From Tagaea sp. (GTDB lineage: Bacteria; Pseudomonadota; Alphaproteobacteria; CACIAM-22H2), in the NCBI GenBank assembly GCA_044224405.1, contig JBGAKN010000001.1, positions 416,973 through 480,972 on the forward strand: DNA of 64,000 nt, written 5' to 3'. The position numbers and the translations under genes were made by a program. Position 1 is the stretch's first letter; every line of letters starts with the position of its first letter. Below the pieces are notes generated by a model. It worked only from the letters and a program-made list of their open reading frames with translations, was not told the DNA's origin and ran no database searches. Below are positions 1 through 64,000 of this stretch, piece by piece.

Positions 1-534
1 AATCTTCTTGCCCTTGAGCGTGCCTTCCTTCGACTTGATGAACTGAAGGATCGCGTCCATCTGCGAATAGTAGGTGGCGGGCAGCGTGAACATCCACGGG
101 AAGATCCGGCCGTCCGAACCGTCCGAGCGGCCATAGCCCGAGGTGAGCATCGGGATCTTGTCCTGCGCGGTGCGCTCGATCAGGGCGTAGGTGATGCCGG
201 TCGACAGCGGCACGATGGCGGTGGCACCCGTCGGGCCCTTGCTCTTCAGACGCTCGTAGCACTCGACGCCGCGGTCGGTGTTGTAGGCCGTCTCGCACTC
301 TTCATAGGTGATCTTGACGCCGTTGATGCCGCCGTCGCGCGCGTTGATCATCTTGAAATAGTCGATGAAGCCGTCCGCGAAGGGCGTGCCGTTCGGCCCG
401 AACGGGCCGGTGCGGTACGAGAAGGACGGAATGAACTGTTCGTTGGCTTGCGCCAGTGCCGGGGCCGGAAGTGCCATCGGGGCTGCCAGGATGGCGGCGC
501 CGAGCAATGCGGACCCAAAGCGGATAAGGCTCAT
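1..534 (-). CDS. Branched-chain amino acid/aromatic acid-type ABC transporter substrate-binding protein (LivK-like), N-terminal part; gene continues beyond window start
   Basis: Reverse-strand translation from ATG at 532-534 gives MSLIRFGSALLGAAILAAP...signal peptide followed by a typical Leu/Ile/Val-binding-protein fold sequence (TGPFGPNG..GINGVKI..YEECET..); not in ORF track because truncated at window edge. Confidence 0.8.
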   Translation of the reverse strand, partial: MSLIRFGSALLGAAILAAPMALPAPALAQANEQFIPSFSYRTGPFGPNGTPFADGFIDYFKMINARDGGINGVKITYEECETAYNTDRGVECYERLKSKGPTGATAIVPLSTGITYALIERTAQDKIPMLTSGYGRSDGSDGRIFPWMFTLPATYYSQMDAILQFIKSKEGTLKGKKI

Positions 535-691
535 CGGGCATTCTCCCTGTTGACGTGACGTCTGTTGCCGGGGGGTCCCGGCTGGCCGTTTGCGGCCTTG
601 GGCAAGACCTTACGACAAGCCCGGTCCGCCGCCAAGGCCCGGAAATATCGCGGTGATTGGCCGGCGCGACCGGCAGGGTTATGCGTACATA

Positions 692-721
692 TTGACACAT
701 TCAAATTTATCGATGTATAGA
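692..721 (+). promoter_or_regulatory. Putative sigma70-type promoter of arsR (TTGACA-N18-TATAGA) ending about 6 nt before the arsR ATG; overlaps imperfect inverted repeats (ACATTCAAAT / TTATCGATGT) that could be the ArsR operator
   Basis: Hexamers read directly in the sequence; position relative to ATG 728 suggests a leaderless or very short-leader transcript. Confidence 0.35.
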
Positions 722-727
722 TCGACC

Positions 728-1036
728 ATGATCGAAATCTGCAAGGCGCTCGCCGATCCCGCCCGGCTCAAGATCCTCGAATTCCTGCGGCGGCCGGATT
801 CGCAGTGCTGCACGTTCGCCGACCGGGTCTGCGCGTGCGACATCGAGCCGCTGCTGGGCCTGTCGCAGCCGGCGACCAGCCATCACATGCGCATCCTCGT
901 GCGTGCGGGTCTGGTCACGTCCGAGAAGGACGGGCGCTTCATCTATTACCGCCTGAACGGCCCGGCCTTCGCCGAAGCCGTCGAATATCTCGGCCGTTTC
1001 GTGCGTGCGCCCCGCAAGGCGCAGCGCGTGGCCTGA
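728..1036 (+). CDS. arsR: ArsR/SmtB-family metalloregulator (As(III)-responsive repressor)
   Basis: HTH of ArsR family with the C-x-C metalloid-binding motif (RVCACDIEPLLGLSQPATSHHMRIL); adjacent to arsC/aqpS; internal ATG chosen because the longer ORF-track start would cover the promoter. Confidence 0.85.
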   Translation: MIEICKALADPARLKILEFLRRPDSQCCTFADRVCACDIEPLLGLSQPATSHHMRILVRAGLVTSEKDGRFIYYRLNGPAFAEAVEYLGRFVRAPRKAQRVA

Positions 1037-1058
1037 AACCCGAAAAAGGAGTCCGCAA

Positions 1059-2516
1059 ATGGAACAGCTTCCCGTCGCCGTGATCGGCGCAGGCCCCGTG
1101 GGCCTCGCCGCCGCCGCCCATCTCCTCGCGCGCGGCTTCACGCCCGTCGTGCTGGAGGCCGGCCCTTCGGCCGGGCACGTCGTGGCGCAATGGGCGCATG
1201 TGCACATGTTCTCGCCCTGGTCGTTCAACATCGACGCGGTGTCGCGCCGGCTTCTCGACAAGGCCGGATGGACGGCGCCGAAGGCGACGGATGTGCCGAC
1301 CGGCGGCGAACTCGTCGAGCAATACGTGAGGCCGCTGGCGGCGACGCCAGAGCTTGCGCCTCACATCGTCTATGGCGCGAAGGTCGAGGCGGTCGCGCGC
1401 GCGACGCGCGACAAGCTGCGCGATGACCGCGACGGCGATCCGTTCGTGCTGCGTTATCGCAAGGACGGCAAGTCCGTCTCGTTGCGCGCGCGCGCCGTCA
1501 TCGACGCGTCGGGAACCTGGTCGTCGCCCAATCCGCTCGGCGCCAACGGCCTCGCGGTCGACGGCGAAGGGCAGGTCGCACGCGCCATCGGCTATGGCAT
1601 TCCCGACGTCGGCGGCATCGACCGGCCGCTCTATGCCGGCAAGACCACGCTGGTGGTCGGCGGCGGCCACTCGGCGATCAATGCACTTCTCGACCTCGTC
1701 GCGCTGCGTGCGTCCGATCCGGGCACGCGCGTTCTGTGGGGAATCCGGCGCGCGAACCCGACACGCGCCATCGGCGGCGGTGCGGCCGACGCGCTGGCCG
1801 AACGCGGCGCGCTCGGCACGCGGCTGGAGGCGGCGCTTGCGGCCGGCGATATCGAACTGGTCACTTCCTTCGCGATCGACGCGCTTGCGCCGGTCGCGGG
1901 CGGGATCGCGGTCGCCGGGCGCACGGGCGCGTTCCCGATAAATTTCGTGGTCGACCGGATCGTCGCCGCGACGGGCTTCCGGCCCGATCTCGCGATGCTG
2001 CGCGAGGTGCGCGTCGACCTCGATGCGGCACTCGAATGCACGCCGGCGCTGGCGCCGCTGATCGACCCGAACATCCATTCGTGCGGCACGGTGCGCCCGC
2101 ACGGCGCGATCCAGCTCGCGCACCCGGAAAAGGATTTCTACATCGCCGGCATGAAGAGCTACGGCCGCGCGCCGACCTTCCTGCTCGCCACCGGTTACGA
2201 GCAGGTGCGCTCCATCGCGGCCGCGCTCGCGGGCGACATGGAAGCCGCCGCACGCGTCGAACTCGACCTGCCGCAGACAGGCGTCTGCTCGGTCACGGTG
2301 CGCGAAGCGGCGGTCGCGGAAGCCGGCTGCTGTGGCGGCCCGCCGGCACCCGTCGAAGCGGCACCATGCTGCTTCAAGGAGGTTCAGGTGAAGAGACCGG
2401 AACCCGTCGCGCAAGCCGGCTGTTGCGGGGGGCCTGCGCCCGCCGAAACCGATGCCTGCTGCGTCAAAGATGCCGAAGCGAAGGCGGCCGGCAAGTCCGG
2501 TTGCGGCTGCAGCTAG
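1059..2516 (+). CDS. FAD/NAD(P)-binding flavoprotein oxidoreductase (ArsO/CzcO-like) with C-terminal tail rich in vicinal cysteines
   Basis: Two Rossmann motifs (VAVIGAGPVGLAAA.., TTLVVGGGHSAINALLD); C-terminus contains GCCGGPPAP..PCCFKE and GCCGGPAPAE..ACCVKD repeats then GCGCS; RBS AAAGGA 8 nt upstream of ATG 1059; immediately downstream of arsR. Confidence 0.8.
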   Translation: MEQLPVAVIGAGPVGLAAAAHLLARGFTPVVLEAGPSAGHVVAQWAHVHMFSPWSFNIDAVSRRLLDKAGWTAPKATDVPTGGELVEQYVRPLAATPELAPHIVYGAKVEAVARATRDKLRDDRDGDPFVLRYRKDGKSVSLRARAVIDASGTWSSPNPLGANGLAVDGEGQVARAIGYGIPDVGGIDRPLYAGKTTLVVGGGHSAINALLDLVALRASDPGTRVLWGIRRANPTRAIGGGAADALAERGALGTRLEAALAAGDIELVTSFAIDALAPVAGGIAVAGRTGAFPINFVVDRIVAATGFRPDLAMLREVRVDLDAALECTPALAPLIDPNIHSCGTVRPHGAIQLAHPEKDFYIAGMKSYGRAPTFLLATGYEQVRSIAAALAGDMEAAARVELDLPQTGVCSVTVREAAVAEAGCCGGPPAPVEAAPCCFKEVQVKRPEPVAQAGCCGGPAPAETDACCVKDAEAKAAGKSGCGCS

Positions 2517-3171
2517 CGCAGCAGGCGGCGGGCAAGGACGGCCGCGACGGCTGCGCCCGCGCATTGCGCGACGATGAATCCCGGCGCATCGGCCGGCCGG
2601 ATGCCGGCGAAGCTATCGGTCAGCGCGCGCGCCAGCGTCACGGCCGGATTGGCGAAGCTGGTTGACGCGGTGAACCAGTAGGCGCCTGCGATATATCCGG
2701 CGACGGCGGCGGGCACGTTCGGCGCGCTGCGCTTCGAAGCAAGCAGCACGATCAGCAGAAGCCCGAAGGTCGCCACCGCCTCGGCGAACCATTGGGGCAA
2801 TCCGGCGCGGATTTTCGTGCCGGCCTGGAACAGCGCCACATCGAACATGCCGTGCGCCGCGAGCACGCCAAGCACGGCGCCGGCGATCTGCGCCAAGAAA
2901 TAGGGCAGCACGTCGGTGCGCGGCAGGTCGCCGCGCGCGGCCAGCGCCAGCGTGACCAGCGGATTGAAATGCGCGCCCGAAACAGGGCCGAGTGCCGCGA
3001 TCAGCGCGTAGAGCACGCCCGCGGTCGCGATCGCGTTGGCGAGCAAAGCGAGCGCGACGTTCCCGCCGGAAAGCCGCTCGGCCATGATGCCCGAGCCGAC
3101 GATCGCCGCCAGCAGCAGGGCGCTTCCCGCGGCTTCGGCAAAGATGCGTGCGGTCCGGTCGGCGGTCACGC
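2513..3171 (-). CDS. aqpS: Aquaglyceroporin (MIP family) of ars operons, arsenite channel AqpS-like
   Basis: Two NPA motifs (HFNPLVT, FANPAVT) and six TM segments; GTG start overlaps arsC stop (GTGA); the 396-aa ORF in the track is run-through in the same frame. Confidence 0.8.
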
Positions 3172-3672
3172 GGGTTCGGTCTTCCGGCCCATCTCGTCGA
3201 CCTTGCGCTTGATCTCGAGCGTCGTGAGCGATGCCATCGGCAGGCTCGCGAAGATGCGGATGCGCCGTTCGATCATGGCGAACACGTCGGCCGTGAAGGC
3301 GGCCTTTTCCGCATCCGTGCCTTCGAACGACGAGGGATCGGGAAAGCCCCAGTGCGCCGTGATCGGCTGGCCCGGCCAGACCGGGCAGACCTCGCCGGCC
3401 GCGTCGTCGCAGACCGTGAAGACGAAATCCATCACGGGCGCGCCGGGTCGCGCGAATTCGCCCCAATCCTTCGAGCGGAAGCCGGACGTGTCGAAGCCGA
3501 GCCGGTCGAGCAGCGATTTGACGGACGGATTGATCCGGCCCGACGGCTGGCTGCCAGCACTGTAGGCGCGGAAGCGCCCTTCGCCGTGCCGGTTCAGCAG
3601 CGCCTCGGCCATCACCGAACGCGCGGAATTGTGGGTGCAGAGAAACAGGACATTCTTGCGGGTATCGGTCAT
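3166..3672 (-). CDS. arsC: Arsenate reductase, LMW-PTPase/thioredoxin-coupled type
   Basis: CTHNSARS P-loop motif, 168 aa, typical ArsC of LMW phosphatase family. Confidence 0.9.
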   Translation of the reverse strand: MTDTRKNVLFLCTHNSARSVMAEALLNRHGEGRFRAYSAGSQPSGRINPSVKSLLDRLGFDTSGFRSKDWGEFARPGAPVMDFVFTVCDDAAGEVCPVWPGQPITAHWGFPDPSSFEGTDAEKAAFTADVFAMIERRIRIFASLPMASLTTLEIKRKVDEMGRKTEPA

Positions 3673-3732
3673 GACGCGGCCTGCGCTCGTGGAACGGGAT
3701 CAAGAATATGCGGCCATCGCGTTACAGTCATG

Positions 3733-4488
3733 TTACGCCGACGTCAGGCCCAGCACGGCAGCCGCGATGGCGCGCGGGCGCTCGCCGATGCCGGTCGCGA
3801 CGGCGCCGGCCTGCGGGTCGATTTCCAGAAGCTTTGTCCCGATGACGACGTCGACGCCGTCATGGACGAGGCCGCGGATCGTGCCCGCAAGCGGTGCCGC
3901 GATCGGCGCGCCATCGACCGTCGCGACCGGTGCGCCGGCAGCGACCTTGTCGCCGATGCGTGCGTTCGTGCGCAGCGTGCCCGAAACCGGCGAATAGACA
4001 AGCCGCTCGCGCCCGGCGCCGCCCAGCGGCTTCGGCTCGCCCGCAAGCGCCAATGTCGCCCCGTCGCGTACGATGCGGCCGAGATCGGTCCAGCTCGTCT
4101 CGACGGCGACGTGGCAGTTCCTCCAGGCGTCGAAGCCCGGCCCGAGGCCGATGGCGAGCGGCGCCTGCCCGCGCAGGTCTTCGGGTTCCGCGCGCTTGCG
4201 CAGGCGCGCATCGACCAGCATGTCGGGCCGGAAGGCGCCCCGCACGGCATCGTAGGGCAGGGACGTGGCGACAAGGCCTTCGCCGATACGCGCAAGATCG
4301 TCGGCGCGCCTGCACTCCAGCCCTTCGAGTGCCGCGCGCCCGTCGAACATCGCGTCGGCGAAGCTCATGCCGCGCCGGTGCGTGGTCGGGTGCGCGACGT
4401 CGTGGATCAGCACGATGTGCTCCGCCATGCGCAGCGCGTGGGCGACGGCCGAGCCGACATCGCCGATCCCGCGCACGAGGACGCGCAT
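3733..4488 (-). CDS. YqeB/EF2563-family protein (family normally associated with selenium-dependent molybdenum hydroxylase systems)
   Basis: MRVLVRGIGDVGSAVAHAL N-terminus, MSFADAMFDG, AIGLGPGFDA and VETSWTDLGRIV motifs resemble TIGR03309-type proteins; start codon 2 nt downstream of livM stop. Confidence 0.55.
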   Translation of the reverse strand: MRVLVRGIGDVGSAVAHALRMAEHIVLIHDVAHPTTHRRGMSFADAMFDGRAALEGLECRRADDLARIGEGLVATSLPYDAVRGAFRPDMLVDARLRKRAEPEDLRGQAPLAIGLGPGFDAWRNCHVAVETSWTDLGRIVRDGATLALAGEPKPLGGAGRERLVYSPVSGTLRTNARIGDKVAAGAPVATVDGAPIAAPLAGTIRGLVHDGVDVVIGTKLLEIDPQAGAVATGIGERPRAIAAAVLGLTSA

Positions 4489-4490
4489 CG

Positions 4491-5567
4491 TCAGTGCGGG
4501 AACGGCCAGAGCCGCAGCTTTTCCTTGCCGATCTGCCAGAGCCGCGCGAGGCCGTGCGGCTCGGCGATCAGGAAGAACACGATGAGCGCGCCGAAGATCA
4601 TCAGCTCGAAATGCGCGATCGTGGAGGTGGAGAGCGGCACGCCCATGGCCGTGGGCACCACGTTGAGGAAGATCGGCAGCAGCACGATGAACGCCGCCCC
4701 CAGGAACGAGCCGAGGATCGAGCCGAGCCCGCCGATGATGATCATGAACAGGATCTGGAACGAGCGGTTGATGTCGAAGGCGAGGGCCTCGACCGAGCTC
4801 GTGTAGATGAAGGCCCACAGCGCTCCCGCAACGCCGCAGTAGAACGACGAGACGGCGAAGGCGAGCAGCTTGGTGTGCAGCGGGCGGATGCCGATGATCT
4901 CGGCCGCGATGTCCATGTCGCGGATCGCCATCCACGCGCGCCCGATTCGCCCGCGTACGAGATTCTTTGCGACGAGCGCCAGCAGCGCCACGAACGAGAG
5001 GCAGAAAATGTACTTGGCGTGCGAGGTCGCCTCGATGCCGGTGACGTAGAAGCCGAAGACCGCACGCGGCGGTGCCGAGATGACGCCGGAGGCCGAATAG
5101 TTCACGAACCACGGCACCTTCGTGAACAGCCAGATCAGGAAGAACTGCGCGGCGAGCGTGGCGACCGCGAGGTAGAAGCCCTTGATGCGCAGGCTGGGGA
5201 TGCCGAACGCGACGCCGACGGCGGCCGTGACGCCGCCCGCCAGCAGGAACACGAACACGATGTTGAGTTCGGGGAACGCGATCGCGAGCTTGTAGGCCGC
5301 GAAGGCGCCGCACGCCATGAAGCCGCCCGTACCCAGGCTGAGCTGCCCGCAATAGCCGGTCAGGATGTTGAGGCCGAGGGCGGCGACCGAAAAGACGAGG
5401 AACGGGATCAGGATCGTCGACAGGAAATAGTCGCTCGCCACCATCGGCGCGCCGACGAACGCGACGAGCAGCAGCAGCGCCAGCGCGATCCGGTCCTGCA
5501 GGATCGGGAAGATCGCCTGGTCTGCGGCATAGCTCGTCTTGTACTGGCCGGCCTCGCGGTAGATCAC
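4491..5567 (-). CDS. Branched-chain amino acid-type ABC transporter permease (LivM-like)
   Basis: 358 aa polytopic membrane protein with LivM-type sequence. Confidence 0.85.
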   Translation of the reverse strand: MIYREAGQYKTSYAADQAIFPILQDRIALALLLLVAFVGAPMVASDYFLSTILIPFLVFSVAALGLNILTGYCGQLSLGTGGFMACGAFAAYKLAIAFPELNIVFVFLLAGGVTAAVGVAFGIPSLRIKGFYLAVATLAAQFFLIWLFTKVPWFVNYSASGVISAPPRAVFGFYVTGIEATSHAKYIFCLSFVALLALVAKNLVRGRIGRAWMAIRDMDIAAEIIGIRPLHTKLLAFAVSSFYCGVAGALWAFIYTSSVEALAFDINRSFQILFMIIIGGLGSILGSFLGAAFIVLLPIFLNVVPTAMGVPLSTSTIAHFELMIFGALIVFFLIAEPHGLARLWQIGKEKLRLWPFPH

Positions 5568-5571
5568 GTCG

Positions 5572-6507
5572 TCACACCCTCTCGATGATGCGTTCGCCGA
5601 ACAGGCCCTGCGGGCGGAACATCAGGAAGAACAGCGCGAGGATATAGGCGAACCAATCCTCGATGCCGCCGCCGATCTTCGCGGCCCAGAATACCTCCGC
5701 GACCTTCTCGCCCACGCCGATGATGAGGCCGCCGATGATGGCGCCGGGGATCGACGTGAAGCCGCCGAGGATCAGCACGGGCAGCGCCTTCAGCGCGACC
5801 AGCGCCAGCGAGAACTGCACGCCGAGCTTCGAGCCCCACATGATGCCCGCGACCAGCGCCACGATGCCGGCGACCGACCAGACGATCACCCAGATCGTCT
5901 GCAGCGGGATGCCGACCGACTGCGCAGCCTGATGGTCGTCGGCCACCGCGCGCAGCGCCCGCCCGATGCGGGTCGACTGGAAGAAGAAGGCGAGCGTGGC
6001 GACGAGCGTGCCGGCCACGAGAGCCGCGACGATGTCGAACGTGTTGACCAGCACGCCGCCGATCTCGATCGGGTCCTTCGGGATGCCGACATCGAGGCGC
6101 TTCACGTCCTCGCCCCACAGCATCTGGAAGAAGCCGTCGATGAAGAAGGTCACGCCGATCGTCGCCATGAACAGGATGATCGCCGGCTGGTTGACGAGCG
6201 GGCGCAGCACGACGCGCTCGATCGCGAAGGCGAGCGCGATCATGGTGGCAAGCGCCAGCAGCAAGGCGAGCCACTGGGGCGCCCCCAGTTCGTTGAAGCC
6301 CACGAACGAGAGGGCCGCGCTCAGCACCATCGCCCCTTGCGCGAAATTGAACACGCCCGAGGCCTTGAAGATCAGCACGAAGCCCAGCGCCACGAGGCTG
6401 TACATGACGCCCGTCAGCAGGCCGCCGACCAGCACCTCGACGAAGAAGGTCGGGAATTCCCAGATCTCCTTGAGCGGGCCGAAGAGGAAGTCGAGGAGGA
6501 AATCCAT
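5572..6507 (-). CDS. Branched-chain amino acid-type ABC transporter permease (LivH-like)
   Basis: 311 aa, typical LivH sequence (..GGLIIGVGEKVAEVFW..). Confidence 0.85.
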   Translation of the reverse strand: MDFLLDFLFGPLKEIWEFPTFFVEVLVGGLLTGVMYSLVALGFVLIFKASGVFNFAQGAMVLSAALSFVGFNELGAPQWLALLLALATMIALAFAIERVVLRPLVNQPAIILFMATIGVTFFIDGFFQMLWGEDVKRLDVGIPKDPIEIGGVLVNTFDIVAALVAGTLVATLAFFFQSTRIGRALRAVADDHQAAQSVGIPLQTIWVIVWSVAGIVALVAGIMWGSKLGVQFSLALVALKALPVLILGGFTSIPGAIIGGLIIGVGEKVAEVFWAAKIGGGIEDWFAYILALFFLMFRPQGLFGERIIERV

Positions 6508-6518
6508 CTAGCGGCGCC

Positions 6519-7319
6519 TCATGCGTGGCTCGTGCCGAGATAGGCGTCGATGACCTTGGGGTCCGCCTTCACCGTGTCGGGCGTGCCGTCGGCGATCTTG
6601 CGGCCGTATTCGAGCACGACCACGCGGTCGGAGATGTCCATCACCACGCCCATGTCGTGCTCGATCAGCGCGATCGTCGTGCCGAACTGCTCGTTGACGT
6701 CGAGGATGAAGCGGCACATGTCCTCCTTCTCCTCGAGATTCATGCCGGCCATCGGCTCGTCGAGCAGCAGCAGTTCTGGCTCGGCGGCGAGCGCGCGACC
6801 CAGTTCCACGCGCTTCTGCAGGCCATAGGGCAGGCGGCCGACAGGCGTTTTCCGGATCGCCTGGATTTCCAGAAAGTCGATGACGCGCTCGACGACCTCG
6901 CGGTGCGCGATCTCCTCCTTCTGCGCCGGCCCCCAGTGCAGGCACTGCCAGAAGAAGCCGCGCTTCATCTTGAGCATGCGCCCGGTCATGATGTTGTCGA
7001 GCGTCGACATGCCGCGGAACAGCGCGATGTTCTGGAAGGTGCGTGCGATGCCGTTCTTGGCCGCTTCGTGCGGGCGCATGGCGCCGCGCGCCAGACCCTT
7101 GTAAGTGATGCGCCCTTCGCTCGGATGATAAAAGCCGTTGATGCAGTTCAGCATCGACGACTTGCCGGCACCGTTGGGCCCGATGATCGCGCGGATCTCG
7201 CCCTTGCGGATGTCGAACGAGACGTCGCTGAGCGCACGTACGCCGCCGAAGCCGAGGCTGACGTTCTCGACCTCCAGCAGCGTGCCCCCGATTTCCCGCG
7301 CGACGGCCGGACGCGACAT
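6519..7319 (-). CDS. ABC transporter ATP-binding protein (LivG-like)
   Basis: Walker A GPNGAGKSS, signature and Walker B LLLLDEP; ATG 7317-7319, 2 nt after ligase stop; the 687-aa ORF in the track is antisense run-through. Confidence 0.9.
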   Translation of the reverse strand: MSRPAVAREIGGTLLEVENVSLGFGGVRALSDVSFDIRKGEIRAIIGPNGAGKSSMLNCINGFYHPSEGRITYKGLARGAMRPHEAAKNGIARTFQNIALFRGMSTLDNIMTGRMLKMKRGFFWQCLHWGPAQKEEIAHREVVERVIDFLEIQAIRKTPVGRLPYGLQKRVELGRALAAEPELLLLDEPMAGMNLEEKEDMCRFILDVNEQFGTTIALIEHDMGVVMDISDRVVVLEYGRKIADGTPDTVKADPKVIDAYLGTSHA

Positions 7320-7321
7320 GC

Positions 7322-9298
7322 CTAGCTCGCCCGCCGCAGTTCGGGTTTTGCCGATGCGGGCACGCGCGCCGCCTCGCGGATGGCGAGATCGGCCTCGATC
7401 TTGCCCTTGCGGCCGTCCTCGAAGGTGACGACCGTGGAGATGTGCGCGCGCTCGGCGCCCGAATAGAGTGCCTCGACGAGCGGGCCGTAGCGGTCGGCGA
7501 TGAAGCCGCGGCGCACCTTGCGCGTGCGCGTGAGCTCGCCGTCGTCGGCGTCGAGTTCCTTGTGGAGCACGAGGAAGCGGCGGATCTGCGAGCCGGCAAG
7601 TGCGGGATCGTCGGCGAGGTCGCGGTTCACCTTCTCGACGCATTCCTGCACGAGGGCGAGGATCTCGGGCTTGGCGGCAAGTTCCTGATAGGAGGCGTAC
7701 GCGATGCCGCGCCGCTCGGCCCAATTGCCGGCCGCCTCGAGGTCGATATTGACGAAGCAGGCGACGTGCTCCTGCCCGTGGCCGAAGGCGACGGCTTCCT
7801 TGATGAAGCTGAAGAACTTGAGCTTGTTCTCGACATATTTGGGCGCGAACAGCGTGCCGTCGCGCAATTTGCCGACGTCCTTCGCGCGGTCGATGATCTT
7901 GAGCTGGCCCGACTTGTCGAAATAGCCGGCATCGCCCGTGCGGTAATAGCCGTCGGGCGTCTTGGCCGAGGCGGTCGCCGCGTCGTTCTTGTAGTAGCTC
8001 TGGAAGATGCCGGGCGAGCGCACGAGCACCTCGCCACTCTCCTCGATTCGGATCTCGACTTCCGGCGCCGGCACGCCGACCGTGTCGGAGCGGATCTCGC
8101 CGTCCTTCTGCATGCAGATGAAGACGGAGGTTTCGGTGGCGCCGTAGAGCTGCTTCAGGTTCAGCCCGAGCGAGCGGTAGAAATCGAAGATGTCGGGACC
8201 GATCGCCTCGCCGGCAGTGTAGCCGATGCGCATCTTGGCGAAACCCAGCGCGTTCTTGAGCGGCCCATACACCAGCCGTTCGCCCAGCGCGTAGAGGAAA
8301 CGGTCGGCGAGCGAGACGGGTTCCTTGTCCATCAGCGCGATGCCGGTGCGCCGCGCGATATCCATGAAATAGCGGAACATGGCGCGCTTGATCGTGCCGG
8401 CATCCTCCATGCGGATGGCGACCTGCGTCAGGATGTTCTCGAAGATGCGCGGGGGCGCGAAGAAGAAGCTCGGCCCGATCTCCTTCAGGTCCGTCATCAC
8501 CGTGGCGCCCGATTCCGGGCAGCTCACGCAGAAGCCGGCGACGTAGGCTTCGGCGTACGAGAAGATGTGATCGCCCACCCACGCCATCGGCAGATAGGCG
8601 AGGATCTCGTCGTCCTCGCGCAGGCCGTCGAAGGCGATGGCGTTCTCCGCCGTTCGGATGACGTTGTCGTAGGTGAGCAGCACGCCCTTGGGCTGGCCGG
8701 TCGTGCCCGACGTGTAGAGCATGACGGAGGCATCCGCGCCCTTGCCCCTGGCGATCTCGGCATCGAGGAAAGCGGGATTGGCGGCCGCGTGCGCGTCGCC
8801 CGCCTGCATCAGCGCGTCGATGGCGAGCAGGCCTTCGTCGGCATAGGTGCGCATGCCGCGCGTGTCGTCATAGGCGATGATCTTCGGCAGGCCGGTGCGC
8901 GCGCGGATGCCCAGCAGCTTGTCGACCTGCTCCTGGTCCTCGGCGATGGCCACGCGCGCCTCGGCGTGGTCGATCACGTAGGCCATCTCGTCGGCGACCG
9001 CGTCCTGATAGACCGGCACGGGGACGGCACCCAGGCACTGCGCGGCGCAGATCGACCAGTAGAGGCGCGGGCGGTTGTCGCCCACCAGCACCAGCTTGTC
9101 GCCGCGCTTCACGCCAAGGCTGGCAAGGCCGCTCGCGATGCGCCGGATTTCCGCCGCACTCTGGGCCCATGACCAGCTCTGCCAGATGCCCAGTTCCTTC
9201 TCGCGCATCGCCGGCCGGTCGCCCCGCACGCGCGCGTTGTGCCCCAGCAGCTTGGGGAACGTGTCGAGCGACGGATTGCGGGCGGGAAGCTGGGTCAT
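7322..9298 (-). CDS. AMP-dependent synthetase/ligase (acyl- or aryl-CoA ligase) heading the ABC uptake operon
   Basis: AMP-binding motifs YTSGTTGQPKGV and GYTAGE..; start chosen at MTQLP ATG (9296-9298); an upstream ATG at 9335-9337 is an alternative. Confidence 0.8.
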   Translation of the reverse strand: MTQLPARNPSLDTFPKLLGHNARVRGDRPAMREKELGIWQSWSWAQSAAEIRRIASGLASLGVKRGDKLVLVGDNRPRLYWSICAAQCLGAVPVPVYQDAVADEMAYVIDHAEARVAIAEDQEQVDKLLGIRARTGLPKIIAYDDTRGMRTYADEGLLAIDALMQAGDAHAAANPAFLDAEIARGKGADASVMLYTSGTTGQPKGVLLTYDNVIRTAENAIAFDGLREDDEILAYLPMAWVGDHIFSYAEAYVAGFCVSCPESGATVMTDLKEIGPSFFFAPPRIFENILTQVAIRMEDAGTIKRAMFRYFMDIARRTGIALMDKEPVSLADRFLYALGERLVYGPLKNALGFAKMRIGYTAGEAIGPDIFDFYRSLGLNLKQLYGATETSVFICMQKDGEIRSDTVGVPAPEVEIRIEESGEVLVRSPGIFQSYYKNDAATASAKTPDGYYRTGDAGYFDKSGQLKIIDRAKDVGKLRDGTLFAPKYVENKLKFFSFIKEAVAFGHGQEHVACFVNIDLEAAGNWAERRGIAYASYQELAAKPEILALVQECVEKVNRDLADDPALAGSQIRRFLVLHKELDADDGELTRTRKVRRGFIADRYGPLVEALYSGAERAHISTVVTFEDGRKGKIEADLAIREAARVPASAKPELRRAS

Positions 9299-9455
9299 GG
9301 ACGAAATAACGGTGTCTCCCTGTACGATCGGACCCATACGGACGAACCAGTAAGATCCGGCACGTTCCCCTTCCGGTGGCCGCGCTGACGGTTGTAGAAC
9401 CCGTCATTCGCGGCAGGGATGCCTGCCTCGGTCCACTTAAGTCGAAAGGCCGAAC

Positions 9456-10226
9456 TTGGTCAAGCAAAGCACGCCGTTCTTCGTGGCCCTGGGCGGGCGC
9501 AAGCTGCACGCGGTCCGCATTGACGGGCCGGAGGCGCCGCCGCTCGTGTTCCTGCACGAAGGGCTCGGCTCGATTCCCCAGTGGCGCGACTTTCCCGTCG
9601 CCCTGTGCGCGGCCGCGGCGCGCCCCGGCCTCGTCTACGAACGCTTCGGCCACGGCAAGTCGTCGCCGATGGCAGGGCCGCGTACCGTGGGCTATCTGCA
9701 CGACGAGGCGACGACGCTGCTCGCCATCCTCGACGCGCTCTCGATCCCGAGGGCCGATCTCGTCGGCCATTCCGACGGCGGATCGATCGCGCTGCTGGCG
9801 GCGGCGCGGGCACCTTCGCGCATCGGGCGGCTGGCCACGATCGCGGCGCACGTGCTGGTCGAGGACGTGACGATCGCCGGCATCCGGGCGGCCCAGCTCA
9901 CCTATGCGGGCACCGACCTGCGCGAACGGCTCGCGCGCTATCATGGCGAGGGGACCGACGCGCTGTTCCGCGCGTGGGCCGACACGTGGCTGTCGGCGCC
10001 GTTCCGCGACTGGAACATCGAGAAGGAGCTGCGCCTGCTGACCTCGCCCGTGCTGGCCCTGCAGGGCGAGGGCGACGAATACGGCACGCTCGACCAGCTC
10101 CAGCGCATCAAGGCGGCGGTCGGTGGCCCGTGCGTGACGTGGGCGGTGCCCAAGACCGCGCACCATCCCCACCTGCAGGCGCGCGCCGAAGTGCTCGACC
10201 GGCTGGCGGCGTTCTTCCGGGTCTAG
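9456..10226 (+). CDS. Alpha/beta-fold hydrolase
   Basis: GHSDGG nucleophile elbow, C-terminal conserved His, about 256 aa; TTG start with GAAAGG RBS. Confidence 0.75.
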
Positions 10227-10251
10227 GCGGGGCGGGTCCAGGCGCCCGGGG

Positions 10252-12816
<2,565 letters not shown>

Positions 12817-13026
12817 ATCCTTTCGGCAGGCAAACGCCCCCGATTTGGGCCCCAATATGCTCCGGCGACGGTTAACAAGTGTTTGACGCGCAACCGCTTC
12901 CGCCGGGGGCGCAGGGCCCGGCCGCCGGGCGCGCCTTCCCCCGGCAGCACTTCAATGAAAAGGGCGGGCGTGCTATCCAGTGGGCCGCCTTTTCTTTTGC
13001 ATCAGGGATATAGGGGAGATCTGCCC

Positions 13027-15717
<2,691 letters not shown>

Positions 15718-15739
15718 GGGGCCGGGTTCCGGCAGGAAA

Positions 15740-15782
15740 AGCCCCGTCCGCCCCCGAAAGGGCGGGCGGGGTTTCCTTTTTC
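15740..15782 (+). terminator. Rho-independent terminator after acnA
   Basis: CCCCGTCCGCCC-CCGAAA-GGGCGGGCGGGG hairpin followed by TTTCCTTTTT. Confidence 0.6.
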
Positions 15783-15796
15783 CGAGAGAGGTCGCG

Positions 15797-16183
15797 ATGG
15801 CAATCGAAATCGTTCCGCCCTATGCGGCGGTGCTGGGGCTCTTTTTCATCGCGCTCACGCTGCGGGCCGTGATGGCACGCGGCGCCGCACGCCGGCTGAT
15901 CGGGCCCATCGAGGACGAAAGGCTCAATCGCCGCCTGCGCGTGCACGGGAATTTCGCCGAATACGCGCCGATGGCGATCGTGCTGCTCGCCTTCGCCGAA
16001 CTGCGCGGCACGCCGCCCGCGATCCTGCATGCCGCGTGCGCGGCGCTGGTCGCCGGACGGCTCCTGCATGCGTGGGGCGTTTCGCGCGTGCCCGAGACGC
16101 TGCGCTGGCGCAAGGCGGGCATGCTGCTGTCGCTCGGCGCGATCGTGACCGCGTCGATCCGGATCCTCGCGAGCTATCTCTAG
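15797..16183 (+). CDS. MAPEG-family membrane protein (YecN-like)
   Basis: 128 aa, three to four TM helices, MAPEG family; RBS GAGAGAGG. Confidence 0.7.
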   Translation: MAIEIVPPYAAVLGLFFIALTLRAVMARGAARRLIGPIEDERLNRRLRVHGNFAEYAPMAIVLLAFAELRGTPPAILHAACAALVAGRLLHAWGVSRVPETLRWRKAGMLLSLGAIVTASIRILASYL

Positions 16184-17013
16184 CCCGCGGCGTCCGCCCG
16201 CAGGTTCTCGAGGAACTTGCCCAGCGCCGCGATCTGCTTGCTGCGCGTCTCGACCTGCCAGGACTGATCGAATTTCTTCGCGTACTCGGCCGCATCGAGC
16301 GCCTTGCGGACGAGCGCCGCATAGTCCGCATCGGGCCCGATATAGGCGCTGTTCCCGCCCGGCTGCCCGTCCGCGGCGACCGTGATCGGCATGAAGCTGG
16401 TCTCCAGAAGCATCCTGTCGCGCTCGCTCATGCCGGCGGTCGTTTCGGCCCAGGCCTTCTTGACGCCGTCGGGCGCGTTGGACGGCGGGAACTTCCAGAG
16501 CTTTGCCGCACCCACCATCTCGAAGCCGTCATGGTCGATGTCGCGTATCTTGTCCGGGGAAACCAGCAGGTTCCCCGCGCCTTCGACGCTGAGGCCCGAA
16601 GGATCGATCGGCGTGCCGAGGCCGTGGATATCCTGCAGCACCTTCAGTTCCGCCGGCGAGAGCGATTTCAGGAACGCCTTGGGGTCGGCGTCGGCGTTCT
16701 GGTCCGCGGCGCGCTGGAGCAGCTTCTGGAAATCGGCGGAAGCGTCGAGCACCTGCTGGCGGCGATCCTGCGAGATGCTGGATCTGGCGAGATATCCGGC
16801 CGACCAGTCCTCGAAGTCGGCGACCGCGGAGATCACGGCACTTTGCGTCGCGCTCGAAAGCAGTGCTGACGATGTCCGTGCGGCGCCGCTGATATCGGAA
16901 GGCGCGCTCGTCGTCGTCGGCGTCGTTTCGCCGGATGCGGATGCCGGCGTGGTTCTGCGGAGGGGCTGAAAATTCGCGGATATGCCGGTGATCATTGTCG
17001 AGATCGATGTCAT
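16180..17013 (-). CDS. Hypothetical protein with Ser/Thr-rich N-terminal region
   Basis: Long ORF with coding-like composition; ATG at 17011-17013 selected from several possible starts; no recognisable domain. Confidence 0.45.
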   Translation of the reverse strand: MTSISTMITGISANFQPLRRTTPASASGETTPTTTSAPSDISGAARTSSALLSSATQSAVISAVADFEDWSAGYLARSSISQDRRQQVLDASADFQKLLQRAADQNADADPKAFLKSLSPAELKVLQDIHGLGTPIDPSGLSVEGAGNLLVSPDKIRDIDHDGFEMVGAAKLWKFPPSNAPDGVKKAWAETTAGMSERDRMLLETSFMPITVAADGQPGGNSAYIGPDADYAALVRKALDAAEYAKKFDQSWQVETRSKQIAALGKFLENLRADAAG

Positions 17014-17220
17014 GCCGAATTTCCCAATCTGTGTTCGCGACTTCTTGGCGAAGTGGCGAGCAACCGGCATGCCAGAATACCGCGACCGGCGACGCTCCAT
17101 GTCGCCGCTGAAAACGGGCACTCCGTTGGTTGACGGCAATTAACCTTGTCGGTGCCGCCCGGCAGAATCTTCCGCGTTCGGAATTTTGTGCCGACGTTTT
17201 CCGCCGCGAGAAGTTTCCGC

Positions 17221-17481
17221 CTACAGCGTCAGCCCGTCGTCCTGCTTGCGCGGAACCTGGCCCGTGCTCTTGGGCGGGTTGAGGCGGCGGATCGTGATGT
17301 TGCCGTCGGCGTCGATCTCGGGTGCGGCATATTGCGGCAGGTTGGCGATCATGCCCTGCAGGGCCTCGATCATCTTGCCGATCGCCTCGCGGGCAAGCGC
17401 GTCGGGGGCGGGGCCTTGCGTCTGGGCCGCGGCGGGCGTGGCGAGAAGCAGGGCGGCAAGCGCCAAGATCTTGAATCGCAT
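17221..17481 (-). CDS. Small secreted hypothetical protein (86 aa) with signal peptide
   Basis: MRFKILALAALLLATPAAAQ signal peptide; strong RBS GGAGG 5 nt upstream of ATG. Confidence 0.55.
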   Translation of the reverse strand: MRFKILALAALLLATPAAAQTQGPAPDALAREAIGKMIEALQGMIANLPQYAAPEIDADGNITIRRLNPPKSTGQVPRKQDDGLTL

Positions 17482-17538
17482 GGAAACCTCCATTGTCTGG
17501 CGCGACAACGGCGGGGCCAGCACGCTTAGTCCGTCGCG

Positions 17539-18822
17539 TTACGTGACGCGGGCGCGGGTCTGGTATTTCGGGTCCTCGTAGGCGCGCGTCTCGATCACGT
17601 CCACGAGGCTGGCGGCCGCGTCCCACACGTCGACATGGCGCACATAGAGGGGCGCGAAGCCGAAGCGCAGGATGTCGGGCGCGCGGAAGTCGCCCACCAC
17701 GCGCCGTTCGATCAGCGCCTGCATGATCGCGTAGCCGTGCCGGTGGCGATAGCACATCTGGCTGCCGCGGGACGCGAAGTCGCGCGGGCTGGCGCGCGTC
17801 AGTTCCAGCTTTTCGGCGAGCGAGTCGACGAGGATGCGGAAGATCTCGCCCAGCGCCTCGGACTTGGCGCGGATCGCCGCCATGTCCCAAAGTGCAAGCA
17901 GGTCCACGCCGCATTCGAGCGCGGCCAGCGCCAGGATCGACGGCGTCGAGACGATGGCGCGCGCGATCCCGTCGGCCGGGCGGTAGCCGGTCTCGAACGC
18001 GAAGGGCGCGGCATGGCCGAGCCAGCCCTGCAAGGCGGGCACGAAGCTCTTCTGCAGGCGTTCGGCGACATAGAGGAACGCCGGCGCGCCCGGCCCGCCA
18101 TTGAGATACTTGTAGCCGCAGCCCACCGCATAGTCGGCCTCGCAGCCGGCGAGATCGACGGGAAGTGCGCCCGCGGAATGCGCCAGATCCCAGATCACGA
18201 GCGCGCCCTTCTCGTGCGCGGCCTTCGTCACGGCCGCCATGTCGTGCAATGCGCCGGTGCGGTAGTCGACTTGGGTGAGCATCACGGCGGCCGTGTCGTC
18301 GTCGATCGCCGCCGCGATGCCTTCGGGCCGGTCGACGAGATGCAGCCGGTGGCCTTTCCCCAGCGTGCGGAACAGGCCTTCCGCGACATAGAGGTCGGCC
18401 GGGAAATTGGCGCGCTCGGAGATCACCGTGCGCCGCGCCGGCCGCTCGGCAAGGGCCGCGGCCAGCACCTTGTGGAGATTGAGGCTCGTCGTGTCGCACG
18501 CAACGACCGTGCCCGGCGGTGCGCCGATCAGCCTTGCGATCTTGTCGCCGACGCGCAGCGGCATGTCGATCCAGCCATGCTTCGTCCAGCCGGCGATCAG
18601 GTCTTCGCCCCATTCGTCGCGCACCGTGGCGTGGAGCCGCGCGGCCGTGGCGCGCGGCAGCGCGCCCAGCGAGTTCCCGTCGAGATAGATCGTGTCGTGC
18701 GGCAGCGAGAACGCCCCGCGCGCGGCCGCCAGCGGATCGCGCGAATCCATCGCCTTGGCGTCGGCGCGCGTCGGGGCGGAATCGGGGAACGGCGAATGGC
18801 GGTCGAGCGAGGCCGTGTTCAT
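17539..18822 (-). CDS. kynU: Kynureninase
   Basis: PLP-dependent aminotransferase class V fold with the kynureninase signature block (..IYLDGNSLG..DLAHSAGA..CGYKYLNGGPG..). Confidence 0.9.
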   Translation of the reverse strand: MNTASLDRHSPFPDSAPTRADAKAMDSRDPLAAARGAFSLPHDTIYLDGNSLGALPRATAARLHATVRDEWGEDLIAGWTKHGWIDMPLRVGDKIARLIGAPPGTVVACDTTSLNLHKVLAAALAERPARRTVISERANFPADLYVAEGLFRTLGKGHRLHLVDRPEGIAAAIDDDTAAVMLTQVDYRTGALHDMAAVTKAAHEKGALVIWDLAHSAGALPVDLAGCEADYAVGCGYKYLNGGPGAPAFLYVAERLQKSFVPALQGWLGHAAPFAFETGYRPADGIARAIVSTPSILALAALECGVDLLALWDMAAIRAKSEALGEIFRILVDSLAEKLELTRASPRDFASRGSQMCYRHRHGYAIMQALIERRVVGDFRAPDILRFGFAPLYVRHVDVWDAAASLVDVIETRAYEDPKYQTRARVT

Positions 18823-18871
18823 GCCCGCCGATCAGGCCACGCCCGATGCTTCCCGGTCAATGCGTGCCGGA

Positions 18872-20752
18872 TCAGGGTGCGCCGAACCCCGCCGCCAGCG
18901 CGTCGGCCATGCGTTTGGCGAACGCGGCGGGATCGTCGAGCTTGTCGCCTTCGACGAGACGCGCCTGGTCGTAGAGCAGCTTCGCCACGTCGCCGACGCG
19001 CGCCTGCACGGCCGCGTTCTCGCCGCTTGCCTTCACCGTGGCCGCCAGCGCCTTCACCAGCGCATGCGACGGGTTCACCTCGAGGATGCGCTTGGCGGCG
19101 GACTTGAGCTGCTTGTGCTGGCGCAGCATGCGCTCGAGATGGATGTCCATGTCGTTCTCGTCGGCGACGAGGCAGACCGCGCTCTCGGCCAGCCGTTCGC
19201 TCGCGCGCACGTCTTTCACGGTGTCGCCCAGCGACAGGCGGAACAGCGCCAGCAGCGGCGCCACGTCGGGCGCGTCGTCGGGCTTCGTCTCGTCCTTCTT
19301 CGCCTCGTCCGCGAACTTGGCAAGGTCGGCCGCACCGCGCGTGACGGACTTGAACTTCTTGCCTTCGAAATCGTCGGTCTGCGCCACCCAGAATTCGTCG
19401 ACCGGGTCGGAGAGCAGCAGCACCTCGATCCCGCGCCGTGCGAAGCCTTCCAGATGCGGGCTTGCGGCCACCGCCTTGGGATCGTCGCCGGCGATGTAGT
19501 AGATCGCGTCCTGCTCGGGCTTCATGCGCGAAACGTAATCGGCCAGCGACACCCACGCATCGCCCTGCGTGGACGTGCGCAGGCGCGCGAGGCCCAGCAC
19601 GCGCTTGCCGTGCTCGGCATCCTCGAAGATGCCTTCCTTCATCACTTCGCCGAAATTGCCCCAGAACGCGGCATAGCCTTCGGCATCGTCCTTGGCGCGC
19701 TTCTCCAGCTCGCCCAGCACGCGGCCCGTCAGGCCGTGGCGGATCTTCGCGATGACCGGGTTGTTCTGCAGCATCTCGCGGCTGACGTTCAGCGGCAGGT
19801 CTTCGGAATCCACGACGCCGCGCAGGAAGCGCAGATAGCGCGGCACGAGGCCCTCGGGCGCCTCGTTGACGAAAACGCGGCGCACATAGAGCTTCACGCC
19901 GTGCTTGCGCTCGGGCGCGAACAGGTCGAAGGGCCGGGTGCCGGGCACGTAGAGCAGCGCGGAATATTCGATTGTGCCTTCCGCGCGCCAGTGCAGGTTC
20001 GCCCAGGGCGTATCGAAGGCATGCGCGATGTGGTGGTAGAATTCGGTGTGCTGTTCGGCGGTCACCTCGCCCTTGGGCCGCATCCACAGCGCCGAGGCGC
20101 GGTTGAGCGTCTTGTCGCCCAGCGCGATCGGGATCGCGATATGGTCGGAATAGCGCCGGACGATCTCGCCGAGCCTTCCCTCGTCCACGAATTCGGCGGC
20201 ATCGTCCTTCAGATGCAGCGTGATCGCGGTGCCGCGCGCAGCACGCTCCGCCGGGGCCACCGTGTAGCTGCCCTTGCCGTCGGATTCCCAGCGCCAGGCG
20301 GCGTCGGTGCTCGCCTTGCGGCTTTCCACGCTCACGCGGTCGGCCACCATGAAGGCCGAATAGAAGCCGACGCCGAACTGCCCGATCAGCGGGTTGTCCT
20401 TGCGTTTGGCCTCTTCCATCGACTTGACGAAAGCGGCCGTGCCCGAGCGCGCGATGGTGCCGAGATTGGCGACCAACTCGTCCTTGTCCATGCCGATGCC
20501 GTTGTCGGCAATGGTGAGCGTGCGCTTGTCGCGGTCGGGCGTCAGGGTGATGCGGAATTCGGCGTCGCTGCCGATCAGGCTTGCGTCCTGCTGGCCGAGG
20601 AAGCGCAGCTTGTCGCAGGCGTCCGACGCGTTGGAGATCAGCTCGCGCAGGAAGACCTGCCGCTCGCTGTAGAGCGAATGGGCGACGATCTCGAGCAGGC
20701 GGCTGACTTCCGCCTGGAATTCGTGGGTTTCGGGTTTCGGCGTGTCGGTCAT
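18872..20752 (-). CDS. htpG: Molecular chaperone HtpG (Hsp90)
   Basis: GHKL ATPase N-domain (..LISNASDA..GQFGVGFYS..), 626 aa. Confidence 0.95.
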   Translation of the reverse strand: MTDTPKPETHEFQAEVSRLLEIVAHSLYSERQVFLRELISNASDACDKLRFLGQQDASLIGSDAEFRITLTPDRDKRTLTIADNGIGMDKDELVANLGTIARSGTAAFVKSMEEAKRKDNPLIGQFGVGFYSAFMVADRVSVESRKASTDAAWRWESDGKGSYTVAPAERAARGTAITLHLKDDAAEFVDEGRLGEIVRRYSDHIAIPIALGDKTLNRASALWMRPKGEVTAEQHTEFYHHIAHAFDTPWANLHWRAEGTIEYSALLYVPGTRPFDLFAPERKHGVKLYVRRVFVNEAPEGLVPRYLRFLRGVVDSEDLPLNVSREMLQNNPVIAKIRHGLTGRVLGELEKRAKDDAEGYAAFWGNFGEVMKEGIFEDAEHGKRVLGLARLRTSTQGDAWVSLADYVSRMKPEQDAIYYIAGDDPKAVAASPHLEGFARRGIEVLLLSDPVDEFWVAQTDDFEGKKFKSVTRGAADLAKFADEAKKDETKPDDAPDVAPLLALFRLSLGDTVKDVRASERLAESAVCLVADENDMDIHLERMLRQHKQLKSAAKRILEVNPSHALVKALAATVKASGENAAVQARVGDVAKLLYDQARLVEGDKLDDPAAFAKRMADALAAGFGAP

Positions 20753-20825
20753 GGTCGGCTCCGGTCTTTCCCGCGCTATCTAGGCGGCCGACCGCGCCCG
20801 CGCAAGTCCATCGCCGCCCGGGGCG
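20753..20825 (-). promoter_or_regulatory. Candidate sigma-32 (RpoH)-type heat-shock promoter of htpG
   Basis: Reverse strand reads gaCTTGcg-N17-gCCTAGATA, resembling alphaproteobacterial RpoH promoters. Confidence 0.3.
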
Positions 20826-21626
20826 CTACCAGGGAAAATTGAACGGTTCGCCGAAATCGCCGATGGCGGCCGTGTGCGTGACGAGGCCCGCGTCCGGCTG
20901 CCAGTAATGGAGCTGGTAGCCCGGCGGGTCCATCTTCATCGCCGACGGCCCGTCGGCGCGCAGGTCGAGATTGATCTGGTGCGCGGTCGAAGGGGCCACC
21001 GACGCGATCGTGCCGGCGAAGCGCGTCTGGATCGCGCGGTGGATGTGGCCGCACACGATGCGCTCCACGTTCGGGTACTTCTTCACGACCGCCGCCATCG
21101 CGGGCACGTTGGTCAGGCCCGAGCGGTCCATGTGCCCGATTCCGGTCTTGAAGGGCGGGTGGTGCAGGAAGATCACCGTCGGCTTGTCGCCGCCGGCCGC
21201 AAGGGTGCGGTCGAGCCAGTCCGCGCGCGCGGCGCACACTTCGCCGTGATGGTGCTTGGCCACGATGGTGTCGTAGCCGATCAGGCGCACCGGGAATTCA
21301 TCGACGGCGTAGTGGAAGAATTCAGATGCGCCCACGCGCTTGCCGCATTCGGGGAACGCGGCGGCGAGCGTGTCGCGCGCGTCGTGATTGCCCGGGACGA
21401 CCAGCAGCGGCGCCTTCAGGGCCGCGAGGATTTCCGTGAGGATGCCGTATTCCTCGGCCGAGCCGCGCTCGACGAGGTCGCCGGTGGCGAGCACCACGTC
21501 GGGCTGCGGGTCGAGGGCGTTGAGCGCCTCCACCGCGCGTTTCAGCATCGTGACGGTGTCGACGCGGCCATAGGCGGGACGGCCGCCCTTCTGGATGTGC
21601 AGGTCTGATATCTGGGCGATGAGCAT
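20826..21626 (-). CDS. Metallophosphoesterase (GpdQ/Icc-like phosphodiesterase)
   Basis: Canonical motifs QISDLH, GDLVERG, GNHD, HHPP; ATG at 21624-21626. Confidence 0.8.
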   Translation of the reverse strand: MLIAQISDLHIQKGGRPAYGRVDTVTMLKRAVEALNALDPQPDVVLATGDLVERGSAEEYGILTEILAALKAPLLVVPGNHDARDTLAAAFPECGKRVGASEFFHYAVDEFPVRLIGYDTIVAKHHHGEVCAARADWLDRTLAAGGDKPTVIFLHHPPFKTGIGHMDRSGLTNVPAMAAVVKKYPNVERIVCGHIHRAIQTRFAGTIASVAPSTAHQINLDLRADGPSAMKMDPPGYQLHYWQPDAGLVTHTAAIGDFGEPFNFPW

Positions 21627-21666
21627 GGCTTGAAATCTGCCGGAAGACGCCGGAGAGTCAAGCGTC

Positions 21667-24114
21667 ATGGGCGAGTCGAAAATCACCGCGGTTCTCGGGC
21701 CCACCAACACCGGCAAGACGTTCCTCGCCGTCGAGCGGATGCTCGGCCACCGCACGGGCATGATCGGCTTCCCGCTGCGCCTGCTGGCGCGCGAGAACTA
21801 CGAACGCATCGCCGCCGCCAAGGGGGCGGGGCAGGTGGCGCTCGTCACGGGCGAGGAGCGCATCGTGCCGCCGCACGCGCGCTGGTTCGTGTGCACGGTC
21901 GAGGCGATGCCGATGGACCGCGAGGTGGGCTTCCTCGCGGTCGACGAGATCCAGATGGTCGCCGACCGCGAGCGCGGCCACGTCTTCACCGACCGGCTGC
22001 TGCATGCGCGCGGTCGCAACGAGACGATGTTCATGGGCGCGGAGACCGCGCGCCCGCTGATCCGCCGCCTCGTGCCGGATGCCGAGTTCGTCGTGCGGCC
22101 GCGGCTGTCCACGCTGACCTATACGGGGCCGCGCAAGATCACGCGCCTGCCGCGCCGCTCGGCCGTCGTCGCGTTCTCGGGTGCGGAAGTCTACGAGATC
22201 GCCGAACTGGTGCGCCGCCAGCGCGGCGGGGCGGCGCTGGTGTTCGGGGCGCTGTCCCCGCGTACGCGCAACGCGCAGGTCGCGATGTACCAGTCGGGCG
22301 ACGTCGATTATCTGGTGGCGACCGATGCGATCGGCATGGGCCTCAACATGGATATCGACCATGTTGCCTTCGCCGCGACGTCGAAGTTCGACGGCCGCGG
22401 CATGCGCAGGCTCGCACCCCAGGAACTGGGCCAGATCGCCGGGCGCGCGGGACGCAACATGTCGAACGGCACGTTCGGCACGACCGCCGAGATCGGCCCG
22501 CTCGACAACGACGTGATCACCGCGATCGAGGAACACCGTTTCCCCGCGCTGACGCACGCCTATTGGCGCAATGCCGACCTCGACATGCGCACGCTCGACG
22601 GGCTGCTGGCGAGCCTCGATGCGCGCGCGCCCTCGGGCGAACTGGTGCGCGTGCGCGATGCCGACGACCATCTCGCCCTCCAGCAGCTCGCCCGCGATGC
22701 CGAACTGCGTGATCTCGCGAAGGGCCGCGTGGCGCTGCTGTGGGAAGTCGCGCGCATCCCCGATTTCCGCAAGCAGATGTCGGACATGCATGCGCGCCTG
22801 CTCGCGACCGTGTTCCGCCATCTGGCGGGGCCGTCTGCGCGGCTTCCCGACGAATGGGTCGCGAAATCCATCGCCCGCCTCGACGATTCCGAAGGTGACA
22901 TCGACCGGCTGCTGCAGAAGATCGCGGCGATCCGCACCTGGACCTACGTGTCGCACCGTGCCGACTGGCTTGCCGATGCCGCCACGCATCAGGCGAAGGC
23001 GCGCGCCGTCGAAGACCGCCTTTCCGACGCGCTGCACGAACGCCTCACGCAGCGTTTCGTCGACCGGCGCAACGCCGTCATCGTGCGCAAGCTTGCCGAC
23101 GGCGAGGACCTGCTGGCGTCCGTCGCGGCCGACGGCGAGGTGCGTGTCGAAGGCGTGCATGCGGGGCGCCTCGACGGGTTCGAGTTCCGCCCCGATCCCA
23201 CGCTCGACATGGGCGCGCCTGCGGTTCGTGCGGCGGCAAACCGCGCGCTGCGCCGCGACATCGGCCTGCGCACCGCGCGCCTTGCGGGCGATGCCGACAG
23301 CGCGTTCGCGCTGCTGCCCGACGGACGCATCGCCTGGCAGGGCCAGCCGGTCGCGCGGCTCGTCGCGGGCGCGAACGCGCTGGCACCCGAAATCACGCTG
23401 GGGCGCAGCGACCTGCTGGAGCCCGCGCACCGGCAGGCCGTGACGCGGCGCCTCGCCGACTGGCTGGCGGGCGAACTGAAGCTCCGGCTTGCGCCGCTGT
23501 TCCGTCTGCGCGAGGCCGAACTGCCGGCGCCCGCGCGCGGGCTCGCGTTCGAGATCGTCGCCGCGCTGGGTGCGGTGCCGGCCGCGTCGGCGACGATCGC
23601 GCTCGACACGCTCGACCGTCCGACGGCGGGGGCGCTGGGGCGCGCCGGCGTGCGCGTGGGCGCTTTCGGCGCGTTCGTCCCAGCGCTGAAGGACCACGCG
23701 TCGACGAAGCTGCGTGCGTTGCTGTGGGCGATCCATCGCGGCGCGGAACCGGGCGTGCCGCCGACGGGCCGCGTCAGCGTGCCGCGCGCGGCGCTGGCGG
23801 CCGATCTGATGGCCGCGTGCCTCTATCTGCCGGCGGGCCCGCTCTATGTGCGCGCCGACCGGCTGGAGAAGCTGGGCGAAACGCTTGGCGCCGCGGCGAA
23901 GGCGGGCGCTTTCGTTCTCGATCCCGTCTGGGCACGGCTTGTCGATTGCGAGGCGGCGATGCTGCCCGCGGTCGTCGCCTCGCTCGGCTACCGGATGCTG
24001 CGCGAGCCCGGCGATCCGCCGCGCTTCGTGCCCAAGAAGATGCGCAGCGTGGCGGGGCGCGCGGCCGACGCGGACTCGCCCTTTGCAGCACTCGCACCGC
24101 TCGTGAAGCCTTGA
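21667..24114 (+). CDS. ATP-dependent RNA/DNA helicase, Suv3-like superfamily 2
   Basis: Walker A GPTNTGKT, DEIQ box, helicase C motifs; 815 aa. Confidence 0.8.
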   Translation: MGESKITAVLGPTNTGKTFLAVERMLGHRTGMIGFPLRLLARENYERIAAAKGAGQVALVTGEERIVPPHARWFVCTVEAMPMDREVGFLAVDEIQMVADRERGHVFTDRLLHARGRNETMFMGAETARPLIRRLVPDAEFVVRPRLSTLTYTGPRKITRLPRRSAVVAFSGAEVYEIAELVRRQRGGAALVFGALSPRTRNAQVAMYQSGDVDYLVATDAIGMGLNMDIDHVAFAATSKFDGRGMRRLAPQELGQIAGRAGRNMSNGTFGTTAEIGPLDNDVITAIEEHRFPALTHAYWRNADLDMRTLDGLLASLDARAPSGELVRVRDADDHLALQQLARDAELRDLAKGRVALLWEVARIPDFRKQMSDMHARLLATVFRHLAGPSARLPDEWVAKSIARLDDSEGDIDRLLQKIAAIRTWTYVSHRADWLADAATHQAKARAVEDRLSDALHERLTQRFVDRRNAVIVRKLADGEDLLASVAADGEVRVEGVHAGRLDGFEFRPDPTLDMGAPAVRAAANRALRRDIGLRTARLAGDADSAFALLPDGRIAWQGQPVARLVAGANALAPEITLGRSDLLEPAHRQAVTRRLADWLAGELKLRLAPLFRLREAELPAPARGLAFEIVAALGAVPAASATIALDTLDRPTAGALGRAGVRVGAFGAFVPALKDHASTKLRALLWAIHRGAEPGVPPTGRVSVPRAALAADLMAACLYLPAGPLYVRADRLEKLGETLGAAAKAGAFVLDPVWARLVDCEAAMLPAVVASLGYRMLREPGDPPRFVPKKMRSVAGRAADADSPFAALAPLVKP

Positions 24115-24392
24115 GCGACGACGCGGAAGCGACGCGCATGCGCGTCGATGCGTGGCTGTGGGCCGCGCGCTTCTTCCGCAAGCGGGCGCTTGCGCAGGCG
24201 TTCCTCGCCGAGGGGCGCGTGCGCATGCGCGGGCGCGTGCTCGATAAGGGCGATTTCGTGAAGCCGGGCGACGTGCTGACCTTCGTGGCCGGCGACAAGC
24301 TGCGCACGATCGAGATCGTCGGCCTCGCCGAACGGCGCGGCAATTCGGGTGCGGCAAAAGGTCTCTACCGCGATCTCTACGAACCGGTTTGA
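24111..24392 (+). CDS. S4-domain RNA-binding protein, Hsp15 (HslR)-like
   Basis: [27 protein letters not shown]4 motif; in-frame TTG overlapping helicase stop (TTGA) gives an N-terminus of length typical for Hsp15; ATG at 24138 is the alternative. Confidence 0.7.
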
Positions 24393-24480
24393 CCCCATTT
24401 GGCGCGGGGTTGCCCGTCGGTCGGGCGTGTGCTACCCGACGGGCCGGTTTTCATCCGTCCCGCTGCCCGAGAGTCCCGCA

Positions 24481-24822
24481 ATGACCTACGTCGTCACCGA
24501 AGCCTGCATCAAGTGCAAGTACACCGACTGCGTCGAGGTGTGCCCGGTCGACTGTTTCTACGAAGGCGAGAACATGCTCGTCATCAAGGCGGACGAGTGC
24601 ATCGATTGCGGCGTGTGCGAGCCCGAATGCCCCGCCGAGGCGATCGTGCCCGACACCGACCCCAAGGCGAGCAAGTGGGCGGAAATGAACAACGATTACG
24701 CCGCCAAGTGGCCGAACCTGACCCGCAAGAAGGACGCCCCGGCGGACGCCGACAGCTGGAAGGGCGTCGAAGGCAAATTCGACAAGCATTTTTCTCCTAA
24801 TGGCGGGACCGGAAACCCATAA
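24481..24822 (+). CDS. fdxA: 7Fe ferredoxin (FdxA type, [3Fe-4S][4Fe-4S])
   Basis: [29 protein letters not shown]...[12 protein letters not shown]. Confidence 0.9.
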
Positions 24823-24892
24823 GGGGTATCCGAGGGTCGCTTAAAAGACCGAAATCATTCGACAGGACGCGGAGCCGTGCGGAAAACGCGCG

Positions 24893-24916
24893 GGTAGCGC
24901 GTGCTTTTTGATCATT
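24893..24916 (+). terminator. Putative terminator after fdxA
   Basis: ACGCGC-GGGTA-GCGCGT hairpin followed by GCTTTTT. Confidence 0.45.
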
Positions 24917-25207
24917 TTTGTGATAGCTTCTTTTTTGACGGGCTGTGGCAATTGCGCCGCACGCTGCTGTGCCCCTGAAGGGGTTTGACCGGGCTTGGCC
25001 GCCCGCCTCATGAAAGTCCGATCTTGCAGCTATTTCAAATAGTTGCCTGATACGGCCGCAGCGCCGACGGGTCAAATCGACCCTTCGGAACGGGAGATTT
25101 TTCTGTCCGCCGGACCGGCACATTGGTCTGACGGAACGTCGAGACGGGTTTCGGGGTTGGCAACCGGCCGGCATCTGCCGGGCGGGTCTGAAAGGAGCAG
25201 CTTTTCC

Positions 25208-25732
25208 ATGACGCTACGCAAGACGACGGTGCGCGAGACGGACGATCTGGGCTTCGCGGTTGGCGATCACGTCGTGTACCCCACGCACGGCGTGGGCAAG
25301 ATCACCGGCCTCGAGACGCAGGAGATCGCCGGGACGAAGCTGCGCCTGTTCGTGATCCAGTTCGACAAGGACCGCATGACGCTGCGCGTGCCGACGATGA
25401 AGGCCAAGACGTCGGGCCTGCGCCGCCTGTGCACGAAGAAGGAAATGCAGAATGCCCTCGCCACGCTGAAGGCGCGCGCGCGCATCCGCCGCACGATGTG
25501 GAGCCGCCGCGCGCAGGAATACGAGGCGAAGATCAATTCGGGCGACCCCAAGGCGATCGCCGAAGTGGTGCGCGACCTGCACCGCAACGCCGGCCAGCCC
25601 GACCAGTCGTTCTCCGAGCGCCAGATGTACCAGGCGGCGCTCGACCGTCTGGTGCGCGAGTTCGCCGCCGTCGAGAAGATCTCGGAAGAGACGGCGACCC
25701 AGCGCCTCGAGGCGATGCTCAAGGCCGCGTAA
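25208..25732 (+). CDS. cdnL: CarD-family transcriptional regulator (CdnL)
   Basis: RNAP-interacting N-domain (GDHVVYPTHGVGKI), 174 aa; RBS AAAGGAG. Confidence 0.85.
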   Translation: MTLRKTTVRETDDLGFAVGDHVVYPTHGVGKITGLETQEIAGTKLRLFVIQFDKDRMTLRVPTMKAKTSGLRRLCTKKEMQNALATLKARARIRRTMWSRRAQEYEAKINSGDPKAIAEVVRDLHRNAGQPDQSFSERQMYQAALDRLVREFAAVEKISEETATQRLEAMLKAA

Positions 25733-25761
25733 GCAGGTTCCTTTGTTTCCGATGCGACAGA

Positions 25762-25788
25762 CCCCGCCGGGCGACCGGCGGGGTTTTT
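25762..25788 (+). terminator. Rho-independent terminator after cdnL
   Basis: CCCCGCCGG-GCGA-CCGGCGGGG followed by TTTTT. Confidence 0.6.
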
Positions 25789-25847
25789 CGTTCGGGGTCC
25801 AATTTCGTTTGGGGCGACGCGGCGCCGCGCGATAGCTTTCCGCAAAG

Positions 25848-26678
25848 ATGACGACGGCCCCGCCCGCATCCCTTCCCGCCAAGAGCGAGCGCTTCGCGAT
25901 CCTGCGCAAGTGCCGGCGCGTGTGGGCGATCGCGGCGATCCACGGCAATGCCGAAGGGCTCGCGCGCATCCATGCCGGCATCGCCGAGCGGCTCGAAACC
26001 GGCGACCGCATCGTCTATCTGGGCAACTGGCTGGGGCGAGGGGCGGGCACCATCGCCACGCTCGACGAGATGGTGCGCTTCCGGCGCGAGGTGATCGCGG
26101 CGCCCGGCTTCTTCGCGTCCGACGTCGTGTTCCTGCGCGGCGCGCAGGAGGAGATGTGGCAGAAATGCCTGCAGCTCCATTTCGCCGTCAATCCGGGCGA
26201 GGTCTTGCGCTGGATGCTCGACCAGGGGCTTGCCGCCACGCTGCAGGGCTACGGCGCCGATCCCAAGGCGGGCCTGTCGGTCACTCGCGAAGGCGCGCAA
26301 GCGCTGGCGCGCTGGACGACGGGCCTGCGCAAGGCGCTCGACTCCCATCCCGGCCACCGCGAGGTCACGCTCGCCATGCGGCGCGCGGCCTACGACGATC
26401 GCGGGCGCATGCTGCTCGTCAGCGCCGGCCTCGATCTCGACCGGCCATTGGCGGCGCAGGGCGACGCGCTGTGGTGGGGCGGGCGCGGTTTCGACAAGCT
26501 CGACCGGCCGTTCGAATCCTTCCTGCGCGTGGTGCGCGGCTACGCGCCCACGCATCCGGGTGCTACGCAAGGCCCCTACACCCTCACGCTCGACGGCGGC
26601 AGCGGCTTCGGCGGCAGCCTGCTCGCCGCAAGCCTCGGGCCCGACGGCGAGATCCTCGAGATCCTCGACGCCGGGTGA
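25848..26678 (+). CDS. PPP-family metallophosphatase-like protein with degenerate catalytic motifs
   Basis: AIHGN in place of GDxHG, GNWLGRG in place of GDxxDRG, GNHE motif not recognisable. Confidence 0.6.
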   Translation: MTTAPPASLPAKSERFAILRKCRRVWAIAAIHGNAEGLARIHAGIAERLETGDRIVYLGNWLGRGAGTIATLDEMVRFRREVIAAPGFFASDVVFLRGAQEEMWQKCLQLHFAVNPGEVLRWMLDQGLAATLQGYGADPKAGLSVTREGAQALARWTTGLRKALDSHPGHREVTLAMRRAAYDDRGRMLLVSAGLDLDRPLAAQGDALWWGGRGFDKLDRPFESFLRVVRGYAPTHPGATQGPYTLTLDGGSGFGGSLLAASLGPDGEILEILDAG

Positions 26679-26709
26679 TCCGCCCCGTGGCCGGCGGCGT
26701 AGAACGCGC

Positions 26710-27594
26710 ATGGCCCATCTGGACGACACCGACACCCAGCGCGCCAACACGATCTATATCCGCCGCGCGATGAAGGCGCCGCTGCTGGCGCGCGAGCACG
26801 AGCTTGAACTCGCGCGGCGCTGGCGCGACACCGGCGACCAGACGGCGCTGGCGGAGCTGGTCGGCGCCTATGGCCGCATGGCGGTATCGCTGGCGCTGCG
26901 CTTCCGCCATTACGGCCTGCCTGTCGGCGACCTGATCCAGGAGGGCAATATCGGGCTGATGCAGGCGGCCCAGCGCTTCGAGCCGTCGCGCGACGTGCGC
27001 TTCTCGACCTACGCGCAATGGTGGATCCGCGCGGCGATCCAGGATTTCGTGCTGCGGAACTGGTCGATCGTGCGCACCGGAACGACGGCCGCGCACAAGA
27101 CGCTGTTCTTCAACCTTCGCCGCCTGCGCGCGCGCCTCGACGATCCGTCTTCCGAGCGGATGAGCGACGCCCAGCGCGACACGATCGCGCGCACGCTCAA
27201 GGTGAGTGTGCCCGACGTGGCCGAGATGGAAGGGCGGCTTGCCGCCGGCGACCGCTCGCTCGACGCGAAGATCGGCCCCGAGGGCGAAAGCGACTGGGCC
27301 GCCACGCTCGTCGATCCGAACCCGACGCCTGAGGACGCGACGATCGGGATGCGCGGGGCGAGCGCGCGCGTGCGGCTGGTGCGTGCGGCGCTGGGCGAAC
27401 TCGATCCGCGAGAACGCACGGTGATCGAGGCCCGCCAGCTCGCCGAGGAAAGCGTGACGCTGGAATCGCTCGGCACGAAGCTCGGCATTTCCAAGGAGCG
27501 CGTGCGCCAGATCGAGCACCGCGCGATGGGCAAGCTCAAGGCGGCACTGGTCCGCCGCGTGAGCAACCCGTCGGATCTTTTCGCGGGCGCCTGA
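26710..27594 (+). CDS. rpoH: RNA polymerase sigma-32 factor
   Basis: Sigma-70 regions 2-4 plus an RpoH-box-like QRFEPSRDVRFSTYAQWWIRAAIQDF segment; 294 aa. Confidence 0.9.
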   Translation: MAHLDDTDTQRANTIYIRRAMKAPLLAREHELELARRWRDTGDQTALAELVGAYGRMAVSLALRFRHYGLPVGDLIQEGNIGLMQAAQRFEPSRDVRFSTYAQWWIRAAIQDFVLRNWSIVRTGTTAAHKTLFFNLRRLRARLDDPSSERMSDAQRDTIARTLKVSVPDVAEMEGRLAAGDRSLDAKIGPEGESDWAATLVDPNPTPEDATIGMRGASARVRLVRAALGELDPRERTVIEARQLAEESVTLESLGTKLGISKERVRQIEHRAMGKLKAALVRRVSNPSDLFAGA

Positions 27595-27601
27595 AGCGCC
27601 G

Positions 27602-28651
27602 TCAGATCGCTTCCAGCTCGGTCCAGGCCTGGTCGGCGAGGCCGCGCAGGCGCTGGCTGTCGATGCGGCCGGCGAAGGCGTAGGCGTAGCCGCCGCGATG
27701 CCAGTGGACGACATTCACGCCCTGGCGCAGGTCGGCGCGCGGGCTCTGCTCGCGCCGTTCGGAGAACGCGATGACGAGGCCGACGACCTCGTTCGCGCCG
27801 TTCTTGTAGAGAAGCTGCGCCGCGGGCTTGCCGCCGACGACCAGCATGCGCCCGCCCTGCAGCTCGAAGCCCTGCGACGTGAGATCGGGCAGCGCCAGAT
27901 TGCGGTTGAGCTTGGCGCCGAACCACTTGCCCAGTTCCGGCATGTCCTCGGTCGTGAAGTCGACGAGCAGGCGGCCTTCGCTGGCCTGCGTCGCTTCCGC
28001 GACATTGTAGAAGCCCGCGACATTGTCGAGCCAACGGTCGGTCGAGGCGAGCTCGAGCCCGCCGATCTGCGGCTGGATGCGCCCGGTGAACACGCCGCCG
28101 GCCCCCAGCACGAGGAAGAGCGCCACCGACGCGGCGACCGCCCAGACGAGCGGGCGGCGGATGCTGCCGGCCCGGGGCTTCATCGGGACGACGTTGCCGG
28201 CCTTGGTCTCGCGCACCGCCGCGACGAGGCGTGCAGGCACCGGCTCGTCCACGACGGGGGCGAGTGCGGCGCGCGCCAGCATGGCGGTGCGCCGGAAAAT
28301 CTCGATGCGGTTGCGCACGCGGCGGTCGGCGAGGGCGCCCCGCGCCACGCGCGCGGCGGCAGCGCCTTCGAGCGCGCCGTCGGCATAGGCCATCAATGTC
28401 TCGTCGTCGAACGCGCGCGCGGGCGCCACGGGCGCCTTCATCACGGCATCGACCAGCCGCTGCGGCACGGGCTCGAGCAGCACCTCGTTCATCGCGGCAT
28501 GCGCCATCGCGGCCATGCGGCGGAACATCGTCACGCGCGCGGCAACCTCGGCATCGTTCGCGAGAGCGGCTTCGACCGCGCGCAATTCCGCCGGCTCGGC
28601 CGTGCCGTCGGCGTAGCGCATCAGGGTCTCGTCGTCGAAGCGCGGTGACAT
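27602..28651 (-). CDS. Membrane anti-sigma factor (cognate of the upstream ECF sigma) with tandemly duplicated N-terminal cytoplasmic domain
   Basis: FDDETLMRYADG.. and FDDETLMAYADG.. repeats, single TM helix (PLVWAVAASVALFLVLG), periplasmic C-domain; ATG 14 nt after sigma-factor stop. Confidence 0.75.
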   Translation of the reverse strand: MSPRFDDETLMRYADGTAEPAELRAVEAALANDAEVAARVTMFRRMAAMAHAAMNEVLLEPVPQRLVDAVMKAPVAPARAFDDETLMAYADGALEGAAAARVARGALADRRVRNRIEIFRRTAMLARAALAPVVDEPVPARLVAAVRETKAGNVVPMKPRAGSIRRPLVWAVAASVALFLVLGAGGVFTGRIQPQIGGLELASTDRWLDNVAGFYNVAEATQASEGRLLVDFTTEDMPELGKWFGAKLNRNLALPDLTSQGFELQGGRMLVVGGKPAAQLLYKNGANEVVGLVIAFSERREQSPRADLRQGVNVVHWHRGGYAYAFAGRIDSQRLRGLADQAWTELEAI

Positions 28652-28665
28652 TCCTTGCAGTCCCT

Positions 28666-29253
28666 CTATTCGGCGGGCGAGGCGAGCGAGGAGCCCGTTT
28701 CGCCCAGCATGCGTGCCAGTGCGGTCCGTGCCCGCGCGAGACGGCTCATCACCGTCCCGATCGGGATGTCCAAGGCGGCGGCAGCCTCCTTGTAGCTCTG
28801 CCCCTCGACGCACACGAGCGTCAGCACCGTGCGCTGCTCGTCGGGCAGCTTCGCCATCGCCGCGCGCACGGCCTCGTAGGTCATGTGCGCCTCGATGCCG
28901 CGCCCGCCGTCGAAGGCGAGCTCGTCTTCCACCATGTCCGCGTCGATCCGGCCTTCGCCGGTGCGGACCTTGTTGGCGCGCCGGTCGTCCAGATAGATCG
29001 TCTGGACGATGCGGAACATCCAGCTGTCGAGCCGCGTACCGGGCTGGTACTGGTCGATCCGGGTCAGCGCGCGTTCGCACGCGGCCTGCACCAGATCGTC
29101 GGCCTGGTCGGGGGCGCCTGCGAGTCCGCGTGCGAAACGCCGCAGGCGCGGCAGCAGGGCCACCATCTCTTCGCGGATCTGGCGGATGGTGTCGTCGTTC
29201 ACGACGCTCTCCGGGGCGATCCGGTCCGGCAACCAGCCGTCCGACAGGAGCAC
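28666..29253 (-). CDS. ECF-family RNA polymerase sigma factor
   Basis: Sigma-70 region 2 (DDLVQAACERAL) and region 4 (VLTLVCVEGQSYKEAAAALDIPIGTVMSRLARAR); GTG start at 29253 or in-frame GTG near 29202. Confidence 0.85.
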   Translation of the reverse strand: MLLSDGWLPDRIAPESVVNDDTIRQIREEMVALLPRLRRFARGLAGAPDQADDLVQAACERALTRIDQYQPGTRLDSWMFRIVQTIYLDDRRANKVRTGEGRIDADMVEDELAFDGGRGIEAHMTYEAVRAAMAKLPDEQRTVLTLVCVEGQSYKEAAAALDIPIGTVMSRLARARTALARMLGETGSSLASPAE

Positions 29254-29440
29254 AACGACGGCGTTTCGGGATTATTCGGCACGGTTACGGCTTCCTTGGG
29301 ACTGTTGCCATTGCGCCACAGCTTCGCGGCCGGGACGATCGCGCAAATAAACCCCAACAGCGTTGAAAAGTCGAGGAAAGCCGGGGTTTTAGCGCGGCCC
29401 GGCCAAAGGGCGGCCAAGGCGAACGTCTCCGGTGCTATTT

Positions 29441-29454
29441 ATGATCCGGATCAT
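29441..29454 (+). promoter_or_regulatory. Perfect 14-bp palindrome ATGATCCGGATCAT matching an FNR/Dnr/NnrR-type box (TTGAT-N4-ATCAA) upstream of the cytochrome c' gene
   Basis: Palindrome read directly; centre about 61 nt upstream of the cycP ATG; followed by direct repeats GGATCGGAAAC / GGATCGGAACC. Confidence 0.5.
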
Positions 29455-29508
29455 ATGGATCGGAAACGGACCGGGACAGGATCGGAACCTGAAACCGGAG
29501 GGCTCGTC

Positions 29509-29967
29509 ATGCGCAGACTTTTCTTCATTCTCCTTGCCGCCGTCGGCATCGCCGCGCTTTCGGCTGCCGTCGGTACCGCGCGCGCTGGCGAGGATCGCGA
29601 ACTCGTCAAGATGCCGGCGATGATGCAGGAGCACATGCTTGCCAGCATGCGCGATCACCTGATGACGCTCGGCGAGATTTTCGCCGACCTGACAGTCGAG
29701 AATTTCGATGCGGCCGCCAAGGCGGCCGAGACGCGGCTCGGGCTCAGCTCGTTCGCGCTGCACGATTCGGCGCACATGGCGGCGTTCATGCCCAAGCCGA
29801 TGCAGGATGCCGGAACCGAGCTGCACAAGGCCGCCAGCCGCTTCGCGATCGTCGCGCAGGAGGCCGATGTCGAACGCTCTTACGAGTCGATGAAGAAGCT
29901 GAACGGCGCACTCGCCGAAATGGTCTCGAGCTGCAATGCCTGCCATGTCGGCTACCGAATCCGGTAG
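29509..29967 (+). CDS. cycP: Cytochrome c' (class II c-type cytochrome), periplasmic
   Basis: Signal peptide MRRLFFILLAAVGIAALSAAVGTARA, four-helix length (152 aa), single C-terminal CNACH haem motif; RBS GGAGG 8 nt upstream. Confidence 0.8.
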   Translation: MRRLFFILLAAVGIAALSAAVGTARAGEDRELVKMPAMMQEHMLASMRDHLMTLGEIFADLTVENFDAAAKAAETRLGLSSFALHDSAHMAAFMPKPMQDAGTELHKAASRFAIVAQEADVERSYESMKKLNGALAEMVSSCNACHVGYRIR

Positions 29968-30610
29968 CTCCCGCGCGAAGGGAGCCACCCCGGCCGCCGC
30001 CCCCTGGATCGCGGCGGCTGGGGTGGCCGCATCGCGTCGCAGCCTCGATGCGGGCCAGCCCTTGTTTCGGCAGGGCGACGCGACATTCGGGATCTTCGCC
30101 GTCGAGAGCGGGCGCCTACGCCTGCTCCGGCACGCCCGCGACGGCAGCGATTGCGTCCTGCATGTCGCCGCGCGCGGCGACACGTTCGCCGAAGCGGCTC
30201 TGTTCTCGCCGCACTATCATTGCGACGCCATCGCAGACATTCCCTCGCGCGTCACGGTCTTTCCCAAGGACGCGCTTCTCGCCGCGTTCGCGGCGGATAC
30301 GGATCTTGCCGCGGCCTTCATGGCGCACCTGGCGCGCCAGGTGCAGGCGCTGCGCGCGCGCGTGGAGATGCGCAACATCCGGTCGGCGGACGAGCGCGTG
30401 ATGCGATACCTCGCCCTTCGGGCAATTGACGGCGCGGCGACGGTGACGTTCGACCGGCCGTTGCGCGACGTGGCCGGCGAAATCGGTCTCGCGCATGAAT
30501 CGTTCTACCGCGCGCTGAAGATACTGGAGACGCGCGGCGCGATCGGGCGGAACGGGCGGAAAATCCGGCTGCTTGGCAGCCCCGACACACGACGGCGCAC
30601 CAGAACCTAG
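29936..30610 (+). CDS. Crp/Fnr-family transcriptional regulator (Dnr/NnrR-like), overlapping the end of cycP
   Basis: cNMP-binding-like beta-roll then C-terminal HTH (..VAGEIGLAHESFYRALKILE..); no N-terminal Cys cluster. Confidence 0.8.
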   Translation: MPAMSATESGSSRAKGATPAAAPWIAAAGVAASRRSLDAGQPLFRQGDATFGIFAVESGRLRLLRHARDGSDCVLHVAARGDTFAEAALFSPHYHCDAIADIPSRVTVFPKDALLAAFAADTDLAAAFMAHLARQVQALRARVEMRNIRSADERVMRYLALRAIDGAATVTFDRPLRDVAGEIGLAHESFYRALKILETRGAIGRNGRKIRLLGSPDTRRRTRT

Positions 30611-31133
30611 TCGCCTGGCGGCGGGGTTGCCGGGGCCGGCAGGAACGCCTCGGGGATTTCCGGCGGAGATTCGGGTTCGCTGTCGCCGCGCCAGTAGACG
30701 ACGAAGAAGCGCCCGTCGTCTTCGCGCAGGTAGACCTGCCAGTCGTCCCAGCTTTCACCTGCGCAGCTCCCTTCCGCGGGGCAGCGGCGGGCCTTGGCTT
30801 CGGCCAGCAGGAAGCCCGCGCGGAACCAGGTGAGGTGGCGCAGGTCCTCGGTGACGTCCTCGGGCTTGATCGTGCTGAGGCGATCGACGGCGAATTCCAG
30901 CACGTGCGGCTCGTCGACGAGCTTGGGAATTTCGGTGAGGCCGACGCGCGCGCACGATTCTTCGGTAAGGCGCGCGGCGCACGTGAAGAAGAGCGCGATG
31001 GCGCAGCCCGCGTCGCGCGCCTGTCCGCCGCAGGCAGGCTCGCCGTCGAGTGCTGCACGCCCCGGCTTGTCGGCGGTCTGCGCGTGCGCCGCACCCGCCC
31101 CTAGCAGCAGGAGCGCGAGGAGGAGTGTGCGGA

Positions 31134-31137
<4 letters not shown>
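30607..31137 (-). CDS. Secreted Cys-containing hypothetical protein (176 aa)
   Basis: Signal peptide [20 protein letters not shown]; start ATG overlaps stop of upstream DUF853 gene (ATGA). Confidence 0.6.
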
Positions 31138-32624
<1,487 letters not shown>

Positions 32625-32723
32625 GGATATGCGGACTCCGGGGATGCATCAAACGAACGGGGCGCGGGAGAGAACTCCCGCGCCCCGGAATGAAGCGGAC
32701 GGCGTGTGTAAAAGCAAGAAGCT

Positions 32724-33218
32724 CTAGGCGGCCTCGGTCTTCGGCTTCATCTTGACGTAGGCGATGGAGGCGTGCGCCGAGCAGTAGGGCTTGCTCTCCA
32801 GCGAACGCTCGCCGCAGAAGTGGAAATCGGCATCGCCCGGATCGCCGATCGGCCAGCGGCAGGTGCTGGCGGACAGCGCCATCATCGGCAGGCGCTTGGC
32901 CGAAGGCTGGTTGGCCAGCGCCTTGATGGCGGCGGCGCTCGTCTGCTGGGCGGCGGTGGCGACGCGCGGTTCGCGCGGGGCCTGCGGCATGCGGGGCGCG
33001 CTGGGCTGCGAGGGGCGCGAGGCGGCCGTCTGGCGGAAGATCTGCGGGCGCGGACCGGTGCGCTTGATCGGCGAAGGCCGGGCCGGCAGATGCAGGCGGT
33101 GGGCCTTGCCGACGACGGCGTTCTTGGAGATTCCAAGCCGCTTGCCGATCTCCGCGGTGGTGAGGCCTTCGCCCCACAAGCGCGTGAGCTCCGTGATCTG
33201 CTCGGGTGTCCAATCCAT
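32724..33218 (-). CDS. gcrA: Cell-cycle transcriptional regulator GcrA
   Basis: N-terminal MDWTPEQITELTRLWGEGLTTAEIGKRLGISKNAVVGKAHRLHL and C-terminal domain typical of GcrA; internal ATG (M25 of the ORF) chosen. Confidence 0.85.
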   Translation of the reverse strand: MDWTPEQITELTRLWGEGLTTAEIGKRLGISKNAVVGKAHRLHLPARPSPIKRTGPRPQIFRQTAASRPSQPSAPRMPQAPREPRVATAAQQTSAAAIKALANQPSAKRLPMMALSASTCRWPIGDPGDADFHFCGERSLESKPYCSAHASIAYVKMKPKTEAA

Positions 33219-33266
33219 TGCGCCATCCCCTTGAATTATCGAACGGTTTTTAATCTCGCTAGGGGT

Positions 33267-33275
33267 TGTGGATAA
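33267..33275 (+). promoter_or_regulatory. Perfect DnaA box TGTGGATAA upstream of gcrA
   Basis: 9/9 match to reverse complement of TTATCCACA, embedded in inverted repeat GTTGTGG..CCACAAC. Confidence 0.5.
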
Positions 33276-33353
33276 CTTCACTCTCCCCACAACATATTGT
33301 GATATTCGGGCCTCGATGAGTCAAGCCCCGGCCACAAGGGCCCTACAAGGGGT

Positions 33354-33362
33354 TGTGGGTAA
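33354..33362 (+). promoter_or_regulatory. Second DnaA-box-like site TGTGGGTAA (8/9) upstream of gcrA
   Basis: Same GGGGTTGTGGRTAAC context as the first box. Confidence 0.35.
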
Positions 33363-33432
33363 CTGACTAGATGTTGAATCATTTTGCGGCGGCTGCGAAG
33401 AAAGGCGCGCTGACTGGAAGCGGGCTTCGCGC

Positions 33433-34425
33433 ATGATCTTCGCCTATATCGCGCACGACGGAATCATCGAACGGCACACCGTCGGACCGGACGAGGACCT
33501 GCCGGCGTCCGCCCTGTGGATCGACCTGTTCGAGCCGACCGAAGCCGACCGCGCGCGCGTCGATGCCGCCCTCAATCTCGCGATCCCCACGCACGCCGAG
33601 ATGCTGGAGATCGAGCCCTCCGCGCGTCTCTATTCGGAGAACGGCGCGCTCTACATGACCGCGACGATCCTGGCGCGCACGGACGAATCCAACCCCACGG
33701 CCGACGCCTTCACCTTCGTGCTCGCCAAGCGCAGCCTCGTCACGGTGCGCCACCACGATCCGCGCCCGGTGCACACCTATGGCGCGCGCATCGTGCGCCA
33801 GCCGTCGATCTGCGCGTCGGGGGAGGAGGCGCTGCTGGGCCTGCTCGAAACCTTCGTCGACCGCATCGCCGACATCCTCGAGAAGGCGGGGCTCGATCTC
33901 GACGCGATCTCGCGCGGCATCTTCGGACGGCCGACGGCGATGACGCGCCAGAGCGAGCAGGAGCAGGACATGCAGCAGGTGCTGCGCCAGCTCGGACGCA
34001 TCGAGGACATCTGCTCGACCGCGCGCGAGAGCATGCTCGGCCTCGTGCGCCTGATCCGCTTCCTCGACGTGACGATGGATTTCGAGGCCAAGAAGCAGGC
34101 CAAGGAATTGAAGGCGCGGATCAAGACGGTGAACCGAGATCTCGTCTCGCTGATGGAGCACGCGGATTTCGACAGCCGCAAGGTGAACTTCCTGCTCGAC
34201 GCCACGCTCGGCCTCATCAACATCGAGCAGAACCGCATCATCAAGCTGTTCTCGGTCGTGTCGGTCGTGCTGATGCCGCCCACGCTGGTGGGCACGATCT
34301 ACGGCATGAACTTCAAGTCGATGCCCGAGCTCGACTGGTCCTTCGGCTATCCGATGGCGATCGTGCTGATGCTCGCCTCGGCGATTCTGCCTTACCTCTA
34401 TTTCAAGAAGCGCGGCTGGTTCTGA
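33433..34425 (+). CDS. corA: Magnesium/cobalt transporter CorA
   Basis: YGMNF signature and two C-terminal TM helices. Confidence 0.9.
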   Translation: MIFAYIAHDGIIERHTVGPDEDLPASALWIDLFEPTEADRARVDAALNLAIPTHAEMLEIEPSARLYSENGALYMTATILARTDESNPTADAFTFVLAKRSLVTVRHHDPRPVHTYGARIVRQPSICASGEEALLGLLETFVDRIADILEKAGLDLDAISRGIFGRPTAMTRQSEQEQDMQQVLRQLGRIEDICSTARESMLGLVRLIRFLDVTMDFEAKKQAKELKARIKTVNRDLVSLMEHADFDSRKVNFLLDATLGLINIEQNRIIKLFSVVSVVLMPPTLVGTIYGMNFKSMPELDWSFGYPMAIVLMLASAILPYLYFKKRGWF

Positions 34426-34505
34426 CGGCCCGCCGATGTTTGAGCCGCATCGTTTCCCGTTTCGACATACAACCGTAGAAATATATCCCGAATCGCGCGC
34501 CTGCG

Positions 34506-34536
34506 CTTGACAGTAAAGCACCGACTCAAGCTATAC
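34506..34536 (+). promoter_or_regulatory. Candidate sigma70 promoter (TTGACA-N19-TATACC) for the outer-membrane protein gene pair
   Basis: Hexamers read directly about 40 nt upstream of ATG 34575. Confidence 0.35.
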
Positions 34537-34574
34537 CCGGATTGGTGGTAACGTACTACATCCGGGAGTTGTTC

Positions 34575-35423
34575 ATGCGTTCCGTGTCCGTCGGCCTTTT
34601 CGCGTCCCTCTTTCTTGCTGTCGGTATCCAGGGGGCCGTCGCCCAAACCGAGGGTGGCCCGCGCGTGGTGCCGACATTCGGCCAGGTCACGCTGACACCG
34701 CATTTCGGAACCGAAGTCCCGCTCGCCGGATTGATGACCAAGTCCGGCCGGGCCCGGGTGAGCCCGTTCGAGCCGTTCTCCGGCATCGTCTTCGACAATC
34801 CCGGCTTCGTCGACGTAAAGAGCATGAAGTTCCGCGACCTCTACGGCGCGCCGCTCGAAGTCGGCATCGGCGTCGCTTACGGCGTGTCCGCCAACGGCGA
34901 AGTTTTCGGAAACATCCGGTACATGCATGCCGCCGGCCAGAAGACGACGGTCGGCTCGATCTCGGTCACGGGCTCCGTCGGCGGCGTCGGCTACCTTGGC
35001 GGCGCGGCACTGATCGCCACGCCCGACAATTTCTCGGCCGGTTCGGCCGAGATCGGCTACCGCCATTTCCTCGCGACGGGCGGGCCGCTGCTTCCCTATG
35101 TCGCGGGCATGGCCGGCGTCACCCGGACGGGCGCGATCGATGCCCAGATTTTCGTCGATGGCGGCGCCAACGGCGAGCTGAAGGGGGGGCGCGTCAAGAT
35201 CTATGACGGGACGATCGCCGCGACGAGCGGGCTCCAGCTCGGCGTCACCTACGTGCTTTCGCCGCAGTCTTCGGTCGGCATCGAGACCGGAATCCGGTAC
35301 GACGCGAAGCTGAAAGGCGACGATACGATGCTCGGTCTCGGCGATGGCGGCCTTGCGCGCATCAACAACACCGGCAGCCGCTGGTCGGCGCCGATGCGTC
35401 TGACCGCCCGCCTCGCGTTCTGA
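34575..35423 (+). CDS. Outer-membrane beta-barrel protein (porin/OmpW-like), paralog 1
   Basis: Signal peptide, alternating amphipathic beta-strands, C-terminal Phe (..RLTARLAF); RBS GGGAG. Confidence 0.7.
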   Translation: MRSVSVGLFASLFLAVGIQGAVAQTEGGPRVVPTFGQVTLTPHFGTEVPLAGLMTKSGRARVSPFEPFSGIVFDNPGFVDVKSMKFRDLYGAPLEVGIGVAYGVSANGEVFGNIRYMHAAGQKTTVGSISVTGSVGGVGYLGGAALIATPDNFSAGSAEIGYRHFLATGGPLLPYVAGMAGVTRTGAIDAQIFVDGGANGELKGGRVKIYDGTIAATSGLQLGVTYVLSPQSSVGIETGIRYDAKLKGDDTMLGLGDGGLARINNTGSRWSAPMRLTARLAF

Positions 35424-36313
35424 TGCCGATGCGCGCGCTCGCCCCCGCCGCCGTCCTTCTCGCCCTCGCCGGGCCTGCCGTCGGCCAGACGAACAACGCG
35501 CCCCGCACGGTACCCGTGGCCGGGCAGTTCACGGCGTCGCCATTCGTCGGGACGGATGCCTCCGTCGGCGGCCGGATGCTGCGGCAGACGGAAATCCGCT
35601 CGCCTGGCGCCGGGAACATCCAGATCGTGACCGGCGGTCCCGAAATCTCGTTTCTCGTCCCGAACAGGCCGGCCCTCACCTTTCACGACATATCGTTCGG
35701 CAAACTGTACGAAGCGCCGCGTGAAATCGGTCTCGGTTTCGCCTACGCGATCGTGGATCGCGGGGAAATCTTCGCGAGCTTGCGGCATGTCCATGCCAGT
35801 CCGCGTAACGCGATCATCGGCGAAGTGGCGGAAAACACGACCGCTGGCGTCGTGGGCGGCCCCAATTTCAGATCGCGCGACGAAATCCGCGCCAAAGCCG
35901 GTACGTTCAATGCGACGACGGTCGAGGCGGGATACCGCCATTTCTTCCAGACTTCTTCTTCGTTCGCGCCCTATGTCGCCGGTTCGGCCGGCGCGACCTA
36001 CCTGCCTGCGGTCGCTGTCGATCTTCTCATCCGCAACGCGCGGACGGCTGCCGGCGAGGTCGAGGGCAGGGATTTCTCGATCGGCAAGATGAACATGTTC
36101 GACAGGACATTCGCGCCGACATTCGGCGTCGAGATCGGCGCCACCTACAGCCTGACGGACGGGATGTCGATCGGGGTCGAGACGGGCCTGCGGTATACGG
36201 CACGCCCTCGGCAGAACGACAGCCAGTTCGCCCATGCGCCGGCGGTCGGCCTCAACGACGCGACCGAGCGGTACTCGATCCCGTTCCGTCTCTCCGGCCG
36301 GATCGCGTTCTAG
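35423..36313 (+). CDS. Outer-membrane beta-barrel protein, paralog 2 (tandem duplicate)
   Basis: Signal peptide MPMRALAPAAVLLALAGPAVGQ; shared blocks AGYRHF, PYVAG, C-terminal RLSGRIAF; start overlaps previous stop (TGATG). Confidence 0.7.
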   Translation: MPMRALAPAAVLLALAGPAVGQTNNAPRTVPVAGQFTASPFVGTDASVGGRMLRQTEIRSPGAGNIQIVTGGPEISFLVPNRPALTFHDISFGKLYEAPREIGLGFAYAIVDRGEIFASLRHVHASPRNAIIGEVAENTTAGVVGGPNFRSRDEIRAKAGTFNATTVEAGYRHFFQTSSSFAPYVAGSAGATYLPAVAVDLLIRNARTAAGEVEGRDFSIGKMNMFDRTFAPTFGVEIGATYSLTDGMSIGVETGLRYTARPRQNDSQFAHAPAVGLNDATERYSIPFRLSGRIAF

Positions 36314-36354
36314 GCCGACAGCCGTCAGTCGATTCCGCCTGGCTTGAAAATGTC

Positions 36355-37341
36355 CTAACGGGCGATCGCCCGCTTGATGATCCAACCGGCGACGCTGTTC
36401 GCCGGGATCGAGATCAGCATCCACTCGGCCGTCTCTTCGGCGACGAGCGCGCGGTAGTTGCCGGCCGGCAGCGTGGCGCGCTGCTCGCAACTCGTGCCCG
36501 CGCACCGGCGCACGTTGGTCTTGCCGGAAATGCGCAGCACGCGCAGCTCGGCGTCCCGTGCGGGCGGCGACAGGGGTGCGGGCGGGGCGAGCAGGTCGGG
36601 TCGCGGCCCGCCATGCGGCGCCAGGTTCAACGGCCGGTCGCCCATCAGCGGCAACGCGAAACGCCCGTCGCCCAGCTGCGCCACCGCGCGCAGGTGCGGC
36701 GCCTCGCAGCGTGGCAGGTGCGCCACGGCAAGACGCGCAGCCCAGCCCGAGACCCCGAGATTGGGGTGTGCCGCGCGCGCCACGTCGGGGCGCGGCCGGT
36801 CGACCTTCACCGTCGCGACGACCGCGCCGCACACCGCGATCGCCACGTTGCGCGCGCGCCAGCCCAGATCGCCGTCGCCCGCCCAGCCGGAAATTTCGAG
36901 GATGTCGTTGTCGCCCAGCGTGCGTCCGCCGTCGCCCAGCGCGTCGATCCAGCCGCCGACCGCCTGCCCGATGCGCCAGTCCGTCAGCGGATAGGTGCGC
37001 TCCGCGCTGTCGACGACGCGCGCGGGTGACGCGGGCGGCGGCGGTGCGGCGGCAGGCGGCGGGGCCGGCAACGCGGCGACGGGTGCAGGTGCCGCGGCGA
37101 CGGGTGCCGGCGAAGCTGCGGCCGGTGCGGGCGCAGGCGCAGGCGCAGGTGCAGGCGCCGCGGGCGCGGCCGCGCGTGCCGGCGGCGGCGGTGGGGCAGG
37201 CTTGGGCGCCGGCGGCGGGAGATTCGCGACGGCGGCGGGCAGCGGGCCGGGATCTGTCGTGACGATCCAGAAGCTCGCGGCACCCGCGATGCCGAGGATC
37301 GCGACGAAGACGACGAGCCAGATGCGGCCGAGCGCCTCCAT
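36355..37341 (-). CDS. Membrane-anchored hypothetical protein with long Pro/Ala-rich linker
   Basis: N-terminal TM helix, (AP)n low-complexity region encoded by GGYGCA hexanucleotide repeats (about 37040-37200), C-terminal globular region with 4 Cys; ATG 3 nt after Ldh_2 gene stop. Confidence 0.55.
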   Translation of the reverse strand: MEALGRIWLVVFVAILGIAGAASFWIVTTDPGPLPAAVANLPPPAPKPAPPPPPARAAAPAAPAPAPAPAPAPAAASPAPVAAAPAPVAALPAPPPAAAPPPPASPARVVDSAERTYPLTDWRIGQAVGGWIDALGDGGRTLGDNDILEISGWAGDGDLGWRARNVAIAVCGAVVATVKVDRPRPDVARAAHPNLGVSGWAARLAVAHLPRCEAPHLRAVAQLGDGRFALPLMGDRPLNLAPHGGPRPDLLAPPAPLSPPARDAELRVLRISGKTNVRRCAGTSCEQRATLPAGNYRALVAEETAEWMLISIPANSVAGWIIKRAIAR

Positions 37342-37344
37342 CGC

Positions 37345-38403
37345 CTATCCCCCGAGATACGAGTCCGGATCGAGCTTCAGGCTCCGCGCGAGTTCGGCAA
37401 GCTGCGCCCAGTTGCCCGCGTCGATGGGGATCATCGCGGCCCGCGCCTTGCGCGCGCGCAGTTCGGGCTCGCCCGGCAGCATCACGTCGCCGGTGCTGGA
37501 TTTGAGCCAGGCCTCCAGCCGCTCGGCCTCGCCGGTGATGTAATCGGCCGTGCCGAGCGCCGCGGGATCGATGGCGACGGCGATCGCGTTGTTGACGATG
37601 CGCCGCGTCGTCGGCGGGATGCTGGCGATCGTGCCGCCGCCGCCCAGCGCCCCGGTGAACAGCTCGATCAGCGCCGAGAGCGCATAGCCCTTGTGCGCCG
37701 CCATCGTCAGCAGCGCGCCCGACGGGCGGTCCTCGCGGAACATCACGCCCGGATCGTTGGTGGGCTTGCCCTCGGCGTCGATGAGAATGCCGTCATCGAC
37801 CGGCACGCCCTTGTTGAAGGCGACGCGCACCTTGCCCACCGCGATGCGGCTCGTCGCCATGTCGGCGACGATGGGCGGGCGGCCCTTCACGGGCAGGCCG
37901 ATGCAGATCGGGTTGGTGCCAAGCCGCCCTTCGCGCCCGCCGGTGGGCGCCACCTTGGCGTCCACGCCCGCCACGTCCACCACGAAGAACGAGGCGAGGC
38001 CGTGGCGCGCGGCCTGCTCGGCCCAGGCGCCGATGCGCCCGATATGGTGCGTGTTGCGCAGCGCCATCACGGCCGCGCCCGCGCTCTTCGCCTTGGCGCA
38101 GAGCAGTTCGGTCGCCTCGGTCATGATCGTCTGGCCGTAGCCGCGGTTGCCGTCGACGACGAGCGTCGCGGCCGTCTGCGAGACGACGGTGAGCTTCGCG
38201 CCAAGTTCCAGCACGCCGCGGCGCACCGCGTCGATATAGATCGGCAGCATGCCCACGCCGTGCGAATCGTGGCCCGTGAGGTTCGCGTCGACCAGATTGT
38301 CGGCGACCGTCTTCGCCTCGCCGTCGGCCGAACCGGCCGCCTTGCAGATCGCGGTGCCGAGGGCGCGCAGCCGGTCAGGCGAAATCGAAACGTCGTTTGC
38401 CAT
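37345..38403 (-). CDS. Ldh_2 family (malate/L-lactate/sulfolactate-type) NAD(P)H-dependent 2-hydroxyacid dehydrogenase
   Basis: LTGHDSHGVGMLP and HKGYALS motifs of the Ldh_2 family; 352 aa; 2-nt gap after upstream gene stop. Confidence 0.8.
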   Translation of the reverse strand: MANDVSISPDRLRALGTAICKAAGSADGEAKTVADNLVDANLTGHDSHGVGMLPIYIDAVRRGVLELGAKLTVVSQTAATLVVDGNRGYGQTIMTEATELLCAKAKSAGAAVMALRNTHHIGRIGAWAEQAARHGLASFFVVDVAGVDAKVAPTGGREGRLGTNPICIGLPVKGRPPIVADMATSRIAVGKVRVAFNKGVPVDDGILIDAEGKPTNDPGVMFREDRPSGALLTMAAHKGYALSALIELFTGALGGGGTIASIPPTTRRIVNNAIAVAIDPAALGTADYITGEAERLEAWLKSSTGDVMLPGEPELRARKARAAMIPIDAGNWAQLAELARSLKLDPDSYLGG

Positions 38404-38405
38404 GT

Positions 38406-40109
38406 TCAGGCCACCCACTCGGAGACAGGGGCCTTGGCTTCGTGCAGCGGCTGGCAGATCACGTCGACCAGCGTGGGCCCGCCATGCGCGAACGCCTCGG
38501 CCAGCGTGGATCTGAGTTTCGCAGGATCTTCCACGCGCCAACTCCTCAATCCGAACGCGGCCGCGACGGCCGCATGGTCGGTCCGGTTGAAATCGACCGA
38601 GAAATAACGCTGCCCGTAGCCGGTCTTCTGCCCGGCCTTGATCCAGCCATAGACGGCGTTCGACACGACGACGAGCGTGACCGGCAGGTTGAGCCTGGCG
38701 ATCGTCTCCATCTCGCCGCACGCGAAGCCGAAGCTGCCGTCGCCCATGACGGCGACGCATTTCGATTGCGGGCGCGCGATGGCCGCACCCACGACGGCGG
38801 GCAGCGAATAGCCCAGCGCCCCGTGCGCGCGGTTCGTCACGAACCAGCGCCCGGTGCGGCGCTTGGGATAGAAGGCCGAGAAATAGGGGCAGGGCGTGCC
38901 CGGATCGGCGACGATGACGGCGTCTTCCGGAAGCAGCGCCGCCATTTCGGCCACCAGCCGCTCGGGCTTGATCGGCGTGTCGTTCGACTGCGCCAGCGCC
39001 ATGAACGCCGCTTCGCGCTCCTTGCGTGCGGCCGCCACGCGCGCCGCCGCGTCGGAAGCGACCGCCTTCTTGCCGAGTGCGGCGACGAGCATCCCGAGTG
39101 CCAGCTTCGCGTCGCCCACCACGCCCGCCTTGGTCGGATAGATGGCGCCGATCACGGCGGGGTCCACGTCCACATGCACGATGGTCGTGCCCTTGGCAGG
39201 GAAGCGCCAGCGCTCGGTCGTCACCGACCCTGCGCGGCAGCCGATGAACAGCACGAGGTCGGCTGCCTGCACGAGTGCACGCGTCGGCATCGTGCCGCCG
39301 TTCGATCCGACCACGCCGGCCGAAAGGGGATGCGAATCTTCGATCGAGCCCTGGCCCGAGATCGTGGTGAGCACGACCGCGCCCAGCCGCTCGGCCAACG
39401 CACGCAGTTCGGGCTCGGCGTTCGAGATGACGACACCACCACCCACGACGATGACAGGCACCTTCGCCGCGCTCAACGTCTTCGCCGCGCGCTCGATATC
39501 GGCGGGATCGGGCGCCACGCGATGCGAGGGATAGCTGCCGTGCGCGGGCTCGCCCCACATGTCGGCCTCGTCCACCGCGTCCTTCTGCACGTCATAGGGC
39601 AGGCCCAGATGAACGGCACCGGGGCGCCCGCTCGTCGCCTCGCGGAAGGCGCGGCGCACGATCGACGGGATATCGACCGCACGGTCGATCACCGTGTTCC
39701 ACTTGGTCACGGGCTTGAACAGCGCCTTCTGGTCGAGTTCGGTCAGCGTGTATTTGCCGCGCGAGGAGACCGAGATGTCGGTCGTCACGGCCAGCATCGC
39801 GACGGAGGATTCGTTCGCCTCCGCCACCGCGGGGAGGATATAGGTGGCCCCGCCGCCCGACGGCCCTTCGCACACGCCGACCTTGCCGGTCAGCCGCGCA
39901 TAGGTATCGGCCATGTAGCCGGCCGAGCGTTCGTCGCGCGTCAGGATGTGCCGGATGCCGTGGCCGCCGGCCCCGCCGAGGCGCGCGAGCGCGTCGTAGA
40001 GCGGCAGGCTGGTATCGCCGCACAGACCGAACACGTGATCGACGCCGTGCGCCGCCAGAAGCTTCACGAAAGCCTCGGCGCCGCCGAGCCTGTTGCCGGA
40101 ACCATCCAT
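38406..40109 (-). CDS. Thiamine-pyrophosphate-dependent enzyme of the acetolactate synthase / sulfoacetaldehyde acetyltransferase family
   Basis: N-terminal Pyr domain (GAEAFVKLLAAHGVDHVFGLCGD), central FAD-like domain, C-terminal TPP motif GDGSFGF..N(26)..NN-like; start at the ATG for MDGSGN. Confidence 0.8.
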   Translation of the reverse strand: MDGSGNRLGGAEAFVKLLAAHGVDHVFGLCGDTSLPLYDALARLGGAGGHGIRHILTRDERSAGYMADTYARLTGKVGVCEGPSGGGATYILPAVAEANESSVAMLAVTTDISVSSRGKYTLTELDQKALFKPVTKWNTVIDRAVDIPSIVRRAFREATSGRPGAVHLGLPYDVQKDAVDEADMWGEPAHGSYPSHRVAPDPADIERAAKTLSAAKVPVIVVGGGVVISNAEPELRALAERLGAVVLTTISGQGSIEDSHPLSAGVVGSNGGTMPTRALVQAADLVLFIGCRAGSVTTERWRFPAKGTTIVHVDVDPAVIGAIYPTKAGVVGDAKLALGMLVAALGKKAVASDAAARVAAARKEREAAFMALAQSNDTPIKPERLVAEMAALLPEDAVIVADPGTPCPYFSAFYPKRRTGRWFVTNRAHGALGYSLPAVVGAAIARPQSKCVAVMGDGSFGFACGEMETIARLNLPVTLVVVSNAVYGWIKAGQKTGYGQRYFSVDFNRTDHAAVAAAFGLRSWRVEDPAKLRSTLAEAFAHGGPTLVDVICQPLHEAKAPVSEWVA

Positions 40110-40263
40110 TTTTAAGCGAGTCCCCCGTTGGAAGGCCGCATCGGGCCACGCGCCGGGCATCACTGTCAACCCGACGCTTTCCCGTTTGCGGCCGGGCGGT
40201 TACGCCCTATTCTGCCGCCTGAACGCGCATCCTTCGACAAGGCGCGAAACGGAGTGGAACCCC

Positions 40264-41757
40264 ATGAAGACCCTCGGCCATTTCATCGCCGGCAAGGCGA
40301 CGCCCGGCACCTCGGGCCGCACCGCGCCCGTGTTCAATCCCGCGACCGGCGAGCAGCAGGCTTCCGTGGCGCTGGCCAGTGCCGCGGAAGTGAACGCGGC
40401 CGTCGCCAATGCCGCCGCCGCTTATGAAGGCTGGTCGGCGACGCCGCCGCTGCTGCGCGCACGCGTGCTGTTCAAGTTCAAGGAACTGCTGGAGAAGCGC
40501 CGCGACGACATCGCGAAGCTCATCACCGCCGAACACGGCAAGACCTTCGACGACGCCAAGGGCGAACTGGTGCGCGGGCTCGAGGTCGTCGAGTTCGCCT
40601 GCGGCATCCCGCACCTGCTGAAAGGCGAGTTCACCGAAAACGTGGGCCGCAACATCGACTCGTTCTCGGTGCGCCAGTCGCTGGGCGTCGTCGCCGGCAT
40701 CACGCCGTTCAACTTCCCCGTCATGGTGCCGATGTGGATGTTCCCCGTCGCCATCGCGTGCGGCAACAGCTTCATCCTGAAGCCGTCGGAGAAGGACCCG
40801 AGCCCCGGCCTGCTGCTGGCCGAGATCGCGCTCGAGGCGGGCCTGCCGCCCGGCGTGCTCAACGTGGTCAACGGCGACAAGGAAGCCGTCGACACGATCC
40901 TCAACCACCCGAAGATCCAGGCCGTCAGCTTCGTCGGCTCCACGCCCATCGGCGAGTACGTCTACAAGACGGGTGCCGCCGCCGGAAAGCGCGTGCAGGC
41001 GCTGTGCGGGGCGAAGAACCACATGGTCATCATGCCCGACGCCGACATGGACCAGGCGACGGACGCGCTGATGGGGGCGGGCTACGGCTCGGCCGGCGAG
41101 CGCTGCATGGCGATCTCGGTCGCCGTCGCGGTCGGCAAGGCGGGCGATGCGCTGATGGAACGCCTCGTGCCGAAGGTGCAGGCGCTGAAAGTCGGCCCCG
41201 GCATGGACCCGGCCAGCGAGATGGGCCCGCTCGTCACCAAGGAACATCTCGCCAAGGTGAAGGGCTATGTCGATATCGGCGTGAAGGAGGGCGCGAAGCT
41301 CGCGGTCGACGGGCGCGGCCTGAAGCTGCAGGGCTACGAGGGCGGCTACTTCATCGGCGGCACGCTGTTCGACAACGTGACGCCCGACATGCGCATCTAC
41401 AAGGAAGAGATCTTCGGCCCCGTGCTGTCGGTCGTGCGCGCGAAGAACTTCGACGAGGCGATCAAGCTGGTCAACGACCACGAATACGGCAACGGCACCG
41501 CGATCTACACGCGCGACGGCGACAGCGCGCGCACCTTCCAGCAGAACGTGCAGGCCGGCATGGTCGGCATCAACGTGCCGATCCCGGTGCCGATGGCCTT
41601 CCACAGCTTCGGCGGTTGGAAGCGCTCGATCTTCGGCGACCGCAACGCCTACGGGCCGGAAGGCGTCGGCTTCTACACGAAGCTCAAGACCACGACGGCG
41701 CGGTGGCCGACGGGGCTGCGCGCGGGCGCCGAGTTCGTGATGCCGACGATGAAGTGA
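40264..41757 (+). CDS. mmsA: Methylmalonate-semialdehyde dehydrogenase (CoA-acylating)
   Basis: ALDH superfamily with catalytic ..GERCMAISV.. and MmsA-typical N-terminus MKTLGHFIAGK; 497 aa. Confidence 0.9.
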   Translation: MKTLGHFIAGKATPGTSGRTAPVFNPATGEQQASVALASAAEVNAAVANAAAAYEGWSATPPLLRARVLFKFKELLEKRRDDIAKLITAEHGKTFDDAKGELVRGLEVVEFACGIPHLLKGEFTENVGRNIDSFSVRQSLGVVAGITPFNFPVMVPMWMFPVAIACGNSFILKPSEKDPSPGLLLAEIALEAGLPPGVLNVVNGDKEAVDTILNHPKIQAVSFVGSTPIGEYVYKTGAAAGKRVQALCGAKNHMVIMPDADMDQATDALMGAGYGSAGERCMAISVAVAVGKAGDALMERLVPKVQALKVGPGMDPASEMGPLVTKEHLAKVKGYVDIGVKEGAKLAVDGRGLKLQGYEGGYFIGGTLFDNVTPDMRIYKEEIFGPVLSVVRAKNFDEAIKLVNDHEYGNGTAIYTRDGDSARTFQQNVQAGMVGINVPIPVPMAFHSFGGWKRSIFGDRNAYGPEGVGFYTKLKTTTARWPTGLRAGAEFVMPTMK

Positions 41758-41764
41758 CGCGAAT

Positions 41765-41904
41765 ACCCCTCACCCCGCAACGTATACGTTGCGCCTCTCC
41801 CGCAAGGGGAGAGGGGACTCCAGTCTTAGGTACGCGCGCACTGCGTGTCCGCTTCAACGGTATGATTCCCTCTCCCCTTGCGGGAGAGGGTTAGGGTGAG
41901 GGGG
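41765..41904. repeat. Composite palindromic MITE/REP-like element, copy A
   Basis: Outer inverted repeats CCCCTCACCC / GGGTGAGGGGG enclosing three hairpins: CGCAACGTA-TACGTTGCG, CCTCTCCC-GCAA-GGGGAGAGG and CCCTCTCCCC-TTGC-GGGAGAGGG; right arm supplies the last codons of the EamA gene. Confidence 0.6.
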
Positions 41905-42745
41905 CTTTTGCCCGCTTCGCCGCAATCGCCAGCCCCACGCCGCCCAGAATGAACACGCTCGCGACCGCGAGCCTTAGCGTCATCGTCTCCCCGAGCAGCA
42001 CGATCCCGCCGAAGGCGGCGAGCATCGGTACGGTGAGCTGCACGGTGGCGCTTTGCGTGGTCGTGAGGCCGGGCAAGGCGCGATACCAGATCACGTAGCC
42101 GAGGCCCGAGGTGACGGCGCCCGAGAAGATCGCGAGGGCGAGGCCGTGCGTGTCGGCGTGGCCGCCCATCATTGGCGTGGCGGCGAAGGGCAGGCACAGC
42201 AGGGCGGCGCGCACGAAATTTCCGGCGGTGGCGTCGAGCGGGTTGCCCGCACCTCGTCCGCGTAACGAGTAAACGCCCCAGCCGATGCCGGCCGCGATCA
42301 TCAGCAGGCTTCCCAGCAGGTCCGGCGCCTCCAGGCCCGGCAGCAGCAGCCACACGAACGCGGCGAAGGCGATGGCGAGGCCGGCGAGTTCCGTTCGCGT
42401 CGGCCGATCGGCGCGGAGAATTCCCCACAGCACCATCGTGCCCTGCACCGACGCGAACAGGATCACCGCACCCGTGGCCGCGCCCAGCCGCCGGTAGGCG
42501 AGCGAGAAGGCGAGCGCGTAGACGAGCAGGGATGCGGCCGATGCCCAGCTTCCCGGCTTTGCGCGCACGATGTCGGTCCGCCGTTGCGCCGCGAGCAGCA
42601 ATGCGAGCGCCACGGCGCCCGACACGATGCGGATCGACGTGAAGCTCAGTACGTCGATGCCGCCGCCCGCCATCGCGGCGCGCGCGAGCAGCGAATTGGC
42701 GGCGAAGGCGAGCATCGCGATGCAGGTCAGCAGCAACGTGGGCAA
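41891..42745 (-). CDS. EamA/DMT-family transporter
   Basis: Ten TM helices, two EamA repeats; start uncertain: GTG 42758, TTG 42745 preceded by AGGAGA, or ATG 42715. Confidence 0.7.
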   Translation of the reverse strand: MPTLLLTCIAMLAFAANSLLARAAMAGGGIDVLSFTSIRIVSGAVALALLLAAQRRTDIVRAKPGSWASAASLLVYALAFSLAYRRLGAATGAVILFASVQGTMVLWGILRADRPTRTELAGLAIAFAAFVWLLLPGLEAPDLLGSLLMIAAGIGWGVYSLRGRGAGNPLDATAGNFVRAALLCLPFAATPMMGGHADTHGLALAIFSGAVTSGLGYVIWYRALPGLTTTQSATVQLTVPMLAAFGGIVLLGETMTLRLAVASVFILGGVGLAIAAKRAKAPSP

Positions 42746-42754
42746 TTGAGTTCT

Positions 42755-42855
42755 CCTCACCCTTACCCTAGCCCTCTCCCGCTAGCGGGAGAGGGGACAA
42801 GATCGGTGCATACCATCCCCTCTCCCCTCCGGGGAGAGGGCAAGGGTGAGGGGGG
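42755..42855. repeat. Composite palindromic MITE/REP-like element, copy B, same orientation as copy A
   Basis: CCTCACCC ... CCCTCTCCCGC-TA-GCGGGAGAGGG ... CCCCTCTCCCC-TCC-GGGGAGAGGG ... GGGTGAGGGGGG. Confidence 0.6.
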
Positions 42856-42924
42856 CTTCTTGTAGACTTGTGCGCGCCGCGGCGCTTCAATCGGTGACGA
42901 CAATTTTTCCGGAGGATTCCACCC

Positions 42925-43719
42925 ATGACCGCACCCAAGCCCGGCCCCGTCACGCTTGTCACCGGCGCTTGTGGCGGGATCGGTTCGGCCATTGTCGAGA
43001 AGCTGGCCGTGTCGGGGCACCGGCTGGTGCTGAACGGGCTGGATGCGGCGAAGCTCGACGCGCAGGTGAAGGCGCTGGCGGCAGCGGGGCACGAAGGCGT
43101 GGCGCTGGCGGGCGACGTGTGCGACCGCGCGCTGCCCGGCAAGCTCCGCGATCTCGCGGTTTCCACATTCGGCGGCATCGACGGGCTGGTCAGCGGGGCG
43201 GGCACGTCGCGCCCGGTCGCCTTCGTCGACATGGACGATGCGGAATGGGACCGGCTCGTGGACATCAATCTTTCGTCGGTCGCGCGCATCGCGCGGGCAG
43301 TGGCCAAGCAGATGCTGGCGCAGAAGCGCGGCGGGGCGATCGTGCATATCTCGTCGATCTCGCATGCCAATGGCGGGGCCAATCTCGCCTACGGTTCGGC
43401 CAAGGGTGCGGTCGCCACGCTCACCTACGGCATGGCGGCGCAGCTCGGCCCCCACGGCATCCGCGTCAATGCGGTCGCCCCCGGCGTGATCGACACGCCC
43501 CTGGTGCGCGGCGCGTTCGAGGCGAACTTCAACGCGCTGGTCGCCGGCGCTTCGGCGCGCACGCCCTTGCGGCGCATCGGCCGGCCGCAGGACGTGGCGG
43601 AAGTGGTGGCGTTCCTGCTGTCGGATGCCGCCGCGTTCGTCACGGGCGCGCTGGTGCCGATCACCGGCGGGATCGAGTTCCTCGCGCCGATCTCGGCGCT
43701 ACACGAGGGCGCGCGCTGA
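42925..43719 (+). CDS. SDR-family short-chain dehydrogenase/reductase
   Basis: TGACGGIG cofactor motif, catalytic YGSAK; RBS GGAGG. Confidence 0.85.
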   Translation: MTAPKPGPVTLVTGACGGIGSAIVEKLAVSGHRLVLNGLDAAKLDAQVKALAAAGHEGVALAGDVCDRALPGKLRDLAVSTFGGIDGLVSGAGTSRPVAFVDMDDAEWDRLVDINLSSVARIARAVAKQMLAQKRGGAIVHISSISHANGGANLAYGSAKGAVATLTYGMAAQLGPHGIRVNAVAPGVIDTPLVRGAFEANFNALVAGASARTPLRRIGRPQDVAEVVAFLLSDAAAFVTGALVPITGGIEFLAPISALHEGAR

Positions 43720-43722
43720 CGC

Positions 43723-44085
43723 TCAGTTATACGAAGGCTTTGGAACGACGAGGCCGGCGAAGGACTGCATGACGATCCGCCCGCCGCGCACCTGGAACGT
43801 GTCGGTCGCCAGCTCGTAGGTGTTGTCGGCCGTCTCGCCGTGCCAGAGGATGAAGGCGTATTCGCCGACGATGGACTGGTAATCCAGCGCGAAGCTCGCC
43901 CCCGGCTTGGCGAATTCGGCGAGCATCGCCTCGAACATCGGGCGGATCATCGCCTGCCCCTGCAGCGGCCCGCGCGGCGTGAACAGCACGGCGTCGGGCG
44001 CATAGTCGGCGACGATCGCATCGAGATCGCCGCGACCGAACGCCGCAATATGGTTGTCGAGAATGGCCTTGGTCGTCGGCTGCAT
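43723..44085 (-). CDS. SnoaL-like / NTF2-family protein
   Basis: 120 aa, NTF2-like fold signature (..[16 protein letters not shown]..). Confidence 0.7.
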
Positions 44086-44239
44086 GGTGCGCGTCCCCGG
44101 TTTCGTGGACGTATTTACGATCCGCGCGCGCCCACCTCGAATTGCCGTCCGTCCGATTGGAATGACCGTTCTTCCGAATTTGCCTGCAACATCCTATATT
44201 TGTAGTCCATCCTCTCGCCCCCCGAAGAAGGACCCGCCC

Positions 44240-44875
44240 ATGACCGCTTCCGGCACGGCCGATCTGAAGACGCACCGCACGCCCGACGGCGTGTCGGATC
44301 GCATCGCGCTGGCGATCACGAAGATCCTGCGCTTCTTCGCCGACACGTTCTTCGCCAAGCGCTATGGCCATCGCGCGATCGTGCTCGAGACGGTCGCGGC
44401 CGTGCCCGGCATGGTGGGGGCGGCGCTGGTGCATCTCAAATGCCTGCGCCGCATGTCGGACGATCACGGGTGGATCCGCACGCTGCTCGACGAGGCCGAG
44501 AACGAGCGCATGCACCTGATGACCTTCATCGAGATCGCCAGGCCCAACGCGTTCGAGCGTTTCCTCGTCGTGCTGGTGCAGGGCGTGTTCTACAACGCGT
44601 TCTTCGTCCTCTATCTTCTCGCGCCCAAGACCGCGCATCGGGTCGTCGGCTATTTCGAGGAAGAGGCCGTGATCAGCTACACCGAATATCTCGCCGGCAT
44701 CGATGCGGGCCAGCACGCCAACGTGCCCGCACCCGCGCGCGCGAAGGAATACTGGAAGCTCGCGCCCGATGCCACGCTGCGCGACGTGGTGATCGCCGTG
44801 CGCGCCGACGAGGCCGGGCACCGCGACGTCAACCACCGCTTCGCCGACGCGCTTGCGCAGGGTGGGCCGGCGTAA
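44240..44875 (+). CDS. aox: Alternative oxidase (cyanide-insensitive ubiquinol oxidase), di-iron carboxylate protein
   Basis: Iron-binding motifs [11 protein letters not shown] and [12 protein letters not shown]; 211 aa; RBS GAAGGA. Confidence 0.85.
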
Positions 44876-45228
44876 ATATTCCCGGTTGTATTTTCAGACA
44901 ATCAGATTATATTCCCCGGCACGGTCCGGCGATTTCCGGGCCCGTGCTCTTTGACATGTGAAGAAATGTGCACGTCCGCAATCTGCGGCAAATGCCCGTC
45001 GTTCCGGCATTTCTTGCGGGCATTGCGGTTGCAGAAAGCGCGGTTGCAGTAACAATCCAGTAACTTCAAGGCGGTAGGCGCGCTACAGGTGCAGGTGGTA
45101 ACGTGATTCGGGCGACCGCAGCCTTTGCGGCAAAATCGGTGCCGGGCGAAACCTGATTCAGGTTACCTGCGTTCCGGATCAACGACTTAAACAGGTTACC
45201 GTCGCCAGTCGTAACCTGTTTCCGCCGA

Positions 45229-46842
45229 TCAGGCGCGGGCATCCTCCAGGATCATCGTGGCAGCCTTCTCGGCGATCATGATCGTCGGCGCGTTGGTGTT
45301 GCCTGACGTGATCGTCGGCATCACCGAGGCATCCGCCACGCGGCATCCCGCAAGGCCACGCAAGGCGAGCCGCGCATCGACCACCGCGCCGTCGTCGGCC
45401 CCCATCCGGCAGGTGCCGACGGGATGGAAAATAGTCGTTCCGATCTTTCCGGCCGCCTCGACGAGTGCCGAATCGCTCGTGAATTCCGGCCCCGGGCGGA
45501 ACTCCTCGGGCCGGAAGCGGCGCAGCGCCGGCGCCGCGACGATCCGCCGCGTGAGCCGGATCGCCTCGGCCGCGACATGCCGGTCGGCGTCGGTCGAAAG
45601 ATAGTTGGGCCGGATCGCGGGCGCGGCGTTCGCATCGGCGGACTTGATGCGCACATGGCCGCGGCTCGTGGGCCGCAGATTGCAGACCGAGGCGGTGAAG
45701 GCGGGGAAGCTGTGCAGCGGCTCGCCGAACCTGTCGAGGCTTAGCGGCTGCACGTGATACTCGAGATCGGGTGTGGCCTTCGCCGGGTCCGACTTCGCGA
45801 ACGCGCCAAGCTGGGAAGGCGCCATCGTCAGCGGGCCGCGCTTGAACAGCGCGTATTCCAGCGCCATGCCGATCTTGCCCGTCCAGCTGTGGACGCGCTC
45901 GTTGAGAGTCTTCGTGCCGCTCACCTTGTAGGCGCAGCGGATCTGCAGATGGTCCTGCAGGTTCTCGCCGACGCCCGGTGCAGCATGCGCGACGCCGATG
46001 CCGTGCTGCGCCAGCAGCGCCGGATCGCCGATGCCCGAAAGCTGCAGGATCTGCGGCGAGCCGATGGCGCCGGCCGCGAGCACGACCTCGCGCGCGGCAT
46101 CCGCTCTCGCCGGCGCGCCGTCGAGCGTGAACTCGATGCCGGTCACGCGGCCATCCGAAAGCGTGAGGCGGCCCGCCTGCGCCTTCGTCAGCACGCGCAG
46201 GTTGGGCCTTCCCATCGCGGGGCGCAGGAAGCCCTTGGCCGTCGTCCAGCGCACGCCGCGGTTCTGGTTCACCTGGAAATAGGCGCAGCCGTGATTGTCG
46301 CCGCGGTTGAAGTCGTCGATCTTGGGGATGCCGGTCTCGGCCGCGGCCTCGCGGAACGCGTCGAGGATCTCCCATGAAAGGCGCATCTCCTCGACGCGGA
46401 ACTCGCCGCCCGATCCGTGCAGCGCGTCGCCCGCGAAGCGCACGTTGTCTTCCGACTTGCGGAAGAAGGGCAGCACGTCGTCCCACGCCCAGCCCGTCAG
46501 GCCGAGCTGGCGCCAATGGTCGTAGTCGGCCGCCTGTCCGCGCATGTAGATCATGCCGTTGATCGCGGTACAGCCGCCCAGCACCTTGCCGCGCGGATAG
46601 CCGAGCGCGCGGTTGCCGAGGCCGGGCTCGATCTCGGTCCTGAAGCACCAGTCCACGCGCGGATTGCCGTGCGAATAGATGTAGCCGATGGGCACGTCGA
46701 TCCAGAAATAGTCGTCCTTGCCGCCGGCCTCGAGCAGCAGCACGCGGTTCTTCGGATCGGCCGACAGCCGGTTGGCGAGCACGCAGCCGGCCGAGCCCGC
46801 GCCCACGACGATATAGTCGTACGTGCCCAGATGCGCGCTCAT
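45229..46842 (-). CDS. GMC-family FAD-dependent oxidoreductase (choline/alcohol dehydrogenase-like)
   Basis: N-terminal YDYIVVGAGSAGCVLANRLS, GMC signatures, C-terminal active-site His region (IFHPVGTCRMG). Confidence 0.85.
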   Translation of the reverse strand: MSAHLGTYDYIVVGAGSAGCVLANRLSADPKNRVLLLEAGGKDDYFWIDVPIGYIYSHGNPRVDWCFRTEIEPGLGNRALGYPRGKVLGGCTAINGMIYMRGQAADYDHWRQLGLTGWAWDDVLPFFRKSEDNVRFAGDALHGSGGEFRVEEMRLSWEILDAFREAAAETGIPKIDDFNRGDNHGCAYFQVNQNRGVRWTTAKGFLRPAMGRPNLRVLTKAQAGRLTLSDGRVTGIEFTLDGAPARADAAREVVLAAGAIGSPQILQLSGIGDPALLAQHGIGVAHAAPGVGENLQDHLQIRCAYKVSGTKTLNERVHSWTGKIGMALEYALFKRGPLTMAPSQLGAFAKSDPAKATPDLEYHVQPLSLDRFGEPLHSFPAFTASVCNLRPTSRGHVRIKSADANAAPAIRPNYLSTDADRHVAAEAIRLTRRIVAAPALRRFRPEEFRPGPEFTSDSALVEAAGKIGTTIFHPVGTCRMGADDGAVVDARLALRGLAGCRVADASVMPTITSGNTNAPTIMIAEKAATMILEDARA

Positions 46843-47089
46843 GCGCCGGCCCTGAATCCGATCGCGCGGCTGCCGGTGATGTTGCCCAGGATCGCCCGCC
46901 AGGGCAGGCCCTTGGGGCCGACATGCGCCAGCACTGTTTCCGACGCGAGATGTCGCCCGACGCCGCCCGGCGCGTTTCCCGCGGCGATCCAGAGATGGAT
47001 TCCCATGCGATTTCCGTCCCTTGGCCCCGACTGGCACGCGAGGCCCGCAATCGTTAAACTGGTCGAGCTTAACAGGCTTGGAATTGAAT

Positions 47090-47935
47090 TTGCGAGTTCG
47101 GCTTTTCACGGTGTTCTGTCTGGTTCTGGCGGCCACGGGCGCGTTCGCCCAGGGAAGTCCGGCCGGCGGACCGGTCCATCCGGTGCCGGCGATGGGCGCT
47201 TCGACGGAGATCGTGGCCGCACGCTGCGAGGTGCCGTCCGAGATGCTGCGCCTGCGCTTCCCGCTGCCGCGCGTCGCGCGACGACTGGCGGAAGGGAAGT
47301 CGCTCACCATCGTCGCCCTCGGCTCGTCCTCGACCGAAGGGGCGGGTGCCTCGAGCCCGGCGCTCACCTATCCCGCGCGCCTCGAGGCCGAGCTCCACGC
47401 GCTCTTCCCGCACATGGCGATCACCGTCATCAACCGCGGCGTCAGCGGCGAGGAAGCGGGTGCCATGTACAAGCGCATCGAGCGCGACGTCGTCGCCGCC
47501 GAACCCGACCTGATGATCTGGCAGGCCGGCGTCAACGCGGCGATCAGGGATTCGCCGCTCGACGAGTTCGCCGAGACGATGACGGCAGGCATCGAGAAGG
47601 CGAAGGCGCACGGCATCGACGTGATGCTGCTGGGCCCGCAGAACGCGCCGCGCTACGTCAACGCGCCGCACCGGCGCGAATACTCCGATCACCTGATGCT
47701 GATCAGCCGCGCCAAGGAAGTGCCGATCTTCCCGCGCTTCCGCGTGATGAACCACTGGCAGGCGACCGGCCAGATCGTGGCGAAGGACGCCATCGCCGCC
47801 GACCGGCTGCACATGACCGACGCAAGCTACTACTGCATCGCCAACCTGCTCGCGCGCACGATCGCCTCGGCGCTGCCGCCGCCGGCACCGGTGGCCGTGC
47901 CGAGCGCCAAGCCGCACGCGGCGGCGCTGCGCTAG
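47090..47935 (+). CDS. SGNH/GDSL-family hydrolase, secreted
   Basis: Signal peptide then GSSSTEG block I and C-terminal DxxH; start probably a TTG (MRVRLF..), coordinate +/-1. Confidence 0.6.
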   Translation: MRVRLFTVFCLVLAATGAFAQGSPAGGPVHPVPAMGASTEIVAARCEVPSEMLRLRFPLPRVARRLAEGKSLTIVALGSSSTEGAGASSPALTYPARLEAELHALFPHMAITVINRGVSGEEAGAMYKRIERDVVAAEPDLMIWQAGVNAAIRDSPLDEFAETMTAGIEKAKAHGIDVMLLGPQNAPRYVNAPHRREYSDHLMLISRAKEVPIFPRFRVMNHWQATGQIVAKDAIAADRLHMTDASYYCIANLLARTIASALPPPAPVAVPSAKPHAAALR

Positions 47936-47938
47936 CCT

Positions 47939-49006
47939 TCAAGCCTCGTCGAAATCGAGCACGACTTCCGCGCTGACGGGGCGCGACTGGCAGGCGAGCA
48001 CGAAGCCTTTTTCCAGTTCCCACGCTTCCAGCGAATAGTTCGCCGCCATCACGACATCGCCCGCGCGCTTCAGGCACCGGCAGGTCGAGCACACGCCGCC
48101 CTTGCAGCTGAACGGCAGTTCGAGCCCCGCCGCGATGCCCGCATCGAGGATGCTGGGGCCGTCGAAAGGAACCTCGACGACCTGCCGGATGCCGTCGCGC
48201 ACGACCGTGACGCGCGCGTTGGCGCCGTGCCGCGCCGGCGCTGCAACCGGCGCCGGAGCGGGAACGTCTGGTGCGAGGAACAGCTCGCTGTGGATGCGCG
48301 CGGCCGGCACGCCGAGCCCCGCGAGGGCGGCCTTCACGGTCTCGACCATCGCGAACGGGCCGCAGAGATAGAACCCGGTAACGGACGCAGGTTCGAACAG
48401 CGCCTTCGCCAGCGCCCTGATCTTGTCCGCGTCGATGCGGCCGTCGAGCAGGGCCGTGTCCTGCCTTTCGCGGCTGAGCACATGGACGAGCGACAGCCGC
48501 GTCATGTGGCGGTTCTTGAGGTCTTCGAGATCCTCGCGGAAGATGATCGAATCGATCGTGCGGTTCGCGTAGACGAGCACGACACGCGACGCGGGCTCGC
48601 GTTCCAGCACCGACCTTGCGATCGAGATCACCGGCGTGATGCCGCTGCCCGCCGCGACCAGCACGATGTCGCGCCGCACGGCCGGATCGGGGATCAGCCC
48701 GAAACGCCCTTCGGGCGTGCCGACCTCGATCCGGTCGCCATGCTTCAGCCGCGCGTTGGCAAACGACGAGAACGCACCGCCCTCCACGCGCTTGACCGCG
48801 ACGCGCAGCTCGCCCTCGTGCGGGGCCGAGCAGATCGAGTAGGAGCGGCGCAGTTCCTTCCCGCCGACCATCGCCTTCATCACCAGATACTGGCCGGGCG
48901 AGAAGCGGTAGGCCTCGGCGAGCGCGGCCGGAACGCGGAAGGCGATCGATACGCAGTCGGGCGTTTCGCGGCGGACGTCTTCGATCTCGAGGGAATGGAA
49001 CGCCAT
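47939..49006 (-). CDS. paaE: 1,2-phenylacetyl-CoA epoxidase reductase subunit (ferredoxin-NADP reductase type with plant-type [2Fe-2S])
   Basis: RxYS FAD motif (RRSYSICS), NAD-binding GSGITP, C-terminal CxxGxCxxC..C. Confidence 0.85.
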   Translation of the reverse strand: MAFHSLEIEDVRRETPDCVSIAFRVPAALAEAYRFSPGQYLVMKAMVGGKELRRSYSICSAPHEGELRVAVKRVEGGAFSSFANARLKHGDRIEVGTPEGRFGLIPDPAVRRDIVLVAAGSGITPVISIARSVLEREPASRVVLVYANRTIDSIIFREDLEDLKNRHMTRLSLVHVLSRERQDTALLDGRIDADKIRALAKALFEPASVTGFYLCGPFAMVETVKAALAGLGVPAARIHSELFLAPDVPAPAPVAAPARHGANARVTVVRDGIRQVVEVPFDGPSILDAGIAAGLELPFSCKGGVCSTCRCLKRAGDVVMAANYSLEAWELEKGFVLACQSRPVSAEVVLDFDEA

Positions 49007-49518
49007 CAGATGCACTTGAAATATTCGAAGGGCTCGGCGCATGCGTTGCAGGCATGGAAAGCCTTGCACGCGGTCGAGCCGAACTCGCTGGTCTTGCGCG
49101 TATCGCCGGATCCGCAGCGCGGGCAGGCAACGGAAGGCTCCGGCGCGAACATCGCGGCCTGCAGGGCCGACGCCTTGCCGGCCGGGGGCGCGATGCCGTA
49201 GCTGCGCAGCTTCTCGCGCGCGGCGGGGCCGATCCAGTCGCTCGTCCAGGCAGGCGCATTGACGAGCGCGATTTCGGGGCGCCCCAGTCCCGCCGCCTCG
49301 ATCGCCGTCTCGACATCGATGCGGATCGCGGCGGTGGCGGGGCAGCCGGTATAGGTCGGCGTCAGGTCGATCGCGAGGCGGCCCGCTTCAGCGCGCACCG
49401 CGCGCACGATGCCGAGATCGACGACCGACAGCACCGGCACCTCCGGGTCCATGACCGTACCGAGCACGGCCCAGGCGCGCGCGACGCGCGGATCTTCGGT
49501 GCTCGCGACGCTCACCAT
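49006..49518 (-). CDS. paaD: Phenylacetate-CoA oxygenase subunit PaaD (DUF59/Fe-S assembly-like)
   Basis: C-terminal CPRCGS..C..CNAC cluster, 170 aa; stop overlaps paaE start (ATGA). Confidence 0.8.
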   Translation of the reverse strand: MVSVASTEDPRVARAWAVLGTVMDPEVPVLSVVDLGIVRAVRAEAGRLAIDLTPTYTGCPATAAIRIDVETAIEAAGLGRPEIALVNAPAWTSDWIGPAAREKLRSYGIAPPAGKASALQAAMFAPEPSVACPRCGSGDTRKTSEFGSTACKAFHACNACAEPFEYFKCI

Positions 49519-50267
49519 TTCGCACCCGGATAGGCGCGGGGCAGGAACTGCATCGTCGCCAGCAGATGGCCGAGCGCCTCGCCGTGCTGGCCCTTGAACC
49601 CGCCGGTCTGCATCCAGCCGGACGCGGGCTTCGCCAGCGTGGCCTCGGCCAGCACGCCGTCCACCGTGCGCACCCAAGCGGCGCGGATCGGCGCCATGTC
49701 GGGCGCGATGCGCGCGTCGGCCAGCGAACGCGCGGTCGCGTCCGTCTCGAACATCTCGCCGGTGAAGGGCCAGAACTGGTCGAGGGCGGCCTGCGCGCGC
49801 GCATGGCTCTCGTCCGTGCCGTCGCCGAGCCGGATCACCCATTCGCCGGAATGGCGCAGGTGATAGCGCGCTTCCTTCACGCCCTTGGCGGCGATACCCG
49901 CGACTTCGGCATCCGCCGAATCCGCAAGGCCGGCATAAAGCTCCGCCTGCCAGGCATCGAACAGGAACTGGCGCACAAGCGTGTGCGCGAAATCGCCGTT
50001 CGGCCGCTCGCAGAGCAGCAGGTTGCGATAGTCGGCCGCATCGCGCAGGAAGGCGAGCGCGTCGGCATCCCGCCCCTTGTTCTCGACGCGCGCGGCATAT
50101 CCGAGCAGCGCTTCGGCCTGCCCGGTCAGGTCGAGGGCGACGTTGGCGAGCGCGATGTCGGATTCGAGTTCGGGCGCGTGGCCGCACCATTCGGATACGC
50201 GATGTCCGAGCACGAGGCAGGAATCCCCGAGCCGCAGCAGATATTCGAAAAGGGCATCGCGGTCCAT
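49512..50267 (-). CDS. paaC: 1,2-phenylacetyl-CoA epoxidase subunit C
   Basis: 251 aa ferritin-like PaaC sequence; position between paaB and paaD. Confidence 0.85.
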   Translation of the reverse strand: MDRDALFEYLLRLGDSCLVLGHRVSEWCGHAPELESDIALANVALDLTGQAEALLGYAARVENKGRDADALAFLRDAADYRNLLLCERPNGDFAHTLVRQFLFDAWQAELYAGLADSADAEVAGIAAKGVKEARYHLRHSGEWVIRLGDGTDESHARAQAALDQFWPFTGEMFETDATARSLADARIAPDMAPIRAAWVRTVDGVLAEATLAKPASGWMQTGGFKGQHGEALGHLLATMQFLPRAYPGAKW

Positions 50268-50268
50268 G

Positions 50269-50568
50269 TCAGATGTTCTTCACGTCCGGCGGGATCTCGT
50301 AGAAGGTCGGGTGGCGATAGACCTTCGAGACCATCGGCTCGAAATTGCTGTCTTTCAGCGCCGGGTCGGACGCGACGATGTCGCGCGAGGGAACGACCCA
50401 GACGCTGACGCCCTCGGCGCGCCGGCAATAGACGTCGCGCGCCAGTTCGACCGCCATCGCCCCGTCGATCGCGTGCAGCGAGCCGACATGGCGGTGCGCA
50501 AGCCCGTTGCGCGAACGCACGAAGACTTCGTAGAGCGGCCAGTCGGCTTTTTCGGTTGCGCCTGTCAT
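50269..50568 (-). CDS. paaB: 1,2-phenylacetyl-CoA epoxidase subunit B
   Basis: 99 aa, highly conserved PaaB sequence (WPLYEVFVRSR..VWVVP); RBS GGAG. Confidence 0.9.
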   Translation of the reverse strand: MTGATEKADWPLYEVFVRSRNGLAHRHVGSLHAIDGAMAVELARDVYCRRAEGVSVWVVPSRDIVASDPALKDSNFEPMVSKVYRHPTFYEIPPDVKNI

Positions 50569-50573
50569 GTCTT

Positions 50574-51569
50574 TCACTCCGCCGCGCGCGCGGCAAGACG
50601 GGCCGCACGCTTGCGGCCGTGGGCGATGGCGGCCTCGCGCACCCAGGCGCCCTCTTCGTGCGCCTTGCGACGCGCGGCGAGTCGTTCGCGATTGCACGGG
50701 CCGTCGCCCGCGACGACGCGGTTGAACTCGGCCCAGTCGATGGGCCCGTAGTTCCAGTGGCCGCTCGCTTCGTCGAGCTTCAGGTCCGGATCGGGGAAGG
50801 TGAGGCCGAGGAAATGGCCCTGTGGCACCGTGACGTCGACGAATTTCTGGCGCAGGTCGTCGTTCGACACGCGCTTGATCTTCCACGCGGCGTTCTGCGA
50901 GGAGTGGATCGAATCCTTGTCGGACGGGCCGAACATCATCAAGGCCGGCCACCACCAGCGGTCCAGCGCGGACTGCGCCATGCGCTTCTGCTCGGGCGTG
51001 CCCTGCGCCAGCTTCAGCATCAGCTCGTATCCCTGGCGCTGGTGGAAGCTCTCCTCGCGGCAGATGCGCACCATCGCGCGCGCGTAGGGGCCGTAGGAGC
51101 AGCGGCACAGCGGCACCTGGTTCATGATCGCGGCCCCGTCGACCAGCCAGCCGATGGCGCCGATATCGGCCCAGGTCAGCGTGGGATAGTTGAAGATCGA
51201 CGAGTACTTGGCCTTGCCGGCGAGCAGCTGGTCGACCAGCTCGGCGCGCGGCACGCCCAGCGTCTCGGCCGCCGAATATAGATAGAGGCCGTGGCCGCCC
51301 TCGTCCTGCACCTTGGCGAGCAGGATCATCTTGCGCCGCAGGCTGGGCGCGCGCGTGATCCAGTTGCCCTCGGGCAGCATGCCGACGATTTCGGAATGCG
51401 CGTGCTGCGAGATCTGGCGCACGAGCGTGCGCCGGTAGCCCTGCGGCATCCAGTCGTTCGGCTCGATCTTCTCCTCGCGGTCGATGCGCGCCTGGAAGGC
51501 GGCAAGTGCTGCTGGATCGTCGGTTGCCGCCGGCACCGGTGCGCGCTGGTCGAGGCCTTGCGTGTACAT
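50574..51569 (-). CDS. paaA: 1,2-phenylacetyl-CoA epoxidase catalytic subunit A
   Basis: Di-iron ferritin-like oxygenase with PaaA signatures (..QDEGGHG.., ..EESFHQ..). Confidence 0.9.
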
Positions 51570-51603
51570 GGCGTTTCGATCCTCCCGTCGGAGCAGCCGA
51601 ATA

Positions 51604-51643
51604 TGTCACAGAATCTATGTCTTCGTAACTCGATTTCGTGACA
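51604..51643. promoter_or_regulatory. Imperfect inverted repeat TGTCACAGAATC-N16-GATTTCGTGACA in the paaX-paaA junction, candidate operator of the paa promoter
   Basis: Read directly; lies 35-75 nt upstream of paaA ATG and overlaps the paaX stop codon. Confidence 0.35.
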
Positions 51644-52520
51644 TGTCGTCGGCAAACCGCCTTCGTGACGCGACGGCCGGTGGCGGCAGTTCGCCTTTGG
51701 GATTCAGCAGATTGGCGTCGATCCAGGCTTCCGATGCCGGAAGGAGCTGGCGATAGACGGTTCCGGCGAACCGCCGCGCGGCCCCGCCGACCCAGTCGCG
51801 CGGCAGCAGTTCGGCGGGGAGGCCCGGATCGCGCAGCGCCAGCCGCCGGAAGGCGTGGATCAGCCGCACGCGCCCTTCGAGAGCGGCCTGCGGCGACGTG
51901 CTGCCGCGTGCCGCGCGCGCGAGGCCCGCGAAGGCGGCCATGAAATCGCGATAGCCGCGCCCCAGCGCATCGAGATCCCAGCCCTGCCGGACGAGTGCGT
52001 GCGCCGCCTTGCCGGGCGAGCCTGGCCCTTCGACCAGCAGCGGGCGCAAGGCGGGATCGAGATCGGCGAGCAGCGAGGAAAGCGCTGCGGGATCTGGGCA
52101 GGGATGCAGCAGCGTCTGCGGGCCGACGGCGCCGAAGCCAAGCCACGATAGCGGCCGGCGCACGGCGTCGCGCCCGGCCGCATCGAGGGCCGGCAACAGC
52201 GCCACGCACCATTTGCCGTTCCATTCGCCGGTTGCGCCGGCATAGATGCGCGCCTCGGCTTCGCGCGTGCGATGGCGGCCGGCCTTCGACAGCGAATAGA
52301 AGGCGCTGCGCCCGATGCGTTCGGAAACCAGCCAGTCCTGCGCGACGAGGCGCGAGAGCGCGGTGCGCGCCTGGCTGTCGTTGATGCCGAAAAGGGCGAG
52401 AACGCGCGCGAGCCCGGCATAGGCGAGCGTGCCGCCGCGCGGCGCGACCACGTCGCCGAACAATGTGACGATCAGCGAGCCGGCCCGGATCGGGGCGGCG
52501 GCGTTGCGGGCGGCCTTCAT
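51615..52520 (-). CDS. paaX: Phenylacetic acid catabolism transcriptional repressor PaaX
   Basis: Homology to PaaX (..SLIVTLFGD..RGG..SRIGRSAFYSLS..); ATG at 52518-52520. Confidence 0.85.
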   Translation of the reverse strand: MKAARNAAAPIRAGSLIVTLFGDVVAPRGGTLAYAGLARVLALFGINDSQARTALSRLVAQDWLVSERIGRSAFYSLSKAGRHRTREAEARIYAGATGEWNGKWCVALLPALDAAGRDAVRRPLSWLGFGAVGPQTLLHPCPDPAALSSLLADLDPALRPLLVEGPGSPGKAAHALVRQGWDLDALGRGYRDFMAAFAGLARAARGSTSPQAALEGRVRLIHAFRRLALRDPGLPAELLPRDWVGGAARRFAGTVYRQLLPASEAWIDANLLNPKGELPPPAVASRRRFADDMSRNRVTKT

Positions 52521-52606
52521 GGCGCAGAAGACTAGTCGAGCGCGACGCTTGGCGCGAGAGGCCGATGCGTGCCACTTTTGCGGCAACGATGAACCGGGAG
52601 AAACGC

Positions 52607-53257
52607 ATGTCCGATCCGCTCGCCGACCGCCTTGGCCGCTGCTACAGCTCGGCCGTCCACGACGTGCTGCGCGCCCTGGGGCACGAGCGCTGCGTGCTGC
52701 CGCCGGCGATCAGGTCGCTTGCCCCGCGCGGCACGCTGGCGGGCCCGGTCTGGACGGTGAGCGGCCGGATCGATCGCACGAAATCGAGCCACGAGACGCT
52801 GCTGGAATGGACCGGCCTGCTTTCAAAGGCGCCGGCCGGCACGGTCATCGTGTGCCAGCCCAACACGCACGAGATCGCGCTGATGGGCGAGCTTTCGGCC
52901 GCCGCGCTGAAGTTGAAGGGCGTGCGCGGCTACATCGTCGACGGGGGTACACGCGACGTGGACATGATCCTCGAACTGGGATTTCCGGTCTTTTGCAGCT
53001 TCGCCACGCCCGCCGACATCGGCGCGCGCTGGGTCCCCGACTCGTTCGGCGCGCCCGTCACGATCGGGGCGGTGACGGTCTCGACCGGCGACTATGCACT
53101 GGCGGATGCCGACGGCGTCGTCATCATCCCCAAGGCGATGGCGGAAGAAGCCGTGACGAAGACCGAGCAGGTCGTCGGCACCGAGAACGCCGTGCGCAAG
53201 GCGATCCTCGGCGGAATGGACCCGCAGGCGGCGTATCTCAAATACGGGAAGTTCTGA
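52607..53257 (+). CDS. RraA-like protein / class II aldolase of the HMG-CHA aldolase (4-carboxy-4-hydroxy-2-oxoadipate aldolase) family
   Basis: 216 aa, RraA/demethylmenaquinone methyltransferase-like fold motifs (..GYIVDGGTRDVD..); RBS GGGAG. Confidence 0.75.
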   Translation: MSDPLADRLGRCYSSAVHDVLRALGHERCVLPPAIRSLAPRGTLAGPVWTVSGRIDRTKSSHETLLEWTGLLSKAPAGTVIVCQPNTHEIALMGELSAAALKLKGVRGYIVDGGTRDVDMILELGFPVFCSFATPADIGARWVPDSFGAPVTIGAVTVSTGDYALADADGVVIIPKAMAEEAVTKTEQVVGTENAVRKAILGGMDPQAAYLKYGKF

Positions 53258-53263
53258 GCGGAA

Positions 53264-54076
53264 CTAGGACGCGTCGGCCTTCGCGTGGCCGATGCGGAAA
53301 TCGTTGCGCCCGGTGCGGTCCGTGCCCGCCAGCAGCCAGATCGGCCGCGTGGCGAAATCGACCCGGTAGCCGCTGCCCGAACCCGTTTCCATCAGCGACC
53401 GGTCGAACAGCGACGTGGCCGGCATGTAGCGGATGGCCACGCCCGCGCGCCGCTTGGGCGAGCGATTGGCGTTCGAGCCGTGGATGAGGAACACGTCGTG
53501 CATCGACATCTGGCCGGGGTCGAGTTCGATGTCGGCTGCCGCGCTCTCGTCGAAGGAATCCGGCCGGGCGCGCTGGTTGAGCACGAGATCCGTGCGGTCC
53601 TCGCGCAGATGCGGCAGCAGTTCCTTGGTGCGGTGCGAGCCGGGGATGACGCGCAGGCAGCCGTTCTCAATCTTCGATTCGTCGAGCGCGATCCACACGG
53701 TGCAGGTCGCGAGTGGGCGGATTGGCCAATAGTGGCCGTCCTGGTGCCAGGGCACTTCCATGCCATCGCCACCGGGCTTGCAGAAGATCTGGCAGCCCCA
53801 GAGCACGATGTCCGGGCCGATGGCGCTCGCCACGGCGGAAAGGATCGCCGGATCGCGCGCGAGCTCGAAGAAATCCGAGCTGCCGCGCACGCCTTCGGCG
53901 TTCTTGCCCTCGATATGCGCGCTGATCAGCCGCTCGGGTCGCACGCCGGGATTCTCGGCGATCAGGCGGTCGAGCGTGGCGCGCAGGGAAGCGACGCGGG
54001 CGGGCGCGAGGCGCAGGGAAGGAATGACGTAGCCCGTCTCGCGATAGCGTTCGATCTCGGCGGCCGTAAGGCTCAT
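53264..54076 (-). CDS. PhyH-family Fe(II)/2-oxoglutarate-dependent dioxygenase
   Basis: HxD..H facial triad (PWHQDGHYW, IHGSNANRS); start overlaps stop of upstream ABC permease (ATGA). Confidence 0.8.
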   Translation of the reverse strand: MSLTAAEIERYRETGYVIPSLRLAPARVASLRATLDRLIAENPGVRPERLISAHIEGKNAEGVRGSSDFFELARDPAILSAVASAIGPDIVLWGCQIFCKPGGDGMEVPWHQDGHYWPIRPLATCTVWIALDESKIENGCLRVIPGSHRTKELLPHLREDRTDLVLNQRARPDSFDESAAADIELDPGQMSMHDVFLIHGSNANRSPKRRAGVAIRYMPATSLFDRSLMETGSGSGYRVDFATRPIWLLAGTDRTGRNDFRIGHAKADAS

Positions 54077-54909
54077 GACTTGACCGAGCCCGAGGTGAGA
54101 TCGGCCGCCATGTAGCGGCGGAAGGCGTAATAGATCGCGGCCGGCGGCAGCGCGTAGATGAAGCCCGCCGTCATCAGCAGTTCCCAGGGCGAATCGTCGG
54201 CCGACAGGAACGCGCCCAGCGCCACGGCCAGCGTCGTGTCGATGTCGCGCGACAGCAGCAGGAACGCGTAGAGATATTCGTTCCACGCCAGCAGCAGCGC
54301 GTAGGTGCCGACCGCCATCATCGAGGGCGTCATCAGCGGCACGAAGATGTGGCGGAAGAGCTGCGGGGCGGTGGCGCCGTCGATGATCGCGGCCTCGTCC
54401 AGTTCCAGCGGAAGCTTGTCGGCCGCCTGCTTCAGCACCCAGATCGCATAGGGCGTCGCGACCGTGACCATGGCCAGGATCAGCGCCCACTGGCTGTTGA
54501 GCAGGCCGTAGGTGCCCATCGCCTTGTACATCGGGAGTGCGAGGAACGCCGCCGGCACGAAATAGGTGAGGAGGGCCATGTTCATGATCACCCGCCCGCC
54601 GCGCACGCGCAGCCGGCTGATCGCGAAGGCCGCGGCCGTGGCCACGAACAGCGTGAGGATGCCGACCGCGACCGCGATCAGCACCGAGTTCCACATCTGG
54701 TGCCAGAAATTGATGAGGTAATGGTGCTTCTGCTCGAAGACGAGACGGAAGTTCCGCAAGGTCGGCTCGTCGGGCCACAGGTTGCCCTTGAAGCCCGCCT
54801 CCTTGGGCGAGATCGCGAACAGGAACAGGTGGTAGATCGGGATCATCGTCCAGAGCAGGACGGGAATGCCGACGAGAAGCAGGCGCGCTTCGGTGAAGTA
54901 TTTTCGCAT
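54073..54909 (-). CDS. Carbohydrate-type ABC transporter permease (MalG/UgpE-like)
   Basis: EAA loop region (..IDGATAPQLFRHIFVPL..), 6 TM. Confidence 0.85.
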   Translation of the reverse strand: MRKYFTEARLLLVGIPVLLWTMIPIYHLFLFAISPKEAGFKGNLWPDEPTLRNFRLVFEQKHHYLINFWHQMWNSVLIAVAVGILTLFVATAAAFAISRLRVRGGRVIMNMALLTYFVPAAFLALPMYKAMGTYGLLNSQWALILAMVTVATPYAIWVLKQAADKLPLELDEAAIIDGATAPQLFRHIFVPLMTPSMMAVGTYALLLAWNEYLYAFLLLSRDIDTTLAVALGAFLSADDSPWELLMTAGFIYALPPAAIYYAFRRYMAADLTSGSVKS

Positions 54910-54917
54910 CTACCGGC

Positions 54918-55808
54918 CTATTTCGACAGTCGGCGCATCATGAAGAACATCAGCGGCAGCATCAGCGGCAGCGCCACGATGATCGACGCCATCGCGAGAT
55001 CCACGCGGTCGAGGCGGATATAGCGGATGCCGAGCGTGGCGAGCACGTGGGTGAGATCGGCCGGCCCGCCGCCGGTGAGCAGGTACACGCTGTTGAAATC
55101 GCCCAGCGTGAAGAACATCGAGAGGATCGTGCAGGTCAGGTAGAGCTGGCGCATCGACGGCCAGGTGATGTGCGTGAAGCGCTGGATGCCGCTGGCGCCG
55201 TCAATCGCGGCGGCCTCGTACATCTCCTTCGAGATCGCGAGGCGCCCGGCGAGCAGGATCAGCGTCCAGAACGGCAGCGACTTCCAGATATGCACCGTGA
55301 TGGCGAGCGTGAGGCCGAGCGTGGGATCGTTGAGCCAGTTCGGTCCGTCCTCGAAGGTCAGGTTGTAGATGATCTGGTTGATCACGCCCCATTCGGGATT
55401 GAGCATGAAGCGCAGCGACAGGATCGTGGGGATCGACGGCACCGCCCAGGGAATGATGAACAGGAGCCCGAGCGCGCGGATCCACCAGCGCGGGATCGCG
55501 AAGAATCCCGACAGCAGCAGGGCGATCGCCATCTTCACGTTGATGCCAACCAGCAGGAAAATCGCGGTGTTGTAGACGGAGCTGAGGAAGATCGGGTCTT
55601 CGAACAGCTCGACATAGCTCTCGGGATTGTGACCGAGCCAGAAGCCGTAGGTGACCGGGTAGACCACGAACACGGCGAAGACGAGAAGATAGGGTGCCAC
55701 CAGCACGATGCCCCAGGCCTGCCAGGAGGCCATCCGGGTCGCGGCGGCTGCGGCGACGGGAATGCCGCTTGCGTCGCTTGCGGCGGCGGTGGCGATCGAC
55801 TGGGACAT
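54918..55808 (-). CDS. Carbohydrate-type ABC transporter permease (MalF/UgpA-like)
   Basis: EAA motif (EAAAIDGASGIQRFTHITWP), 6 TM. Confidence 0.85.
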   Translation of the reverse strand: MSQSIATAAASDASGIPVAAAAATRMASWQAWGIVLVAPYLLVFAVFVVYPVTYGFWLGHNPESYVELFEDPIFLSSVYNTAIFLLVGINVKMAIALLLSGFFAIPRWWIRALGLLFIIPWAVPSIPTILSLRFMLNPEWGVINQIIYNLTFEDGPNWLNDPTLGLTLAITVHIWKSLPFWTLILLAGRLAISKEMYEAAAIDGASGIQRFTHITWPSMRQLYLTCTILSMFFTLGDFNSVYLLTGGGPADLTHVLATLGIRYIRLDRVDLAMASIIVALPLMLPLMFFMMRRLSK

Positions 55809-55894
55809 GCGGGGGGCTCGGATTCTGTCGGGTGGTTCGGCGGACCGGCCGGCCGCAGGAGGATCGCCCCCGCGGCCGGCCTTCGTCCCGTCGC

Positions 55895-57262
55895 TTAGCC
55901 GGCGACCTGCTTGATGCGCGCGATCATCTCGTCAATCGCCTTTTCAGGGGCGACCTTCTCGTTGAGCACGCGATTGGCGGCCTTGGCCCAGACGTTCTCG
56001 TTGTTGAGGATCGTGAACTTCCAGTTCTTCGTGAACTCGAAGGGCACGGTGCCGTTGAAGAACTGGCTCTGCACCGCCTGGCGATGGCGGTCGGCCTTCC
56101 AGAACGCGCTGTTCTGCGCGTTCTTCGTGACCGGGAACCAGCGACCCAGCGAACCTTCGACGTACGGCGTCAGGTTCTCTTCCTGGAGCAGGAACGCGAC
56201 GAACTCCTTGGCGCGGTTCTTGTTCTTCGCCTCGGAGAAGACCACGCCCGTCTTGACGGCGGCGCGATAGACCATCGGCTTGCCGTCCGGACGGTTCGGG
56301 AAGCCGGCGGTCGCGATGTTCTTCTCGTAGTTTTCCTTGCCCTTGGCGCGTTCCTCGGCCGTGAGGGACGCATTGTTGGCGTCGTCGAGCCACTTGGCCG
56401 CGATCGAGATGGTCGCGTTGTGCGTCATCACGGTCGTGCGGTTGTGGAAGGCGACGTTGTTGTCGGGGTCCTTCCAGCTGGTCGACGAGGGCGGCGAGCA
56501 GCCCTTCGTGTACGGCGCCGTATAGTCCTTGAGCGCGTTGACGAGCCCGGCCTTCACCGCCGGCTGGTCGACGAGCAGCTTGCCGTCGTCGGCGACGAGC
56601 TTGACGTTATACGCGTCCATGAACGTCAGGAACGAGTAGAACGAGTCCGACGAGTCGACGCCCAGGGGCTGGCCGATGCCGAAGCCGCGCTGGCCGGTCG
56701 CCTTGCGGAAGCCCGGCTGCACCTTGTCGCACCAGAAGGCCCAATAGCCCTTCCAGTCCTTCGGGATGTCGCTTTCCTTGAAGCCCGACTGGTTCAGCAG
56801 GTCGATCCAGTACTGGATGTGCATCGTCTGCTGCTTGAGCGGGAAGGCGTAATAGGCGCGCTTCTTGGCGACGTCGTTCCACAGCAGCGTGGTTTCGACC
56901 GTGTTGCCCGCGAAGGTCGGCAGCAGCGGCTGGATGACGCTCGAGATGTCTTCGAGGCGGCCTTCGAAGGCCCACTTGCCGGTGACCTGGAAGTCGTAGA
57001 CGTCGGCATAGGCGACGTCCGGCACCGTCTTGGCGTCGAGCGCCGCGACCGTCTTCGGGATCATGTCCTGGATCGCGTACTGCGACAGGTCGACCTTCAC
57101 GCCGGTCTTGGCTTCGTACTTCTTGATCGCAGCATAGAGCGCGTCGTCTTCGGCCTTGTAGAAACCCTTGACCCACCAGACTTCGAGCTTTTCCTGCGCC
57201 TGGGCCGGAAGGCTCAAGGCTGCAAGACCTGCAATGACGGCGAAAGCGGCTAAGCGCTTCAT
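55895..57262 (-). CDS. ABC transporter substrate-binding protein, family 1 (sugar/oligosaccharide type)
   Basis: Signal peptide MKRLAAFAVIAGLAALSLPAQA, 455 aa; RBS GGGAGGA. Confidence 0.85.
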   Translation of the reverse strand: MKRLAAFAVIAGLAALSLPAQAQEKLEVWWVKGFYKAEDDALYAAIKKYEAKTGVKVDLSQYAIQDMIPKTVAALDAKTVPDVAYADVYDFQVTGKWAFEGRLEDISSVIQPLLPTFAGNTVETTLLWNDVAKKRAYYAFPLKQQTMHIQYWIDLLNQSGFKESDIPKDWKGYWAFWCDKVQPGFRKATGQRGFGIGQPLGVDSSDSFYSFLTFMDAYNVKLVADDGKLLVDQPAVKAGLVNALKDYTAPYTKGCSPPSSTSWKDPDNNVAFHNRTTVMTHNATISIAAKWLDDANNASLTAEERAKGKENYEKNIATAGFPNRPDGKPMVYRAAVKTGVVFSEAKNKNRAKEFVAFLLQEENLTPYVEGSLGRWFPVTKNAQNSAFWKADRHRQAVQSQFFNGTVPFEFTKNWKFTILNNENVWAKAANRVLNEKVAPEKAIDEMIARIKQVAG

Positions 57263-57494
57263 GTCGTAATCCTCCCTCGTTTACCGCGGCCGACCTTCGG
57301 ATGTGGTCGTTCTCGAGCCGCCAATGGGGCGTCTTATAGCCTGCCCCCCGCCGGGTGTCGACACTCGCGGGACGGTTTTGCGACAAATGGAAACTCTGGA
57401 TTGCGGCCATAAACAGCGCGTAAACGCGATGTCGTCCGGTCGGGGTCGACGGCTGCCCAATCCGTTGGCATGATGCGTCCGACGGGGGCGTTTC

Positions 57495-58499
57495 ATGGCA
57501 TTCAGCGAACTGCGCAACGAGTACGAATCGCCGATGGTCGTGGCGAGCGCCGTCTACCGGAAAGGCACGCGCATGCGCGACATCCCGCTGGAGGATGTCG
57601 GGCCCGCTGCCCTGGCCGAAGGCGAATTCGTCTGGATCGGGCTGCACGAGCCTTCGATGGCGGTTCTCGAACATATCCAGCAGCGCTTCGGCCTGCATCC
57701 CCTGGCCGTCGAGGACGCCAACCGGTCGCACCAGCGCCCGAAGATCGATCTCTACGGCGAGGCGATCTTCATGGTCTTGCGCACGGCGCAGGTGAAGGAC
57801 GCCTGCATCGTCTTCGGCGAGACGCATATCTTTGCCGGGCGCGGCTACGTCATCGCCGTGCGCCACGGGCCATCGACTTCCTACGGCGACGTTCGCGCGC
57901 GCTGCGAGCGCGAGAACGCGATGTTCGCGCGGGGTGCCGGCTACGTGATCTACGCGATCATGGATTTCGTCGCCGACAATTTCTTCCCCGTCATCGACAC
58001 GATCGCCGACGAGGTCGCCGAAATCGAAGGCCACATTGTCGCGAAGACCTTCACCTCGGACGAGGTCAACCGCCTCTACCAGCTGCGCCGCGAGCTGCTG
58101 GGGTTCCGACGGTCGGTGTCGCCGATGCTCGAGGTCTGCGCGCGCCTGGAACGGTACAATCTGCCGATCATCGACGCCGAGATGCGGCCCTACTACCACG
58201 ACGTCTACGACCACGTGCTGCAGGTGAACGAATCGATCGACAACCTGCGCGAGGCGCTCGCTTCGGCTTTCGATGCGGCGATGATGCTCTCGGCCGCGAG
58301 CCAGAACGAGGTCACCAAGAAACTCGCGGCTTGGGCCGCCATCCTTGCCGTGCCCACGGCGATCGCCGGCGTCTACGGCATGAATTTCAAGAACATGCCC
58401 GAACTCGAATACGAGTATGGATATTACGTCGTCGTCGTCGCGATCGTCGCGATCTGCGCCTATCTCTACCGGCGTTTCCGCAAGGCCGACTGGCTGTGA
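57495..58499 (+). CDS. corA: Magnesium/cobalt transporter CorA, second paralog
   Basis: YGMNF signature, two C-terminal TM helices. Confidence 0.9.
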   Translation: MAFSELRNEYESPMVVASAVYRKGTRMRDIPLEDVGPAALAEGEFVWIGLHEPSMAVLEHIQQRFGLHPLAVEDANRSHQRPKIDLYGEAIFMVLRTAQVKDACIVFGETHIFAGRGYVIAVRHGPSTSYGDVRARCERENAMFARGAGYVIYAIMDFVADNFFPVIDTIADEVAEIEGHIVAKTFTSDEVNRLYQLRRELLGFRRSVSPMLEVCARLERYNLPIIDAEMRPYYHDVYDHVLQVNESIDNLREALASAFDAAMMLSAASQNEVTKKLAAWAAILAVPTAIAGVYGMNFKNMPELEYEYGYYVVVVAIVAICAYLYRRFRKADWL

Positions 58500-58511
58500 C
58501 CGGTAGGGAAA

Positions 58512-60182
58512 ATGTCTGATTCAGGCGAGGCGTTCGAAGCGCTGCTTTCCGCCGCCAACGACGCCCGCAATGCCCGCGACCTCGCGACCGCGAGCATGCT
58601 GTACGATCGCGTCCTGCGGCTGCGCCCGAACGATCCGGATGTGCTCTACAATTATGGCCATCATCTCGTCGAATGCGGCGAGGGCGAGCGCGCCTGCCTG
58701 CTGCTGAACGCGGCCCTGGGCGCGGATCCCGGAAATTTCAAGATCGCGTCCGCGCTCGGCGTGGCGCTGCGCGCGACAGACCGCTTCGCATTCGCCGAGA
58801 CGCTCTGGCGTTCGCTGGCGACCGTCATGCCAGACCAGCCGCAACCGCACTACGAGCTCGGGCAGGCATTGCTGGGGCTGGCGCGGCCCGAAGAGGCGGT
58901 CGAGGCGTTCCGCACCGCCCTTCGCTACAGCGCCGGCGTCGCCGAGCGCGACCTGAACTGGAAAGCCTATCTGCTGGCGATGGCCTATGCCGACGGCGTC
59001 GATCCGCTGCTCGTGCGCGACGAAAACCGCCGGCGCGCGGCGGAACTGGCACCGGCGCAGGTCGATCGGACCTATCCGAACGCGCGCGATCCCGAACGGC
59101 GCCTGCGCGTCGGCTACGTGTCGTCGGATTTCCGCGCCCATTCGGTCGCGCGCACGATGGAGCCGCTGTTCGCCAACCGCGACCGCGACCGCTTCGAGAT
59201 CTTCGCCTATGCCGAGGACCGGCGCAGCGATGCGGTCACGCGGCGTTTCCGCGAAATGGCCGATGCGTGGCGCTCGACCGCCGGGCTGGACGATTCGAGC
59301 GTGGCGCGCGCGATCCGGGCCGACGGAATCGACGTGCTGGTGCTGTCGGCGGCGCATTTCGACGAAAACCGGTTGGGTATCGCGCTGCACCGTCCGGCAC
59401 CCGTGCAGGTGTCGATCTACGATTCGGCGCCGACCGGTTCCGACGCTTTCGACGCGCTCGTCGTCGATCCGGCGATGGCCGGCGGCGGGGACGATCATCC
59501 GACCGAGCGCGTCTTCCGGCTGCGCAGCATGTACGTGCATCCGCCGCTCGACTTCGCGCCGCCTGTTGCAGCCGCGCCTGCCGCCGCGAACGGCTACGTC
59601 ACGTTCGGTTCGGCCAACCATCCCTCGAAATTCTCGAAGCGGACATTCGCGCTCTGGGCGGCGGCGCTGCGTGCGGTGCCTTCGTCGCGCCTGCGGCTCA
59701 AGTCCGCGCGGCGTTACGACGATCCGACGATGCGCGAGGTGCTGGCGCGGCGTTTCACCGAACTGGGCGTGGCGCCCGAACGCCTGATCTTCGATCGCGG
59801 CGATCTCGGCCTTGCCGCCCATCTCTCGTTCTATGCGCGCATCGACGTCTCGCTCGACACGACGCCGTTCAACGGCGCCACGACGACGTTCGAATCGCTG
59901 TGGATGGGCGTGCCGGTCGTGGCGCTCGCCGGCCGGACGATCATGTCGCGCTGGGCGCTTGCCGTGCTGTCGCGGATCGGCCGGCAAGAATGGGCCGCAC
60001 CCGACGAGGCGGGCTTCGCGCGGATCGCCGCCGCGCTCGCCGCCGCGGCGCCGGCGCAGGATCGCGCGGCCTTGCGCGCTGCGGTGCAGCATTCGGCACT
60101 CTGCGACCTGCCGCGCCATGCGCGCGACTATGAACGCGTCTATCGCGCCCTTTGGCGGCGTTGGTGCCGGCGCACGGCCTGA
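58512..60182 (+). CDS. TPR-repeat protein with C-terminal GT41-like (O-GlcNAc transferase / SPINDLY-type) glycosyltransferase domain
   Basis: N-terminal TPR repeats, C-terminal block (..VTFGSANHPSKFS..RIDVSLDTTPFNGATTTFESLWMGVPVV..) typical of GT41. Confidence 0.7.
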   Translation: MSDSGEAFEALLSAANDARNARDLATASMLYDRVLRLRPNDPDVLYNYGHHLVECGEGERACLLLNAALGADPGNFKIASALGVALRATDRFAFAETLWRSLATVMPDQPQPHYELGQALLGLARPEEAVEAFRTALRYSAGVAERDLNWKAYLLAMAYADGVDPLLVRDENRRRAAELAPAQVDRTYPNARDPERRLRVGYVSSDFRAHSVARTMEPLFANRDRDRFEIFAYAEDRRSDAVTRRFREMADAWRSTAGLDDSSVARAIRADGIDVLVLSAAHFDENRLGIALHRPAPVQVSIYDSAPTGSDAFDALVVDPAMAGGGDDHPTERVFRLRSMYVHPPLDFAPPVAAAPAAANGYVTFGSANHPSKFSKRTFALWAAALRAVPSSRLRLKSARRYDDPTMREVLARRFTELGVAPERLIFDRGDLGLAAHLSFYARIDVSLDTTPFNGATTTFESLWMGVPVVALAGRTIMSRWALAVLSRIGRQEWAAPDEAGFARIAAALAAAAPAQDRAALRAAVQHSALCDLPRHARDYERVYRALWRRWCRRTA

Positions 60183-60267
60183 TCCGGCACGATTTTCGAT
60201 GTTGCGTTGCGGCATCGCTTGACGGAACCGGGCGCCGCGCCAATCCTGATTACAAAGGAGATCCGCC

Positions 60268-61050
60268 ATGGCCGACGGTGATGCCGTCCCGGTTGCAGGA
60301 TCGGAAGAGCAGAAGAAGCTCGAAATTCTCGCCGTCGAAGTGCTCTGCGGCTTCATCGAGACCGTGCAGGCGCGCCAGAAGGACGGCGGCGGCGCGATCC
60401 AGCTCGGCGATCTCAACGCCGCGATGACCGAGATGATCAACAACGGCCGGATCGCCAAGATCGCGCAGGTGGCGCTGGCCGGCATCGGGCAGGAACTGCG
60501 CCATCGCTGGGCGCGGCTGCTGCGCCGCGACGCGTTCGGCCGCGTGCTGTGCGAGCCGCTGTCGGGGCTGTTCGAGGAAGGGAAGGTGCCGCGCAGCGTG
60601 CATCACGGCGTGCGCCACTTCGCGCGGATGGTGCTGGGCGAGGAACTCGAAGCGGCACTCGTCAAGGAAGCGGCCGCGCTGATGGCGACATGCACCGGCC
60701 CCGAGGGCGTGGACTGGAACCGCTTCTATCGCCTCGCGCAGCCGATCTGGTGGCAGTTCGTCGTGCGCCTGCCCGCGGCGTTCCGCCATTTCGACGCGCG
60801 TCTCAACCACTTCCTCGGCATCCTCAACACGAACACGGGCCAGGTCAGCCTGTCGGCGAATGTCGTCGTGAAGACGGGGCGCGCGATGGGTGCCGACATC
60901 GTCGGCCCGGCGCAGGTCCGCCTGATGCTGTCGGCGTGGATCGCGACGGTCGATGCGCTGGGCGAAGCCGAGCGCGCGACGATGGCGGCGGCCACGGGAT
61001 TCTCGGTCGCCTTCGACGACCTGCGCGCGGAACTCGATCCCGACGCGTGA
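60268..61050 (+). CDS. Hypothetical protein (260 aa), no recognisable domain
   Basis: Good RBS AAAGGAGA 7 nt upstream, coding-like codon usage. Confidence 0.55.
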   Translation: MADGDAVPVAGSEEQKKLEILAVEVLCGFIETVQARQKDGGGAIQLGDLNAAMTEMINNGRIAKIAQVALAGIGQELRHRWARLLRRDAFGRVLCEPLSGLFEEGKVPRSVHHGVRHFARMVLGEELEAALVKEAAALMATCTGPEGVDWNRFYRLAQPIWWQFVVRLPAAFRHFDARLNHFLGILNTNTGQVSLSANVVVKTGRAMGADIVGPAQVRLMLSAWIATVDALGEAERATMAAATGFSVAFDDLRAELDPDA

Positions 61051-61078
61051 CAATCGGCTATTTCCGGAGGAAGGCGGC

Positions 61079-61152
61079 TGGAGCGGGTGAAGGGAATCGA
61101 ACCCTCGTATGCAGCTTGGGAAGCTGCCGTTCTACCATTGAACTACACCCGC
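61079..61152 (-). tRNA. tRNA-Gly (anticodon CCC)
   Basis: Reverse complement GCGGGTGTAGTTCAATGGTAGAACGGCAGCTTCCCAAGCTGCATACGAGGGTTCGATTCCCTTCACCCGCTCCA folds as a cloverleaf with anticodon loop TTCCCAA and encoded CCA. Confidence 0.85.
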
Positions 61153-61209
61153 GGACCGGCGCCGCGCGGCACTATATGAAGACTTGCCCGGACGGCGCAA
61201 GGCGTGCGC

Positions 61210-61238
61210 TTGACAGCCCCGGCCCGAGCGCCTAGTTT
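61210..61238 (+). promoter_or_regulatory. Candidate sigma70 promoter TTGACA-N17-TAGTTT driving the metZ leader
   Basis: Hexamers read directly just upstream of the riboswitch-like leader. Confidence 0.4.
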
Positions 61239-61244
61239 CCGGCT

Positions 61245-61300
61245 CCGTGGTGATTTGAGCCGGCCGGCTTGCGGACCACGTTAAAGAAACCGCTAAAAGG
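61245..61300 (+). ncRNA. SAM-II-like riboswitch in the metZ 5' leader
   Basis: GAUUUGAGCC..GGCUUGC..ACGUUAAAGAAACCGCUAAAAGG matches the conserved SAM-II core as I recall it (GCUUGC, AAAG, GCUAAAA); upstream of a methionine-biosynthesis gene. Confidence 0.55.
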
Positions 61301-61330
61301 TCGGAGCGTTTCGCGAGCGCATGCCCGCCG

Positions 61331-61360
61331 AACAGCCCCGGACCAAGAGGCCGGGGTTTT
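61331..61360 (+). terminator. Terminator-like hairpin (CCCCGG-ACCAAGAGG-CCGGGG-UUUUU) between riboswitch and metZ start; possible expression platform
   Basis: Read directly; lies inside the longer ORF-track frame, so the downstream ATG 61378 start is preferred. Confidence 0.45.
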
Positions 61361-61377
61361 TGATTCGGGGTAACGCG

Positions 61378-62607
61378 ATGGCAAAGAAAAACGAGTTTTC
61401 GACCGATCCGGCCTGGCGGGCGGGCACGGCCCTTGTGCATGGCGGCACCGAGCGTTCGCAATGGTCGGAGACCGGCGAGGCGATGTTCCTGACGTCGGGC
61501 TTCGTCTATGGCTCGGCCGGCGAGGCCGAACGCGCCTTTGCGACGCCGACCAAGCTCGAGGATCAGCGCTTCGTCTATTCGCGCTTCGGCAACCCGACGG
61601 TCGCGATGTTCGAGGCGCGGCTCGCCGCACTCGAAGGTGCCGAAGCCTGCAAGGGCACGGCCAGTGGCATGGCCGCGGTGTTCGCGGCGCTCGCCTGCCA
61701 GCTCAAGTCGGGCATGCGCGTCGTTTCGGCCCGCGCGCTGTTCGGCTCGTGCCACTACATCGTCACCGAGCTGCTGCCGCGCTGGGGCATCGAGACCGTG
61801 CTGGTCGATGGCCCGGATCTAAGCGCATGGAAGAAGGCGCTGTCGGTCAAGACCGACGTCGTGTTCCTCGAATCGCCGTCCAACCCGATGCTCGACCTCG
61901 TCGACATAAAGGGCGTCGCGAAGCTCGCGAAGAAGGCGGGCGCCAAGGTCGTCGTCGACAACGTGTTCGCCACGCCGCTTCTTCAGAAGCCGCTGGAGCT
62001 GGGTGCCGACGTCGTCGTCTATTCGGCGACCAAGCACATCGACGGGCAGGGGCGCGTGCTCGGCGGCGCCGTGCTGGGTTCGCGCGCGTGGATCGAGGGC
62101 ACGTTCGTGCCGTTCATCCGCCACACGGGCCCGACGCTGTCGGCGTTCAATGCATGGGTGCTGCTGAAGGGGCTCGAGACGTTGCCGCTGCGCGTCGCGG
62201 CGCATTCGCGCAACGCTCTCGCCGTCGCAAAGCATCTCGAGAAGGCGCGCGCCGTGGCGCGCGTGCTCTATCCCGGGCTCAAGTCGCATCCCCAGCATGC
62301 GCTGGCGCGCCGGCAGATGAAGGACGGCGGCCCGCTCGTCGCCTTCGATCTCAAGGGCGGCAAGAAGGCGGCCTTCGCGTTCGTCGATGCGCTCAAGCTC
62401 ATCCGCATTTCCAACAATCTCGGCGATGCCAAGAGCCTGATCTGCCATCCCGCGACCACGACCCATCAGCGCCTGCCGGCCGACGAGAAGGCCCGCCTGC
62501 GCATCGGGCCGGGCAGCCTGCGGCTGTCGGTGGGGATCGAGGACACGGCCGATCTCGTCGAGGATCTGGCCCGCGGTCTCGCGGCTGCCGCGAAGGCCAC
62601 GCGCTAG
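61378..62607 (+). CDS. metZ: O-succinylhomoserine sulfhydrylase / cystathionine gamma-synthase family PLP enzyme
   Basis: PLP-lysine block (..SATKHIDGQGR..), full-length homology to MetZ. Confidence 0.85.
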   Translation: MAKKNEFSTDPAWRAGTALVHGGTERSQWSETGEAMFLTSGFVYGSAGEAERAFATPTKLEDQRFVYSRFGNPTVAMFEARLAALEGAEACKGTASGMAAVFAALACQLKSGMRVVSARALFGSCHYIVTELLPRWGIETVLVDGPDLSAWKKALSVKTDVVFLESPSNPMLDLVDIKGVAKLAKKAGAKVVVDNVFATPLLQKPLELGADVVVYSATKHIDGQGRVLGGAVLGSRAWIEGTFVPFIRHTGPTLSAFNAWVLLKGLETLPLRVAAHSRNALAVAKHLEKARAVARVLYPGLKSHPQHALARRQMKDGGPLVAFDLKGGKKAAFAFVDALKLIRISNNLGDAKSLICHPATTTHQRLPADEKARLRIGPGSLRLSVGIEDTADLVEDLARGLAAAAKATR

Positions 62608-63227
62608 TGCGCCATCCGGCCTCGCCGTTCTTCTGGGCGCTCACGGCGCTTTGGGCGGCGGGGCTGGCGGCGAGCGGCGCCGCACCCTACGACCGGGCGA
62701 CGTGGTTCCTCGAAGTCCTGCCTGCGCTGGTCGCGTGGCCGATCCTTTTTATGACGCGGGAGTCGTTCCGCTTCACCGACCTCGCCTATGCGTTGGCGGC
62801 GCTGCACGGCCTGATCCTGATGCTGGGTGCCGCCTATACCTATGCGCGCGTTCCGCTCGGATTCACGCTGCAGGATTTCCTCGCACTTGACCGGAACCCC
62901 TACGACAAGATCGGGCATTTCGCGCAAGGCTTCGTGCCGGCGATCATTGCGCGCGAGTTGATGATCCGTTTGTTCCGGCTGAACAGCCTGCGGCTCGTCG
63001 CTTTCCTGTCTATCTGTGTTTGTATGACGATCAGTTCAATCTATGAACTGATCGAATGGGGTGTGGCGGTCGCGATCGGCCAGGACGCGACCGCCTTCCT
63101 TGGAACACAGGGCGATCCTTGGGATACGCAGTCCGACATGGCCTTCGCGCTACTGGGCGCGGTTCTGGCCCAGTTGCTCGGGCCCTGGCACGACCGTCAA
63201 ATTGCCGGTCTGGCGACCGGAAACTGA
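62607..63227 (+). CDS. DUF2238 (YjdF-like) membrane protein
   Basis: Six TM segments; GTG start overlapping metZ stop (TAGTG). Confidence 0.65.
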   Translation: MRHPASPFFWALTALWAAGLAASGAAPYDRATWFLEVLPALVAWPILFMTRESFRFTDLAYALAALHGLILMLGAAYTYARVPLGFTLQDFLALDRNPYDKIGHFAQGFVPAIIARELMIRLFRLNSLRLVAFLSICVCMTISSIYELIEWGVAVAIGQDATAFLGTQGDPWDTQSDMAFALLGAVLAQLLGPWHDRQIAGLATGN

Positions 63228-63320
63228 CGGGCCGGGGGGTTGGCCGCACGGGACGCGCGCCCTATACTATAGGCCAGCAAGCGGCATCCCGCCGCGGGCC
63301 GGTCCCTCCAGCGTGATGCG

Positions 63321-63713
63321 ATGTACAGCGAGACGACCCGCGAGATCAAAGTGACGGTCAAGCCGGTCTATCTCGAAGACCAGTCGTCGCCGGACGAAAA
63401 CCATTTCGTCTGGGCCTACCACGTCCGGATCGAGAATCTGGGCCGGCAGACCGTGCAGTTGCGCACCCGCCACTGGCGGATCACCGACGCGAACGGACGC
63501 CACCAGGAAGTACGTGGTGCCGGCGTGGTCGGCGAGCAGCCGGTCCTGAAGCCGGGACAGTCGTTCGAGTACACGTCGGGCACGCCGCTGGGCACGCCGT
63601 CCGGAATCATGGTCGGCAGCTACCAGATGGAAAGCGGCAACGGCGAGAAGTTCGACATCAAGGTTCCCGCCTTCTCGCTCGACTCGCCCAGCCAGTCCGT
63701 CCGGCTGAACTGA
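63321..63713 (+). CDS. apaG: ApaG protein (DUF525)
   Basis: Conserved ApaG sequence (..[36 protein letters not shown]..). Confidence 0.9.
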
Positions 63714-63737
63714 CCGATAGCCAAGGAAAGCACATCG

Positions 63738-64000
63738 CGTGAAAGCCCCACTGAAGCCGATCGTCGCGGCCCCGTTCCGCCCCGACCGCAACGCCGCCGA
63801 AGAAGCCGTCCGCACGCTCATCCGCTGGGCGGGCGACGATCCGGACCGCGAAGGCCTGCTCGACACGCCCAAGCGCGTGACGCGCGCGTACGAGGAATGG
63901 TTCGCCGGCTACAAGGAAGATCCCGTCGATATCCTCGCACGGACATTCGAAGAGACCGAGGGTTACGACGAGATGGTCGTCCTGCGGGACGTCCGTTTCG
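63738..64000 (+). CDS. folE: GTP cyclohydrolase I, N-terminal part (continues beyond window end)
   Basis: [21 protein letters not shown] motif; GTG start. Confidence 0.85.

Follow-up and report, generated by a model that had tools for sequence, protein, structure and literature searches.

Inverted doublets of the BoxC/PIT/TM-ECO repeat on both sides of a resident EamA transporter gene, and their possible kinship with DUF559 endonuclease cassettes

We found that two palindromic elements on either side of an EamA transporter gene, here called A and B, are inverted doublets of a repeat unit that, judged by its sequence, is the published BoxC/PIT/TM-ECO repeat and so not a new unit. Both elements are non-coding, structured and dispersed repeats that sit as passengers in two intergenic gaps, and the transporter gene is a resident of the locus, neither cargo of these elements nor mobilised by them. 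We consider it probable that this account holds as a whole, including its further parts, in which A and B would be non-autonomous kin of cassettes built around DUF559 genes and the copies would spread through repair. The analysis covered a stretch of 64,000 nucleotides, referred to below as the window.

RESULTS

Architecture of the two elements

Each element is a 'tail-out' inverted doublet, and both units in it follow the scheme CCCTCTCCC-loop-GGGAGAGGG-loop-GGGTGAGGG. Element A (positions 41765..41904, no strand assigned) lies between the convergent mmsA and EamA genes, and element B (42753..42855, no strand assigned) lies in the divergent EamA/SDR intergenic region. The preliminary description had placed two related palindromic elements at these sites, and this was borne out, as was a perfect 18-bp palindrome within A.

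Element A begins with an outer arm, CCCCTCACCCC (41766-41776), which is followed by the palindrome CGCAACGTATACGTTGCG (41776..41793), by the hairpin CCTCTCCC-GCAAG-GGGAGAGG (41794-41814) and by a central spacer of ~52 nt. The second hairpin, CCCTCTCCC-CTTGC-GGGAGAGGG (41868-41890), is followed by TTA and then by GGGTGAGGGGG at 41894-41904. On the minus strand, the A-left unit (41766..41815) reads CCTCTCCC-CTTGC-GGGAGAGG, an 18-nt hairpin as loop 2, and then GGGTGAGGGG; loop 2 is thus filled by the palindrome, which is lineage-specific. The full-pattern match of this unit spans 41768-41814 on the minus strand, and the unit was also picked up by a generic triplex finder (8-nt perfect hairpin, at most one triplet mismatch). 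The A-right unit (41868..41904, plus strand), CCCTCTCCC-CTTGC-GGGAGAGGG-TTA-GGGTGAGGGGG, is an exact TM-ECO type A (Table 1 of PMC4666352); the TTA in it complements the EamA stop codon, and ...APSP is encoded by its third segment.

Element B has the outer arm CTCCTCACCC (42753-42762) and next to it TTACCCTAG, then a first hairpin (42772-42795), a central spacer of ~21 nt, and a second hairpin (42818-42840) followed by CAA and by GGGTGAGGGGGG at 42844-42855. Its B-left unit (42753..42796, minus strand) is CCCTCTCCC-GCTAGC-GGGAGAGGG-CTAGGGTAA-GGGTGAGGAG, with an aberrant 9-nt loop 2, and its B-right unit (42818..42855, plus strand) is CCCTCTCCC-CTCCG-GGGAGAGGG-CAA-GGGTGAGGGGGG; both were detected by the full pattern and by the triplex finder. 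The two elements had been described as copies in the same orientation. B aligns to A similarly in both directions (86% and 89%), and because A and B are near-palindromes, orientation has little meaning here.

In the 64-kb window, the hairpin pattern CCCTCTCCC-N3-8-GGGAGAGGG occurred three times and the full unit pattern four times, each compared with 0.00 expected by chance, and a blastn-short search of the window returned no further copies of A or B. Short-read contigs of the same organism break at A/B elements. The four units and these contig breaks suggest, from the 64 kb of its genome seen, that the repeat is multi-copy in this organism. We also considered a classification as MITEs, based on terminal inverted repeats together with a target-site duplication. 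It was rejected: terminal inverted repeats are present, and the outer flanks of both elements show no direct repeats. In a search for the remains of a deleted gene, the central spacers gave only chance matches of 11-16 nt and hence no direct trace of such a gene. Against Rfam, A and B reached the threshold of no family and gave weak chance matches to miRNA and snoRNA models only.

Identity with the BoxC/PIT/TM-ECO repeat

BoxC (Bergler 1992), the PIT elements (Hoyne & Maher 2000) and the TM-ECO intrastrand triplex motif (Holder et al. 2015) are the same repeat (PMC4666352), which has been catalogued since 1992, has been shown to form a triplex in vitro and has been linked to genome instability (PMC4666352). 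We compared the four units with its published pattern, CCCTCNCCC-N3-6-GGGNGAGGG-N3-GGGNGAGGG. A-right and B-right match exactly, and A-left and B-left differ in loop 2 only (18 and 9 nt, respectively). Each unit comprises a 9-bp polypyrimidine/polypurine hairpin and then a third, G-rich segment that fits the rules of a purine-motif triplex, and all four passed the generic class II triplex test. The 9-mers, the loop lengths, the order of the three segments, the purine-motif class II character, the essentially intergenic location and the occurrence singly or in inverted pairs are shared with BoxC/PIT/TM-ECO.

The differences concern the host, loop 2 and translation. The host of A and B is a high-GC proteobacterium (its best EamA matches are alphaproteobacterial), whereas that of TM-ECO is an enterobacterium. 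In E. coli K-12, the one strain for which this was described, every inverted pair has one loop 2 of type A (TTA) and one of type B (CCG) (PMC4666352); in contrast, element A combines TTA with the 18-nt hairpin, and element B combines CAA with CTAGGGTAA. Two of the four units thus carry a long loop 2, and both would be missed by the published N3 pattern. Long loop-2 variants also occur in other phyla, and all 19 found there hold a hairpin whose stem is 4 bp or longer. Finally, unlike TM-ECO, one outer arm of A is translated as the C-terminus of EamA.

The preliminary description had proposed a dispersed repeat family, and the distribution of the unit supports this. An exact-pattern scan found the unit in at least 120 stretches from many bacterial phyla, and 5316 out of 5426 E. 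coli genomes contain it. Organisms as distant as E. coli, cyanobacteria, Chloroflexi and Planctomycetes share almost the same 35 nt. E. coli K-12 has 23 BoxC copies, although its RefSeq annotation contains no BoxC feature. Doublets of the same architecture and length occur in E. coli; for example, the one between wzc and wcaA aligns with 94% of the length of B at 75% identity. Among units from other genomes, 77 out of 166 were paired, including 19 tail-out pairs like A and B. The same hairpin had been described in Enterobacter sp. 638 as the palindromic repeats CCCTCTCCCXX(X)GGGAGAGGG, often duplicated or triplicated at gene 3' ends and presumed to be terminators (PMC2869309); that paper describes the hairpin alone, the third segment and the link to BoxC being absent from it.

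Genes at the locus and their relation to the elements

The EamA/DMT transporter gene (41891..42745, minus strand) encodes 284 aa from a TTG start; it was delimited by the gene call in L001, the Pfam EamA match, the N- and C-termini of homologues and synteny. Both elements are intergenic, and their overlap with coding sequence consists of the last 3-4 EamA codons and the stop codon, all in A. Element A had been said to supply five codons and the stop; in fact it gives three to four, encoding A-P-S-P (GCC CCC TCA CCC), and the TAA stop at 41891-41893. At the other end, element B had been said to overlap the start of the gene and possibly its ribosome binding site. The Shine-Dalgarno sequence AGGAGA (42752..42757, minus strand) does overlap the outer end of B. 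The likely start does not: the gene caller's TTG at 42745 lies 8 nt outside B and agrees with the N-termini of homologues, and the sole start candidate inside B is the GTG at 42760 given by the longest open reading frame. Since AGGAGAAC occupies the equivalent site in the related locus L129, which is without element B, the Shine-Dalgarno sequence is ancestral and older than B.

The mmsA-like aldehyde dehydrogenase gene (40264..41757, plus strand) has its stop codon 8 nt before A, and in the related loci L125 and L128 the element adjoins the mmsA stop codon directly. The short-chain dehydrogenase (SDR) gene (42925..43719, plus strand) is divergent from EamA and begins 69 nt downstream of B. At this locus the import of the elements is small: the final codons of a transporter gene were shaped by a known repeat, which also occupies a promoter gap.

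History of the locus in related genomes

We compared the locus with its counterparts in related genomes. In L125, L128 and L129 (84-89% identity), EamA lies next to the same SDR gene, and all three are without B, which is found in this lineage only. In relatives at 67-73% that lack any element, the wider neighbourhood of EamA is also kept, with a GMC oxidoreductase gene upstream and SnoaL and mmsA downstream. An orthologous A-site doublet is present at the same junction in L125/L126 and L128. Because A is common to L125 and L128 and B occurs only here, the two elements were acquired in independent events at different times.

These results bear on the possibility that A and B are ends, similar to those of a composite transposon, that mobilised EamA. 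The placement of related doublets within 8 nt of the EamA start and over its stop codon would fit such a structure, and the preliminary description had suggested mobilisation by the flanking copies, with the presence or absence of the gene in related strains as its sign. However, relatives carry EamA alongside A alone, alongside half of A or in the absence of any element, and the gene keeps its SDR neighbour where B is missing and its wider surroundings where both are missing. The different arrival times, the location of the outer-arm segment of A within the EamA reading frame in several lineages and the outer flanks without direct repeats also argue against mobilisation, which we regard as scarcely credible. 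Instead, A entered the EamA/mmsA junction long ago and is the source of the ...PSP-stop of EamA, an ending that the gene owes to it in relatives as well; A has been kept and partly rewritten in related lineages. B was gained separately and recently in the promoter gap between EamA and SDR.

The rewriting of the A junction takes a different form in each relative. L125 has an ArsR-AHSA1 insertion at this junction, a remnant of the EamA 3' end still adjoins its element, and the standard GTTA stands where the window has the 18-bp palindrome. In L129, 1.85 kb has been inserted, with partial duplications, an open reading frame lies inside the element, and a 72-codon EamA fragment ending in ...VPSP-stop adjoins its half-element. 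In the window, the change is the new loop-2 palindrome. The hairpin loops of the A-site doublet in L128 are those of the window's B and not those of its A, which points to exchange between copies.

This variability might be taken to mean that the units are retained for a benefit that their triplex or G-quadruplex DNA brings to the host, such as local genome variability, with no dedicated protein (Holder et al.). The units do obey triplex rules, and instability at TM-ECO loci has been reported (PMC4666352). On the other hand, the triplex escaped detection both in duplex DNA and in vivo (PMC4666352), and three rearranged relatives compared with no control locus amount to an anecdote. Moreover, a triplex would be expected of any purine mirror repeat, and such a benefit would leave unexplained why the same 9-mers recur across phyla and why their variants track DUF559. 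We consider this explanation unlikely.

With respect to the gain of B, the nearest relative without it differs from the window by a 67-nt replacement and not by a clean insertion. A metagenome scan for an empty B site that would fix the insertion boundaries gave only EamA relatives of at most 58% identity; none of these carried full units, and one, L131, carried a solitary 9-mer. We suspect microhomology with the ancestral CTAGGGTGA at the site of B.

Folding of the elements and possible effects on expression

We computed RNA folding energies for both strands of each element, with Watson-Crick pairing only. Element A formed a single long hairpin, with -96.9 kcal/mol (z = -9.6) on one strand and -92.5 kcal/mol (z = -10.1) on the other, and the corresponding values for element B were -75.5 kcal/mol (z = -6.5) and -70.2 kcal/mol (z = -5.3). 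Such very stable whole-element hairpins on both strands might indicate selected cis-regulatory RNA, in which A would serve mmsA and EamA as a bidirectional transcript-end or 3'-stabilising hairpin and B would be a 5' structure sequestering the EamA Shine-Dalgarno sequence. A lies between convergent genes and is kept at its junction in three lineages; the plus-strand fold of B pairs the Shine-Dalgarno complement, and the EamA-sense fold puts AGGAG at the edge of the outer stem. The terminator role presumed for the Enterobacter palindromes (PMC2869309) agrees with this idea. However, the hairpins are followed by no T-run, and a terminator scan found no intrinsic terminator at A or B. B is missing in close relatives with an intact EamA gene and Shine-Dalgarno sequence, the E. 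coli repeat lies at variable distances from genes of all classes (PMC4666352), and published tests of PIT elements in E. coli, as summarised in PMC4666352, indicate neither promoter nor terminator activity. Likewise, no sigma-70-like promoter was found in A or B. A selected regulatory role, which would be compatible with the passenger account, therefore has a rather small chance of being correct. As passengers, A and B would act locally in a mainly structural manner, A as a long hairpin or cruciform where two genes end convergently and B as another in a 5' region; they might at most modestly affect transcript ends and might make the junction prone to rearrangement.

Association of the unit with DUF559 genes

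Genes for DUF559, a Vsr-like endonuclease, are bracketed by units in several phyla, in lineage-specific sequence variants, and unit-DUF559-unit cassettes thus exist in other genomes. Among the 120 listed loci matching the repeat pattern, all four DUF559 genes were bracketed in this manner. We further analysed 15 DUF559 genes chosen by protein similarity alone. The 19.7 kb around these genes contained 25 generic motifs, which lay at 11 of the 15, whereas 150 kb of control DNA taken from three of these replicons contained none; the sequence of the unit varied with lineage and its architecture was kept. At the protein level, a strict regular expression for the translated unit matched 35 out of 120 DUF559 homologues and 38 out of 146 DUF559 cluster representatives, compared with 0 out of 120 EamA homologues. 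It replaced a looser protein expression that had proved non-specific (55 out of 120 EamA controls). A literature search found no published report linking BoxC/PIT/TM-ECO repeats to DUF559 genes.

In E. coli, the DUF559 gene ycjD lies 168 nt from the original BoxC. E. coli genomes without ycjD still carry up to 18 copies, and the difference in copy number is confounded by phylogeny. A tblastn search found no DUF559 gene in the 64-kb window, so that A and B would be non-autonomous copies. The association is a correlation that may explain how the repeat spreads. A phage or plasmid vector is unsupported, because phage carriage of the repeat is essentially nil (3 out of 50,697 records) and plasmid matches are mostly to megaplasmids or chromids. 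P0228 gave a single locus seen in many samples and is thus uninformative on mobility.

DISCUSSION

The units of A and B could be non-autonomous kin of small cassettes that have a DUF559 (Vsr-like PD-(D/E)xK) gene between units of this kind, and copies may be spread and homogenised by endonuclease-initiated repair or recombination between them and not by classical transposition. A bolder version, to which we give somewhat less than an even chance, is that BoxC/PIT/TM-ECO and its variants (CCCCTCCC-, CCTCCCCC- and CCCCCC-type) are boundary or recognition sequences of a pan-bacterial family of very small selfish DUF559 cassettes, with YcjD as a member and with single units and doublets, A and B among them, as non-autonomous remnants. 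The target of the DUF559 endonuclease would then be the unit, prone as it is to form a hairpin or triplex, and repair would duplicate either this unit alone or the cassette as a whole. If true, this would account for the identity of the repeat across phyla, for local instability and for stop-free insertions in the reading frames of host genes.

Repair-driven spread must be weighed against REP doublets (REPINs) mobilised in trans by a RAYT, an IS200/IS605-like tyrosine transposase. The likeness is considerable: REP, BIME and REPIN sequences are also short, GC-rich, palindromic extragenic repeats, two inverted units with a spacer fold into one long hairpin, and non-autonomous copies far outnumber any linked gene. 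However, each REP family is confined to one species or genus and surrounds a Y1 transposase gene, whereas the unit of A and B is nearly identical across many phyla, has a third segment of the triplex type and brackets a DUF559 PD-(D/E)xK nuclease gene. In addition, the introduction of PMC4666352 treats BoxC as a class catalogued apart from REP/BIME in E. coli. Mobilisation by a RAYT is thus very improbable.

Parallels to endonuclease-initiated copying are found among Vsr-fold nucleases, with which DUF559 has been grouped (PMC3424549). The I-Bth0305I family comprises Vsr-fold nucleases that act as selfish homing enzymes, including in in-frame contexts (PMC3239194, PMC2677866). These sit in group I introns, inteins and split-intein loci, whereas triplex-motif repeats form the borders of the DUF559 cassettes, which show no evident splicing element.

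A consistent DUF559 link, if true, would provide a candidate enzyme for BoxC. It would be testable in E. coli K-12 with YcjD and the BoxC copies of that strain. It would also identify 'PSP...GEG' protein extensions, in their thousands, as translated repeats; the DUF559 family is very large and uncharacterised, with 21,616 clusters at 50% identity.

Rickettsia palindromic elements are palindromic repeats that can lie in frame within coding genes and be translated. No nuclease gene is known to accompany them, their sequence is unrelated to the unit of A and B, and their host range is restricted. They resemble the present repeat in their in-frame translation, as seen in the C-terminus of EamA and in DUF559 cassettes found in frame inside MetRS and an FGE-sulfatase; in P0129, a DUF559 protein, both units are translated.

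Two palindromic elements flank the EamA gene

Element A (41765–41904) lies between the 3΄ end of an mmsA-like aldehyde dehydrogenase gene (+ strand, stop at 41757) and an EamA/DMT transporter gene (– strand, 41891–42745), and element B (42753–42855) lies between the latter and a short-chain dehydrogenase (SDR) gene (+ strand, start at 42925), in a window with a G+C content of 67.8%. Each element consists of two inverted copies of one unit, composed of a 9-nt pyrimidine arm (CCCTCTCCC), a first loop (5–6 nt in A and B), a complementary purine arm (GGGAGAGGG), a second loop and a third, near-identical purine segment (GGGTGAGGG). The third segments point outward in both A and B, and thus correspond to what the preliminary description called an outer inverted repeat. 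The presence of two palindromic elements on either side of EamA was confirmed. The unit pattern occurred four times in the 64-kb window compared with an expectation of 0.00; blastn-short found no further copies in the 64 kb. The 18-bp perfect palindrome reported in element A is also real (41776–41793) and represents loop 2 of the mmsA-proximal unit. The same orientation ascribed to A and B carries little information: each element is nearly palindromic, and alignments of B to A in the two orientations are of about equal quality.

Element A had been proposed to supply the last five codons and the stop of EamA. Because the TTA of its second loop is the EamA stop codon read on the opposite strand, and the preceding codons GCC CCC TCA CCC (A-P-S-P) are the third segment of an A unit, the element supplies the stop, but three to four codons rather than five. 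Similarly, B overlaps the ribosome binding site of EamA, as its last bases are shared with the Shine–Dalgarno sequence AGGAGA (42752–42757), but not the start; only the GTG of the longest ORF falls inside B, whereas the gene caller placed the start in an identical contig at TTG (42745), and homologues start at the equivalent position.

The window organism was found otherwise only in the fragmented MAG GCA_035901005.1 and one Logan assembly, and one contig starts inside A. Short-read contigs of this organism and a relative (L001, L002 and L127) have termini that fall within the elements or at their edges (window positions 41874 and 42750), as expected for an assembly-breaking multi-copy repeat.

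The unit corresponds to a known repeat

No Rfam family matched elements A and B. The unit obeys the purine-motif rule for an intramolecular triplex: all triplets that arise when the third segment folds back in antiparallel orientation onto the purine arm are G*G-C, A*A-T or T*A-T. All four window units were found by a generic triplex finder (own script). Judged by its sequence, the unit is the previously known TM-ECO motif of Holder et al. 2015, with the pattern CCCTCNCCC-N3-6-GGGNGAGGG-N3-GGGNGAGGG (PMC4666352). This motif had been described before, initially in the 1990s under the name BoxC and again in 2000 as the PIT element; E. coli K-12 harbors 23 copies, all intergenic, 10 of which form five inverted pairs (PMC4666352). 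In vitro, the isolated TM-ECO strand folds into a triplex, but none was detected in vivo or when the DNA was duplex; TM-ECO loci are rearranged among strains more than control loci (PMC4666352). The same hairpin has been described in Enterobacter sp. 638 as '100 palindromic repeats' and presumed to be a terminator (PMC2869309), and elsewhere as a G-quadruplex/hairpin switch (PMC5100583).

The right unit of A is an exact type A TM-ECO unit. Element B had matches in 5316 out of 5426 complete E. coli genomes, nearly all of them chromosomal, and its alignment with the E. coli doublet between wzc and wcaA, which has the same tail-out layout, covered 94% of its length. We scanned one genome per species for the exact pattern (24 specified bases) and obtained at least 120 stretches, compared with a roughly estimated chance expectation of below about five matches for the whole scanned collection. 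Together with the E. coli genomes, these stretches bear out the existence of a dispersed repeat family, and the window locus is an ordinary member of the already known BoxC/PIT/TM-ECO kind. Among the matches listed, isolates belonged to Pseudomonas, Acinetobacter, Xanthomonas, Azospirillum, Bradyrhizobium, Sphingomonas, Geomonas, Nostoc and Leptolyngbya, and MAGs were labeled Chloroflexi, Planctomycetes, Acidobacteria, Verrucomicrobia, Bifidobacterium and others, although MAG taxonomy can err. Phages were essentially devoid of the element (3 of 50 697 records), and plasmid matches were chiefly to megaplasmids and chromids.

The matches listed contained 166 units, in which loop 1 measured 3–6 nt and loop 2 was mostly the canonical 3 nt. 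Paired units accounted for 77 of the 166, the pairs being tail-out as in A and B (19), tail-in (16) or direct (5). Loop 2 was 13–20 nt long in 19 units, and since all 19 contained a small hairpin of their own, the 18-bp palindrome of A can be placed in a recurrent long-loop-2 subclass. Such units are missed by the published N3 pattern.

Folding and possible function of the elements

Either strand of A or B folded as RNA into one long hairpin (A: –96.9 and –92.5 kcal/mol, z about –10; B: –75.5 and –70.2 kcal/mol, z –6.5 and –5.3, for the two strands), and folding as DNA gave the same picture. No T-run follows the hairpins at A or B, a consensus scan gave no terminator and no sigma-70-like promoter for A or B, and earlier tests of PIT elements in E. 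coli found no promoter or terminator activity (PMC4666352). For these reasons, a strong regulatory role of A and B is unlikely; the elements may modestly affect the stability of 3΄ ends where the two genes converge, or the translation of EamA. The sole terminator-like consensus match of the region is located within the coding sequence of EamA (41957–41972, – strand) and probably reflects chance (one found, 0.6 expected).

History of the locus in relatives

We compared the locus among relatives encoding EamA with 87% (L125/L126), 84% (L128) and 89% (L129/L130) identity to that of the window. In all of these, SDR is adjacent to EamA and B is absent. At the A-site, L125/L126 carry a doublet abutting the mmsA stop, with the hairpin loops of A and a standard TTA loop 2 but without the 18-bp palindrome; L128 carries a doublet between EamA and a gene fragment with an mmsA-like end, inside which EamA ends (...RRPSP-stop); and L129/L130 retain a half-element. 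Relatives with 67–73% identity have the same wider EamA neighborhood and neither an A-site element nor B. From these comparisons we conclude that element A was present in the ancestor of this group, where the EamA end already lay in it, that B is a later, separate gain, and that only the window lineage has the 18-bp palindrome and an extra TATTCGCG. Mobilization of EamA by A and B, as previously proposed, was not supported: EamA is in place with or without the elements, relatives lacking B keep the SDR neighbor, and the 67–73% relatives keep the wider neighborhood. EamA is a resident gene.

The A-site doublet of L128 (L128:6928–7013) has a short spacer and bears the hairpin loops of the window's B (42753–42855; CGGAG and GCT[T/A]GC, i.e. 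GCTTGC/GCTAGC) instead of those of the window's A. On this basis, copies at one site seem to have been overwritten from other copies, which suggests replacement or gene conversion among dispersed copies. At its EamA-proximal end, B (…CTAGGGTAAGGGTGAGGAGAAC) is similar to the ancestral sequence there (CTAGGGTGA… in L129 and CTAGGGTGG in L128), a likeness that hints at entry of B through microhomology. The Shine–Dalgarno sequence AGGAGAAC is present in L129 without element B, and a metagenome scan for close EamA relatives did not find an empty site for B.

In L125/L126, an ArsR-AHSA1 pair of ~1 kb lies between EamA and the doublet, and an EamA 3΄-end remnant (...AAGCGGCACCCCTCACCCTAA) is still attached to the element. 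At L125:6837–7790 (GCA_016195065.1), the ArsR-type HTH and AHSA1 genes separate the EamA body from a ~30-nt remnant of its old 3΄ end, which abuts the A-site doublet, and the insertion gave EamA a new C-terminus. The junction is heavily rearranged at L129:1573–3963 (JGI 3300060284 contig). In L129/L130, an intact EamA has a different C-terminus, and next to it come a palindromic doublet of another kind, unrelated to A and B (GTCATGCCCGGGCTTAACCCGGGCATCCAC ... GGATTCCCGGCTCAAGCCCGGCCATGAC in L129), an mmsA 3΄ remnant that duplicates the mmsA end, and ~1.85 kb of inserted DNA with genes; beyond this insert, a 72-codon EamA fragment, duplicating the EamA 3΄ end, terminates (...KVPSP-stop) in the half-element, and a 94-codon ORF takes the place of the other half.

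A candidate association of DUF559 genes with BoxC-type units

Several lines of evidence, correlative and from modest samples, suggest that genes of the Vsr-like endonuclease family DUF559 go with BoxC-type units. This association is the main value of the follow-up, and the hairpin-in-loop subclass is the second. If the association holds, it would provide a candidate enzyme and a direct experiment for BoxC, an orphan repeat for 30 years. We found no paper linking DUF559, YcjD or Vsr-like genes to BoxC in the literature outside subscription.

In the 120 pattern-selected loci listed, tblastn detected four DUF559 genes, all four of which are bracketed by units; in one (L055), the flanking units match each other perfectly in inverted orientation, even in their loops. 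In a Sinorhizobium meliloti match, a tail-out doublet immediately precedes the gene for a 134-aa 'endonuclease domain-containing protein'. In L021, a whole DUF559 cassette is inserted in frame and stop-free into methionyl-tRNA synthetase, with the anticodon-binding domain on one side and the C-terminal tRNA-binding domain on the other. This 913-aa ORF (L021:1774–4515, – strand; betaproteobacterial MAG CAVPKE010000004.1) includes the flanking triplex-motif units in frame and comprises tRNA-synt_1g (26–428), the anticodon domain (486–586), DUF559 (671–780) and tRNA_bind (818–910). At another DUF559 gene (L154:985–1010 and 1425–1550), the hairpin arms show a compensated change (CCCTCTGCC...GGCAGAGG), and loop 2 of a downstream unit, whose third segment is GATGAGGG, contains a hairpin (TGGCGCGGAGCGCCG). 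The window itself contained no DUF559 gene (tblastn), and no gene remnant was found in the central spacers of A and B.

Translated units were sought in proteins with a strict regular expression (e.g. PSPLPLSHPGEG or PSPEWERGRGEG), which matched 35 of 120 close DUF559 homologues and 38 of 146 DUF559 cluster representatives obtained with a query lacking the signature, compared with 0 of 120 EamA homologues as a control. We then considered 15 DUF559 loci obtained by tblastn of E. coli YcjD against plasmids and chromids, a biased collection and a modest sample, and found 25 generic class II triplex motifs in 19.7 kb, distributed over 11 of the 15 loci. The few controls, three 50-kb stretches from three of the same replicons, contained none, and EamA-related loci contained six in 142 kb. 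The finder is blind to stems <8 nt, and Pseudanabaena and Picosynechococcus, with units (Y/R/R΄) of CCCCCC/GGGGGG/GGGGGG, therefore score zero in test loci and control alike. The unit is CCCCTCCC/GGGAGGGG/GGGGAGGG in Sphingomonas and CCTCCCCC/GGGGGAGG/GGGAGGGG in Deinococcus; the sequence around DUF559 thus differs by lineage while the architecture is kept. The gene occurs inside tail-in as well as tail-out pairs, and further in-frame DUF559 domains lie within an FGE-sulfatase domain (protein P0380) and an Eco57I-like methylase (P0242). The latter contains DUF559 twice, with repeated PSP..GEG stretches; P0241 carries three DUF559 domains in tandem, and in P0350 the domain follows a RecQ C-terminal region.

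DUF559 is grouped with the Vsr fold in published classifications (PMC3424549), and Vsr-fold homing endonucleases are known (PMC3239194, PMC2677866). The E. coli member, YcjD, matched PDB 3HRL. Its gene is 168 nt away from the original BoxC, which is located next to fabI and numbered TM-ECO no. 9. In phylogroups A, B1 and C, ycjD stands in the position of the eefRABCD operon (PMC12817139). Among 60 E. coli genomes sampled at even spacing, the median number of further repeat places was 17 with ycjD and 5 without it (Mann–Whitney, p = 3e-9), with overlapping distributions and statistics that ignore phylogeny. At K-12 1351204–1351760, a partial unit is present at the ycjD 3΄ end, and a duplicated ycjD 3΄-end fragment lies nearby.
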